49,757 bases of DNA from a virus (taxonomy: Duplodnaviria > Caudoviricetes): positions 1 to 49,757 of IMG/VR virus record IMGVR_UViG_3300022879_000179; one strand, written 5' to 3'. The position numbers and the translations under genes were made by a program. A model generated the notes under the pieces. That model worked only from the letters and a program-made list of their open reading frames with translations. It was not told where the DNA came from and made no database searches. This document shows, in pieces, positions 1-49,757 of this stretch; position 1 is the stretch's first letter, and every line of letters begins with the position of its first letter.

Positions 1-2034
1 ATGTCGGCCAATAACCCTTTTTTTGACATTAGCCTGTTGCCTTATCAGGCGCCGCGTTTTGATGAGATTAACGATAGTCACTATCGCCCGGCCTTCGATG
101 AAGCGCTTCGCCAGAAGCGGGCGGACATTGCTGCCATTGTCGCTCAGGCCGCTGCGCCAGACTTCACCAACACCGTGCTGGCGCTGGAGAAAAGCGGCGC
201 CATGCTTTCCCGCGTAAACAGCGTATTCTTCGCCATGGCCTCCGCGCACACCAATGCGTACCTGCAGGAGCTGGAGGAGCAGTTCTCTACCGAACTTGCC
301 GCGCTGGCGAACGATATCTGGCTGAATGACACCCTTTTCGCCCGCGTGGAGAGCGTCTGGCAGGATCGTGCTGCGCTGGACGCTGAATCTCGTCGGCTGG
401 TCGAGGAGACATTCCAGCGGTTTATTCTGGCCGGTGCGCGTCTGAATGAAACGGAAAAGGCCGAGCTGAAGGCGCTGAATACCGAGGCGGCCTCCCTGAC
501 CAGTCAGTTTAATCAGCGCCTGCTGGCTGCCAATAAGGCGGGTGGGCTGGTAGTGGATTACGCGCATCAGCTTGAGGGGCTTAGCGCAGACGAGATTGCC
601 ACTGCCGCGCAGGCCGCTGCGGAGAAGGGGCTAAACGATCGCTGGCTGATCCCGCTCCTGAACACCACCCAGCAGCCAGCGCTATCGGCGCTGCGTAATC
701 GTCAGACGCGCGAAAACCTGTTCAACGCAGGCTGGACGCGTACCCAGAAAGGGGATGAAAACGACACTCGCGAGCTGATCCTCCGTCTGACGGCGCTGCG
801 CGCGCGGCAGGCCCGGCTGCTCGGATTTGACGATTACGCCAGCTGGAGCACTGCCGACCAGATGGCGAAAACGCCCGATGCCGCGCTGGCCTTTATGCGC
901 GGCATAGTGCCGGCCGCCCGTGCCCGCGCGGAACGCGAGCAGGCCGATATTCAGAACGTGATTGACGACGAGCAGAGTGGCTTTGACGTGCAGGCCTGGG
1001 ACTGGGCATTTTATGCCGAGCGCGTGCGCCAGGCAAAATATGCCCTCGATGAGTCGCAAATCCGGCCCTATTTCGCGCTCAACACCGTGCTGCAGGATGG
1101 CGTATTTTGGGCGGCAAGCCAGCTGTTTGGCATCCGCTTCGTCGAGCGCTTCGATATTCCGGTTTATCATCCGGACGTCCGCGTATGGGAGATTTTCGAC
1201 CACACGGGTGAAGGTATGGCGTTGTTTTACGGCGACTTCTTTGCGCGCGATTCCAAGCAGGGCGGGGCGTGGATGGGGAATTTCGTCGAGCAATCTTTCG
1301 AGTTTGCTGCCCGTCCGGTGATCTACAACGTCTGTAACTACCAAAAGCCGGCTAACGGCGGCGTTGCGCTTCTTTCCTGGGACGACGTGATAACCCTCTT
1401 CCACGAGTTTGGCCATACGCTGCACGGACTGTTTGCCAGCCAGCGTTTCGCCACGCTGTCCGGTACCAATACCCCGCGTGACTTCGTTGAATTCCCGTCG
1501 CAAATCAACGAGCACTGGGCCAGCCATCCGCAGGTATTTACCCACTACGCCCGCCATTACGAAACCGGCGAACCGATGCCGGACGCGCTGCGGGAAAGCA
1601 TGCTCAACGCGACGCATTTCAACAAGGGCTATGACATGACGGAACTGCTGGGGGCCGCGCTGCTGGATATGAACTGGCACGGCATCGGTGAAGCCGTTTC
1701 GAGCGTAGAAGATTTTGAAGCGGCAGCGTTGAAAAAAGAGGGGCTGGATCTGCCCGCCGTGCCACCGCGCTATCGCAGCAGCTATTTTGCCCATATTTTT
1801 GGCGGGGGCTACGCGGCAGGGTATTACGCCTACCTGTGGACGCAGATGCTCGCGGACGATGGCTATCAGTGGTTTGTCGAGCAGGGCGGCCTGACGCGTG
1901 AAAACGGGCAGAAATTCCGCGAGGCGATTTTGTCGCGCGGCAATAGTACTGATTTAGCTGAACTTTACCGGAACTGGCGCGGCCACGATCCGAAGATCGA
2001 ACCGATGCTGGATAACCGCGGGTTGAGTTCGTAA
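1..2034 (+). CDS. dcp: Peptidyl-dipeptidase Dcp (M3 zinc metallopeptidase), host gene
   Basis: 677 aa; HEFGH zinc motif, DFVEFPSQ, GYAAGYYAYLW; GC-rich host-like codon usage. Confidence 0.93.
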   Translation: MSANNPFFDISLLPYQAPRFDEINDSHYRPAFDEALRQKRADIAAIVAQAAAPDFTNTVLALEKSGAMLSRVNSVFFAMASAHTNAYLQELEEQFSTELAALANDIWLNDTLFARVESVWQDRAALDAESRRLVEETFQRFILAGARLNETEKAELKALNTEAASLTSQFNQRLLAANKAGGLVVDYAHQLEGLSADEIATAAQAAAEKGLNDRWLIPLLNTTQQPALSALRNRQTRENLFNAGWTRTQKGDENDTRELILRLTALRARQARLLGFDDYASWSTADQMAKTPDAALAFMRGIVPAARARAEREQADIQNVIDDEQSGFDVQAWDWAFYAERVRQAKYALDESQIRPYFALNTVLQDGVFWAASQLFGIRFVERFDIPVYHPDVRVWEIFDHTGEGMALFYGDFFARDSKQGGAWMGNFVEQSFEFAARPVIYNVCNYQKPANGGVALLSWDDVITLFHEFGHTLHGLFASQRFATLSGTNTPRDFVEFPSQINEHWASHPQVFTHYARHYETGEPMPDALRESMLNATHFNKGYDMTELLGAALLDMNWHGIGEAVSSVEDFEAAALKKEGLDLPAVPPRYRSSYFAHIFGGGYAAGYYAYLWTQMLADDGYQWFVEQGGLTRENGQKFREAILSRGNSTDLAELYRNWRGHDPKIEPMLDNRGLSS

Positions 2035-2056
2035 GGGCTTTTTCAGGCAGGAAGCA

Positions 2057-2081
2057 GAACCGGGCGCGGTGCCCGGTTTTT
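2057..2081 (+). terminator. Intrinsic terminator after dcp
   Basis: aaccgggc-gcggt-gcccggtt hairpin followed by T run. Confidence 0.7.
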
Positions 2082-2184
2082 GCCCGATTTTTTCTTCCCC
2101 AAAACTCCTCCAAAATTCCTCCCCAAAATGAATTCTTAAATTCTGCGAAATTTGCAGGGGGATACGGTCCAATTATTCACGTAG

Positions 2185-3324
2185 CTACACCTTCACTTTC
2201 ACCCATTCGAGACCGCGATCGTTATGATACTGCGCTGTCATCCTGTCTGATGAGTGACCTAGTAGCTGCTGGGTATTGATGCCTTGCCCCTCATACAGAC
2301 GCTCCGATAGAGAACGCTGCTCGTGAAAAGTGGGCATTGTTTTCCCATCCTCTACGGAAATGCCAGTACTATCGATCGCGAGTTTGAAGGAGACGCTAAG
2401 GCTGTTCTCGCCAACCTGATCGCCTGCTTTCACATTACCGCTTGAGGTCACGTGATGGAGAAGCCAGGGGCTTACGACCCGATCCCTGCATCGCTTGATC
2501 ACCTGCGCCAGTGTAATATCCAACATCTCGCAGCGTAGCGAGAGCGGTATAGCCAGTTTCGCCCCGGTCTTTTGCTGCTCAACGTGGAGATGACCGTCCC
2601 AGACATCAGAGAACTTCATTTTGGCTATATCGCCGCGCCGTTGCCCGGTGACAACTGCCAGAAGCATGGAGTTTTGGACGTAGGGCGCCATATTGGAGGC
2701 CGCTTCAAATATCGCCTTCCACATCTCAAGGTTCAGTCGCGAACGACTTACCCGGACAACGACTTTTCTTGTGGCTAGCGCCGGGTTATATCCCGGCTCA
2801 ACTTCGCCTGCGTGCTGCGCTTCTTTGAACAGGTCAATCCAGACGCTACGGAGCGTTTGCGCCATTCGTGCTTTGCCTCTGGATTTATATTCGTCTGTAA
2901 TGGCTGCCAGCATTTTGGTGGTGACTTCCTGAATGCCAATGTCAGGCATCCTTTCAACCAGTACGTTTGTGCATGTCCTTCTTGATTTAAGCGTATTAAT
3001 TTTTATCTCTTTATTGCTGAGTCGCTCCTCCTGAATTTTCAGATACCGTTCAATCCATAGGCGCATCCTCATCGATTTCTTGGAATTAACTTTCTTATGG
3101 CTGACCATATCTATCAGGGCAAACGACTGGGCAGTTTCCTGCTGCGCCAGAAGACGATTCAATTCAGAGGCGGCCAGTCTGGCCGCCTCTTGATCGGTAC
3201 CAAAACCGATAAACTGACCGGTTAAAGGGTGCCGATATTGCCAGTAGGTTTTGCTGTTACGCTTATCAAGCTTGCAGTAGAGATTTGGGATATCAACCCT
3301 GTGATTACGTGGTCTGGCTGCCAT
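2185..3324 (-). CDS. int: Tyrosine integrase, lambda family
   Basis: N-terminal arm-binding domain; catalytic residues GQRRGD, FHEQR, LGH, QY. Confidence 0.93.
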   Translation of the reverse strand: MAARPRNHRVDIPNLYCKLDKRNSKTYWQYRHPLTGQFIGFGTDQEAARLAASELNRLLAQQETAQSFALIDMVSHKKVNSKKSMRMRLWIERYLKIQEERLSNKEIKINTLKSRRTCTNVLVERMPDIGIQEVTTKMLAAITDEYKSRGKARMAQTLRSVWIDLFKEAQHAGEVEPGYNPALATRKVVVRVSRSRLNLEMWKAIFEAASNMAPYVQNSMLLAVVTGQRRGDIAKMKFSDVWDGHLHVEQQKTGAKLAIPLSLRCEMLDITLAQVIKRCRDRVVSPWLLHHVTSSGNVKAGDQVGENSLSVSFKLAIDSTGISVEDGKTMPTFHEQRSLSERLYEGQGINTQQLLGHSSDRMTAQYHNDRGLEWVKVKV

Positions 3325-3562
3325 TAATTACTCTCTCCATAAGCGTCTTAACCGCTTTCGGCATGCGTGGTGGTAGAGCCGGCGATGCGAGCATACCAAT
3401 AAATTTGGCCTCTTCATCGATAACCCATCGCCGACCTTGTTTCAGCGCTCTTGGGATTGTTTGTCCTGTTCTAGCAATCTTGTGCAGCGCCGCTCTGGAT
3501 GGTGGTTGCTTGAAGCCGTTTGGACCGGAAGCCCAATCCTCCAAGCTAACGAGCTGTCCCAT
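3305..3562 (-). CDS. xis: Excisionase
   Basis: 85-aa basic protein immediately upstream of and overlapping int; LEDWA...GRRWVID pattern. Confidence 0.8.
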   Translation of the reverse strand: MGQLVSLEDWASGPNGFKQPPSRAALHKIARTGQTIPRALKQGRRWVIDEEAKFIGMLASPALPPRMPKAVKTLMERVINGSQTT

Positions 3563-3621
3563 GAAAACCTCCAGTTTGATAAATATGAGCTCTCAAAGTC
3601 ATGTAGTGTGATATTTCAATA

Positions 3622-3864
3622 TCAGGCCACCTGCCCAGGTAAGGATCGCAGTCGGCGCATGCCGGTCATTGCTGTAGCCACGTAGCTTGCCTTGCAGTTG
3701 ACCACTTCAACCCAGACCTTCACGCCTTCAACTCTCACCGTATAGGTCTCTTTCATCTTGCTGCGCCCATAGTCACCATATCTTTGCTGGTGGGCTGCGA
3801 GTGCGATTTCACATGCCTGGAGAGCCAAAGGGGATTGCTTACTGCCTCGATTAATCAGTCGCAT
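3622..3864 (-). CDS. Conserved phage early protein (DUF4060-like)
   Basis: 80 aa, AAGGAG RBS, typical position between recT and xis. Confidence 0.6.
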   Translation of the reverse strand: MRLINRGSKQSPLALQACEIALAAHQQRYGDYGRSKMKETYTVRVEGVKVWVEVVNCKASYVATAMTGMRRLRSLPGQVA

Positions 3865-3902
3865 TTCGTCTCCTTGAGGGAGGGTTTTCCCTCCCGATCT
3901 CG

Positions 3903-5021
3903 TTAGTCCACGTATTCCGGTTTCATATCCGCCAGGGTGATGCTGAACTGACCATGCGATTCGTCGCCCAGATGGCGTTTCGACGCTGCAAGAACGCGCT
4001 CTACTTCCGCGAACCGCGCAGCTGCATCCGGCTCATCTGAAGATGGCAAGGAATTGATGGCTGCTTCGACTTTGTTCCTTGCATCAACCAGGTAATAACG
4101 CTTTACGGCCTTGTTTTTCAGCTCAGTAAACAGGGCAGAACCCAGCGTTGCTTTCACGGTTTCAATATCAGCGCGCAGAGCTTTAGCGCTATCCACATCC
4201 TGAGCCGCCTCGATGCGGTCACGGAAATCATCAGCAAGTGCATCGATGTTTTGAGCTGATTCCTGAGCCGTTTGAGTCGTAGTGACGTTGTCACCTGAAA
4301 TATCAGCCAGGCTCATTTTCTGAACCGGTGCTGGGTTAATTTCCCTTTCGGTAGGCTGCTCAATCTCATCAGGCGTGTAAACGCCTAGGATCACGTGCGG
4401 GCAGTACAAGCGTGCCCAATATTTCACGCCGAGGTAGGCTATTTGCTGGTCGGGCTTCGAAACCCACAGCGGCGAATTTCGAGTAACCACCTGAGACAGG
4501 TAAAGAGGTTTATCCCAGGTGATTTCACTTTCTCCACGTAGAATGGCTCCGACTTCAACATACAGACCTTCTTCGTCTTCATCAGTCCAGTCGCGAACGC
4601 GTTCGGTAACGGTGTACTTACCGGTCTTACCCATTTTTTCACGGGTCACTTCTTTGGTTTTGGTGCAACGTTCCCAGTCGCCGCCGTAGCGATAATGAAA
4701 ACGGCCATGAATGGCGCTGGAACTGGTGATTACGGCATTAACAAGCTGCGCTTCGTAACCCAACTGGCCATTGACCAGGTGAGTTTTTTGCGCCACCGCG
4801 TAAGGGTTCATGCCCCACTGCATGGCTTGCATAACAATCGCCATACAATCCGCAGGCTTTCCTGCGAGGTGCGCCGGCACGGTGACAACAGATTGAGCCA
4901 TCAACCCGGCGAAAGCCTGCAGCTGACCCAATGCCTGAACGTTGAAAATTGAGTTGCTGGCAGAGATAGTGTTAGGTGCCTGCTGCTCAGCAGTTACGAT
5001 GTTCATGTTTTCCATCATCAT
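3903..5021 (-). CDS. recT: RecT-family ssDNA annealing protein
   Basis: VPAHLAGKPADCMAIVMQAMQWGMNP motif; directly downstream of the RecE-like gene. Confidence 0.8.
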   Translation of the reverse strand: MMMENMNIVTAEQQAPNTISASNSIFNVQALGQLQAFAGLMAQSVVTVPAHLAGKPADCMAIVMQAMQWGMNPYAVAQKTHLVNGQLGYEAQLVNAVITSSSAIHGRFHYRYGGDWERCTKTKEVTREKMGKTGKYTVTERVRDWTDEDEEGLYVEVGAILRGESEITWDKPLYLSQVVTRNSPLWVSKPDQQIAYLGVKYWARLYCPHVILGVYTPDEIEQPTEREINPAPVQKMSLADISGDNVTTTQTAQESAQNIDALADDFRDRIEAAQDVDSAKALRADIETVKATLGSALFTELKNKAVKRYYLVDARNKVEAAINSLPSSDEPDAAARFAEVERVLAASKRHLGDESHGQFSITLADMKPEYVD

Positions 5022-5026
5022 TCCCC

Positions 5027-8000
5027 TTATGCCTGAGTGCGCAGCGCTTCAAGGCGGCGCAGGTCGAAGTCGTTCAGTTCATCGGTGTAATCGGTAGTGA
5101 TCGGCGCTGGCCATTCGCTCGTGTCGAATCCGGTTGCGATGGCGCGCATCGTTTTGCGGTACTCGAGCATGCCCAGTTCCAGCAGTTCGGTGGACGCCTC
5201 AATGATGGCGATCCAGTGGTAGTTCTCGTCTTTGTTGACGAAAATCCAGAAGAACTGGTCCAGCGCCGCGGTCTCGCAATACATAGCCGCACTGAGGTGG
5301 TAGTCCCGATCTATGATTTCCCGGTGCAGCCTGGCGCGTAGGCTTTCTTGCTTCACATTCCACATGCTGATGGTTTTCAGGTCCGCACCGATGCGCACGC
5401 CGTCCAGTTCAATCTCGAGGTCAGGCCGTACACGCACTTCTAAACCTGTTTCGTCGTCAAAGCCGAAGTAACTCACTTCAACAGCGCGGCTTGGATGTGT
5501 CAGCAGCATGCCGGCGGTCGGGTGCGCCAGGAGTGCAGACTGAATTGCTCGCGCTGTGGCCAGTTGCTGGCGGGTAACCAGAATCTTTTCGCCAGGGTTG
5601 TCGCGCCAGGCATCCAGCAGCTCGTCTGCGAACACGGCATCGGGCTTAACCGACTTAACTGCCTGGATCATGTCTGCTTTGGTGCCGGACACTTTCAGCG
5701 GCGTCGGTTTCTGCGCTTCCTGTGCGACCAAATCAGGATTGATGATCGCCAATTGCTCGAGTAGCGCATCACGGCTGCCGCTGGTTTTAACCGGCACGGG
5801 CAGGGTGGCGTTGTACTCTTTAATGCATGCCTTCATTGCAGCTGCTGTCTGCTTCTGGCCTTCTTCAATACGCTGGTACTCAGCTGGGAGAGCCATATAG
5901 CTTTGAGCCGTTTCTTCCAGGCTCGCGCCAAGCGGCACTGGGGCGGGAAGGGCTGCGTTATGTTCTTCAAGCAACGCTTTAATCTCGTCAGCGCTCAGCA
6001 GTGCCGGCAGGCTGGCGTTGTACGCGTCGATGAACTCACGCAGAGTTGCGGTGGTGGTGAAAGCACCCTCAGGGATCTCAGGTTCTACACTGAACTCTGC
6101 TTCGAGGTTTTCCGGCTGTAGTGCAAGGGCGTGCACCAGATTTCCCATGTCCAGCACTTTAGATGCTGTGCGCGGGATAGTTTTAGCCACATGGCGCGCA
6201 TTGAAATACATCAGGCTGACACGGGCATCTTTCACCTGGGTTGAGCTAATACCGTTTGCTGCGTGATAAACGTCATTCGGTAGGCCTTCGTAGCGGCCAG
6301 GCTCGAAGTAAGCCGGGTATTCGAATGCTGGCTCTGACTGCTGCTCTTCTGGCGCTACGGTAACTGCTTGCGTATCAGTTGCATCAGTGCCTTCGCCTGG
6401 TTGTACCGGATCAGTACTTTCGACTTTCTCTGGCTGAGTCGTTTCCATCTGCACATTGCTGGTGGTCTCCGCTGTATTTTCCGTTTTTTCGACTTCATTT
6501 GAGGGGGTATCAATGACAGGGGCGGTATTTCCAACCATCAGGCCATCGATGGAGAACACGCCGCCGAGATTTTCAACCTGCGGTTGTTCAACTGGAGCTT
6601 CAGTCTCAACTGCAGGAGTAGGCAACGGCAGTACTTCCACAGCAGAGTTAAACTCAGCCGTCATGGTTTTATTCACAAACTCAAGATGAGCCGCTGGCGT
6701 GTGGTGGATGTTCTCTGGTGTGATACGGATTAGATTGAAGATTGCCGCACGGTTCACCGCCAGTATGCCGGGCTGATTACGCAGGATGGCGCTCCATGAT
6801 TTCCATGGTTCTTCTTTCTTAGCCACGATTTCTTTGGCACGTCGTAACACGCTCGAAGGAATTTCGAAGTGGTGGAAGTCCATAGGCAGTAGGGCACATG
6901 CGATCTCAAGATCGAGAGTGTCCAGAGTGTGATGCGCGCCTTCGCCGCGATCCGTTGCATAGCCGCCGTCGGCATTGGTACCAGAATCGGTACGCTGAAC
7001 ATTACTGATGCGATTACCGGCTGCCCACTCGCGAACGAGAATGCCGCGGTCAATATAATCAGTCGCAGCCCAGATTCGGGTAAAACGGAGAACCAAAGCG
7101 AGTTCGTGGCGCTTCTCCTGGCTGAACACCTTGCGAATGGCGTCGGTATAGCGCCAAAGGTCTTTGGTATCGTAACCTTTAACCTCTTCGCAGTTTTCAG
7201 CCGCCAGCAGCAGGTTCTGGACATAGCTGTTGTCAGTGTCCATCTCCAGCGCGCAGATACCTTCGTATTCTTCGCGGGTTAAGTGGTGGCGCAGTTCGTC
7301 GGCGGTGAACTGGGCGAGTAGCTGCTTGCGGAAGGGCATACGAACGACCGGATAACGAGTGGTTTCGTCATCATTCTCGTCAATCTTAATACCGTTTTCA
7401 GGTTCTGGATCCTGACCGGTTGTAACACCGGTCTCGCTGGCGCTTTCTGATTTGAGAAGAGTAAGCTTTCCGCTTCTCCACTCTTCAACTAACTGATTGC
7501 GGTCGCCGGCATCAGCTCTCGCCCAGTCAGCCATGAATGCAGCAATAATTTCTTTTTTGTGCGCTTCATCTGGCGCGAATACCTGTTTAATCGCCTGGAC
7601 CAGTTTCCACTCAGCGTTCAGGCTGAGTTCATCAACTTCAGGGACGTCGTTCTTCGCCTGTAGCAGGTTCTGGAGATAGGTGTTGCCTTCATCCAGTGAC
7701 ATTTCGCTGGCAGCCAGCTGCTGCTCTTTAGTGATATGTGACTGGAATTTGTCGCTGGTCAGGTGGACGGCAAAACGGACCGCTGGAGTGCGGTTTTCAA
7801 GCGGAACATTGTCCACGGTAGTTTCGACTTTAACGGTCGTTTCCGGTGCGGTAGTGGTGTCCACTGGTCTAGTCAACTCAGCACCAGCCTTTGGCAGCCA
7901 GGTGCGTCCATCGTCCTGCAGTTCGTAGCGTTTGCACCAGGTGTAATCCACGGTGCTTTCTTCCGGGAGGTCGTTATACACCGGGAAATCGGTGCGAACC

Positions 8001-8161
8001 GGTTTGGCGTAATCCTTACCGCGTCCGGTTTCAATACCAGCATCTTCCAGCTCAACATCGAGCTGCAGGTTTGCACGGGCTTCTGATTTCGCAGTGAACC
8101 AAATCACTGCGTCTTCTTTGCCAGATTTCTGCGTAGCCTTAACTACATAGAAAAATTCCAT
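5027..8161 (-). CDS. recE: Exodeoxyribonuclease VIII (RecE-like) with long N-terminal extension
   Basis: 1044 aa; C-terminal PD-(D/E)XK domain (YHAANGISSTQVKD, RVRPD, DLKT, YHLSAAMY). Confidence 0.85.
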   Translation of the reverse strand: MEFFYVVKATQKSGKEDAVIWFTAKSEARANLQLDVELEDAGIETGRGKDYAKPVRTDFPVYNDLPEESTVDYTWCKRYELQDDGRTWLPKAGAELTRPVDTTTAPETTVKVETTVDNVPLENRTPAVRFAVHLTSDKFQSHITKEQQLAASEMSLDEGNTYLQNLLQAKNDVPEVDELSLNAEWKLVQAIKQVFAPDEAHKKEIIAAFMADWARADAGDRNQLVEEWRSGKLTLLKSESASETGVTTGQDPEPENGIKIDENDDETTRYPVVRMPFRKQLLAQFTADELRHHLTREEYEGICALEMDTDNSYVQNLLLAAENCEEVKGYDTKDLWRYTDAIRKVFSQEKRHELALVLRFTRIWAATDYIDRGILVREWAAGNRISNVQRTDSGTNADGGYATDRGEGAHHTLDTLDLEIACALLPMDFHHFEIPSSVLRRAKEIVAKKEEPWKSWSAILRNQPGILAVNRAAIFNLIRITPENIHHTPAAHLEFVNKTMTAEFNSAVEVLPLPTPAVETEAPVEQPQVENLGGVFSIDGLMVGNTAPVIDTPSNEVEKTENTAETTSNVQMETTQPEKVESTDPVQPGEGTDATDTQAVTVAPEEQQSEPAFEYPAYFEPGRYEGLPNDVYHAANGISSTQVKDARVSLMYFNARHVAKTIPRTASKVLDMGNLVHALALQPENLEAEFSVEPEIPEGAFTTTATLREFIDAYNASLPALLSADEIKALLEEHNAALPAPVPLGASLEETAQSYMALPAEYQRIEEGQKQTAAAMKACIKEYNATLPVPVKTSGSRDALLEQLAIINPDLVAQEAQKPTPLKVSGTKADMIQAVKSVKPDAVFADELLDAWRDNPGEKILVTRQQLATARAIQSALLAHPTAGMLLTHPSRAVEVSYFGFDDETGLEVRVRPDLEIELDGVRIGADLKTISMWNVKQESLRARLHREIIDRDYHLSAAMYCETAALDQFFWIFVNKDENYHWIAIIEASTELLELGMLEYRKTMRAIATGFDTSEWPAPITTDYTDELNDFDLRRLEALRTQA

Positions 8162-8301
8162 GTGAGATCCTCTTTTTTGGATGTAAGATCCCCGGGCCAG
8201 AGATAGCGCCCATTGGGTGAACTTTGGTTTTTTAAGTAGTTTTCCGGTGTAACTTTGGTCGGGAGCACCGGACGTACGGGCCGCCTTGCGCGGCTTTTAC
8301 G

Positions 8302-8466
8302 TTATGCCTCGTGGGCCATCTGGTCGTACGAAGCACAACGTTCAGAGCAATATTCTTTTTCTTTGCGCGCCAGCTGTGAGCCGTTGCGATAGAGAAGGGT
8401 ACTTTTGACTACTTCCCCCGGTTTAACCGGCTTGCCGCAGTACCCGCATTTCGTTGAGCTACACAT
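8302..8466 (-). CDS. YdaE-family zinc-binding protein (54 aa, not in ORF track)
   Basis: Manual translation MCSSTKCGYCGKPVKPGEVVKSTLLYRNGSQLARKEKEYCSERCASYDQMAHEA; CxxC...YCSxxCA..DQMAHE as in Rac YdaE. Confidence 0.75.
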   Translation of the reverse strand: MCSSTKCGYCGKPVKPGEVVKSTLLYRNGSQLARKEKEYCSERCASYDQMAHEA

Positions 8467-8575
8467 CTGGATTCCCCTTTTGCGCCAGCAGGTAGCACAG
8501 GCGGCGAAGAATCACCTCGAAGAAGTTCAGTTTTACGGCCTGTATCCGTCCTGGTTTGCGTGCGAAATCAATCAT
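8459..8575 (-). CDS. 38-aa early peptide, possibly a Kil-like host division inhibitor
   Basis: MIDFARKPGRIQAVKLNFFEVILRRLCYLLAQKGNPDV with AAGGAG RBS; function inferred from position. Confidence 0.5.
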   Translation of the reverse strand: MIDFARKPGRIQAVKLNFFEVILRRLCYLLAQKGNPDV

Positions 8576-8664
8576 AATGATCTCCTTGTTATGCCTGTCT
8601 TTTAACCACTTCAGGCTCGGTGGTATGCTGGAAGTTCTCACACAGCCAGCACAAGGAAACATGG

Positions 8665-9156
8665 ATGGCCACGTTTAACCGAAATCTTCAGCTGCAAATT
8701 CTTCAACTCGCTTTAGAGAGCTATCCTGACCCGATCGAGTACATACCGAGGGAGTTAGCTGCTCTTGATAAGAAAACGCTTTTACAAAACATCGCTTATT
8801 TGAGAGAAGAGGGAATGATTAAGGGAGGAATAGAAGAATATCTAAGCGGTAAAGAGCCTGCTCTAGACACGATTTCAGTAACTAAGGATGCTATTAACTT
8901 GCTCAGTGAAGAGGGAAGTATCTCTTCCTCATTAAAAGTGGTGACAGTAAAACTCCATGACGAATCGCTCACTGCTTTAAGGGATTTCATAAATCAGAAT
9001 GTTTCAGACCCAGAAGAAAAGAAAGTGTATTTGCAGCGCTTAAAAGAGCTTCCCGCTGACGCCACAAAACACATCGTGCTTGAACTTGTGGGTAAGGGGT
9101 TAGGTCAGATACCGAACGCAGTTCAGTGGCTGCAAACAACGCTCCATCATTTGTAA
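8665..9156 (+). CDS. Accessory protein antisense to the pL operon (sieB-like position), possible winged-helix N-terminus
   Basis: 163 aa from ATG 8665 with AAGGA RBS; extended -10 TGGTATGCT at 8621-8629; AT-rich. Confidence 0.7.
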   Translation: MATFNRNLQLQILQLALESYPDPIEYIPRELAALDKKTLLQNIAYLREEGMIKGGIEEYLSGKEPALDTISVTKDAINLLSEEGSISSSLKVVTVKLHDESLTALRDFINQNVSDPEEKKVYLQRLKELPADATKHIVLELVGKGLGQIPNAVQWLQTTLHHL

Positions 9157-9298
9157 ATTCTTTTTCTTCCCGGAGCCTGGAGAATTTAACCCACCCAATA
9201 CCTCCGGGAATTTCCAGCCAAAAATCATCACGGTTATCAGTTGAAAGTGTTAGAGCTTTATTTACGAACGTTAATGCGTATATACGTAGTGGTTGCAA
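8987..9298 (-). CDS. Hypothetical first gene of the pL operon (TTG start)
   Basis: GGAGGTG RBS just upstream of TTG; overlaps the opposite-strand gene by 170 nt. Confidence 0.4.
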   Translation of the reverse strand: MQPLRIYALTFVNKALTLSTDNRDDFWLEIPGGIGWVKFSRLREEKEFTNDGALFAATELRSVSDLTPYPQVQARCVLWRQREALLSAANTLSFLLGLKHSDL

Positions 9299-9458
9299 TA
9301 TTCACCTCCGATATTTATAGAATTTGTGTGCTTTGTGCCTTAACGCCGGCCAGCGGAACATTTATACCTGATGCACATTGTTGTAGCGGTGGATGGCCGC
9401 CGGTTGTCATAACTAAGCCGCTTCTGTGAAGCGACTGAGGTATGAAGGTCGTTTGATT

Positions 9459-9528
9459 ACGCACCATTGCCGCTCTCCCTGAGCCCGCCGGGCGTCCGAC
9501 GCATGGTTTTTTTGTCGCGCCGTTCGAC
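9459..9528 (-). ncRNA. putL: putL-like cis-acting antiterminator RNA (HK022 type)
   Basis: Minus strand gtcgaacggcgcgacaaaaaaaccatgcgtcggacgcccggcgggctcagggagagcggcaatggtgcgta; two stems; closely resembles HK022 putL as recalled; about 60 nt downstream of pL. Confidence 0.8.
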
Positions 9529-9595
9529 TGATCGAATCTCCACTTCGCGGCTGGCTAACTTCGCTCAGCTGTCGATGTTTCGTTTCGATGGGTCA

Positions 9596-9624
9596 ACAAT
9601 AGCTAAAGCGATTATCGTAGTCAA
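9596..9624 (-). promoter_or_regulatory. pL promoter
   Basis: TTGACT-N17-TATTGT on the minus strand, overlapped by operator-like palindromes. Confidence 0.7.
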
Positions 9625-9681
9625 TCGCCAAAACGATAATCATCACTACCAAAGTGATAATTATGTGATTGGTAAAGCGAT
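9599..9681. promoter_or_regulatory. OL operators (ATCGC-N4-GCGAT-like)
   Basis: atagctaaagcgat 9599-9612, atcgccaaaacgat 9624-9637, actaccaaagtgat 9645-9658, attggtaaagcgat 9668-9681. Confidence 0.6.
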
Positions 9682-9728
9682 TTTTAATGAAATTTATCTT
9701 CGTGGTATGCTGATTTTTTTGGAGGAAG

Positions 9729-10109
9729 ATGCTTATGGAGCATAAAGAGTGGGTTGATAAACTCCGCTGGCTTAGCCCTGAACAGATCGTTCAGGTTCAC
9801 TTTGGCCTCCAGGAGGATATTAAGAAGTTCTACAAACTTAGGGAGGAGGGAGATAATCTTGCCAGGGCCGAGCATTTATGCGAACAGATGATTGCGCTAT
9901 CTGAGTTGGCATTCTCGGCTTTACGTAGCGCTCATGACAAAAGGGTTGAAGAATACGAATCTTTAACTGGAAATAAGTATCCCAGTGATTTTTACCCGCC
10001 ATCACATTATGGCTTCTCTCAACTGTCAGTGATCTTGAAAAAAAGAAAGGACTTTCAACGTATAGAGGTTTTACACGAAAAATTGATTAAAGAGGGTTGG
10101 AGATGCTAG
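9729..10109 (+). CDS. Hypothetical all-helical protein in the immunity region, convergent with cI
   Basis: 126 aa, GGAGG RBS, extended -10 TGGTATGCT at 9703-9711. Confidence 0.7.
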   Translation: MLMEHKEWVDKLRWLSPEQIVQVHFGLQEDIKKFYKLREEGDNLARAEHLCEQMIALSELAFSALRSAHDKRVEEYESLTGNKYPSDFYPPSHYGFSQLSVILKKRKDFQRIEVLHEKLIKEGWRC

Positions 10110-10125
10110 CCCGGAAACCGGGCTA
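10107..10125. terminator. Hairpin between convergent genes
   Basis: tagcccgg-aaa-ccgggcta; the arms contain both stop codons. Confidence 0.5.
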
Positions 10126-10815
10126 TGCGAAGCGCTTATAGTCGACAGACTGCCTAAGGAGCACCTTGGCCATCACGTAGAACGCGTCCTCGTCCTCTGG
10201 TTCGACGTACCATTTTTCGTAAATTGGGTTATCGGAGATTACTGCCAGGCGGTCACGCTGCATCTGCAGGCGCTTAACGTGCAGTGTCTTTCCGAAAACA
10301 AAGACGTATACCCCGTCACCATCAAAGTGCGTAACGCTGGTATCAACGAAAATCTGATCGCCAGGTGAAATCGTGCCGTCCATGCTGTCGCCATTTACTG
10401 TTATCACTTTGACGTGCGAAGCAGGTCGGTTGCCGAACAAGGCGCGCGCCTGCTCAGTCGTGTATTCGATGGCTCGGATAGTTTCAATGAAATCGCTGGT
10501 GGCAATACTGCCCGGCCCAGCGCTGGCTTTAACGTCGAGTACATCCACGCGGTAAACCCCATTCAATGACGACTTAACCTGGCAAAGCGCAGTCGGTTCT
10601 CTTGCGCTACTGGAAGCCATTTCCCCTTCACCAGCAGACAGCCACTCTGGCCGCACACCCAGTACAGAGGCGATCTCAACGGTCTTACGTGATCCGTTTG
10701 CATTCTTCAGCAGCTTATTGACGCTGGACTGAGCCATGCCGACATCTTTCGCTAACCGGCCTTGTGTATATCCAGCATGTTTCATTGCCTGCGCCAGGCG
10801 CTCCGAGAATCCCAT
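10123..10815 (-). CDS. cI: CI-like repressor (HTH + S24 peptidase)
   Basis: N-terminal HTH, ASAGPG cleavage site, GDSM serine, VKRL lysine. Confidence 0.92.
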   Translation of the reverse strand: MGFSERLAQAMKHAGYTQGRLAKDVGMAQSSVNKLLKNANGSRKTVEIASVLGVRPEWLSAGEGEMASSSAREPTALCQVKSSLNGVYRVDVLDVKASAGPGSIATSDFIETIRAIEYTTEQARALFGNRPASHVKVITVNGDSMDGTISPGDQIFVDTSVTHFDGDGVYVFVFGKTLHVKRLQMQRDRLAVISDNPIYEKWYVEPEDEDAFYVMAKVLLRQSVDYKRFA

Positions 10816-10846
10816 ATTCACCTCTGTTAATGACCTCTTTAACTCT

Positions 10847-10915
10847 ATCGCTCAAGCGATTATTTAGCAAAAAATCGCCTATGCGATTGACATTCACTAA
10901 GGTGATAAACATAAT
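10847..10915 (+). promoter_or_regulatory. OR operators and pR
   Basis: atcgctcaagcgat 10847-10860, atcgcctatgcgat 10874-10887, ttcactaaggtgat 10893-10906; TTGACA(10887)-N17-CATAAT(10910). Confidence 0.75.
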
Positions 10916-10942
10916 CGCTCTAGACTGATAGCTGAGGTGATT

Positions 10943-11194
10943 ATGAAAACCCAAACAGTAGAGAAGAACTCCGCAGTAGAGAAAGCGATCGCCATCGCTG
11001 GCAGCCAGAAAGAACTGGCAAAACGCTGCGGTAAAGCCCAGTCCACTATCTGCGACTGGCTTAACGGAAAGAAACGCATTTCCCCGGTTCACGTTCCTGA
11101 ACTGGTGAAAGCGGTTGGCGGTGAAATACAGGCACATGAATTCCGCCCGGACCTGCCGTCCATCTTTCCACATCCTGATAACCATGCCGCTTAA
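10943..11194 (+). CDS. cro: Cro-like HTH regulator (YdaS family)
   Basis: GSQKELAKRCGKAQSTICDWLNG HTH, C-terminal RPDL; divergent from cI. Confidence 0.88.
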   Translation: MKTQTVEKNSAVEKAIAIAGSQKELAKRCGKAQSTICDWLNGKKRISPVHVPELVKAVGGEIQAHEFRPDLPSIFPHPDNHAA

Positions 11195-11223
11195 CGGCGG
11201 CCCTAACCACGAAAGGCAAAGCA

Positions 11224-11766
11224 ATGCATTCACTTGCGTATCAACAGAATACCAGAATACACCCGGGAGAAATGATAAACCGCGCTCAACCTAAGGCGGC
11301 TCCAGACCACGAAAAGATCCGCGAAGTAGTCCGGGCGTGGTCGTCGGCGCTGAACAATCAGGACGTCGTGTCAGCGCTGATCATCAACGAATACCGGGAG
11401 CGGGGCGGAACAGCCATCAGCTTCCCGGAGGATATCAGCCGTGCGCGCCAGAAGCTGTTTCGCTTCCTGGATAACCGTTTCGACTCTGAGCAGTACCGCG
11501 AGAACGTCCGCCAGCTGGCCCCGGCAATCATGGCCGTCCTGCCGCTGGAGTTCCGCAACCGTCTGGCGCCGAAGAACGACACAGTGTCGCTGATCGCCTC
11601 TGCGATGAAAGAGTGTGCCGAGGCTAAGCAGGCTGTCCTGCTGGACGCACCAGAGCATCAGAAGCTCAAAGAGCTAAGTGAGGGAATAGCATCACTGTTC
11701 CGTCTGATGCCGGAGCAGTTTGGCCCGCTAATGACGATGGTCACAACCATGCTGGGGGCAATGTGA
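11224..11766 (+). CDS. YdaT-family / CII-like regulator
   Basis: Follows cro; RQKLFRFLD...LAPAIMAVLPLE and KECAEAKQAVLL motifs. Confidence 0.7.
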   Translation: MHSLAYQQNTRIHPGEMINRAQPKAAPDHEKIREVVRAWSSALNNQDVVSALIINEYRERGGTAISFPEDISRARQKLFRFLDNRFDSEQYRENVRQLAPAIMAVLPLEFRNRLAPKNDTVSLIASAMKECAEAKQAVLLDAPEHQKLKELSEGIASLFRLMPEQFGPLMTMVTTMLGAM

Positions 11767-11850
11767 AGACTTCAGAAAAGGCGAAAGCCGGTCTGCGTGA
11801 ACAGAACCGACTTTCAGGTGCAAAAACGGAGTGTAATTGCGGAGCTAAGT

Positions 11851-12768
11851 ATGTCAAACACAGCTGAAATTATCAATTTCCCCCACAAAACCGAACAACC
11901 GGGAGGTCGTATGGCCGACCTGTCGAACGGGTATACCAAGGTCGCTAACGAGATCCAGCAGCTCAAGCCTCGTCTGAAAATGTCAGGCCGGGAGTGGCAG
12001 TGTTTTGAGGCGGTGATCTGGCTTACCTACGGCTGGAACAAGAAGCAGGACCGCGTGACGAACACGGTGATTGCCGAGCTTACAGGGCTGAGTGACTCGC
12101 ATGTTTCTGATGCGCTCAAATCGCTCGCTGAACGCAAAATTATCTTCAGTCAGAAGCAGGGCGTGATGAAAACGGTCGGTATAAATACTGACCTTTCTGC
12201 CTGGATTTTAGACAAGCCGAAAACGGGAAAAGTCTTCCCGAAATCGGGAAAAGTGTTACCGAAAACGGGAAAAACCTTCCCGGAAACGGTAGACACCCAA
12301 GACTATAACAAGAACAATAATAAAATATCCTCGTCTCGGAATTCTGACGAATCCCGAAACCAGAAAACTCAAAAGTTTCTCTCACGCCATCCAGAAGCTG
12401 CCGCCGGGATATACACCCCAGCAGGTAAATCATGGGGATCCTCTGACGACCTCAAGGCAGCACGCTGGATTTACGACAGGCTTCTCACAGTCAACGCATC
12501 GCTATCTGAGCCAAACTGGGCTGAATGGGCAAACACCATCAGGCTGATGCGTGTCCAGGACAAGCGTACTCACTACGAAATCTGTGACCTGTTCCAGTGG
12601 GCCAACCGGGATGAGTTCTGGAAAGACAACATCCTGAGTCCCTCGAGTCTTCGCAAACAGTGGGATCAGCTCACCACCAAACGGATGCGCGCAATCGGAG
12701 CGGTAAAACCTTCCCGGGGCGGTATCGACCTGCATAACACCGACTGGATTGACGGGGTGCTGGAATGA
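11851..12768 (+). CDS. Replication initiator, lambda O-like
   Basis: ADLSNGYTKVANE, TYGWNKK, FWKDNILSPSSLRKQWDQL; contains iterons. Confidence 0.88.
   Translation: MSNTAEIINFPHKTEQPGGRMADLSNGYTKVANEIQQLKPRLKMSGREWQCFEAVIWLTYGWNKKQDRVTNTVIAELTGLSDSHVSDALKSLAERKIIFSQKQGVMKTVGINTDLSAWILDKPKTGKVFPKSGKVLPKTGKTFPETVDTQDYNKNNNKISSSRNSDESRNQKTQKFLSRHPEAAAGIYTPAGKSWGSSDDLKAARWIYDRLLTVNASLSEPNWAEWANTIRLMRVQDKRTHYEICDLFQWANRDEFWKDNILSPSSLRKQWDQLTTKRMRAIGAVKPSRGGIDLHNTDWIDGVLE
12217..12293 (+). repeat. Replication origin iterons (21-bp period)
   Basis: ccgaaaacgggaaaagtcttc / ccgaaatcgggaaaagtgtta / ccgaaaacgggaaaaaccttc / ccggaaacggtaga, followed by an A-rich tract. Confidence 0.8.
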
Positions 12769-13454
12769 AAAACCTTGCCGAGAGCATTCACAATTTTGAC
12801 CGGGAACAGGCTCGCCGCGTGGCGCACAGCATGCCTGAGCAGTACACCGAGCGCGAACAAACGCAGCAGGTGGCGCAGATAATCAACGGGCTATTCGTAC
12901 AGCTGGCGGCCGCGTTCCCGGCAAGCCTGGTTAATCGCAGCCAGGAGGACGTGAACGAGATCCGCCGTCAGTGGGTGCTGGCCTTCAAAGAAAACGGGAT
13001 CACCACTCTGGAACAGGTCGAAGCCGGCATGCGCATGGTTCGTCGTCAGGAGCGTCCATTCTTGCCATCGCCAGGCCAGTTCATCAAGTGGTGCAATGAA
13101 GGGCTCTGTGTGCTGGGGATCACTACCGCTGACGTGATGGCAGAATACTGGAAGTGGCGCAAGCTCGTGTTCCGCTACCCGAGTAGTGAGCAGTATCCAT
13201 GGCCTAAGCCGGTTTTTTATCACATCTGTCTGGAGCTGCGGCGCCGCGGAACAGATGGCCAACTGAGCCACAAAGAGCTTGAGCATGAGGCTAGAGATAT
13301 ACTGGGTATATGGGAAAAGCGCGTTCTTGATGGAAAACCTATCCCACCAATACGCCGAGCACTGGCTGCCCCACCGCAAGGTCGCGGCCCAACCCCGGCA
13401 GAAACATTGATTGTAGAGTATCAACGCCGGAAAGCGGCAGGTTTAACCAAGTAA
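12765..13454 (+). CDS. Replication protein P (DnaB loader)
   Basis: RRQWVLAFKENGITT, RPFLPSPGQFIKWC as in lambda P; ATGA overlap with O. Confidence 0.88.
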   Translation: MKNLAESIHNFDREQARRVAHSMPEQYTEREQTQQVAQIINGLFVQLAAAFPASLVNRSQEDVNEIRRQWVLAFKENGITTLEQVEAGMRMVRRQERPFLPSPGQFIKWCNEGLCVLGITTADVMAEYWKWRKLVFRYPSSEQYPWPKPVFYHICLELRRRGTDGQLSHKELEHEARDILGIWEKRVLDGKPIPPIRRALAAPPQGRGPTPAETLIVEYQRRKAAGLTK

Positions 13455-13468
13455 TCGTGTATTGACCA

Positions 13469-13888
13469 ATGACAAAAATATTAACCCAAAAGAGCAGGTG
13501 GCGGTGTTTGTGCGCTATAAACCCAACTGCGCCGTTGGCGATGTTTCCGAAGCGCTGGACATGGCTTGGTGGGACAGCCGGCAGGCTGCAGCGCAAAATA
13601 ACTGACGAAGGCGTAATCATTCACTCGCGTGAAAGCGTACAGTACATATACAGGGCGATACCGTACGCGGATATTCCAGACGTTGTCCTTCCGTGTATGG
13701 TGGAATAAAGCAATCCAGTTCGAATGCAGGCTGCTGAACAGAAAGCGAAGGAATTTGAGGAAAAGGGTATGTGGCGAAGGGCTGCCACGGTGTATTCAGC
13801 AATGTTTGGCATAGCTGTTAGTGCGGTTGAGGTTGCCCGTATTGCCAAGCTTCGTAAAGACTGCCTGCGTCAGGTGGGGAGGATGTAA
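13469..13888 (+). pseudogene. Disrupted PerC-family regulator
   Basis: Apparent frameshifts near 13490 and 13566 and an in-frame TAA at 13706-13708, followed by AEQKAKEFEEKGMWRRAATVY (PerC-like). Confidence 0.65.
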
Positions 13889-14037
13889 GAATGGCCAACG
13901 ATATGATCATGCATACACCCACCCCCATTACAAGCAGCACTGATGTGAGTCTACATAAGGCCACACCAAGAAAGACATAGCTATAGAGAAACGTGCATTT
14001 TGCGATAATACACCATTGTTGCAGTTAATATAATAGT

Positions 14038-14067
14038 CAAGCCAACCAAGTAACATTGGTTGGCTTG
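14038..14067. terminator. Hairpin downstream of the KAP NTPase
   Basis: caagccaaccaa-gtaaca-ttggttggcttg. Confidence 0.55.
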
Positions 14068-14116
14068 ATGTGAGAAATCCTTTTAGCATAACCCAATATG
14101 CCATCAATGCTCATCG

Positions 14117-16240
14117 TTACCAGTTATCAGACTTTGTAGCATCACGAAGATAATATTTACCCCCATCAAGAATGCTCTTTAGTGCAGCCTGTATTGGGTA
14201 ACTATAATCAGTAATATCTAACAACCCAACCTTGTTTTTTAATTTTTCTAAATTGATAATATCGCCGAAATTGCTTTCATCAATTTGCGCATAAGGCCCG
14301 TTAACTGAATCACTGCCTGCGCGCTCTAGTATCTCAGCAATCCTAATAATTCCATTTTTTTTATTTATTAAACTATCTATAAATTGAGACGCCAAATCTT
14401 TAGATGATCTCTTTAACTCCATAAATATATGAGATTCAAGATGGCTTTTAATGAATCTTTTTGTTTTAAGTGCGTCAAGAGCATTATGTTGATATGTTAT
14501 TTCTAATTTATCAAGTAACTCTTGCGTGACCCATGGGTTAATTTCATCAGTACCATTAAGTTGACGTCTAACTTTGTATAATACATCAGCTCCCAGAGGG
14601 GTGTTTTCTTTTCTAGATATTATGCTTTTGATTAGTTCGTTTTTATTGGTGCTTTCAGAAATGAATTTATTTGTCAGCCAATTCATTTTTCGGTATAAAT
14701 CTGAAGATAGAATTCCGTAATTAGATTCCTGTGATATGATAAGTTTCTCTGAGAATAGGAAGCTATCATATATACTTTTCAAAATATCAAAAGCATCATC
14801 ATCTATAATGCTGGAATAGTTAGTCATCATTTCAAAAAAGCGATCTTCAGCGTTACTTGATTCAACGTCAATTAAGAATTCAGACCTAGATATTTCACCT
14901 CGAATAAATTTAATTATGTCCTGATCTGATAAATATCCAATAGGAGTTTCATAATGAAATGCTACATGTAAGCGTTGAGGTGCAGACACTCTTCCTGCAT
15001 AGTCAGGGTTTGTAACCCCATAATGCGAGTAGCCTCCAAAGGCAAGCAAAGGGAATACTTCACCTAAAAGATTAATCATTAACTTCCGGTCTTTATCATT
15101 GAAAATTTGAAGTTGATGATTTCTTTCATTCTCGAATGTTTTGACTATTTCTTCCGGCTTTTCTAACAAAAGTCCATCATTGGTAAATCTCTTTCCAATA
15201 TATGCTTCAGGATTGTTTTTTATGTGTTCATATAGGCTGTTTGATTTTATTGCTATTAATGATAAAGCAAACAGATCAGAAAAACATACCTGACCTTCTA
15301 CTTGTTCTAAAATAAATCTCAAATGGTTAAAAAGTTTTTTTATTTCCCTTGGGTTCTTAATTAAGTGTTTGAAGTAATTGTGAAATATCCAGCTTAAGCG
15401 TTCTTGATCATTTTCAAAATTTTCTGTGAGATTTTTTTCGCTAAGGTTAGAGAATTCAATTTCTGCAAGCTCGGTTATACTACTCTCTGAAATAACTGGG
15501 AGTGGTACCCGTAATTGAACAATTTTATTGATATAATGTGCGGAGTTTTCTATGCCATTTTTTTTAAGTACTTCAGTTAGATAATTCGGATCAAATGCAA
15601 GCAGGAATGAAGTGCCAGGGAAGTCCGCTACTGCTTTAACCAATCTTAACACCTGAAATGTCTCAGTCGGTGTTAATCTATCAATGTCATCGATAATTAT
15701 AATGATTGGATAAGGAAGTTTTTGTATTTCTTTAGATACTTTCTTTTTTTTACCTAAAAGATCTAACTCCTTCAAGTCTTCGGTTTTTTTTGTAGCGCTT
15801 GATAATTTTGAAAATACTTTATCTAGTATAGATGCCCACGGTTCAGTTCCAGGGACAAGTTTTGCAATATTAAATAAACTTGCATATTTTACCAACTCTT
15901 TCGAGACTTTAAGTGCTAAGGATGTTTTATCCTTAAGGTTTAACTGTGCTGAGAAACTGACCAGAAAATCTTGTATTAAAGATTCGGGATTGCCAGCTAA
16001 CCAAGGGTTATATTCAATGATTGCGGGGTAAGTCTCCTTTTCCTGTAATGCACCTTTAATTAAATTAATTACTGATGTTTTGCCATTTCCCCATTCTCCC
16101 TCTAATGAGACAGTAAGACATTCATCTTCACAATTGAGTAGAAGTACATTTGCTAGTGCGTTGGCAAAACTGAGTCTATTTAGAAGGTCGGGATCATCAA
16201 TTCCGCCATAAATGGGGTTATCGTTATGATATTTGCTCAT
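14117..16240 (-). CDS. KAP-family P-loop NTPase
   Basis: DLLNR, Walker A GEWGNGKTS, YNPW, Walker B IIIIDDIDRL, YINKIVQ, NPREIK; AT-rich; start taken at MSKYH. Confidence 0.88.
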   Translation of the reverse strand: MSKYHNDNPIYGGIDDPDLLNRLSFANALANVLLLNCEDECLTVSLEGEWGNGKTSVINLIKGALQEKETYPAIIEYNPWLAGNPESLIQDFLVSFSAQLNLKDKTSLALKVSKELVKYASLFNIAKLVPGTEPWASILDKVFSKLSSATKKTEDLKELDLLGKKKKVSKEIQKLPYPIIIIIDDIDRLTPTETFQVLRLVKAVADFPGTSFLLAFDPNYLTEVLKKNGIENSAHYINKIVQLRVPLPVISESSITELAEIEFSNLSEKNLTENFENDQERLSWIFHNYFKHLIKNPREIKKLFNHLRFILEQVEGQVCFSDLFALSLIAIKSNSLYEHIKNNPEAYIGKRFTNDGLLLEKPEEIVKTFENERNHQLQIFNDKDRKLMINLLGEVFPLLAFGGYSHYGVTNPDYAGRVSAPQRLHVAFHYETPIGYLSDQDIIKFIRGEISRSEFLIDVESSNAEDRFFEMMTNYSSIIDDDAFDILKSIYDSFLFSEKLIISQESNYGILSSDLYRKMNWLTNKFISESTNKNELIKSIISRKENTPLGADVLYKVRRQLNGTDEINPWVTQELLDKLEITYQHNALDALKTKRFIKSHLESHIFMELKRSSKDLASQFIDSLINKKNGIIRIAEILERAGSDSVNGPYAQIDESNFGDIINLEKLKNKVGLLDITDYSYPIQAALKSILDGGKYYLRDATKSDNW

Positions 16241-16420
16241 ATTTGTCTCTTCGAACAAGAATTTAAAGTTGAATTTTTGTGATAATTGATAAATCAAATG
16301 GTAATTTAAGTCAAGAGAAATTCAAATCAGGAAGTATTTCAGACGTCTGGTTCATGCGCATGATGAAAAAACGTTCCTAAAGCAAACATCTCATTGTTTG
16401 CTGTTACCAAACCCAGAAGA

Positions 16421-16443
16421 TAAAAAGCCCCAAAAGGGGCTTG
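16421..16443 (-). terminator. Intrinsic terminator closing the membrane-protein/peptide operon
   Basis: Minus strand aagcccc-tttt-ggggctt-tttatc right after the peptide-2 stop. Confidence 0.75.
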
Positions 16444-16447
16444 GCAG

Positions 16448-16594
16448 TTATGGCTTCTTAGGTGGTGGCGCTGGTTGCGTAACTTGCTTAGGTGGCTTGT
16501 AACCTTCGTTAAGAGGCTGAGATTTAGGTTGATAACCGTAGTCATTTTCTTTCGGACGGTAACCTTCATTTTTGAATTTTTCGTTATTTGTCAT
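16448..16594 (-). CDS. 48-aa GYxP-repeat peptide 2 (not in ORF track)
   Basis: MTNNEKFKNEGYRPKENDYGYQPKSQPLNEGYKPPKQVTQPAPPPKKP; AAGGA RBS; paralogous to peptide 1. Confidence 0.8.
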   Translation of the reverse strand: MTNNEKFKNEGYRPKENDYGYQPKSQPLNEGYKPPKQVTQPAPPPKKP

Positions 16595-16620
16595 GTGATT
16601 TCCTTTTTAAAAATGATAGT

Positions 16621-16761
16621 TCAAGGTTTCTTCGGCGGGGGTGCTGGTTGTGATGTCTGCTTAAGCGGTTTATATCCACTATTTACATCTTGTTTTGGTT
16701 GGTAGCCTTTATTGTTGGGCTGATAACCATCTTGAGCTATAGGTTTCTTAGTTTCACTCAT
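16621..16761 (-). CDS. 46-aa GYxP-repeat peptide 1
   Basis: MSETKKPIAQDGYQPNNKGYQPKQDVNSGYKPLKQTSQPAPPPKKP; AAGGAG RBS; start overlaps the upstream stop. Confidence 0.8.
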   Translation of the reverse strand: MSETKKPIAQDGYQPNNKGYQPKQDVNSGYKPLKQTSQPAPPPKKP

Positions 16762-17383
16762 TATTATCTCCTTCTTGACTATTTTCACTAGGGTTAGTGA
16801 ATCTGAAAAATTCAATGTGCTCAATATCTTTTGAAAGAATCAAAATGCCAAGGGTATCTGTTCTTGCCCTTTCAAACCCCCCATCTGCGTTGATCACCCA
16901 ATTTTCTTCAAGGTATAGCTGCTCTGGATTAGGAGAGCTTGATGAAAATGAGTCAGCAGAATATTTGCCAGCTATTTTATTTCCATCTTTAAGAGTAACT
17001 ATAACCCATGATGACATTCTTAGACCGAAATAATAATCCCAGGCCCGTCCTGTAGGATGTGGAAGCAAATTACATAGCCACTTCCACGATCGCATCCATA
17101 CAAATAATAAAGTCAAGATGATAGGGCTAACAAAGAGAACACACAAATAGAAAAGCATGTAAGAGATTAAATGAGTGGCACCATATTGCGATTTTTCAAA
17201 TAAATATATAGGTATTAGCCATATAGCATAATTGATGCAACTATATGTTACAACCTCAATAATTGTCTTAGACGTATCAAGTTGAACATTGGGATGTAGT
17301 ACACTGTACAGCTTCATACTTAGAAAACCCGGAATAACGAAGGCTATGAAAATGACCAATTTATTTGTATCCCAAATATCCAT
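16754..17383 (-). CDS. Membrane protein with about 3 TM helices and a soluble beta domain (DUF6338-like)
   Basis: FVIPGF, three hydrophobic segments, PHPTGRAWDYYF, WVIVTLKDGNKIAGKY, QLYLEE, DIEHIEF. Confidence 0.75.
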   Translation of the reverse strand: MDIWDTNKLVIFIAFVIPGFLSMKLYSVLHPNVQLDTSKTIIEVVTYSCINYAIWLIPIYLFEKSQYGATHLISYMLFYLCVLFVSPIILTLLFVWMRSWKWLCNLLPHPTGRAWDYYFGLRMSSWVIVTLKDGNKIAGKYSADSFSSSSPNPEQLYLEENWVINADGGFERARTDTLGILILSKDIEHIEFFRFTNPSENSQEGDNNE

Positions 17384-17571
17384 GTATTTCTTTCCTTACA
17401 CAATAATTCCATAAATAGATTATGCCACTTATCACTTACCAGAAGTATGAAGATTATCACCATCTTCATAGAATTTTTACTCTAGCGGAGCCCCAAGGGT
17501 GGTGTAGTTGCTACCAGTTGGTTCAACAATTCGTGCTGTTATGCCGTTGAACAAACTAACACATCGGAGTG

Positions 17572-17587
17572 CTGTTTATGCATACAG
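17572..17587 (+). promoter_or_regulatory. LexA box upstream of the dinI remnant
   Basis: CTGTTTATGCATACAG (CTG-N10-CAG). Confidence 0.7.
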
Positions 17588-17607
17588 TTAAAACGGCGGA
17601 GGCATTC

Positions 17608-17840
17608 ATGAAAGCTGAATTAACCATTGATCGCACTAAAGAACTTCCTAGGGCGCGGTTTCAGCACTGGAAAAAGAACTGTTAAATCGGCTCCAGAATC
17701 AGTTCGATGAGTGCTGTCTGGTAATAAGGCGTGCAGGCTCCGATGGGTTAAGAGTTTACGGTAGTGAAAAAGAAGCTTAGAAAAAGGTTGAGGATATCCT
17801 CCAGCAGATCTGGGAAAGCGCAGAGGACTGGTTTTATTGA
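17608..17840 (+). pseudogene. dinI: DinI-like pseudogene
   Basis: MKAELTIDRTKELP / frameshift / GAVSALEKELLNRLQNQF...EKEA*KKVEDILQQIWESAEDWFY. Confidence 0.8.
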
Positions 17841-17881
17841 TACAGCATGCAGAAATTTTCCAGTTTTGGAGGGGGAGATTG

Positions 17882-18130
17882 GTGAAACAAAAAGAAGAAT
17901 TACCGAGCAAGGGCTACGTAGTCATCAGATTCCACGATGGAGTTATCGTAGCAAGACTGCACTCATTTCCTGATAGGGGGTGTGCACTCATGTACCGACG
18001 CGGGGGTGAACTGTCATTCATGCCGTTACAGGATGATGAGATGGTAGGAACACCGACACTCCTTACGCAAATACTTGAACGCGCAGGGTTTCGAGTCGCA
18101 GAAAACCAAAGTATGAGTCATCTCATTTAA
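17882..18130 (+). CDS. Conserved phage hypothetical protein
   Basis: GTG start with GGAG RBS; 82 aa. Confidence 0.55.
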   Translation: MKQKEELPSKGYVVIRFHDGVIVARLHSFPDRGCALMYRRGGELSFMPLQDDEMVGTPTLLTQILERAGFRVAENQSMSHLI

Positions 18131-18207
18131 TATTTCCCGCGCCTATCTATAAATTAGGCGCGAGAAATGAAACTTATAACTTGCTATATAATTATCGCAG
18201 CATGCGT

Positions 18208-19149
18208 TTAAATATCTTCGATTAAATCTTCTGCCCCAGGTTCTTTCTTTTTTAAAGCATTCCTTATATTATCCATAATCATTGTTCTATTAATGTTTGG
18301 TAATCCCCTCGTTGCATTTTCTGTAAGTTCTATGTGAGGAACTCCATTTACTAAGTGATTTCTGAAAATACCCGGATAAAGATTTGATAGATTAGTTATT
18401 TGAGAAGCTAAAGTATTTTTTAACTCATTTAGATTATCAAAATCTGTTTGGAGCTTGCCTATTTCTTCCTCAAGCTTTAGAATGCTATGGCTTGCTTGCA
18501 TACGTTCATAATCAAGTTCTTTGATAGTGGAGTTTAAGTCTATATTTAATTCAGACAATTTTTTGCGAGCACTCTCACTTTGTTCTAATGAATCTTTTTC
18601 TGAGCGAAGTTGGGCTTTCAAGCTACTTTCTTCTGCTTTGCTATCATTTAATTTGACTTGCAATTCTTTGACTTCTATCTCTAAAGATAGCACTAACTCA
18701 TGCAGTCTTTTATTATCGGCTTTAATTAATGAGATGCTTTCTTCTATATACCGTTCTTCCTTTTTATCAGCAAGTTTTTTTCTTGCTTCGATCTCTGCAA
18801 TTGATTGCTGAAGTTCTGCTACTCTAATTTTAGATGATAAAGTTAACTCAATTGTTTCCGAGTTGGGTTTATCTTGAATTTTAGTAATTGCTTTATTTAT
18901 TTGCGGTAACAAAAAAGCTATCAATGCAGAGGTGCAAAGTGGTGCTGATAAATAATTCCAAACATCAAAATTACTATTTATAAACTTCAATCTTTCTTCA
19001 ATACTATTCTTGCTGAAAAATAGAATGGCAAGCATTTGCCAGTTAAATCCAATCCATGAAAAGACAAAGGCCCCAAGAAAAGGGCTCTTTACCCTTTCTA
19101 GCGAGGTTTGACGAAAGGAGGCAAAAATATCCCGTAGAAAATCTAACAT
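18208..19149 (-). CDS. Membrane-anchored coiled-coil accessory protein
   Basis: Two N-terminal hydrophobic segments then a long heptad-rich region; AT-rich; AAGGA RBS; hairpin at about 18132-18168 downstream. Confidence 0.75.
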   Translation of the reverse strand: MLDFLRDIFASFRQTSLERVKSPFLGAFVFSWIGFNWQMLAILFFSKNSIEERLKFINSNFDVWNYLSAPLCTSALIAFLLPQINKAITKIQDKPNSETIELTLSSKIRVAELQQSIAEIEARKKLADKKEERYIEESISLIKADNKRLHELVLSLEIEVKELQVKLNDSKAEESSLKAQLRSEKDSLEQSESARKKLSELNIDLNSTIKELDYERMQASHSILKLEEEIGKLQTDFDNLNELKNTLASQITNLSNLYPGIFRNHLVNGVPHIELTENATRGLPNINRTMIMDNIRNALKKKEPGAEDLIEDI

Positions 19150-19330
19150 TATTAATTCCTTAGCGAGCGCGGTTGTAGTGGTCTTATCGGCAAAAGAACT
19201 TTTTTAAATAATACTATGCATAGGTGCATCGACAAAGTATTTTCATCATTAATGACATTAACAAGATTACCATGATAATATGAGTTCATAGGCCTGAACG
19301 CCCTATACCTGATGCGCCACGGAGAGAACC

Positions 19331-19933
19331 ATGGCGCTAGAATTACAACTTATCAAACACCACTCAGGAATACTGATCCCGGCTACGCCCGAGACCAGCG
19401 ATATCCTGCAATCTAAAACCCGGCTCGGCGATGTTCTTGTTGCCGAGTTCAGGCGTGTACGAAACCCGGCATTTCACCGGCGCTTTTTCGCGCTTCTCAA
19501 TCTCGGTTTTGAATACTGGGAACCAACCGGCGGGGCTATCTCTAGCAACGAGCGGAAGCTGATCACCGGCTACGCCAAGTTCCTGGCTTCTTATGGCGGT
19601 AATGAGGGGGCGCTGATTGATGCTGCTGAGCAGTACCTTGAGCAGGTTGCATACCGCCGGGTCACAAATGGCATTAGCCTTTGCAAATCCTTTGATGCTT
19701 ACCGCTCATGGGTAATCGTCGAGGCAGGGCACTTTGATGCCATTCAGCTGCCTGACGGAACACTCAAAAAGCATCCTCGAAGCATCTCGTTTGCCATCAT
19801 GGACGAACTCGAGTTTCAGCAGCTCTATAAAGCTGCGCTCAATGTTCTTTGGCGATGGGTCCTGTCCCGTTCATTCCGCAGTCGCGATGAGGCCGAAAAT
19901 GTGGCCGCGCAGTTGCTTGGCTTTGCGGGGTGA
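19331..19933 (+). CDS. DUF1367-family nin-region protein
   Basis: RNPAFHRRFFALLNLGFEYWEP, KSFDAYR, SISFA. Confidence 0.75.
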   Translation: MALELQLIKHHSGILIPATPETSDILQSKTRLGDVLVAEFRRVRNPAFHRRFFALLNLGFEYWEPTGGAISSNERKLITGYAKFLASYGGNEGALIDAAEQYLEQVAYRRVTNGISLCKSFDAYRSWVIVEAGHFDAIQLPDGTLKKHPRSISFAIMDELEFQQLYKAALNVLWRWVLSRSFRSRDEAENVAAQLLGFAG

Positions 19934-20139
19934 TGGACATGAAATATACCTGGTTCCATCATACCGATTGCAAAACCCAGCAGGCCGAACAACTCATGGC
20001 GGAATACCAGCGCCGCGGCGTGAAGGTAGAGCGCACCCTGAACTCCGATTATCTCACCTGGACCGTCAGCGCGAAATTACCAGAGTACAAATGTCCCCCA
20101 CGAACCCCGAGAACTCTACGCCAAAAGGTCTGGGGGTAA
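19933..20139 (+). CDS. Small nin-region protein
   Basis: Translationally coupled to neighbours. Confidence 0.6.
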   Translation: MDMKYTWFHHTDCKTQQAEQLMAEYQRRGVKVERTLNSDYLTWTVSAKLPEYKCPPRTPRTLRQKVWG

Positions 20140-20141
20140 TC

Positions 20142-20423
20142 ATGGCTATTTATCGAAGCAAAAAGTGGTTAGCCGCCGTTGGTCAGATTGAACGGTGTGT
20201 TCTTTGCGGCGCGTGGGGATCGCAGGTTGCTCACCGTAATGAGGAAAAAGGCATGGGTTTAAAAACAGATGACTGTGCGACAGCTGCACTCTGCGCTTGC
20301 TGCCATGACAGTATCGATAACGGGAAGGATCTCACCCGGGACGAACGCCGACAGCTGATGGACCGCGCGATTGTTCTGACAGTGATTGAAGTTGCCCGCC
20401 GCGGGCTGGTGGTGCCCGCATGA
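20142..20423 (+). CDS. Zinc/HNH-like nin-region protein (DUF1364/DUF968-like)
   Basis: YRSKKWLAAV, CVLCG, AH, LCACCHD. Confidence 0.65.
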   Translation: MAIYRSKKWLAAVGQIERCVLCGAWGSQVAHRNEEKGMGLKTDDCATAALCACCHDSIDNGKDLTRDERRQLMDRAIVLTVIEVARRGLVVPA

Positions 20424-20776
20424 AAATCTACGATATTACGCCGATTGGCAAACCCCGAATGACTCAGCGAGACCGCTGGCACAAACGCCCAGCCACAGCT
20501 GCATATTGGGCTTACAAAGAACAGGTCAGGTTGCTGGGCGTCCGTCTGCCGGAGTCTGGATATCACGTCACGTTCGTGATCCCCATGCCAAAGAGCTGGA
20601 GCAAGACAAAGCGGGCGCAATATGTCGGCCAGCCTCATCAACAAAAGCCGGACAAAGACAACCTGGAAAAAGCTTTGCTGGATGCAGTGTTTGACGAGGA
20701 TAGCCATGTTTGGGACGGACGGGTTACCAAAATCTGGGGAGAAACAGGGCAAATCATTATCGAGGAGGCCAGATGA
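20420..20776 (+). CDS. rusA: RusA Holliday junction resolvase
   Basis: KPDKDNLEKALLDAVFDEDSHV motif. Confidence 0.85.
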   Translation: MKIYDITPIGKPRMTQRDRWHKRPATAAYWAYKEQVRLLGVRLPESGYHVTFVIPMPKSWSKTKRAQYVGQPHQQKPDKDNLEKALLDAVFDEDSHVWDGRVTKIWGETGQIIIEEAR

Positions 20777-20910
20777 AGCCAGAAACGCTTGAGATACTAC
20801 GCGCGCGCTGGCAGCGCCTTCGTATTTACCGCTACCGGGGATCGGTGCTGGTGGATTACCGCATTCTTCGTAATTTTGTTCGTATCTATCATTCAGCAGG
20901 AGCAGCCTAA
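20773..20910 (+). CDS. YlcG-like small protein
   Basis: MKPETLEILRARWQRLRIYRYRGSVLVDYRILRNF between rusA and Q; GGAGG RBS. Confidence 0.6.
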   Translation: MKPETLEILRARWQRLRIYRYRGSVLVDYRILRNFVRIYHSAGAA

Positions 20911-21743
20911 TGAACCTCGAAAACACCGTGAAATACCACTTCGCCAAGTCGACGCTTATTAGCGACTCTCCGCGCGCCACAGGTTCAGATTCGCTGACCG
21001 GGACGGATATCATGGCCGCTATGGGCATGACGCAGGAACGGGCAGCCTTGGGTTACAGCGCCTTTCTCGGGAAGATGGGCATCAGCAACAATGACCGGGA
21101 GAGGGCGATCGAACTGCTGGCTCAGTACGCGCTGACCCGGTGCGATCGGGTGGCGGTATTACGGAAGCTTGACGCAGAGATTAAACCACTGGTAATGCAT
21201 CAGTTGGCCAGCTTCGCGTTCGAGGACTATTCCCGTAGCGCCGCCAGCGTGAAGCAATGCGATGGCTGCAAAGGGGCAGGGTTTATTGACTCTGAGGTTT
21301 TCAGCATGAAGTCCCACACGCCGGCAAAAGAGAAGAAGTTCGCGAATATGTCTTTGCACATGGGTGTCGAAAATATTCGCCCTTCCGAGTATGAGGTACG
21401 GAGGCAGGTCAGGGAGGTAGCGCGCGTTCACTGCCCTCAGTGTAAGGGTAAGAAGGTAGTTAGTTGTGCCTGTAGAGATTGCCATGGACGCGGGAAAGCC
21501 GTTAATCAGGCTCTTACAGAACAGCAGGGCGTTCCGGTTCTGGCAGACTGTAAGCGCTGCAGTGGTCGTGGGTATGAGCGTATCCCGTCAACTGAGGCTT
21601 ACGCTGCGGTGTGTCAGATAACGGATGCAATAAGCCTCGATACCTGGAAGAAGTCAGTTAAGCCATTTTACGATCAGCTAATCACCAAGTTTGATATCGA
21701 AGAGGCTTGGGCTGATGCGCAACTCAAGCAGATAACAAAATAG
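20910..21743 (+). CDS. Q: Late antiterminator Q (lambda type, extra CxxCxGxG repeats)
   Basis: SDSPRATGSDSLTGTDIMAAMGM, CRDCHGRG, CKRCSGRGY. Confidence 0.88.
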   Translation: MNLENTVKYHFAKSTLISDSPRATGSDSLTGTDIMAAMGMTQERAALGYSAFLGKMGISNNDRERAIELLAQYALTRCDRVAVLRKLDAEIKPLVMHQLASFAFEDYSRSAASVKQCDGCKGAGFIDSEVFSMKSHTPAKEKKFANMSLHMGVENIRPSEYEVRRQVREVARVHCPQCKGKKVVSCACRDCHGRGKAVNQALTEQQGVPVLADCKRCSGRGYERIPSTEAYAAVCQITDAISLDTWKKSVKPFYDQLITKFDIEEAWADAQLKQITK

Positions 21744-21765
21744 GGCGTGAATTTATCGTGAGCTA

Positions 21766-21855
21766 TTTACTTTTCCCGAATCTGTGGTAATTTTGCTCTA
21801 ACGATGGGTTATTGCCTTCGTTTAAAGCCCTGCGGTTAACCCCGTGGGGCTTTTT
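21766..21855 (+). promoter_or_regulatory. Late promoter pR' and terminator tR'
   Basis: TTTACT-N17-TAATTT after Q, then aaagccctgcgg-ttaacc-ccgtggggcttttt. Confidence 0.6.
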
Positions 21856-21936
21856 GCTTAATAGCGATTTAAGAATTTCTAAAACCATCACTATTCATTG
21901 CCTCTTATACTTTCTATATCGGAGAGGGGAGGAATA

Positions 21937-22128
21937 ATGAGAGAAGGCTATTACTGGATTCAGTACAATGGTAGCAGGCAGATCGCTTACTACGTGCACG
22001 AAAAAATCGACGATTTAGAGTCGGGTGAAACTATTTACGGCGCATGGTATGTGACTCGTGGAGATGATCTCGCCAACAATGGAGAGGTCGAAGTGCTAAG
22101 CGAACGTATTGAAGAGCCAAAGCTGTAA
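21937..22128 (+). CDS. Small hypothetical protein
   Basis: 63 aa MREGYYWIQY...; GGAGG RBS; hairpin at 22147-22172. Confidence 0.65.
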   Translation: MREGYYWIQYNGSRQIAYYVHEKIDDLESGETIYGAWYVTRGDDLANNGEVEVLSERIEEPKL

Positions 22129-22170
22129 CAGGATAAAAATTAAGTGAAGCCTCGTTACTGTGCGAGGCTT

Positions 22171-22464
22171 TTAGTATCCATGGAAGAAGTAGCGAATCTT
22201 TAATCCTATAAACTTCAACACTGGCCAGACATAATGCTGGATTAAATATAGGACAGGTGGAACAATCAATGTCGCACCAGTTGCGCAGAGTGCGTATATC
22301 GCCGAGTCCTTTGCGATTAATGAGTAATTTAGGTTAAGTGTTTCAAGATTAATTGCATTGGCTGTACTCGAACCTACAAATCCAGAGCCAAAAACAACCA
22401 GAAACACATAAAGTGATGCTGTTATGAGCTTTAAAATTAGCCGAATGTATTTCACGATGGACAC
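22171..22464 (-). CDS. Small 2-TM membrane protein (moron)
   Basis: 97 aa with two hydrophobic segments; AT-rich. Confidence 0.5.
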   Translation of the reverse strand: MSIVKYIRLILKLITASLYVFLVVFGSGFVGSSTANAINLETLNLNYSLIAKDSAIYALCATGATLIVPPVLYLIQHYVWPVLKFIGLKIRYFFHGY

Positions 22465-22695
22465 CTGCTGATTGATGTCATCTTTTTACACAAATATCAT
22501 CTGTTTAGCTAGGTTATAGGTCGCTTGGTTCTAAATAATACCCTGCTCATTGCCTGACCCTCACATTGCCAGCCTGTCGCTGGCTTTTTCATTTCAGGCT
22601 CCTAGAACCATCATCGACACGCCTTCTTGTTAATCGTCCCGACGGACTTACCCTTTTCAAACACACAGCACCCGCTAACTACGCGAGGTGAGAGC

Positions 22696-22911
22696 ATGTA
22701 TCGCATGGACAAATTAACTACTGGTATCTCCTATGGCGCATCGGGGGGTAGTGCCATTTACTGGTTCAGAAGACTTCTTGACGGTTACTCACCCGAACAA
22801 TGGGCCGCTATAGGTGTGATCGGTAGTTTACTGTTTGGCTTACTCACCTTTCTTACCAACCTCTATTTCCAAATCAAAGCGGATCGCCGCAAAGCTGCCC
22901 GGGGTGAATGA
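22696..22911 (+). CDS. Class II pinholin (phage 21 S-like), dual start
   Basis: [43 protein letters not shown]. Confidence 0.9.
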
Positions 22912-23447
22912 TGTCGAATAAAGCAAAGCTCAGTGCAGCAGTGCTGACACTAATCGCGTCAGGTGCATCTGCACCACTCATTTTCGACCAATTCATCAGC
23001 GAGAAAGAAGGCAATGCGCTGGTGGCCGTTGTTGATCCGGGTGGGGTCTGGTCTTTATGTCACGGCGTGACCGTTATCGATGGCAGGCGTGTTGTTAAAG
23101 GCATGACGGCCACTGAGGAGCAATGCCGGAAGGTTAACGCTATTGAACGCGATAAGGCATTAGCTTGGGTTGATCGCAATATCAAAGTGCCTCTGACAGA
23201 ACCACAGAAGGTGGGTATCGCATCCTTCTGCCCGTATAACATCGGCCCCGGTAAATGCTTCCCGTCCACGTTCTATAAGCGCATCAATGCCGGTGACCGC
23301 CATGGGGCATGCGAGGCAATTCGCTGGTGGATTAGAGACGGTGGCCGCGACTGCCGCCTGACTAAAGGCCAGAAGAACGGCTGCTACGGTCAGGTAGAAC
23401 GGCGAGACCAGGAAAGCGCGCTGGCGTGCTGGGGGATAGACCAGTGA
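22908..23447 (+). CDS. SAR endolysin (GH24 lysozyme)
   Basis: N-terminal Ala/Gly-rich hydrophobic segment, EKEG...[18 protein letters not shown]. Confidence 0.9.
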
Positions 23448-23962
23448 AATTTAATCTTTTACCAATCGCGGTTGTGGTTATTGCTGGTCTGTCAGTCGCT
23501 CTCGTTAAGAGCTGCTCAGACACCAGTAGCCTTCAGAGCGATAACGACGTTCTGCGGAGTGACAACTCTTTGCAGGGGCAGGTGATCGCTACCCAAGCCT
23601 TCAACTTCAATCGATTCAATCAGGTTTCGGAGCATGCCAATAGGCTTAACTCCCTTATCGACACCAGAACCGAAGAAACCGTAATCGAATACCGGGAGAT
23701 TCTCCGCCGTGAAAAAACCTGTGATCTTCCTGTTCCTGCTGACATTGCTGGTGGGCTGCTCGAATACGCGTACCGTTTACGTTCCAGCGCAATGCACGCC
23801 GATACCCACGGATCTGACGCAGCCGATGATGGTACCGCTGCCTCCAGCTCAATAACATACTGCCAGGCAGTGCTCTGGATTAAGCCTCTGCTGGCCGTGA
23901 TTGAGAAGGGGAACAATAATCTGGCTGGTATAAGACAGATAGAGCTGGAAAGGAAAAACTAG
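23444..23962 (+). CDS. Rz-like i-spanin with extended C-terminus
   Basis: N-terminal TM and periplasmic helices; GTG overlapping the endolysin stop. Confidence 0.75.
   Translation: MKFNLLPIAVVVIAGLSVALVKSCSDTSSLQSDNDVLRSDNSLQGQVIATQAFNFNRFNQVSEHANRLNSLIDTRTEETVIEYREILRREKTCDLPVPADIAGGLLEYAYRLRSSAMHADTHGSDAADDGTAASSSITYCQAVLWIKPLLAVIEKGNNNLAGIRQIELERKN
23709..23855 (+). CDS. Embedded Rz1-like o-spanin lipoprotein (48 aa, not in ORF track)
   Basis: VKKPVIFLFLLTLLVGC/SNTRTVYVPAQCTPIPTDLTQPMMVPLPPAQ; lipobox LVGC; +1 frame in Rz. Confidence 0.7.
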   Translation: MKKPVIFLFLLTLLVGCSNTRTVYVPAQCTPIPTDLTQPMMVPLPPAQ

Positions 23963-24397
23963 GGATGGCTCGTCCTTGAGCACACGGGTATTTCTGAACG
24001 ACGGCTTTACCTGACATAGCAAAGCACCTTTAAATTCTAGAAAAGACTCAATATTTAACAAGCGAACCGCATCAATCCCAAAAAAAAGCCCCCACAAGGA
24101 GGGCTAGGGGAGTCTCAGTTTCACATGCTCTTCTTATGGATGTTTCCCTGGAGTTGGCATTCTCCTCATCAGAGTCATGAATAGCCTGGCCGCAACCAAG
24201 AGATCAACAAGCGCAAGCGGTTGTAATAGGAATAGCCTCAGGCTGTTGGTGAAAATTATTTTCTCGAATAGTAGATGACTATTGGTATATCCCCATAAAA
24301 AATAACCAAATATTTGACGCGGTTAATTGAGTTTTCGAACTGATGATTTACTGCGTTGAGCTATACTCTTGGTTGGGTAAAAGAATGGGAGCGTGTT

Positions 24398-24595
24398 ATG
24401 AATATTCATCTACGTAGTACCAAAGCAGGTAAAGTCATGACTCAGGAGGAATGGCTACACTCGTTAAATGAATGGGAAGATGAAGGAGGCGCTCCTGGTC
24501 ATGCTGATGAATTCATAGAAGTTTATAAGAATGATGAAGAAAATGAGGAAACTGTTCCACTTTCTGGTGGTAAAGCTCGGCATATGAAGTCTTAA
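24398..24595 (+). CDS. Small acidic protein
   Basis: 65 aa with EWEDEGGA; GGAG RBS. Confidence 0.5.
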   Translation: MNIHLRSTKAGKVMTQEEWLHSLNEWEDEGGAPGHADEFIEVYKNDEENEETVPLSGGKARHMKS

Positions 24596-24865
24596 GAAAA
24601 AACATAACTATGGTGGTTCTTTCTTAGGACCAATTGAATGCTGTTTAGTTTAGGAGATGCAAAATTTTAGGGTGCGGCCAATATTTTTCCTCCCTGAGTG
24701 GATGCTCTATTTGTAATTTATTTGTAAGTATATCATTTAATATGCCCGGTATTTAATGACATGGGGTCGAGATATTTTTAGTAACATCAAATGTGTGATT
24801 TATTTTCTATATTGCTACTATAATAAACATACAGCAATTTGCTGTCATTATCACTGGAGTTACCC

Positions 24866-24991
24866 ATGAAAGCTAAACATATGAACATCTCTAATGAGCG
24901 GTCCCAGGACAGGAATAATGGGAAAGAAAAAGGGAAAGATCGAAACAATGATGAACAGGATAAAAAATCGGCCAAAAGAGATCAGAAATAA
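24866..24991 (+). CDS. 41-aa highly charged peptide (not in ORF track)
   Basis: MKAKHMNISNERSQDRNNGKEKGKDRNNDEQDKKSAKRDQK; GGAG RBS. Confidence 0.5.
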   Translation: MKAKHMNISNERSQDRNNGKEKGKDRNNDEQDKKSAKRDQK

Positions 24992-25019
24992 AAAGTACAT
25001 GAATTATTAAGGAGTATAT

Positions 25020-25157
25020 ATGTCCGGACGTCCTGATTTTGATGATCCTGCCCCTGATTTAGAACCTTCCCCTCAAGAGGAACCGCTTGACCTTCCTGGA
25101 GAGGGACAACCATCAAGTCCACTTGAACCCGATGATAAAAGAGATTTACAGAATTAG
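25020..25157 (+). CDS. 45-aa Pro/Asp/Glu-rich peptide (not in ORF track)
   Basis: MSGRPDFDDPAPDLEPSPQEEPLDLPGEGQPSSPLEPDDKRDLQN; AAGGAG RBS; hairpin aaaccgcc-taag-ggcggttt follows. Confidence 0.55.
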   Translation: MSGRPDFDDPAPDLEPSPQEEPLDLPGEGQPSSPLEPDDKRDLQN

Positions 25158-25285
25158 CATACAATAATTAAACCGCCTAAGGGCGGTTTAATATGATGAT
25201 TATTTATTGGTCATCTCAGCGCCTAGTTGAATGAATAAATACGTATTTTAAGAAGGGTTTTGACGTTTGGGTTGAATGCTTATTA

Positions 25286-25534
25286 TTATCTACGCCCCAA
25301 TAAAAAACCTAATGCAAAAGCTACACTGGTTAATATGGCAATGCATGTTCGAGGGTTTGATTTTATTTTTGATTTTATATCGTCAGAGTGGCCGCGTATG
25401 GCATCATTGGTTTGTGCTGCGTATTTTTTTGCGGTTTCTATTACAGGATGTTCTGATGGATTAATTGCTCCCCCAAAACTGCCTTCCATATCACCAAGTT
25501 TCTCTTGGTTTTTATCTGCGGATTTAGTGAACAT
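25286..25534 (-). CDS. ElaB/YqjD (DUF883)-like tail-anchored stress protein
   Basis: C-terminal IKSNPRTCIAILTSVAFALGFLLGRR; AGGAG RBS. Confidence 0.7.
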   Translation of the reverse strand: MFTKSADKNQEKLGDMEGSFGGAINPSEHPVIETAKKYAAQTNDAIRGHSDDIKSKIKSNPRTCIAILTSVAFALGFLLGRR

Positions 25535-25807
25535 ATATACTCCTGGGATTGTGTGGTGTATTAATCATAGCAGAAAATAAATATTTTACTGTAAAGGTGT
25601 GCAAGTAACACCTTTATAGACTTTACCATGTCTTAAATAGTGTTTTTTTAGTTCCTTTTGTTATATGATATTTTAGTGGGTATATACATATAGGGGAGTG
25701 GCGCATATTTGCCATAATGTCATGAATCATCTATACATAAGTATCTGATTCGCTCATTAACGATTTGTGTTTGATTGAGTGTTAATGAGTTATTTATAGG
25801 AGGTAAA

Positions 25808-25981
25808 ATGAATTCTGATAACATCAAGAATGAAATCGAAAAAGAGATTTCGTCTTTCATCTCAAAAAAAATGGTTGAGTTGAGAAAAAAAACAGGGAAG
25901 GAAGTCTCTGATGTTGAGTTTATTCCTATAGAAACTATGTCTGGCCTCCAGGGTTATAGTATCAAAATCAAGCTTATTTAA
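25808..25981 (+). CDS. GnsA/GnsB-family protein
   Basis: EKEISSFISKKMVELRKKTGKEVSDVEF..ETMSGLQGYSIKIKLI. Confidence 0.8.
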   Translation: MNSDNIKNEIEKEISSFISKKMVELRKKTGKEVSDVEFIPIETMSGLQGYSIKIKLI

Positions 25982-26059
25982 GGTTTGCAGTAAGTACTCG
26001 GCACCACAACAATCCTAAGTCACTGGCATTGGCTGGTGGCTTTTTTATTGGAGTAAACA

Positions 26060-27061
26060 ATGGCAAAACCGGACTGGGGCGAGCTTCAGCAACGGTTCCT
26101 GTCCGACCATGCCGCAACCGGCGTATCACCAAAGGAATGGTGTAAAGCGCAGGGACTGAATTACGCTACTGCCCGCCGATACATCAAGAAACCCTTTGCG
26201 CAAATTGCGCAAAAATCTGCGCAGCAAAAATTGCGTGCTGCGCAGAAGGATAAAAGCGCCGATGAGCTGGTGGATGATGATGGGTTAACGACACAGCAAA
26301 GACGCTTTGTCGCAGAATACCTGAAGGATGGCAATGCCACACAGGCAGCTATCCGGGCTGGCTACAGCAAAAAATCAGCTGAACAAATCGGCTATCAACT
26401 CCTTCAGAAAACTTCAGTTGCGCAAGCCATTGCGCAGCAGCAGAAGGCATCTATTGCGCGTACGCTTGGCAGTGCCGATGAAGTCCTCGCGCAGATGTGG
26501 CAGCTCGCCACTTTCGATGCAAATCAGCTTTCACAGTATCGTCGCGGCGCGTGTCGTTACTGCTGGGGCTTCGGTCACCACTACCAGTGGCGCGATATAG
26601 TTGAGTTCGAAGAAGAGACGGCAAAGGCCGAGGGCAGAGACGGTGCACGACTGCCGGAAGACACTGGCGGTTACGGTTACGACCACAACAAAGAGCCAAA
26701 CCCACAATGCCCACGCTGCAACGGTGACGGCATAGGACAGCCTTACTTCCCCGATACACGCAAACTCCCCGCGGTTTCCCGGCTCGCTTATTCAGGTGTG
26801 AAGGTCGGCAAGAATGGCGTTGAAATCACTGCTATCAGCCGTGAGCGCATGTTCGAAGCGGTAATGAAGCGTCTTGGCCTGGCTGATAGCGAGTTCGCGC
26901 AGCGCCTGCAGCAGATTGAAATCGAACGCCGGCAACTGGAGGTGGAAAAACTCCGCAAGGAGTTGGCGGGTGATGGTGAAGACGACGAACCAATGCCAGT
27001 GCAGATCAATATCAACGTAGTGGATGCGAGGGCAGACGATGGGGATCAGCCCGACACTTAA
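26060..27061 (+). CDS. terS: Terminase small subunit
   Basis: LTTQQRRFVAEYLKDGNATQAAIRAGYS; upstream of TerL. Confidence 0.85.
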   Translation: MAKPDWGELQQRFLSDHAATGVSPKEWCKAQGLNYATARRYIKKPFAQIAQKSAQQKLRAAQKDKSADELVDDDGLTTQQRRFVAEYLKDGNATQAAIRAGYSKKSAEQIGYQLLQKTSVAQAIAQQQKASIARTLGSADEVLAQMWQLATFDANQLSQYRRGACRYCWGFGHHYQWRDIVEFEEETAKAEGRDGARLPEDTGGYGYDHNKEPNPQCPRCNGDGIGQPYFPDTRKLPAVSRLAYSGVKVGKNGVEITAISRERMFEAVMKRLGLADSEFAQRLQQIEIERRQLEVEKLRKELAGDGEDDEPMPVQININVVDARADDGDQPDT

Positions 27062-28346
27062 TATTCCTCAGGCGCGCTTCCTCGCGATGAAGCACAAGTT
27101 TAAAGCCTACGTTGCCGGGTTCGGTTCCGGTAAAACGTGGGTGGGTTGTGGCGGCATCTGCAAAGGGATGTGGGAACACCCGAAGATTAACCAGGGCTAT
27201 TTCGCGCCGACGTACCCACAAATCCGCGACATCTTCTACCCGACGATTGAAGAGGTGGCCTTTGACTGGGGGTTGAGCGTCAAAATCAATGAGGGGAACA
27301 AAGAGGTTCACTTCTACGAGGGGCGACGGTACCGCGGGACAACAATTTGCCGTTCGATGGAGAAACCTGGCTCTATAGTCGGTTTCAAAATCGGTAATGC
27401 GATGGTGGATGAGCTGGACGTCATGGCGGCTGCCAAAGCGCAGCAGGCGTGGCGAAAAATCATAGCCCGTATGCGTTATAAGGTTGATGGGCTGCGTAAC
27501 GGTATTGACGTCACGACCACGCCGGAAGGGTTTAAATTCGTCTACCAGCAGTTCGTGAAGGCGGTGCGTGAAAAACCAGAGCTCTCGGCCCTGTACGGTC
27601 TGATACAGGCCAGCACGTTCGACAATGCGAAGAATCTACCACCTGATTACATCCCGTCGCTGCTGAGCTCTTACCCCGACGAACTGATTCAGGCCTATCT
27701 TCGCGGCAAGTTCACCAACCTCAACAGCGGGACCATTTACCACACGTTCAACCGCAAGCTGAATAACTGTTCTGACGAGATTCAGGATGGGGATCCGCTG
27801 TTCATCGGTATGGACTTCAACGTGGGAAAAATGGCCGCGATTGTTCACGTAAAGCGTAACGGCCTACCGCGCGCGGTTCGTGAACTGGTGAAGGTCTATG
27901 ATACCCCGGCGATGATTAAGCGCATCCAGGAAGAGTTCTGGCGATATGAGGATGGGCGTTATGTGAAGAGCCGGGAGATTTACATCTACCCGGATGCCTC
28001 AGGCGACTCCCGCAAATCCCAGAACGCCAGCAAGACCGATATTGCCCAGCTTAACGATGCCGGATTCAGCGTCATCGTTGATGATGCAAACCCGCCGGTT
28101 AAAGACCGTATTAACTCGATGAACGCCATGTTCTGCAACGCTAACGGCGAGCGCAGCTACCTGGTGAACGTCCAGAACTGCCCGGTTTACACCGAGAGCC
28201 TCGAGCAGCAAATCTGGGCGGCCAATGGCGAACCGGACAAATCAGCTGATAACGATCACCCCAATGATGCTGGTGGGTACTTCATCGTGAAGGATTACCC
28301 GATCGTGAAACCGGCATACTCAATCACCATGGATACTACTTTCTGA
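27039..28346 (+). CDS. terL: Terminase large subunit
   Basis: Walker A GFGSGKT, Walker B MVDE, TTTPEG, nuclease GMDFN and DHPNDA. Confidence 0.9.
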   Translation: MGISPTLNIPQARFLAMKHKFKAYVAGFGSGKTWVGCGGICKGMWEHPKINQGYFAPTYPQIRDIFYPTIEEVAFDWGLSVKINEGNKEVHFYEGRRYRGTTICRSMEKPGSIVGFKIGNAMVDELDVMAAAKAQQAWRKIIARMRYKVDGLRNGIDVTTTPEGFKFVYQQFVKAVREKPELSALYGLIQASTFDNAKNLPPDYIPSLLSSYPDELIQAYLRGKFTNLNSGTIYHTFNRKLNNCSDEIQDGDPLFIGMDFNVGKMAAIVHVKRNGLPRAVRELVKVYDTPAMIKRIQEEFWRYEDGRYVKSREIYIYPDASGDSRKSQNASKTDIAQLNDAGFSVIVDDANPPVKDRINSMNAMFCNANGERSYLVNVQNCPVYTESLEQQIWAANGEPDKSADNDHPNDAGGYFIVKDYPIVKPAYSITMDTTF

Positions 28347-28347
28347 T

Positions 28348-29736
28348 ATGGCAAACGACGACATCACCTGGGTTCGACCAGAACACCGGGCGGCTTCTGC
28401 TGCCTGGCGGAAATACAGGGACTTCTGCAAAGGAGCTGAGGCCGTAAAAGCGGCGGGTAATAAGTATCTGCCTTATCTCGACCCAACCGATAAATCTACA
28501 CGCAATCGCAAGCGCAATGAGGACTATCTAAGCCGTGCGGTGTTCTACGCCATTGCCGGTAATACGAAGATCGGCATGCTTGGGATGGCGTATCGCAAGG
28601 ACCCCACGTTTAACGGCCCGGAGAAGCTCAAATATCTGTTAGACAATGCTGACGGGGCCGGCACCAGTATTTACCAGCAGTCGCAGCTGGTTACTGAGAA
28701 CGTGCTGGAGGTGGCACGAGAGGGGCTTTATGTTGACTACGCAGAAGCATCCGATGAGGCGATCATCCTCCGCTATCCGGCAGAGAACATTATCAACTGG
28801 CGAACAAAGCGAATTAACGGACGCGATCAGCTGGTGCTGGTGGTACTGCGCGAATGCGTAGAAGAGCCAGATGGTTACGCGTACAAGGATGAAATCCAGT
28901 ACCGCGAGCTGGCGCTGGAAGAAGAGCGGTTCATCTGCCGGGTATGGCGCAGGGCTGGTGGCACAGCAAGCGGAACCTACACCGTTGACAGCGAGTACCA
29001 CCCTAAGCCGAAAGGGAAGGAATACTGGGATGAAATCCCGTTCACCTTTGTCGGCGCCCAGAACAACGATCCCACTATTGATGACTCTCCGCTGGCTGCG
29101 CTGGTGGAGATAAACCATGGTCATTACCGAAACAGCGCTGACTATGAAGACAGCGTATGGTTCTGTGGTCAGGTGCAGCCGTACATGACCGGGCTTGATA
29201 CCAACTGGCGCGATCACCTCGAGAAGAAGGGCGTGAAAATTGGTTCCCGATCACCGCTTTTACTTCCCAGGGAGGGCTCGTTTGGCTATGCCCAGGCGCA
29301 GCCGAACATGCTGGCTAAAGAGGCCATGGACAGTAAGCGCGATTACATGGTGCAGCTGGGCGCCCGACTGATTGAGCAGAACGCCACGGCGAAGACGGCA
29401 ACCCAGGCGAGCGGTGAGCAAACATCCTCAACATCAGTGCTCGGTATTTGCGTCTCAAACGTTTCCGAGGCCTACACGCTGGCGCTTGGCTGGTGTGCGA
29501 AATACCTCGGCGTTAAGGGCGAAACGACGAGTTACACCATCAATCAGGAATTCATCGCGAAGGTTGCTGAGTCTGGCATGGTGACGGCAATCGTCAACGC
29601 CTGGCAGTCCGGCGCGCTGCGCGATAGCGATATGATTCGCGCACTTCAGAAGCTTGACCTCATTGACCCGGCCGACAGCCCGGACGAGGTTATTGATGCG
29701 CTTCGCAATCAGGCACCAACGTTGACGGGAGGCTGA
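28348..29736 (+). CDS. Portal protein (DUF4055-like)
   Basis: 462 aa after TerL; YLSRAVFY, NHGHYRNSADYE. Confidence 0.8.
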   Translation: MANDDITWVRPEHRAASAAWRKYRDFCKGAEAVKAAGNKYLPYLDPTDKSTRNRKRNEDYLSRAVFYAIAGNTKIGMLGMAYRKDPTFNGPEKLKYLLDNADGAGTSIYQQSQLVTENVLEVAREGLYVDYAEASDEAIILRYPAENIINWRTKRINGRDQLVLVVLRECVEEPDGYAYKDEIQYRELALEEERFICRVWRRAGGTASGTYTVDSEYHPKPKGKEYWDEIPFTFVGAQNNDPTIDDSPLAALVEINHGHYRNSADYEDSVWFCGQVQPYMTGLDTNWRDHLEKKGVKIGSRSPLLLPREGSFGYAQAQPNMLAKEAMDSKRDYMVQLGARLIEQNATAKTATQASGEQTSSTSVLGICVSNVSEAYTLALGWCAKYLGVKGETTSYTINQEFIAKVAESGMVTAIVNAWQSGALRDSDMIRALQKLDLIDPADSPDEVIDALRNQAPTLTGG

Positions 29737-29737
29737 T

Positions 29738-30835
29738 ATGCCCACCATCAACGAAAGCCTGCGTGATGAATCGATCGCACATTCTGTCTGGTTAAGCCGC
29801 TATGCCACTGGCGTGGCAAACCGGATGGTGAAGTTGCTTAACAAGACGGACGCGGACCTGTCAGCACGCCTGCTCGATGCGCTGGATAGATTGCCGCCGG
29901 AGAGCTTCACCGTTAACCGTTTGCAGAGTTTACTGGGCAGCGTGCGCGATCTTAACCATCAGGCCGTAGCATCCATGCAGGCAGGGCTCGAGAGTGAGCT
30001 GGTGGCGCTGGCAAGGAACGAAGCCAGTTATCAGTTGAGCCTGTTCGATTCCCTTCTGCCATCTCAGGTGTTGTCCCGGTATCCGCTACAGGGCGTTACC
30101 GCCGACATGGTGTATGCCGCAGCAATGGCGCAACCCTTTCAGGGGCGATTGCTAAGTGAGTGGGCGGAGAATCTGGAATCGGACAGGCTGGCACGGATCG
30201 TGAACGTTGTCCGCAGGGGGTATCTTACCGGCGACACGGTAGAAACAATCGCGCGCAGTGTTCGCGGCCACGCCAACAAAGACTATCGCGACGGCGCGCT
30301 GCAGATGAGCAGGGCAAACGCTGCCAGCATCGCTAAAACAGCCGTGAATCATCTGGCTGCCACAGCACGCAACAGCTTCACCAGTGCTAATAGCGATATC
30401 GTGAAAGGTAAGCAGTGGCTGTCTACGCTGGACAATAAAACCAGCCACGACTGCATTATTCGTGACCTGCTGCGCTACAGCCTGGATAACAAACCGGTCG
30501 GGCATAAGGTGCCTTACCTGCAGGGTCCCGGGAAGATTCATTTCTGCTGTCGTTCTACTGAAACCCTGATTCTCAAGTCGTGGCGCGAACTCGGCATCGA
30601 TATCGACGAGATGGACGAGGGGACTCGTGCCAGCATGGATGGACAGGTACCGGGGAAAACATCATATCTGGAATGGCTCGCACGCCAGCCGGCACAACGC
30701 CAGGATCAGGTTCTGGGTGCCGAGCGTGGCCGTTTGTTCCGCGCGGGTGAAATCGACCTGGCTGATATGTTCACTGACAAAGGCGAATGGATCAGCCTGG
30801 AACGTCTGAAGCAGCTCTCAGGCACAGACAACTAA
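29738..30835 (+). CDS. Minor head morphogenesis protein (SPP1 gp7/Mu F-like)
   Basis: WLSTLDNKTSHDC...HFCCRS. Confidence 0.8.
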   Translation: MPTINESLRDESIAHSVWLSRYATGVANRMVKLLNKTDADLSARLLDALDRLPPESFTVNRLQSLLGSVRDLNHQAVASMQAGLESELVALARNEASYQLSLFDSLLPSQVLSRYPLQGVTADMVYAAAMAQPFQGRLLSEWAENLESDRLARIVNVVRRGYLTGDTVETIARSVRGHANKDYRDGALQMSRANAASIAKTAVNHLAATARNSFTSANSDIVKGKQWLSTLDNKTSHDCIIRDLLRYSLDNKPVGHKVPYLQGPGKIHFCCRSTETLILKSWRELGIDIDEMDEGTRASMDGQVPGKTSYLEWLARQPAQRQDQVLGAERGRLFRAGEIDLADMFTDKGEWISLERLKQLSGTDN

Positions 30836-30915
30836 CAATCACATCTTACTCCACGCCCTGGCATCTGCCGGGGCTTTTTTATGGGCGAGGCCCGGCAAAA
30901 TCCCGAGGGGAAATT

Positions 30916-31686
30916 ATGTTAATTCGAAACATGCTTCTGAAATTTTACGCACCTGAAAGCGGCGGTGAAGGTGGCGGTGGCGGTGGTATCGAAATCACTC
31001 CTGAAATCCAGAAGCTGATTGATGAGCGCGTGACCAGCGAAGTCACTGGCCTCAAAACGAAAAATAGCGAACTGCTAGGCACCATTAAACAGCAGAAAGA
31101 AAACCTGTCTCGCTTTGATGGTATCGATCCTGATGCAGTGCGCGGGATCCTCCAGCGTTTTTCCGACGACGAAGAGGCCAAGCTGATTGCCGCCGGAAAA
31201 ATCGATGAGGTGCTCGATAAGCGCACCGAGCGTCTGCGTGCTGACGTCGATAAGCAAATCAAAGCCGCAAATGAACGCGCGGACAAAGCCGAAGCGTTCT
31301 CCAACAAATTCCGGGATCGAGTTCTGGGCGATGCAATCCGTGCAGCAGCGTCAAAAGCTGGTGCTCTGCCGGAAGCATCTGACGATCTGATTCTGCGTGC
31401 CAAAGGCACATTCCAGCTCAACGACGAAGGCGAGGCCGTAGCAGTTGATGCAAATGGCGATGTTCTGTTCGGTAAAGACGGCAAAACCCCACTGAGTCCA
31501 CTCGAATGGGCGGAGTCTCTCAAGGAGACGGCTCCGCATCTGTTCCCTCGTGCAGAAGGCACTGGCGCGGGCGGACACAAACCAAACGGTGGTGGCAGCC
31601 TCAAACGTTCCGAAATGAGCGCCAGCGACAAAGCGGACTACATCCGCAAGCATGGCCAACAGGCCTTCCTCAAACTTCCGAAATAA
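30916..31686 (+). CDS. Capsid scaffolding protein
   Basis: Coiled-coil, PHLF..GTGAGG, precedes the major capsid gene. Confidence 0.7.
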   Translation: MLIRNMLLKFYAPESGGEGGGGGGIEITPEIQKLIDERVTSEVTGLKTKNSELLGTIKQQKENLSRFDGIDPDAVRGILQRFSDDEEAKLIAAGKIDEVLDKRTERLRADVDKQIKAANERADKAEAFSNKFRDRVLGDAIRAAASKAGALPEASDDLILRAKGTFQLNDEGEAVAVDANGDVLFGKDGKTPLSPLEWAESLKETAPHLFPRAEGTGAGGHKPNGGGSLKRSEMSASDKADYIRKHGQQAFLKLPK

Positions 31687-31697
31687 GGGATTAACCC

Positions 31698-32651
31698 ATG
31701 TCTACCACTGTTAATAGTGACCTGATTATTTATGACGATCTGGCGCAGACCGCTTTCCTCGAGCGCCGCCAGGACAACCTGGCAATTTTCAACGCGTCCT
31801 CCAACGGAGCGATCCTTCTGGATAACGAGCTGATTGAAGGCGATTTCCGCAAGCGAGCGTTCTACAAGGTGGGCGGCTCTATTGAATCGCGCAATGTGAA
31901 CTCTGTCGATAAAGTCACAGGTAAAAAAATCGGTGCCGGTGAAGCGATATCCGTTAAAGCACCGTGGAAATACGGCCCGTATGAAACCACGGAAGAGGCC
32001 TTTAAACGCCGTGGCCGCTCCGTTGATGAGTTCTCCGAAGTGATCGGCGTTGATGTCGCAGATGCCACGCTGGAAGGCTACGTGAAATACGGCCTGAAAG
32101 CGCTGACTGCGGCGATTGGCGCTAACGCGGACATGGTGGTCACCGCCGATATCGAAACTGACGGCAAGAAGACCCTGACGCGCGGCCTGCGCAAATACGG
32201 GGACAAGTTTAACCGCGTGGTCCTGTTCGTGATGCACTCTGCGACTTACTTCGACATTGTTGATGAGGCGATTGCCAACAAAATCTACGAAGAGGCGGGC
32301 GTGGTGGTTTACGGCGGGCAGCCAGGCACCCTGGGTAAACCTGTGCTGGTGACCGACACCATGGACGCTGATGCGATCCTTGGGCTGGTATCTGGAGCGG
32401 TTACCGTCACCGAGTCTCAGGCGCCGGGCTTCCGTTCCTACGATATCAACGATCAGGAAAACCTTGCGGTTGGCTATCGCGCTGAAGGCGTGGTGAACGT
32501 TGATCTGCTGGGCTACAGCTGGGATACCGCCAAAGGTGATAACCCTGACCTGACCGCCATCGGCACTGCAGGCAACTGGAAGAAACACTTCACCAGCAAC
32601 AAATCTACGGCAGGCGTGCTGATTAAACTGGAATCCGCGGTGGGGGAGTAA
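31698..32651 (+). CDS. Major capsid protein
   Basis: 317 aa after the scaffold; GTLGKPVLVTD motif. Confidence 0.8.
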   Translation: MSTTVNSDLIIYDDLAQTAFLERRQDNLAIFNASSNGAILLDNELIEGDFRKRAFYKVGGSIESRNVNSVDKVTGKKIGAGEAISVKAPWKYGPYETTEEAFKRRGRSVDEFSEVIGVDVADATLEGYVKYGLKALTAAIGANADMVVTADIETDGKKTLTRGLRKYGDKFNRVVLFVMHSATYFDIVDEAIANKIYEEAGVVVYGGQPGTLGKPVLVTDTMDADAILGLVSGAVTVTESQAPGFRSYDINDQENLAVGYRAEGVVNVDLLGYSWDTAKGDNPDLTAIGTAGNWKKHFTSNKSTAGVLIKLESAVGE

Positions 32652-32932
32652 CGCTGTCAGCGGATAAAACCTCCGCAACTGCTGACAGCACAGACGCGGT
32701 AACTGTTTCTCTGAAGTACACGCTGAATGGCTCCGGTGTATCCGGTAAAACCGTCGCGTGGACGTCCACAGGTGGCACGCTTAGCACGGCCAGTTCTCAG
32801 ACTGGATCAGCTGGTGGTGCAACGGTGAAACTCACATCAGACGTTGCTGGCACCTTCACGGTAACCGGCACGGTTGAAGGAGTGGCGAAAACCACTGATG
32901 AGATCACCTTCACTGCTCCTTCCGGGGAATAA
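32645..32932 (+). CDS. Ig-like (Big_1-type) domain, probable -1 frameshift extension of the capsid protein
   Basis: GVTLSADKTSATADSTDAVTVSLKYTLNGSGVSGKTVAWTSTGGTLSTASSQTGSAGGATVKLTSDVAGTFTVTGTV...; no ATG; GGGGGAG at 32642-32648. Confidence 0.7.
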   Translation, partial: GVTLSADKTSATADSTDAVTVSLKYTLNGSGVSGKTVAWTSTGGTLSTASSQTGSAGGATVKLTSDVAGTFTVTGTVEGVAKTTDEITFTAPSGE

Positions 32933-32968
32933 CGAATGGGGCGAAAGCCCCATAAACAGGATGATTCG

Positions 32969-33451
32969 ATGGTCAATACCGATATCACCTCTCCTGATGC
33001 CAACAGCTACGCCAGTGAAGAGGATCTTGCCTCATTTGCGGAAATACGCGGCATTGAACTGCCTGACAAGCTCACACCTTTGTTGATTAAGGCCATGGAT
33101 TACCTGGAAGGTCTGGACTGGGTTGGCTCAAAAGCTGACCCGAGACAGGCTCTGGCGTGGCCACGCGTGAATGTCGTTCTGGATGAACATGATTTCCCGC
33201 CGGATGAAGTTCCACGGCAGGTTATAACCGCGCAGTGCATGCTGGCGGTAGAGGCAATTGACGGCGATTTACTCTCCAGCGTGCGCGAAGCCGCTGTGAA
33301 AACTGAACGTGTGGAAGGTGCTGTCACGATGACCTATGCGGTCGCAGATGGTGAAGTCTTCACGCCGTCCTATCCTGCTGTCATGGCGCTGCTGGGCGAC
33401 CTCGCTGGTGGTCGTGGTTACGCCATCAATGCATTTGCAGAGAGGGCCTGA
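32969..33451 (+). CDS. Head-tail adaptor (often annotated DnaT-like)
   Basis: ANSYAS, QALAWPR, VP.QV..AQC.LA. Confidence 0.7.
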   Translation: MVNTDITSPDANSYASEEDLASFAEIRGIELPDKLTPLLIKAMDYLEGLDWVGSKADPRQALAWPRVNVVLDEHDFPPDEVPRQVITAQCMLAVEAIDGDLLSSVREAAVKTERVEGAVTMTYAVADGEVFTPSYPAVMALLGDLAGGRGYAINAFAERA

Positions 33452-33452
33452 T

Positions 33453-33803
33453 ATGGCGATTGATTACCAACGTATGCAGGCCAGAACGACCCGCATGCTC
33501 AGGCAGAACGGCGCGACGTACAACGTCACCCGCAAGGGTTCGGTAACGGTTATCGGCGGCATTGAGCATAAAACTGAAGCGGTCCGTTTTACTGCTGTGG
33601 GCGTGAAGACCGAATACGCGCCAGGCGAAATTGATGGAACGGTCATCGTTAACGGCGACGTGCAGATTGTTTTTACGTCAGAGCAGGAAATTAAAATCGG
33701 CGATGTGGTTGATATTGATGGCGCAGCGTACCGTGTTGTCAAACCGAATCCGGTAAAACCTGCAGTGCTGGTGCTCTGCTACAAAGCGCAACTGAGGGCT
33801 TAG
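33453..33803 (+). CDS. Head closure protein
   Basis: 116 aa; position and beta-rich sequence. Confidence 0.6.
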   Translation: MAIDYQRMQARTTRMLRQNGATYNVTRKGSVTVIGGIEHKTEAVRFTAVGVKTEYAPGEIDGTVIVNGDVQIVFTSEQEIKIGDVVDIDGAAYRVVKPNPVKPAVLVLCYKAQLRA

Positions 33804-33804
33804 C

Positions 33805-34389
33805 ATGGGCGAGAACGCGGCTTTCTTGGCTGAAATCACGGCTTTTGTTAACAAGGCGAAAACGAATCAGGAAGCAGTGGTACGCGCGGTCGGAATCAAA
33901 ATTCTTAACCAGCTGGTGGTGATGTCCCCAGTGGGAAACCCGGAGTTGTGGGAAGTTAACCAGACAGCTGTTTCCTATAATCGCGCTGTTTACGACCACA
34001 ACGAGGCGCAGCGCGCCAATCCCGACAACCTGACCAAAACCGGGCGACTGAGGAAAAAAGCCCGGGTGGTGGATGGGATGGATATCAAAGCACCGCCGGG
34101 GTACACGGGCGGACGCTTTCGCGGTAACTGGCAGGTGTCCTTTGATGCGCCAACGACTGACGAGACAGGGCGTGTTGATAAGGCAGGTGATCTGACAAAA
34201 GCGGCCGGGAACTACACGCTATCGCTCTTCAAAGTCGGGATGAAGGCCATTTATTTCTGCAACAACGTGCCCTATGCCTACCCGCTTGAAATGGGGCATT
34301 CCACACAGGCTCCGGGCGGCATGGTCCGCATAACTGCAGCTGAGTTTCAACGCTTCTTTGAAGAATCTGTCAGGGAGGTGACTAAGTGA
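33805..34389 (+). CDS. Neck protein, HK97 gp10-like
   Basis: SPVG...GGRFRGNWQV...NNVPYAYPLEMGHSTQAP. Confidence 0.7.
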   Translation: MGENAAFLAEITAFVNKAKTNQEAVVRAVGIKILNQLVVMSPVGNPELWEVNQTAVSYNRAVYDHNEAQRANPDNLTKTGRLRKKARVVDGMDIKAPPGYTGGRFRGNWQVSFDAPTTDETGRVDKAGDLTKAAGNYTLSLFKVGMKAIYFCNNVPYAYPLEMGHSTQAPGGMVRITAAEFQRFFEESVREVTK

Positions 34390-34796
34390 TTCCTGATATT
34401 GCATCTGCACTGGCCGCCAGACTGGGTACCTGGGCCGATGTCGAGGGCATTTCGGTTGCTTGGGAGAACGTGCCGTTCACACCTCCTGCTAACGAGATGT
34501 ACCTGGCCGTTCACGATATGCCCGTTACGCCGCGAACAATCGATCTCGGATTGCGCAGCCGGACTTATTCTGGCGTGTACCAGATTAATGTCGTGGCGCC
34601 AGCTGGCTCCGGCCGTACCTCCGTCGTTGCCCTGGCGGGCAGAGTAGCGGAATTGTTCCCCGAGGGGCTGGAAATTGCAGGCAAAGACTTTACCTGCTGG
34701 ATTAGCAGCGCGCCTGGCATATTCCGCGGCGTCCCTACACCTGTGTCCTACACCGTTCCTGTCAGCTTGAATTATCGGGCAGACATTAGCAGCTGA
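34386..34796 (+). CDS. Tail terminator protein (DUF4128-like)
   Basis: VAWENVPFTPP, GVYQINVVAPAGSG. Confidence 0.7.
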   Translation: MIPDIASALAARLGTWADVEGISVAWENVPFTPPANEMYLAVHDMPVTPRTIDLGLRSRTYSGVYQINVVAPAGSGRTSVVALAGRVAELFPEGLEIAGKDFTCWISSAPGIFRGVPTPVSYTVPVSLNYRADISS

Positions 34797-34864
34797 TTCC
34801 CCTCTGATGTCCCACAACTGACCGGCCTTGAGCCGGTTTTCCCGTTTCTGAAGGAGAAACCATT

Positions 34865-35536
34865 ATGGGCTTTGCACTGCCTAACGGCGCTCATGTTTAT
34901 CTGGCGTCGGGCTACGGCCCGGCCATTACTTTCACCGGCGCGACGAATGCTGAGCACGCGGTGATCACCGTTAGCGCCGCAGACGATATCGCGGTCGGCG
35001 ATATCGTTCACGTGAACTGCAACTGGTCGGGTATTGATAACGTTATCGCGAAAATCGACGCGATTGCGGAGAATGCTGTCACTCTTCGCAACATCAATAC
35101 CACCAACAAAAACAAATACGCTGCGGGCGGTGGTTCCGGCTCTATTCGCAAAATTGAAGAATGGACCGAACTGCCACAAATCACTGAGGTATCGAAATTT
35201 GGTGGCGATCAGAACACCACGCAGATTCAGTTCCTCAGCGATGATCGCCAGCGCAACCTGAACACCTATAAATCCGCAGTCTCGCAGACCTACTCGATCG
35301 CGCATGACTCCACGCTCCCGGTATATCCATTGCTGCGCCAGCTGGACGAAGACGAAGAGACCGTGGCGGCTTATATGTACGTGCCGAAGGCGAAGGAGAA
35401 CCGTTACTGGGCGGCCACGGCATCTTTTGACGACACGCCGACTACTGCGGTTAACGAGGTAGAGACAGTGAGTGTGGTGCTGAACCTGCAGTCACCGGCG
35501 ATGACGTTCTACAAGGTGACTGACGCTGCCGCCTGA
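34865..35536 (+). CDS. Major tail tube protein
   Basis: MGFALPNGA..., WTELPQI..GGDQN; followed by terminator at 35562-35588. Confidence 0.75.
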   Translation: MGFALPNGAHVYLASGYGPAITFTGATNAEHAVITVSAADDIAVGDIVHVNCNWSGIDNVIAKIDAIAENAVTLRNINTTNKNKYAAGGGSGSIRKIEEWTELPQITEVSKFGGDQNTTQIQFLSDDRQRNLNTYKSAVSQTYSIAHDSTLPVYPLLRQLDEDEETVAAYMYVPKAKENRYWAATASFDDTPTTAVNEVETVSVVLNLQSPAMTFYKVTDAAA

Positions 35537-35602
35537 CCCGTCAGAGCTTTCACCATTCCATGCCTCCCATCACGGAGGCTTTTTTTTCGTTAAGAGGTAT
35601 CG

Positions 35603-35914
35603 ATGGCGACCAAATTCACTCTTCAGCCCAAACCAACATTTAAAGCCAATGTCTCGATCCCCCGAGCCGGCGATGAGGATGGCGTGCTGACGTTCACATT
35701 CAATCACAAGCCACTCAAAGAACTGGCGGATCTGGAGAAAATGGAAGGCAAAACCGCCACTGATTTTCTGATGGAAATCATTGCTGGCTGGGCACTTCCC
35801 GATGCATTCAACGCGGAAAACCTGTCGGTGCTGCTGGAAAACTATCCGGCTGCAATGAAGGCTATCCCTGAAACCTACTATCGCGAACTGATGGGGCAGC
35901 GCGAAAAAAACTGA
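35603..35914 (+). CDS. Tail assembly chaperone G
   Basis: PTFKANVSIP...; ends at slippery A AAA AAC (35905-35911). Confidence 0.8.
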   Translation: MATKFTLQPKPTFKANVSIPRAGDEDGVLTFTFNHKPLKELADLEKMEGKTATDFLMEIIAGWALPDAFNAENLSVLLENYPAAMKAIPETYYRELMGQREKN

Positions 35915-36225
35915 TAGCGGTTGCCTCTGCATTCTATACGCCTGAACCCACAGCGGCAGACCTGGCACCCTATGGTCTTACGCCGGATGACTACGACGAT
36001 CAATACATCGACGTCTGGCCAGATGTATGGCCTTCATTCCTGGTGTTTCAGGCTGTCAGCACGCAGTGGCGCACGGGCATGGGAGGCGCATCAGGGCTTG
36101 ATTACAACGTGCTGCCCTGGGTGATGCGCCTGCACCACGTCGACGACGAGGCAACCGCGCTGTCGGACATCCGAATCATGGAGAGCGCCGCACTAAAAGT
36201 TATGCATAAAGAGAGGGCGGAATGA
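35911..36225 (+). CDS. Tail chaperone T segment (-1 frameshift product G-T)
   Basis: -1 frame open from the slippery site: [11 protein letters not shown]...[16 protein letters not shown]. Confidence 0.75.
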
Positions 36226-39134
36226 GTAACGACATCGCCACGATTTCCCTGCGCGTAAATACCACTGAGCTGGAGCGTGGTAACCAGGCACTGGAGCGCT
36301 TTCAGGAGACCGCGACCGCCGCTGCAGGTAAAGCGGATGACCTGAACAGTACGTTCCGCACCGGCATCGATAACCAGAAGAAGAACAGCGAAAGCCTGAA
36401 GCAGCAGCGTCAGGAACTGCAGAACCTGCTGAATAAAATTAGTCCGGTAAACAAGGCGCTGGATGAACTGGACACTATCCAGGAGAGCCTGGCGAAATTT
36501 CGCGGTAAAGGGCTGGTGGGAGACGAGGACTTTACTCGTTACAACAGCGTGCTTGAGACGACGCGGGCAAAACTGGCACAGGTAATGGAGTCTGAGACCG
36601 CAGAGGGGCGGGCTCGCATTGAGCAGGTTCAGGCAGCGCAGCGGGCAACTGCAGCGGGCAAAACCTTTATCGATTCGCTGGAGGAGCAGGTCACAGCAAT
36701 CGGAAAAACGCGCGCAGAACTGTTAGAGCTAAAAGCTGCCCAACTCGGCGTATCCGATCGTGCTGCACCAATGATCGCAAAGCTGAAAGAGCAGGAAGAA
36801 GCATGGAAGTCTGGGGCTATCAGCGCGGGACAATATCGCAATGCTATGCGTTATCTCCCGATGCAAATGACCGACATTGTGACTTCACTGGCTTCCGGTA
36901 TGCCGGTTTATATGGTTGCTATTCAGCAGGGCGGTCAGCTACGTGACTCGTTTGGCGGTGTAGGCAATGCTTTGAAAGCGATGTTGTCGATGGTGACTCC
37001 TGCCCGAGTGGCCATTGGTGGCCTGGCTGGCGCTGTACTGATTGCGGCCAAAGCGGGAGCAGACTACTTCACCGCCTACGACGAAATCAACAAGGCCATT
37101 ATCAGAACTGGCAACATTGCCGGCACGTCAGCGCTCCAGATCATGGCTTCCTCCCGGTCTATTGCTGCCTCTACTGGCGCTACTGTAGGAACCGTTCAGA
37201 GTTTGATGACTGAGCTGGTTGGCATGGGATCGCTGACACAGCAGCAACTTGAAAAAGCAGCGGGCTCCACGGCGCTGGCGGTTCAGACCGGTATAGTCTC
37301 GGCGCAGGACATTGCCAAAGCCTATAAGGAGATCGAAAAAGACCCTGTTAAAGCGCTGCAGAGTCTCAACGAACAATATAATTTCCTGACCGTTTCACAA
37401 CTTAAGCATGTTGACGATCTGATAAAGCAAAAGGACCAGACCGCAGCCGTTACGCAGGCTATGGACCTGTTTGGCGATACGATGGCAAAACGTGGAGAAC
37501 AGGCTTACGACTCGCTGACACCGTTTGGTCGCCTGTGGCTGGATATCAAGGGCTGGGCGTCTGAGGCCATGCAGAGTATTGGTCAGTGGGTAGCTGAGCT
37601 GGCATCAAACACCCTGAAGGAATTCAACGCAATTTATTACAGCGTTGCGATCGTTTTCCAGAAGCTGAACCAGATCATTTCTTCCTCTATCGCTGCCGCG
37701 ATTAACCTCGTTCCCGACTGGGCGAAAACAGATACTTTGCAGGGATGGCAGGACTACAACGAACAAATGGCCGGCGCTTATGGCGACAGCGTTTCTCAGC
37801 TGAAAAAAGACTGGGATGCGGCTGATATCAGTGCAGGTAAATACCTCGATACGACCAGAAAGATAAGTACCGCAACCACCCAGAAGGATCGAGAAGGAGT
37901 CGCTTCTTTTGGCAAAAAGACCAAAACCGGAAAGCAGGGCTCTTTATCGGCTGGCGATCGCAGCACGGATGCTGCCCAGACCGAATTACTGGCGCTTCAG
38001 GCACAGTTACGCGCGCTGAAGCAGCATAAAGGGCTGAACGACACTATCAGCCAGCAGCGCAAAGATCTGTGGACGACTGAAGCAAAATTTCAGGTGCTGG
38101 AGGAGGCCTCGCGTTTACGTTCACTGACAAAGCAGGAGAAATCCCTGCTGGCGAGTAAAGACCAGGTGCTTCAGTTGGCACGGCAGAAAGCCCTGTTAGG
38201 TGATCAGATTACCGCACAGGAACAGCTGAACAAGCGAATGGATACCTCGCAGAAATACGTCACTCAGATGACAGAGAAGCAGGCTGCATTAGTGAACGGT
38301 GCCGGGATGAGTGACCGTCAGGCACAACGAGAACTCGCGAAAAGTCAGCTTGCCGCTGGCTGGAAGAATGCTGGAGGTTCGCTTGACGACGAGGGCTATC
38401 AGAAGCAGCTTAAAGCGGCGAATGATTACTATGATGCAGAGGACAGGTTGCGTGGCGACTGGCTCACCGGCGCGAAAAAGGGCTGGGCTGAATTTGAGGA
38501 CAGCGCGACCAATGTTTACTCGCAGGTGCAGACGATTACCAGCAATGCGTTCACCGGGATGGCCAGCACCCTGTCAGATTTCTTCACAACAGGTAAATCT
38601 AACTTCTCAGATTTTCTGACTACCTTCCTGAAGGGCATCGCCCAGATGCTGACGCAACTGGCCCTGGTTAATGGAATGAAGTCAGCCTTTGGTGGAACGG
38701 GTATCGGTGCCTTCTTTGGTTTCTCTGGTGGCGGTCTGGTGCCGGGTTTCGATAGCGGCGGTTACACCGGTGATGGCGGTAAATATCAACCGAAAGGTGT
38801 AGTTCACGGAGGTGAGTTTGTCTTTACGAAGGAAGCGACCAGTGCGCTGGGTGTGGGTAATCTTTATGCGCTTATGCGGGGCGCTCAAGGTTATGCAAAC
38901 GGCGGCTACGTCGGAAACGCTCCGATGTACGGATTACAGGCTGCTGGTTCAGGGAATGTGACGGTGCAAACGTCTGTTGTTGTGCAGAACCAGAGCCCGC
39001 AACAGCAAACAAACGCTGGTAGCGATACGATGTCCCGAGCCTATAAGCAAACTATTGATCAGTCAGTGCGCGAAGGTATTGCGAAGCAATTAAGGCCCGG
39101 AGGGCTCATCTGGAATGCATCCAAATCACGATAA
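36222..39134 (+). CDS. Tape measure protein
   Basis: 970 aa Ala/Gln-rich; [37 protein letters not shown]. Confidence 0.92.
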
Positions 39135-39170
39135 CCCGCTTCGGCGGGTTTTTTTATGCCCGGAGAAAGT

Positions 39171-39518
39171 ATGGCAATCGAAACATTCACCTGGCGAACA
39201 CAGATACAGGCGGGAATGGAAGGAACGTTTACCCATAAAACCCGCTCTGCAACCTTTGGCGACGGCTATGAGCAAATCGCCGGGGAAGGCATTAACCCTG
39301 AAAAGCAGTCATGGCCTGTCACACTGACGGGTAAAAAAGCGGACATGCTTCAGGCCCTGAAGTTCTTTCGTTCTCACGTCACCAAATCATTCATCTGGAT
39401 ATCGCCAGTTGGCGAAACTGGGCTCTACCGGATTGAGGCTGAATCAATCAAGTCACAGCCCTTATCCAGCAACGTTCTGACTATTTCCGCAACATTCAAA
39501 CAGGCGTACGCTCCATGA
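39171..39518 (+). CDS. Minor tail protein M
   Basis: FGDGYEQ...GIN motif. Confidence 0.85.
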   Translation: MAIETFTWRTQIQAGMEGTFTHKTRSATFGDGYEQIAGEGINPEKQSWPVTLTGKKADMLQALKFFRSHVTKSFIWISPVGETGLYRIEAESIKSQPLSSNVLTISATFKQAYAP

Positions 39519-40270
39519 TCACAGAAGACTATCAAAGCCTTGAGCCCGGCAACAAAGTCCGGTTGATCGAAGTTGATGGCTCTACGTTCGGCGTGGATGA
39601 CGTACTGCGATTTCACGCGTACAACCTCCCGCACACGGAAGAAGAAATCGCCGCCGCTGGTGGTGATGAATCAAAGCTGGAGGCGAAAAGCATCTGGTGG
39701 CAGGGGGAAGAATATGCCGCCTGGCCGTATCAAATTGAAGGGCTTGAAGCGTCCACAGAAGGCAACAGCGCCCAGCCAACGCTGACGGTTGCAGATATCG
39801 AAAGCAAGATTACAGCGCTGTGCCTTGCCTATGACGATATGCTACAGGCGAAAGTCACTATCCATGACACCTATTCGCACTATCTCGATGCGAAGAACTT
39901 CCCTGCAGGTAACGCAACAGCTGATCCGCAACAGGTCAGAAAACGAGTTTTTTACATTGATAGCAAAGCCAGCGAAATTCCGGGCGAGAGTATCGAATTC
40001 GTACTCGATAGCCCTATGTCGTTACAGGGAAAGATGATCCCTACACGTCAACTTCATTCTCTGTGTACCTGGTGTATCCGGAATAAATATCGCACCGGCG
40101 ACGGCTGTGACTATGCCGGAACCCGCTATTTCGATAAAAACAACAACCCGGTGAGCGACCCTTCTCTGGACGAATGCAACGGCACGCTTACGGCCTGTAA
40201 GCTCCGGCATGGAGACGGTAACGAACTGCCGTTCGGTGGGTTCCCCGGCACGTCTTTGATCAGGAGCTGA
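39515..40270 (+). CDS. Minor tail protein L
   Basis: IWWQGEEY, CTW..YR...CDY, C...LTACKLR, FGGFPG. Confidence 0.9.
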   Translation: MITEDYQSLEPGNKVRLIEVDGSTFGVDDVLRFHAYNLPHTEEEIAAAGGDESKLEAKSIWWQGEEYAAWPYQIEGLEASTEGNSAQPTLTVADIESKITALCLAYDDMLQAKVTIHDTYSHYLDAKNFPAGNATADPQQVRKRVFYIDSKASEIPGESIEFVLDSPMSLQGKMIPTRQLHSLCTWCIRNKYRTGDGCDYAGTRYFDKNNNPVSDPSLDECNGTLTACKLRHGDGNELPFGGFPGTSLIRS

Positions 40271-40271
40271 T

Positions 40272-40982
40272 ATGCGTCAGAAAACCATTGATGCCATTAT
40301 GTCGCATGCTGCTGCTGAATACCCTCGCGAGTGTTGCGGTGTGGTGGCACAGAAAAGCCGAGTTGAACGTTATTTCCCGTGCCGGAATCTTGCCGCGATG
40401 CCGGAGGACAATTTTGTCCTTTGCCCTGAAGACTATGCAGCTGCTGAGGACTGGGGGACGGTGATCGCCATCGCTCACAGTCACCCTGACGCCACGACAC
40501 AACCGAGCGAACTGGATAAAGCGCAATGCGACGCAACGCTTTTACCCTGGCATATTGTGAGCTGGCCGGAGGGGGATTTAAGGACCATCCAGCCGCGCGG
40601 GGAGCTGCCGCTGCTGGAGCGCCCGTTTGTGCTTGGTCACTTCGACTGCTGGGGACTGGTGATGAGCTATTACCGGCAAACGCACGGGATAGAACTTCAC
40701 GATTACCGGGTCGATTATCCCTGGTGGGAAAACGACTATCCGGACAACTTCTATCAGGATTGCTGGTATGAGTGCGGATTCCGTGAATTCGACGGGCCGC
40801 CAAAACCAGGCGATATGGTGATCATGCAGGTTCAGGCTAATAAATGGAATCATGCTGGGATTCTGCTTGAAGGCAACATGCTACTGCATCACCTTTATGG
40901 ACACCTTAGCCAGCGTGTGCCTTATGGCGGTTACTGGCGTGAGCGAACGGTGATTGTTTTACGATACAAATCATTTATATGA
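40272..40982 (+). CDS. Tail tip protein K (JAB + NlpC/P60)
   Basis: YPRECCG, HSHPD, DCWGL, NHAGI. Confidence 0.9.
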   Translation: MRQKTIDAIMSHAAAEYPRECCGVVAQKSRVERYFPCRNLAAMPEDNFVLCPEDYAAAEDWGTVIAIAHSHPDATTQPSELDKAQCDATLLPWHIVSWPEGDLRTIQPRGELPLLERPFVLGHFDCWGLVMSYYRQTHGIELHDYRVDYPWWENDYPDNFYQDCWYECGFREFDGPPKPGDMVIMQVQANKWNHAGILLEGNMLLHHLYGHLSQRVPYGGYWRERTVIVLRYKSFI

Positions 40983-40999
40983 CATTCTTACGAGGTATT

Positions 41000-41659
41000 T
41001 TACTCTACACCATCAATCAGCTTGTTTAATTCTAAATCATTTTTTGAAAGATTAGGTATATTCTTCACTTTAGACTTAAGAGAGAAATACTCTTGGGGTT
41101 GTACAGGTATTTCATCAATAAAATATTTTTCATGGCTTTCTTCTGAGGCATCAATATAAGATATTTTGACAATGGTTTTGGTTTGGTAATTGATTATTTT
41201 TTGAGGGCTGAATTTCATATTAAAATCTATCATCTCGCTCTCGACGCGAGACAATAGCCATAAATTTTCGTTTCCAATGAACATTGATAGCTGCCCTTTA
41301 CCGCCGCTAGAACTGGATTGTCCATTGAAGTAATTTACAGGGAAATACTTCTCTGTTGTATTGGGTTTTATTCTGTAGTCAGTAATTTTTAATATCAATA
41401 TTGTATCCAAGTCCGCTTTAAATGCTAGTATCGGATATCCTTCGTTTTCTATTGAGAGATATTCGGTCATGTATTTATCTCCTGAAGGGTTTTTCGTATA
41501 TTCTTTTTTGAAGGTGAATATTGGTGAGTACTGTATTTTTGCGGCGCGAACCTGTTCTTTGCCTATGCCATAGGCAAAGTAGGTGGCAACTCCAGAGAGT
41601 ATAACGCTCACAAAGCTAAGAAGGATGGCAGCTTTTTCAAAAGTATTGTTTGTAGACAT
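41000..41659 (-). CDS. Membrane-anchored moron protein between K and I
   Basis: 219 aa, single N-terminal TM, AT-rich, antisense to tail genes. Confidence 0.7.
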   Translation of the reverse strand: MSTNNTFEKAAILLSFVSVILSGVATYFAYGIGKEQVRAAKIQYSPIFTFKKEYTKNPSGDKYMTEYLSIENEGYPILAFKADLDTILILKITDYRIKPNTTEKYFPVNYFNGQSSSSGGKGQLSMFIGNENLWLLSRVESEMIDFNMKFSPQKIINYQTKTIVKISYIDASEESHEKYFIDEIPVQPQEYFSLKSKVKNIPNLSKNDLELNKLIDGVE

Positions 41660-41772
41660 TTTAATCAATGCAAATCTAAGAGTTAAGGATGGCGATAGTT
41701 TATAACAATGATTTGTGATTTGTAAGAACGTAGTAAGCAATAGTCATTTTTGAAGTTATGCATAGATATTGA

Positions 41773-42408
41773 ATGGAGGCAGTTATGCAGATTAGATCTG
41801 AGCCTGTCAGACTAATAAAACTATACGGAGTTCTCGGAGCTACCTTTGGCCGCGAATTCAAACTTTCCGTTTCTTCACCAAAAGAGGCCATCCGCGCCCT
41901 GAGCATTATCGTGCCGGGTTTTGAGCGTTTCCTGAATACCAGTAAGCAACGAGGTTTAACTTATGCGGTATTCAGCGGGAAACGGAACCTTTTAAACGAT
42001 GAACTCAGTATGGACAGGAGCACAGAGGAAATCCGCATCGCGCCGGTGATCATCGGCAGTAAGCGAGCCGGGGTGTTTCAGACAATCCTCGGGGTTGCCC
42101 TTGTCGCTGTTGCCGCGTTCGTCACGGGAGGGGCCGCGATAGGGATTGGAGGTACCGCTTTCGCTGGTGGCTGGGGCGCTGTGGCGGGGATTGGAGCATC
42201 AATGGCAATCGGCGGCGTAGTCCAGATGCTTTCTCCACAGACAACCGGGCTCGCCAGTAAGCAATCTGCGGATAACCAAGCCAGCTACGCCTTTGGTGGA
42301 GTAACAAACACGACAGCCCAGGGGAATCCGGTACCGCTTCTTTACGGTAAGCGCCGCATCGGTGGTGCGATCATTTCTGCTGGCATTTATGTTGAGGATC
42401 AACAGTAG
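41773..42408 (+). CDS. Tail assembly protein I
   Basis: LYGVLGATFGR, IRIAPVIIGSKR, QGNPVPLLYG. Confidence 0.9.
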   Translation: MEAVMQIRSEPVRLIKLYGVLGATFGREFKLSVSSPKEAIRALSIIVPGFERFLNTSKQRGLTYAVFSGKRNLLNDELSMDRSTEEIRIAPVIIGSKRAGVFQTILGVALVAVAAFVTGGAAIGIGGTAFAGGWGAVAGIGASMAIGGVVQMLSPQTTGLASKQSADNQASYAFGGVTNTTAQGNPVPLLYGKRRIGGAIISAGIYVEDQQ

Positions 42409-42468
42409 CCATAGTACCAAGCTAAGTGTATCTTCTTGAAAGAACGCATTATATGACTGGAAACGCTT

Positions 42469-43035
42469 ATGGATGGTTATGCAATAGACTTTCAAGATTT
42501 GCTTGGAATAAGAAAATTAAACGAGCCTGGTTTGGACAGAAGGGCGTTCACAAACTGGGCTGAAAACCAGATTTCTGCCGGCATTGAGTCTTCAAATCTT
42601 TTGATTTTGGCATCTTTGGGATTAGATAAGGAAATATCAAAAGATGAGGTGTTTCGCTATTTTGATGGCTACGTTGATGAAATTGGAGAAGTGATGCCAA
42701 CTGAACGAGTAGCGTTAATATTGTTACTACGACTAACATTCAAAAAGCTCGCCTATTCTGAACTTGAGGATGATGTCTGGAGTGAATTAACTAGAACTTT
42801 TGTTCAGTGGTATGACTTGCCAAATGGCCTTTTAAATAGAGTAATGACGTACTGGAGCGCATTGCATGATGATTTTATCAATAATTATGAATATGAGGTT
42901 GGATATTATTACCTGAACTATCAGCGACACGGTGACATTCCTCGCTCGAAACAATTAGAGTACGTTCGTAATTGTGCAATTCGCTTTCTCCGTATTTTCG
43001 ATGAACACTACTATTTCGGTTTGCTAATCAAATAA
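42469..43035 (+). CDS. Hypothetical moron protein between I and J
   Basis: 188 aa, AT-rich, followed by terminator at 43063-43087. Confidence 0.65.
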   Translation: MDGYAIDFQDLLGIRKLNEPGLDRRAFTNWAENQISAGIESSNLLILASLGLDKEISKDEVFRYFDGYVDEIGEVMPTERVALILLLRLTFKKLAYSELEDDVWSELTRTFVQWYDLPNGLLNRVMTYWSALHDDFINNYEYEVGYYYLNYQRHGDIPRSKQLEYVRNCAIRFLRIFDEHYYFGLLIK

Positions 43036-43097
43036 TATTTAATTCAACATCGCTCTGATCATGGCCACCTCCGGGTGGCTTTTTTTATGGAAAAAAT

Positions 43098-46000
43098 ATG
43101 GAAACTGCAATCGCTATAAAAGGCCGCAAGGGCGGCAGTTCCAGTTCCCGAACCCCTACCGAACAGCCTGACGATCTGCAATCTGTAGCAAAGGCAAAAA
43201 TCCTCGTTGCACTAGGGGAAGGTGAATTTGCAGGGCAGCTGACGGCGAAAGATATCTACCTCGACGGAACGGCTCTGGAGAATGCTGACGGTTCCCAGAA
43301 CTTCGGTGGTGTAACGTGGGAGTTTCGGCCAGGCACTCAGGCACAAAAATACATTCAAGGGATCCCGGGTACCGAAAACGAAATTAGCGTGGGAACTGAG
43401 ATATCGAGCGCTACAGCGTGGACGCGCACGTTTACCAATACGCAGCTTTCAGCGGTTCGCCTGCGCCTGAAATGGCCTTCGCTTTTCAAGCAGGAGGACG
43501 ACGGCGATCTGGTCGGTTACTCGGTTAATTATGCGATTGACCTGCAGACAGACGGCGGCACATGGCAGACGGTACTCAATACCAGCGTGACCGGCAAAAC
43601 GACTTCAGGTTACGAGCGCAGCCACCGTATCGATTTACCTCAGGCTGGCAGCACCTGGACAATCCGACTGCGTAAGATTACCTCTGATGCAAACAGCGCG
43701 AAGATCGGCGACACGATGACGCTGCAGAGCTTCACGGAGGTGATTGACGCCAAGTTACGCTATCCAAACACTGCGCTGCTCTACATCGAATTCGATTCCA
43801 GCCAGTTTAACGGCTCTATCCCGCAGATCTCCTGCGAGCCCCGCGGCCGCGTTATCCGCGTTCCGGATACTTACGACCCCGAGACCCGCACGTATAGCGG
43901 TACGTGGGCTGGGACATTTAAATGGGCCTGGACCGATAACCCTGCATGGATTTTCTACGACCTGGTGGTTAGCGACCGTTTCGGACTTGGGGATCGTCTT
44001 ACAACGGCCAACATAGATAAATGGACGCTCTACCAGGTTGCGCAGTATTGCGATCAAATGGTACCGGATGGCAAAGGCGGAAGTGGTACCGAACCACGTT
44101 ATACCTGCAATGTGTATATTCAGGAACGCAACGACGCTTATACGGTCCTGCGTGATTTTGCTGCAATCTTCCGTGGGATGACCTACTGGGGCGACGACCA
44201 GATTGTGGCGCTGGCGGACATGCCGAGAGATGTTGATTTTACATACACGCATGCGAACGTTATTGAAGGGCGTTTTACCTATTCCAGCAGCACCACAAAG
44301 AACCGCTACACCAATGCGCTGGTGTCCTGGTCTGATCCTGATAATGCTTATTCTGATGCGATGGAGCCTGTTTTTGAGCAGGCGCTGGTTGCGCGTTATG
44401 GGTTTAATCAACTTGAGATAACTGCGATCGGCTGTACCCGTCAGTCAGAAGCGAATCGGAAAGGGCGATGGGGGATCCTCACCAACAACAAAGATCGCGT
44501 TGTTACTTTCAATGTAGGGGAAGATGGCAACATTCCGCAGCCTGGCTATGTAATTGCAGTCGCGGACCTAAATCTCTCGGGGCGCGACCTGGGTGGCCGT
44601 ATATCTGCGGTGAATGGTCGCGTGCTGACGCTGGACAGGGCGCCGGATGCTTCGGCAGCCGACAGGATGATTGTCAATCTTCCATCGGGTGTTTCACAGT
44701 CACGCACTATTCAGTCGATTACGGGCAATAAAGTGACCGTTACGACCGCTTACAGCGAAACGCCTGTGGCTGAGGCCGTATGGGTCATTGAGTCTGATGA
44801 GCTCTACGCGCAGCAGTATCGCGTTATTACGGTAACTGATAATAATGACGGCACGTTCACAATTGTCGGTGCAAATCACGATCCGGATAAATTCGATCGC
44901 ATCGATACCGGAGCCATCATTGACCAGCGGCCGGTGAGCGTGATCCCGCCGGGCAACCAGTTGCCACCTGCGAACATCGTGATCAGCTCGTTTTCTGTGG
45001 TGCAGCAAAATATCAGCGTCGAAACAATGCGCGTGAGCTGGGACCAGGCGCAGAACGCTATCGCCTATGAAGCGCAATGGCGCCGCAACGACGGGAACTG
45101 GGTTAACGTGCCGCGCACCTCCACCACATCATTCGACGTCCCGGGGATTTATGCCGGGCGCTATCTGGTGCGCGTGCGAGCAATCAATGCCGCAGAAATT
45201 TCATCCGGATGGGGCTATTCAGAAGAGAAAATGCTGACGGGTAAAGTGGGCAATCCACCGAAGCCGGTTGGCTTCATCGCTTCTGAAAACGTGGTATTCG
45301 GTATCGAGCTGAACTGGGGATTCCCGGCGAATACCGACGACACGCTGAAGACGGAAATTCAGTACAGCCTGACCGGTACCGAGGACGATGCGATGCTGCT
45401 GGCCGATGTGCCTTACCCGCAGCGCAAATATCAGCAGATGGGCCTTAAGGCTGGGCAGATTTTCTGGTACCGCGCGCAGCTGGTGGACCGCAGCGGCAAC
45501 GAATCAGGTTACACAGAATGGGTGCGCGGTCAGGCCAGTATCGATGTGTCCGACATCACAGATGTGATCCTGGAGGAAATTAAAGACTCCGATACGTTCA
45601 AAGACCTGATCGAGAATGCAGTGGACAGCAATGAAAAAATTGCTGGCATGGCTAACGATATCAAACAGGCCAACGACGAACTGGAGCAGCAGGCGAAGGA
45701 TATCGCCAAAAATGCCCAGGACGTCGGGAAGGTTCAGACCAGCGTTAATGAGCTTTCCAGCACGGTCGGGAATGTTTCGTCTTCACTCAGTCAGCTTGAG
45801 CAGACCGTTGCGACGGCTGATACCGCCCTGGGCCAGCGAATCGACAACATCAGCGTTTCTATGGACGGCATGACGGGCGGGGTGAAGAACTCTGCAATTG
45901 CGATAATCCAGGCCAACCTCGCTCAGGTGGCCACGCGTAAAACCCTTTCTGCATCGGTCGCAGGCAACAATGCGAATCTGGACCGCATTGATGAAGTGAT

Positions 46001-46685
46001 TGTCAATGACAGGGAGGCAACGGCGCGCTCGCTGCTGAGCCTGCAGACGGACGTTAACGGTAACAAGGCATCCATCAACAGCCTGAACCAGACGTTCTCC
46101 GATTACCAGCAGGCTATGGCCACGCAGGTAAACAGCATCACGGCGACGGTGAACGGGCATACCTCAGCCATCACAACTAACGCTCAGGCCATAGCGAACG
46201 TAAACGGCGACCTCAGCGCGATGTACAACATCAAGGTTGGTGTCTCCAGCAACGGCCAGTATTACGCGGCGGGGATGGGGATCGGCGTGGAGAATACGCC
46301 ATCCGGGATGCAGTCACAGGTTATCTTCCTGGCTGACCGCTTCGCGGTAACGCACCAGGCCGGAGCGACCGTTACGCTTCCGTTCGTTATTCAGAACGGG
46401 CAGACCTTTATCCGAAATACTGTGATTGGTGAAGGGACTATCGACAACACCAAAATCGGCAGCTACATCCAGTCGACAACCTGGGACGGCACCGGGAACG
46501 TTGGCTGGCACATCAATAAGTCAGGCTACGCGACGTTCAACAACGTGACCGTTCGCGGCTCGATTTACGCCACAAACGGTAATTTTTCTTTCAATGGCTC
46601 CGGCAACACAACGGTTATCAATGGTAATGGCGTAACCATCAATATACCGGGTGGTGGTCGGATCGTACTCGGGACATGGTCATAA
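43098..46685 (+). CDS. Host specificity / central tail tip protein J
   Basis: IKGRKGG, ALGEGE, WTDNPAWIFYD, FN3-like repeats, coiled coil, ADRFAV. Confidence 0.93.
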   Translation: METAIAIKGRKGGSSSSRTPTEQPDDLQSVAKAKILVALGEGEFAGQLTAKDIYLDGTALENADGSQNFGGVTWEFRPGTQAQKYIQGIPGTENEISVGTEISSATAWTRTFTNTQLSAVRLRLKWPSLFKQEDDGDLVGYSVNYAIDLQTDGGTWQTVLNTSVTGKTTSGYERSHRIDLPQAGSTWTIRLRKITSDANSAKIGDTMTLQSFTEVIDAKLRYPNTALLYIEFDSSQFNGSIPQISCEPRGRVIRVPDTYDPETRTYSGTWAGTFKWAWTDNPAWIFYDLVVSDRFGLGDRLTTANIDKWTLYQVAQYCDQMVPDGKGGSGTEPRYTCNVYIQERNDAYTVLRDFAAIFRGMTYWGDDQIVALADMPRDVDFTYTHANVIEGRFTYSSSTTKNRYTNALVSWSDPDNAYSDAMEPVFEQALVARYGFNQLEITAIGCTRQSEANRKGRWGILTNNKDRVVTFNVGEDGNIPQPGYVIAVADLNLSGRDLGGRISAVNGRVLTLDRAPDASAADRMIVNLPSGVSQSRTIQSITGNKVTVTTAYSETPVAEAVWVIESDELYAQQYRVITVTDNNDGTFTIVGANHDPDKFDRIDTGAIIDQRPVSVIPPGNQLPPANIVISSFSVVQQNISVETMRVSWDQAQNAIAYEAQWRRNDGNWVNVPRTSTTSFDVPGIYAGRYLVRVRAINAAEISSGWGYSEEKMLTGKVGNPPKPVGFIASENVVFGIELNWGFPANTDDTLKTEIQYSLTGTEDDAMLLADVPYPQRKYQQMGLKAGQIFWYRAQLVDRSGNESGYTEWVRGQASIDVSDITDVILEEIKDSDTFKDLIENAVDSNEKIAGMANDIKQANDELEQQAKDIAKNAQDVGKVQTSVNELSSTVGNVSSSLSQLEQTVATADTALGQRIDNISVSMDGMTGGVKNSAIAIIQANLAQVATRKTLSASVAGNNANLDRIDEVIVNDREATARSLLSLQTDVNGNKASINSLNQTFSDYQQAMATQVNSITATVNGHTSAITTNAQAIANVNGDLSAMYNIKVGVSSNGQYYAAGMGIGVENTPSGMQSQVIFLADRFAVTHQAGATVTLPFVIQNGQTFIRNTVIGEGTIDNTKIGSYIQSTTWDGTGNVGWHINKSGYATFNNVTVRGSIYATNGNFSFNGSGNTTVINGNGVTINIPGGGRIVLGTWS

Positions 46686-46686
46686 A

Positions 46687-47652
46687 ATGCCGACAGGATT
46701 ATTGATTGAACTGAATGATGGGGGAAAGCGTATGGAGATAACGGCGGGCCTGAGATGTCCGTCGTATGGAGCCAGTTTTGACAGTGGCTACCAGAAAGCA
46801 AAATACGCGGATATTGCTGGTTATGTTTCCGGGGCCAAGGTGCTGTTCATCCCGCACGCTACGGCTTACCTTGATTCAGGGCTGCTTCATAAGATGAACT
46901 CGGTCACCATATCGGGAGGCCGTGTCACGCAGAACTCAACGATGAAAGACAACCGCATCAGCGAACGGGATAGCACTTACACGTTTCCTGGAAGCCTATG
47001 GCAGATATTCCCGACAGGTCAGCGAAGCGGGGTGGGCTTGCTCATCAGCAACAGTACAGACTTCACCTCGATAACCAATGCCACACAGTCAGGCCAGTGT
47101 ATCTGGAAGGGTACCGTTAATGTTCCGACCGGGGGTTGGGCGGTACCGACGATAGCAGGTTATGACAAGTCGAAATATATCGTTTTTGGACGCTGCAACA
47201 GCGGCAATACGATTGACTTCGACGGAAATACGGTCAGGTTCTTCAGCCCTCCGTCCACGAATGATGACGCCCCCGCAACCGGCACGATAGACATCGTTAT
47301 CTTCGCCAGCGGCGTAGCGCCGCAGCCTGGTACCGGCCTCAATATTTTCAATGCTGCCGGTGCCTGTACGTTTTCAACCACAAAACGGCCATTCGTATAT
47401 CTGAACCAACTCTGGAGCCCTTCGACAAGCGCCGTGAGCATCGGTAGCGGCTATGTTCCGCTGGGGAGATTTGGGCTGATGGTTCATATGGTCAATGGCA
47501 TGTACGTGTATCGGATGTTCGGGATAAAAATACAGAACGGGAACGCTTCAGTTCAGGGCGGGAAATATCTTGGTCGCGAGCAGTATGCCATTTTCGGTAA
47601 TAACACGATAACGCCGCTCAGCCTTCCAGTTCTGCCTGATATGTACGTCTGA
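46687..47652 (+). CDS. Tail-tip accessory protein downstream of J (DUF6453-like)
   Basis: 321 aa beta-rich; GLNIFNAAGACTFST. Confidence 0.6.
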   Translation: MPTGLLIELNDGGKRMEITAGLRCPSYGASFDSGYQKAKYADIAGYVSGAKVLFIPHATAYLDSGLLHKMNSVTISGGRVTQNSTMKDNRISERDSTYTFPGSLWQIFPTGQRSGVGLLISNSTDFTSITNATQSGQCIWKGTVNVPTGGWAVPTIAGYDKSKYIVFGRCNSGNTIDFDGNTVRFFSPPSTNDDAPATGTIDIVIFASGVAPQPGTGLNIFNAAGACTFSTTKRPFVYLNQLWSPSTSAVSIGSGYVPLGRFGLMVHMVNGMYVYRMFGIKIQNGNASVQGGKYLGREQYAIFGNNTITPLSLPVLPDMYV

Positions 47653-47712
47653 ATTAACTGTATATTCAAACAAACCTCGCTCCGGCGGGGTTTTTTATTG
47701 CCTGGAGAAAAT

Positions 47713-48972
47713 ATGCTTTATAACACCGGCACCATCGCCATTAATGGAAACACAGCAATCGGCACCGGCACGAACTGGACAGCACCCGCCAGCCAGGTCC
47801 GCGCTGGTCAGACGATTATCGTGATGACTAACCCGGTGCAGCTGTTACAGATTTCATCCGTGAACAGCGCCACGTCAATGACGGTTACGCCAGCTGCTTC
47901 CCCGGCGCTGAGCGGCCAGAAGTATGGAATCCTTGTGTCAGACAATATCTCAGTCGACGGCCTGGCGCAGGCCATGTCACAGCTAATCAAAGAGTACGAC
48001 GAGAATATTGGCGCGTGGGAGACGTTCGCCACCACCTCAGCAAACCAGAGCATCACCGTAACCATAAACGGCACTTCTTTAACAATCCCCGGCATCGGTA
48101 AACTGGCGCAGAAAAGGAGCAACGGTGCGCTTGCTGTTGCAGACGGCGGAACCGGGGCAACGACTGCAGCAGACGCTCGCTCAAACCTCGGTTTGGGAAT
48201 CTCGGATACAGTGATGCTTGCAGGTGTTACCGCAACGACCGGGGATTTGAATGTACAGTCAACCACAGGGAGTGTGCGTTACAACGCAGGGGCAGGCGGA
48301 GAACATGTTTTTAACTCTGCTGCGCAGCGCGCTCTTTTTAACTGCCCTGTTGCTCTCGCCGCTGGCTCAATTACTATCCCAAACACTGCATCAGCGACCG
48401 CACCTTCTGGCCCCGGCATACGTGGTATTTATGCAGGCGCAGACACAGCCAACTTTGACAATGCATCTAACATCAACCTTTATTCATGGTACGGGATTGG
48501 TTTCTGCACCGCGTACACATCACCAACTAATGGTGTTCAGGAAGGCAAGCCCGCCGTGTACATCAATACACGAAATGGAACAATTAACGCGAAAGGGGCG
48601 GTTCAGGCCAACGGCGTTACTCTTACGTCAGACTGGAACGCAAAAGAGGAAGTGAACATCATCGAACCTGCTGAGGCTCTGGAAAAGATAGCTGCGCTTG
48701 ATGGTTACACGTTCCGCTATAAGAATGCAGATTCAAAGAGATTAACCGCAGGCGCGCTTGCGCAAGATCTCGATTTAGTGATTCCCGACCTGGTAATTCA
48801 TGATGAAGCTACTGATTATCTTGTTGCCGATTATATGGGGCTGATTGGATACCTTATTGCTGCCGTTAAAGGGCTAAAAATGCAGATGGACGTCATTATG
48901 GATGCAGAAAATTTAAGCAATGATAAAGGGGTTAACTCAGATGGGGAGCTGACCCAGCAGCCAGGATCGTGA
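47713..48972 (+). CDS. Tail fibre with C-terminal intramolecular chaperone (peptidase S74-like)
   Basis: YNTGTIAING N-terminus, GGTGATTAADARSNLGLG, TSD..AKE...GYTF.YK...GALAQD. Confidence 0.82.
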   Translation: MLYNTGTIAINGNTAIGTGTNWTAPASQVRAGQTIIVMTNPVQLLQISSVNSATSMTVTPAASPALSGQKYGILVSDNISVDGLAQAMSQLIKEYDENIGAWETFATTSANQSITVTINGTSLTIPGIGKLAQKRSNGALAVADGGTGATTAADARSNLGLGISDTVMLAGVTATTGDLNVQSTTGSVRYNAGAGGEHVFNSAAQRALFNCPVALAAGSITIPNTASATAPSGPGIRGIYAGADTANFDNASNINLYSWYGIGFCTAYTSPTNGVQEGKPAVYINTRNGTINAKGAVQANGVTLTSDWNAKEEVNIIEPAEALEKIAALDGYTFRYKNADSKRLTAGALAQDLDLVIPDLVIHDEATDYLVADYMGLIGYLIAAVKGLKMQMDVIMDAENLSNDKGVNSDGELTQQPGS

Positions 48973-49304
48973 AATTTTTTAAATGTCGGTTTAGGAAGTC
49001 GCGCGACAAAGGACGTCGGAACAGCAGCAGGAAACATCCAGGTTGTTGGTGGACTCGGCGGGCCGACTGATTGCGAACGGCCTGGACAGGAGGCAGGTAG
49101 CGATAATTTATGACGTTGCCGTATGCACGCTTTATAAAAAATTCCCCGCGTCAAAACAGGCTTAAATCTGCTCACATAGAATTGCGGCCTTAAAATTTAC
49201 AAAACTCATAATCCGAAGCGACATAGAAACTTAGAAACGAAACGGCGAAGCTTTAATCAGCCATGACAGACCCTGTGTCTTGCGTGCATACCCAAATGAA
49301 ACTA

Positions 49305-49320
49305 CTGTATATAAAAACAG
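49305..49320 (+). promoter_or_regulatory. LexA box
   Basis: CTGTATATAAAAACAG. Confidence 0.9.
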
Positions 49321-49337
49321 TATTTGAGGTGTGCATT

Positions 49338-49757
49338 ATGGAGTTTATCAGGCCTACAGAGCTGCGAGAAATTATTGCTCTCCCGCTTTTCAGTGACTTA
49401 GTACAGTGTGGTTTCCCAAGCCCAGCGGCTGATTACGTTGAACAGCGCATCGATCTCAATGAGTTACTTGTCGCTCACCCGAGTTCAACGTATTTCGTCA
49501 AAGCCGCGGGTGATTCTATGATCGAAGCCGGGATCAGCGACGGTGATCTGCTGGTGGTCGACAGCTCGCGCACTGCTGAGCACGGTGACATTGTTATCGC
49601 CGCTGTGGAAGGGGAGTTCACTGTTAAACGTCTGCAACTGCGCCCGACCGTACAACTCAATCCTATGAACAGCGCCTACAGTCCAATTGTTGTTGGCAGT
49701 GAAGACACACTGGACGTGTTTGGCGTTGTTACTTTCATCGTTAAATCTGCGAGCTGA
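49338..49757 (+). CDS. umuD: DNA polymerase V subunit UmuD
   Basis: [22 protein letters not shown]. Confidence 0.95.

Follow-up and report, generated by a model that had tools for sequence, protein, structure and literature searches.

Membrane proteins of the DUF6338 family, with a predicted Sm-type domain, pair with GYxP-repeat peptides whose motif recurs on unrelated phage proteins

We describe a mobile gene pair in which a membrane protein of the family DUF6338 is followed by one or more micropeptides carrying GYxP motifs and a proline-rich tail. The pair is real, widespread and unexplained in print, and the last unit of its peptides is found on unrelated phage proteins, an observation that is new here. 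Together with the genomic context of the pair and the predicted fold of DUF6338, these observations would fit a two-part cassette in which peptide ligands hold back an anti-phage membrane effector and phages counter it with mimics of those ligands. We give this reading a probability of roughly one in three.

The window, that is the whole stretch of DNA analysed here (49,757 nucleotides, positions 1 to 49,757 of IMG/VR record IMGVR_UViG_3300022879_000179), is a provirus record with a lambdoid gene order. Antisense to the replication and late genes of this prophage, a unit of three genes on the minus strand occupies a slot of low GC content (0.36-0.40, compared to 0.50 for the window). It consists of the gene for the 209-residue DUF6338 protein (16754..17383), a 46-residue peptide 1 (16621..16761) and its 48-residue paralogue, peptide 2 (16448..16594). 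The layout is real, and both peptides read letter for letter as given in the original prediction. Each has its own ribosome-binding site: the ATG of peptide 1 overlaps the DUF6338 stop (ATGAGTGA) downstream of AAGGAG, and peptide 2, after a 26-nt gap, is preceded by AAGGA. The predicted coupling of peptide 1 to the membrane gene is thereby borne out, and the two form a translationally coupled two-gene operon as in type II toxin-antitoxin systems. The peptides contain six GYxP motifs, three each, and peptide 1 ends in PPPKKP. Their last nine residues are identical with six of the nine codons differing synonymously, as had been noticed before. Both are present as predicted proteins in public collections.

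An intrinsic terminator had been proposed to close the unit. Taken alone, the hairpin and T-run at 16425..16442 (minus strand) is not above chance (1 found for 1.5 expected, z -1.63); the proposal stands by recurrence, with a hairpin after the last peptide in 25 of 123 relatives versus 2 of 113 control spots. No promoter stands out for the unit (9 candidates found for 8.9 expected), and there is no Rfam match. A LexA-box-like site (17572-17587, plus strand) precedes a dinI-like gene (17609-17841, plus strand) with a frameshift and a stop codon inside it. By position the box belongs to this divergent remnant, whose DinI-like label underlies the match, and LexA-like boxes were found upstream of the cassette at only 4 of 131 loci.

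The slot also holds a full-length PifA-like KAP NTPase gene on the minus strand (14117..16297; PADLOC PifA, E 1.1e-68; Pfam KAP_NTPase), with a GC content of 0.33 compared to 0.50 for the window. It is likely a separate defence gene that shares the accessory slot, and thus context and not part of the module. Further along, a low-GC gene (18208-19149, minus strand) encodes a 313-residue protein with a hydrophobic N-terminus and a coiled coil. It is an accessory candidate and matches PHROGs 13369, 35327 and 4780, all of unknown function. Contigs of four RNA runs span the entire prophage stretch at low depth and are therefore uninformative on expression of the cassette. They are far deeper (79-256) at 23584-25871 than over most of the prophage; that region contains several small ORFs, and contig depth is a poor measure of expression.

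The membrane protein matches Pfam PF19865 (DUF6338) over model positions 5-201 of 205 (121.8 bits against a cut-off of 26.5, E 3.7e-35); the family counts 2,555 clusters at the 50% identity level (E up to 0.001). Searches of solved structures gave no sequence match, and atlas searches returned unnamed clusters only. In the AlphaFold2 model (pLDDT 82.8), three long helices (residues 2-29, 37-64 and 72-98) are followed by a beta domain, in agreement with the about three transmembrane helices and C-terminal beta domain first proposed. Hydropathy agrees less well, with two strong peaks and a polar middle helix, in which residues Y47, S48, N51 and Y52 are conserved.

Based on this model, residues of about 108-195 are predicted to form an Sm/LSm/Hfq-type domain, as suspected from the sequence. 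Nearly all top rows of the fold searches are Sm, LSm or Hfq chains, and the predicted domain has the helix and five-stranded bent sheet of that fold. The best match is archaeal SmAP1 (Z 7.9, rmsd 2.8 over 76 residues), a middling score just under the tool's caution level of 8, albeit consistent across rows. A co-fold of four DUF6338 copies with peptide 1 scored 0.28 against a mark of 0.32, which counts neither for nor against binding.

Our description of the family draws on every one of the 57 viral loci and on the best 80 of the 117 from genomes; three of them lack downstream DNA, leaving 134. Collecting homologues had been suggested as a check of the original prediction, and 131 of the 134 loci have a GYxP-repeat peptide behind DUF6338 (130 as separate genes, 1 as a fusion). 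Control positions gave such a peptide at 4/123 upstream, 1/117 far downstream and 2/133 antisense (slightly different rule). Among the 130 loci with separate genes, 112 have one peptide gene, 9 have two, 6 have three and 3 have four. The fused case is locus L030, to which P0147 can be added among proteins. The protein P0089 is a natural fusion.

Three loci are peptide-free by our rule. In L007 an insertion sequence lies inside the peptide, and L136 is distant. In the third, L059, all three motifs read SYxP for GYxP and the partner DUF6338 carries F146C at an otherwise invariant site, possibly a compensatory pair.

The association was also found in reverse. For 84 double-motif metagenome matches, DUF6338 is upstream in 61 but not in 17, and in 6 the flank is too short. 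This search exposed a peptide subtype that ends in PPxGGSG instead of PPKKP. Subfamilies farther out in DUF6338 have proline-rich peptides of their own, with different patterns. Two outlying DUF6338 genes, one archaeal (L153) and one actinobacterial (L165), have no GYxP peptide behind them, and the archaeal one is followed by a different tandem-repeat ORF. Conversely, one bacterial-looking contig has a three-motif peptide gene without DUF6338 upstream (L267:1391-1537).

Translation has been shown for a relative of this locus: three peptides of a Pseudomonas stutzeri DUF6338 operon were found by mass spectrometry with 98-100% coverage (PMC10433244). The available part of that paper calls these peptides not conserved and gives no function. 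Contrary to the first of these statements, the peptides behind DUF6338 are conserved at the family level. Accordingly, the view that no such system had been described fails for the layout, which is in print once, and holds for its function as far as that part of PMC10433244 goes.

Cassette peptides mostly carry two or more motifs (139 of 160; 21 have one). Nearly all peptides of the first subtype (136 of 137 distinct sequences) have PP within the last eight residues, which needs to be read with care since our selection rule favoured proline tails. Along with the many phage carriers of the motif that abut the next gene (see below), this would suit a motif acting in cis on the ribosome, where EF-P-dependent pausing of the nascent chain at PP tunes translation of neighbouring genes. 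We consider such a role very unlikely: the distance from motif to end spans 16 to 24 residues, PPP occurs in only 88 of the 137, the motif is internal to the protein in one subtype, and the peptides come last in the operon, ahead of the terminator. The PPP count and the subtype without the PPKKP end also weaken the earlier idea that peptide supply depends on EF-P, which is not general. On a tree of 111 rows the tail type switches 5 times, a pattern that speaks to co-inheritance only.

The original prediction saw the peptides as possible antitoxins. In a strict type II pair, loss of the small partner is not tolerated, and here an intact DUF6338 is found beside a broken peptide at three loci, through an insertion sequence (L007), a stop codon (L114) and a frameshift that may be an assembly error (L031). 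This argues against a strict lethal toxin-antitoxin pair. DUF6338 is itself broken at 2 loci, in searches that favoured intact DUF6338.

The DUF6338 family sits in prophages, integrons and defence islands. Its distribution is patchy (7/301, 5/201 and 3/201 sampled genomes of three groups). At two loci (L037 and L080) the entire pair lies between recombination-site-like sequences, read by eye, that adjoin an integron-type integrase. Automatic attC detection (6/133 versus 0/120, and 2/78 in another run) is unreliable, and we thus limit the integron claim to these two loci.

Under a strict rule (E no higher than 1e-30, 70% or more of the profile covered, three nearest ORFs), near-full-length defence genes adjoin 13 of 80 loci compared to 0 of 40 control points (p 0.004), with the reservations that the rule was fixed after seeing the data and that the control points are core genome, unlike other mobile cargo. 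These genes include Gabija, AbiEii, restriction-modification, IetAS, a CBASS cyclase, a retron, SIR2 and others. The raw count is not significant (22/80 versus 7/40, p 0.16). With the low-GC slot and the PifA-like neighbour in the window, these neighbours uphold the proposed accessory-slot context. Genes for ThsB-like TIR proteins, caspases or both turn up repeatedly next to the cassette (L003, L004, L031, L056, L059 and L064). Two plasmids (L166 and L167) have a motif peptide behind DUF6338. One of them has a ThiF/JAB operon directly ahead of the DUF6338 gene, the other a nucleotidyltransferase-SLATT pair.

DefensePredictor scores an E. coli relative from a 61%-identical cluster, WP_021544535.1, as defensive (log-odds 4.92; PMC13092281). 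As this tool draws on genomic context, the score is not independent evidence, and DUF6338 is absent from its validated domains in the part of PMC13092281 available. The E. coli gene is followed by its own peptide gene, WP_021544534.1. Neither component of the cassette matches PADLOC 2.0, and NCBIfam 20 gave one weak unrelated match only (E 0.02).

Among the 213 neighbours nearest to the 80 genome loci, 86 of which were run through PADLOC, we found no recurring partner gene beyond prophage genes and, as to features of RiPP clusters, no recurring modifying enzyme, protease or transporter. The latter bears on the idea that the operon makes precursors from which a modified or exported peptide arises, with DUF6338 as transporter, receptor or immunity protein. 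Multi-copy repeat peptides might resemble precursor arrays, and DUF6338 also occurs in biosynthetic clusters according to PMC10433244. Nonetheless sequencing covered the P. stutzeri peptides essentially from end to end, and the grafting of the motif onto phage proteins would be left unexplained. We hold a precursor role to be hardly credible.

The motif is indeed not confined to the cassette. A first scan of viral contigs with the tail pattern gave 17 loci, 7 of them without DUF6338. The follow-up patterns left the glycine before YQP free. With the PP-basic tail we obtained 147 loci, of which 47 are out of frame, 19 have DUF6338 and 81 do not; glycine is present in 69 of the 81. Flanks are of 300 bases or less at 28 of the 147, a few of which are probably DUF6338-linked. 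For the PPxGGSG tail there were 56 loci (44 in frame, 36 with glycine) and for the acidic tail 16 (10 in frame, all 10 with glycine), none with DUF6338. Overall, glycine precedes YQP in 115 of 135 in-frame DUF6338-free matches, compared to a background of 17 of 210. A plain double-GYQP pattern for viruses was dropped, since it also matches low-complexity proteins (13 of 24 without DUF6338).

With the motif masked, the 100 glycine-bearing ORFs from loci above 1 kb group into 56 clusters of carriers that are unrelated to one another. By inspection these comprise cysteine-pair knuckles, single-helix membrane proteins and longer proteins. What is copied is the last unit of the cassette peptides (GYQP, spacer and PP-tail; 17-21 residues), in all three tail types. 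The motif is single in 52 of 56 carriers, every Gly and Pro codon is in use, and 46 of 56 carriers lie on the majority strand. At 13 of 54 loci of the first set a second long ORF runs across the motif, so that some frames may be constrained. Two carriers (L440 and L447) also bear the P. stutzeri-type pattern, seen in 0 of 1,178 control ORFs and with a shuffle mean of 0.036. Seven cultured Salmonella phage records have related DNA; in S107, the only one translated, the full motif is encoded by an unannotated gene of 39 codons that follows the one for the large terminase.

Head, packaging or lysis genes (terminase, portal, head, connector, lysis) neighbour the motif at 17 of 27 sampled loci, based on 73 of 132 neighbours scanned. 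DUF6338 exceeds its cut-off in one of 41 motif-bearing phage records and is missing from the other 40, a count that covers the phage records alone, most of them fragments (11 at least 90% complete). Of 301 bacterial genomes, only 2 contain the motif, each in a cassette peptide beside DUF6338.

Whatever protein it sits on, a motif of use to phages must have something in the cell to act upon. One candidate is a third, host-encoded target, possibly of Sm fold, that phages exploit in head assembly and that the cassette would flood, or for which it would offer DUF6338 as a membrane decoy. In the scan with the PP-basic tail, phage genes with the motif alone are more numerous than those linked to DUF6338 (81 versus 19) and cluster in late modules, and T4 neck assembly uses host Hfq (PMC12929587). 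Against this, phages hold all three tail types as well as the motif of a second subfamily, following the diversity of DUF6338, and the 301 genomes hold no motif-bearing gene outside the cassette. Such a host target is in our judgement unlikely. As every one of the three tail types of the cassette recurs among the phage copies, DUF6338 is the simplest target. A host target and roles in ribosome pausing or as peptide precursors are less likely.

If DUF6338 is the target, the cassette of restrained effector and phage mimics may work as follows. DUF6338 would form a membrane ring of Sm-type domains, and each GYxP-plus-tail unit would dock on the Sm domain of one subunit, the repeats of the cassette peptides adding avidity. 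The peptides would hold the ring shut until a late phage event removes or displaces them, when the polar second helix may line a pore and the cell be depolarised. Late-expressed phage copies of the motif would keep the ring shut. On this proposal the peptides would raise the threshold for opening rather than being needed for survival. Taken as a whole, the original prediction of a gated membrane effector is partly supported.

The sign of the interaction might be the opposite, with multivalent peptides that staple or cluster DUF6338 into an active form on infection and single-motif phage copies that compete as antagonists. Phages copy one motif and not the whole repeat peptide, for which an antagonist fits equally well, and the tolerated loss of the peptide beside an intact DUF6338, like the prevalence of two or more motifs in cassette peptides, is in keeping with activators. 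Nevertheless 21 of the 160 cassette peptides have a single motif, and the P. stutzeri peptides are abundant without infection (44-114 spectra; PMC10433244), so that activation would need a second trigger. We regard this reversal as improbable.

The proposal can also be put in another form: a widespread immune channel would have an Sm/Hfq ring as its scaffold and a short linear peptide code for its gating, and phages would have grafted this code as a portable anti-defence tag of 17-21 residues onto dozens of unrelated late proteins, some with tags for two receptor subfamilies. We place this form close to even odds, on the doubtful side. If the tags are what they seem, they would reveal an arms race at the level of motifs that escapes gene-family searches, in which counter-defence is carried by a linear motif that can be transplanted and not by any one gene family. 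The effector would likewise give a function to the large uncharacterised family DUF6338 and bring a membrane effector of Sm fold into bacterial immunity. Even should the defence reading fail, some binding target must stand behind a motif that the micropeptides of an operon share with 56 unrelated phage proteins. Reagents are at hand in the E. coli cassette (WP_021544535.1 and WP_021544534.1) and in the cultured phage S107 with its motif gene. Neither the GYxP family nor the phage motif is described in the literature searched, from which closed supplements and subscription papers were excluded; a published test of DUF6338, of which we found none, could be in such sources. DUF6338 is absent from the supplements of PMC13586616.

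The features of the cassette can finally be compared to known systems. Residues 108-195 of DUF6338 share the predicted fold of Hfq, Sm and LSm proteins; unlike these, DUF6338 is membrane-anchored, and identity is about 20%. In predicted topology it may resemble the channels of the MscS family, in which three transmembrane helices are followed by a ring-forming Sm-like domain. It differs from them in having neither a sequence match to MscS nor the C-terminal alpha/beta cage domain, and MscS is absent from the fold-search rows shown, a statement that covers those rows only. To our knowledge, MscS has no peptide partner.

ToxI, the antitoxin of the type III toxin-antitoxin system ToxIN, is built of repeats. 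ToxIN and the pseudo-ToxI of phage TE offer a likeness in abortive infection and in phage escape by antitoxin mimics (PMC3594212), with the difference that the antitoxin there is RNA, whereas here peptide motifs, for which all synonymous codons are used, go with a membrane protein. DarTG and the antitoxin mimic of phage ICP1 are alike in that a functional antitoxin is encoded by a phage against a mobile defence pair (bioRxiv 2023.12.14.571748). There, one phage protein acts against a DNA-modifying toxin; here, the candidate mimic is a short motif on dozens of unrelated carriers.

The closest likeness in layout is operon 9 of P. stutzeri (DUF6338, SEP1, SEP5, SEP2), where small, basic, proline-tailed peptides detected by mass spectrometry follow DUF6338 (PMC10433244); these SEP peptides are without GYxP and show the pattern of another subfamily. 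In the features tested, the cassette departs from catalogued defence systems, from RiPP clusters and from strict type II pairs. Should the restrained effector prove right, it would work like toxin-antitoxin abortive infection with antitoxin mimics made by phages.
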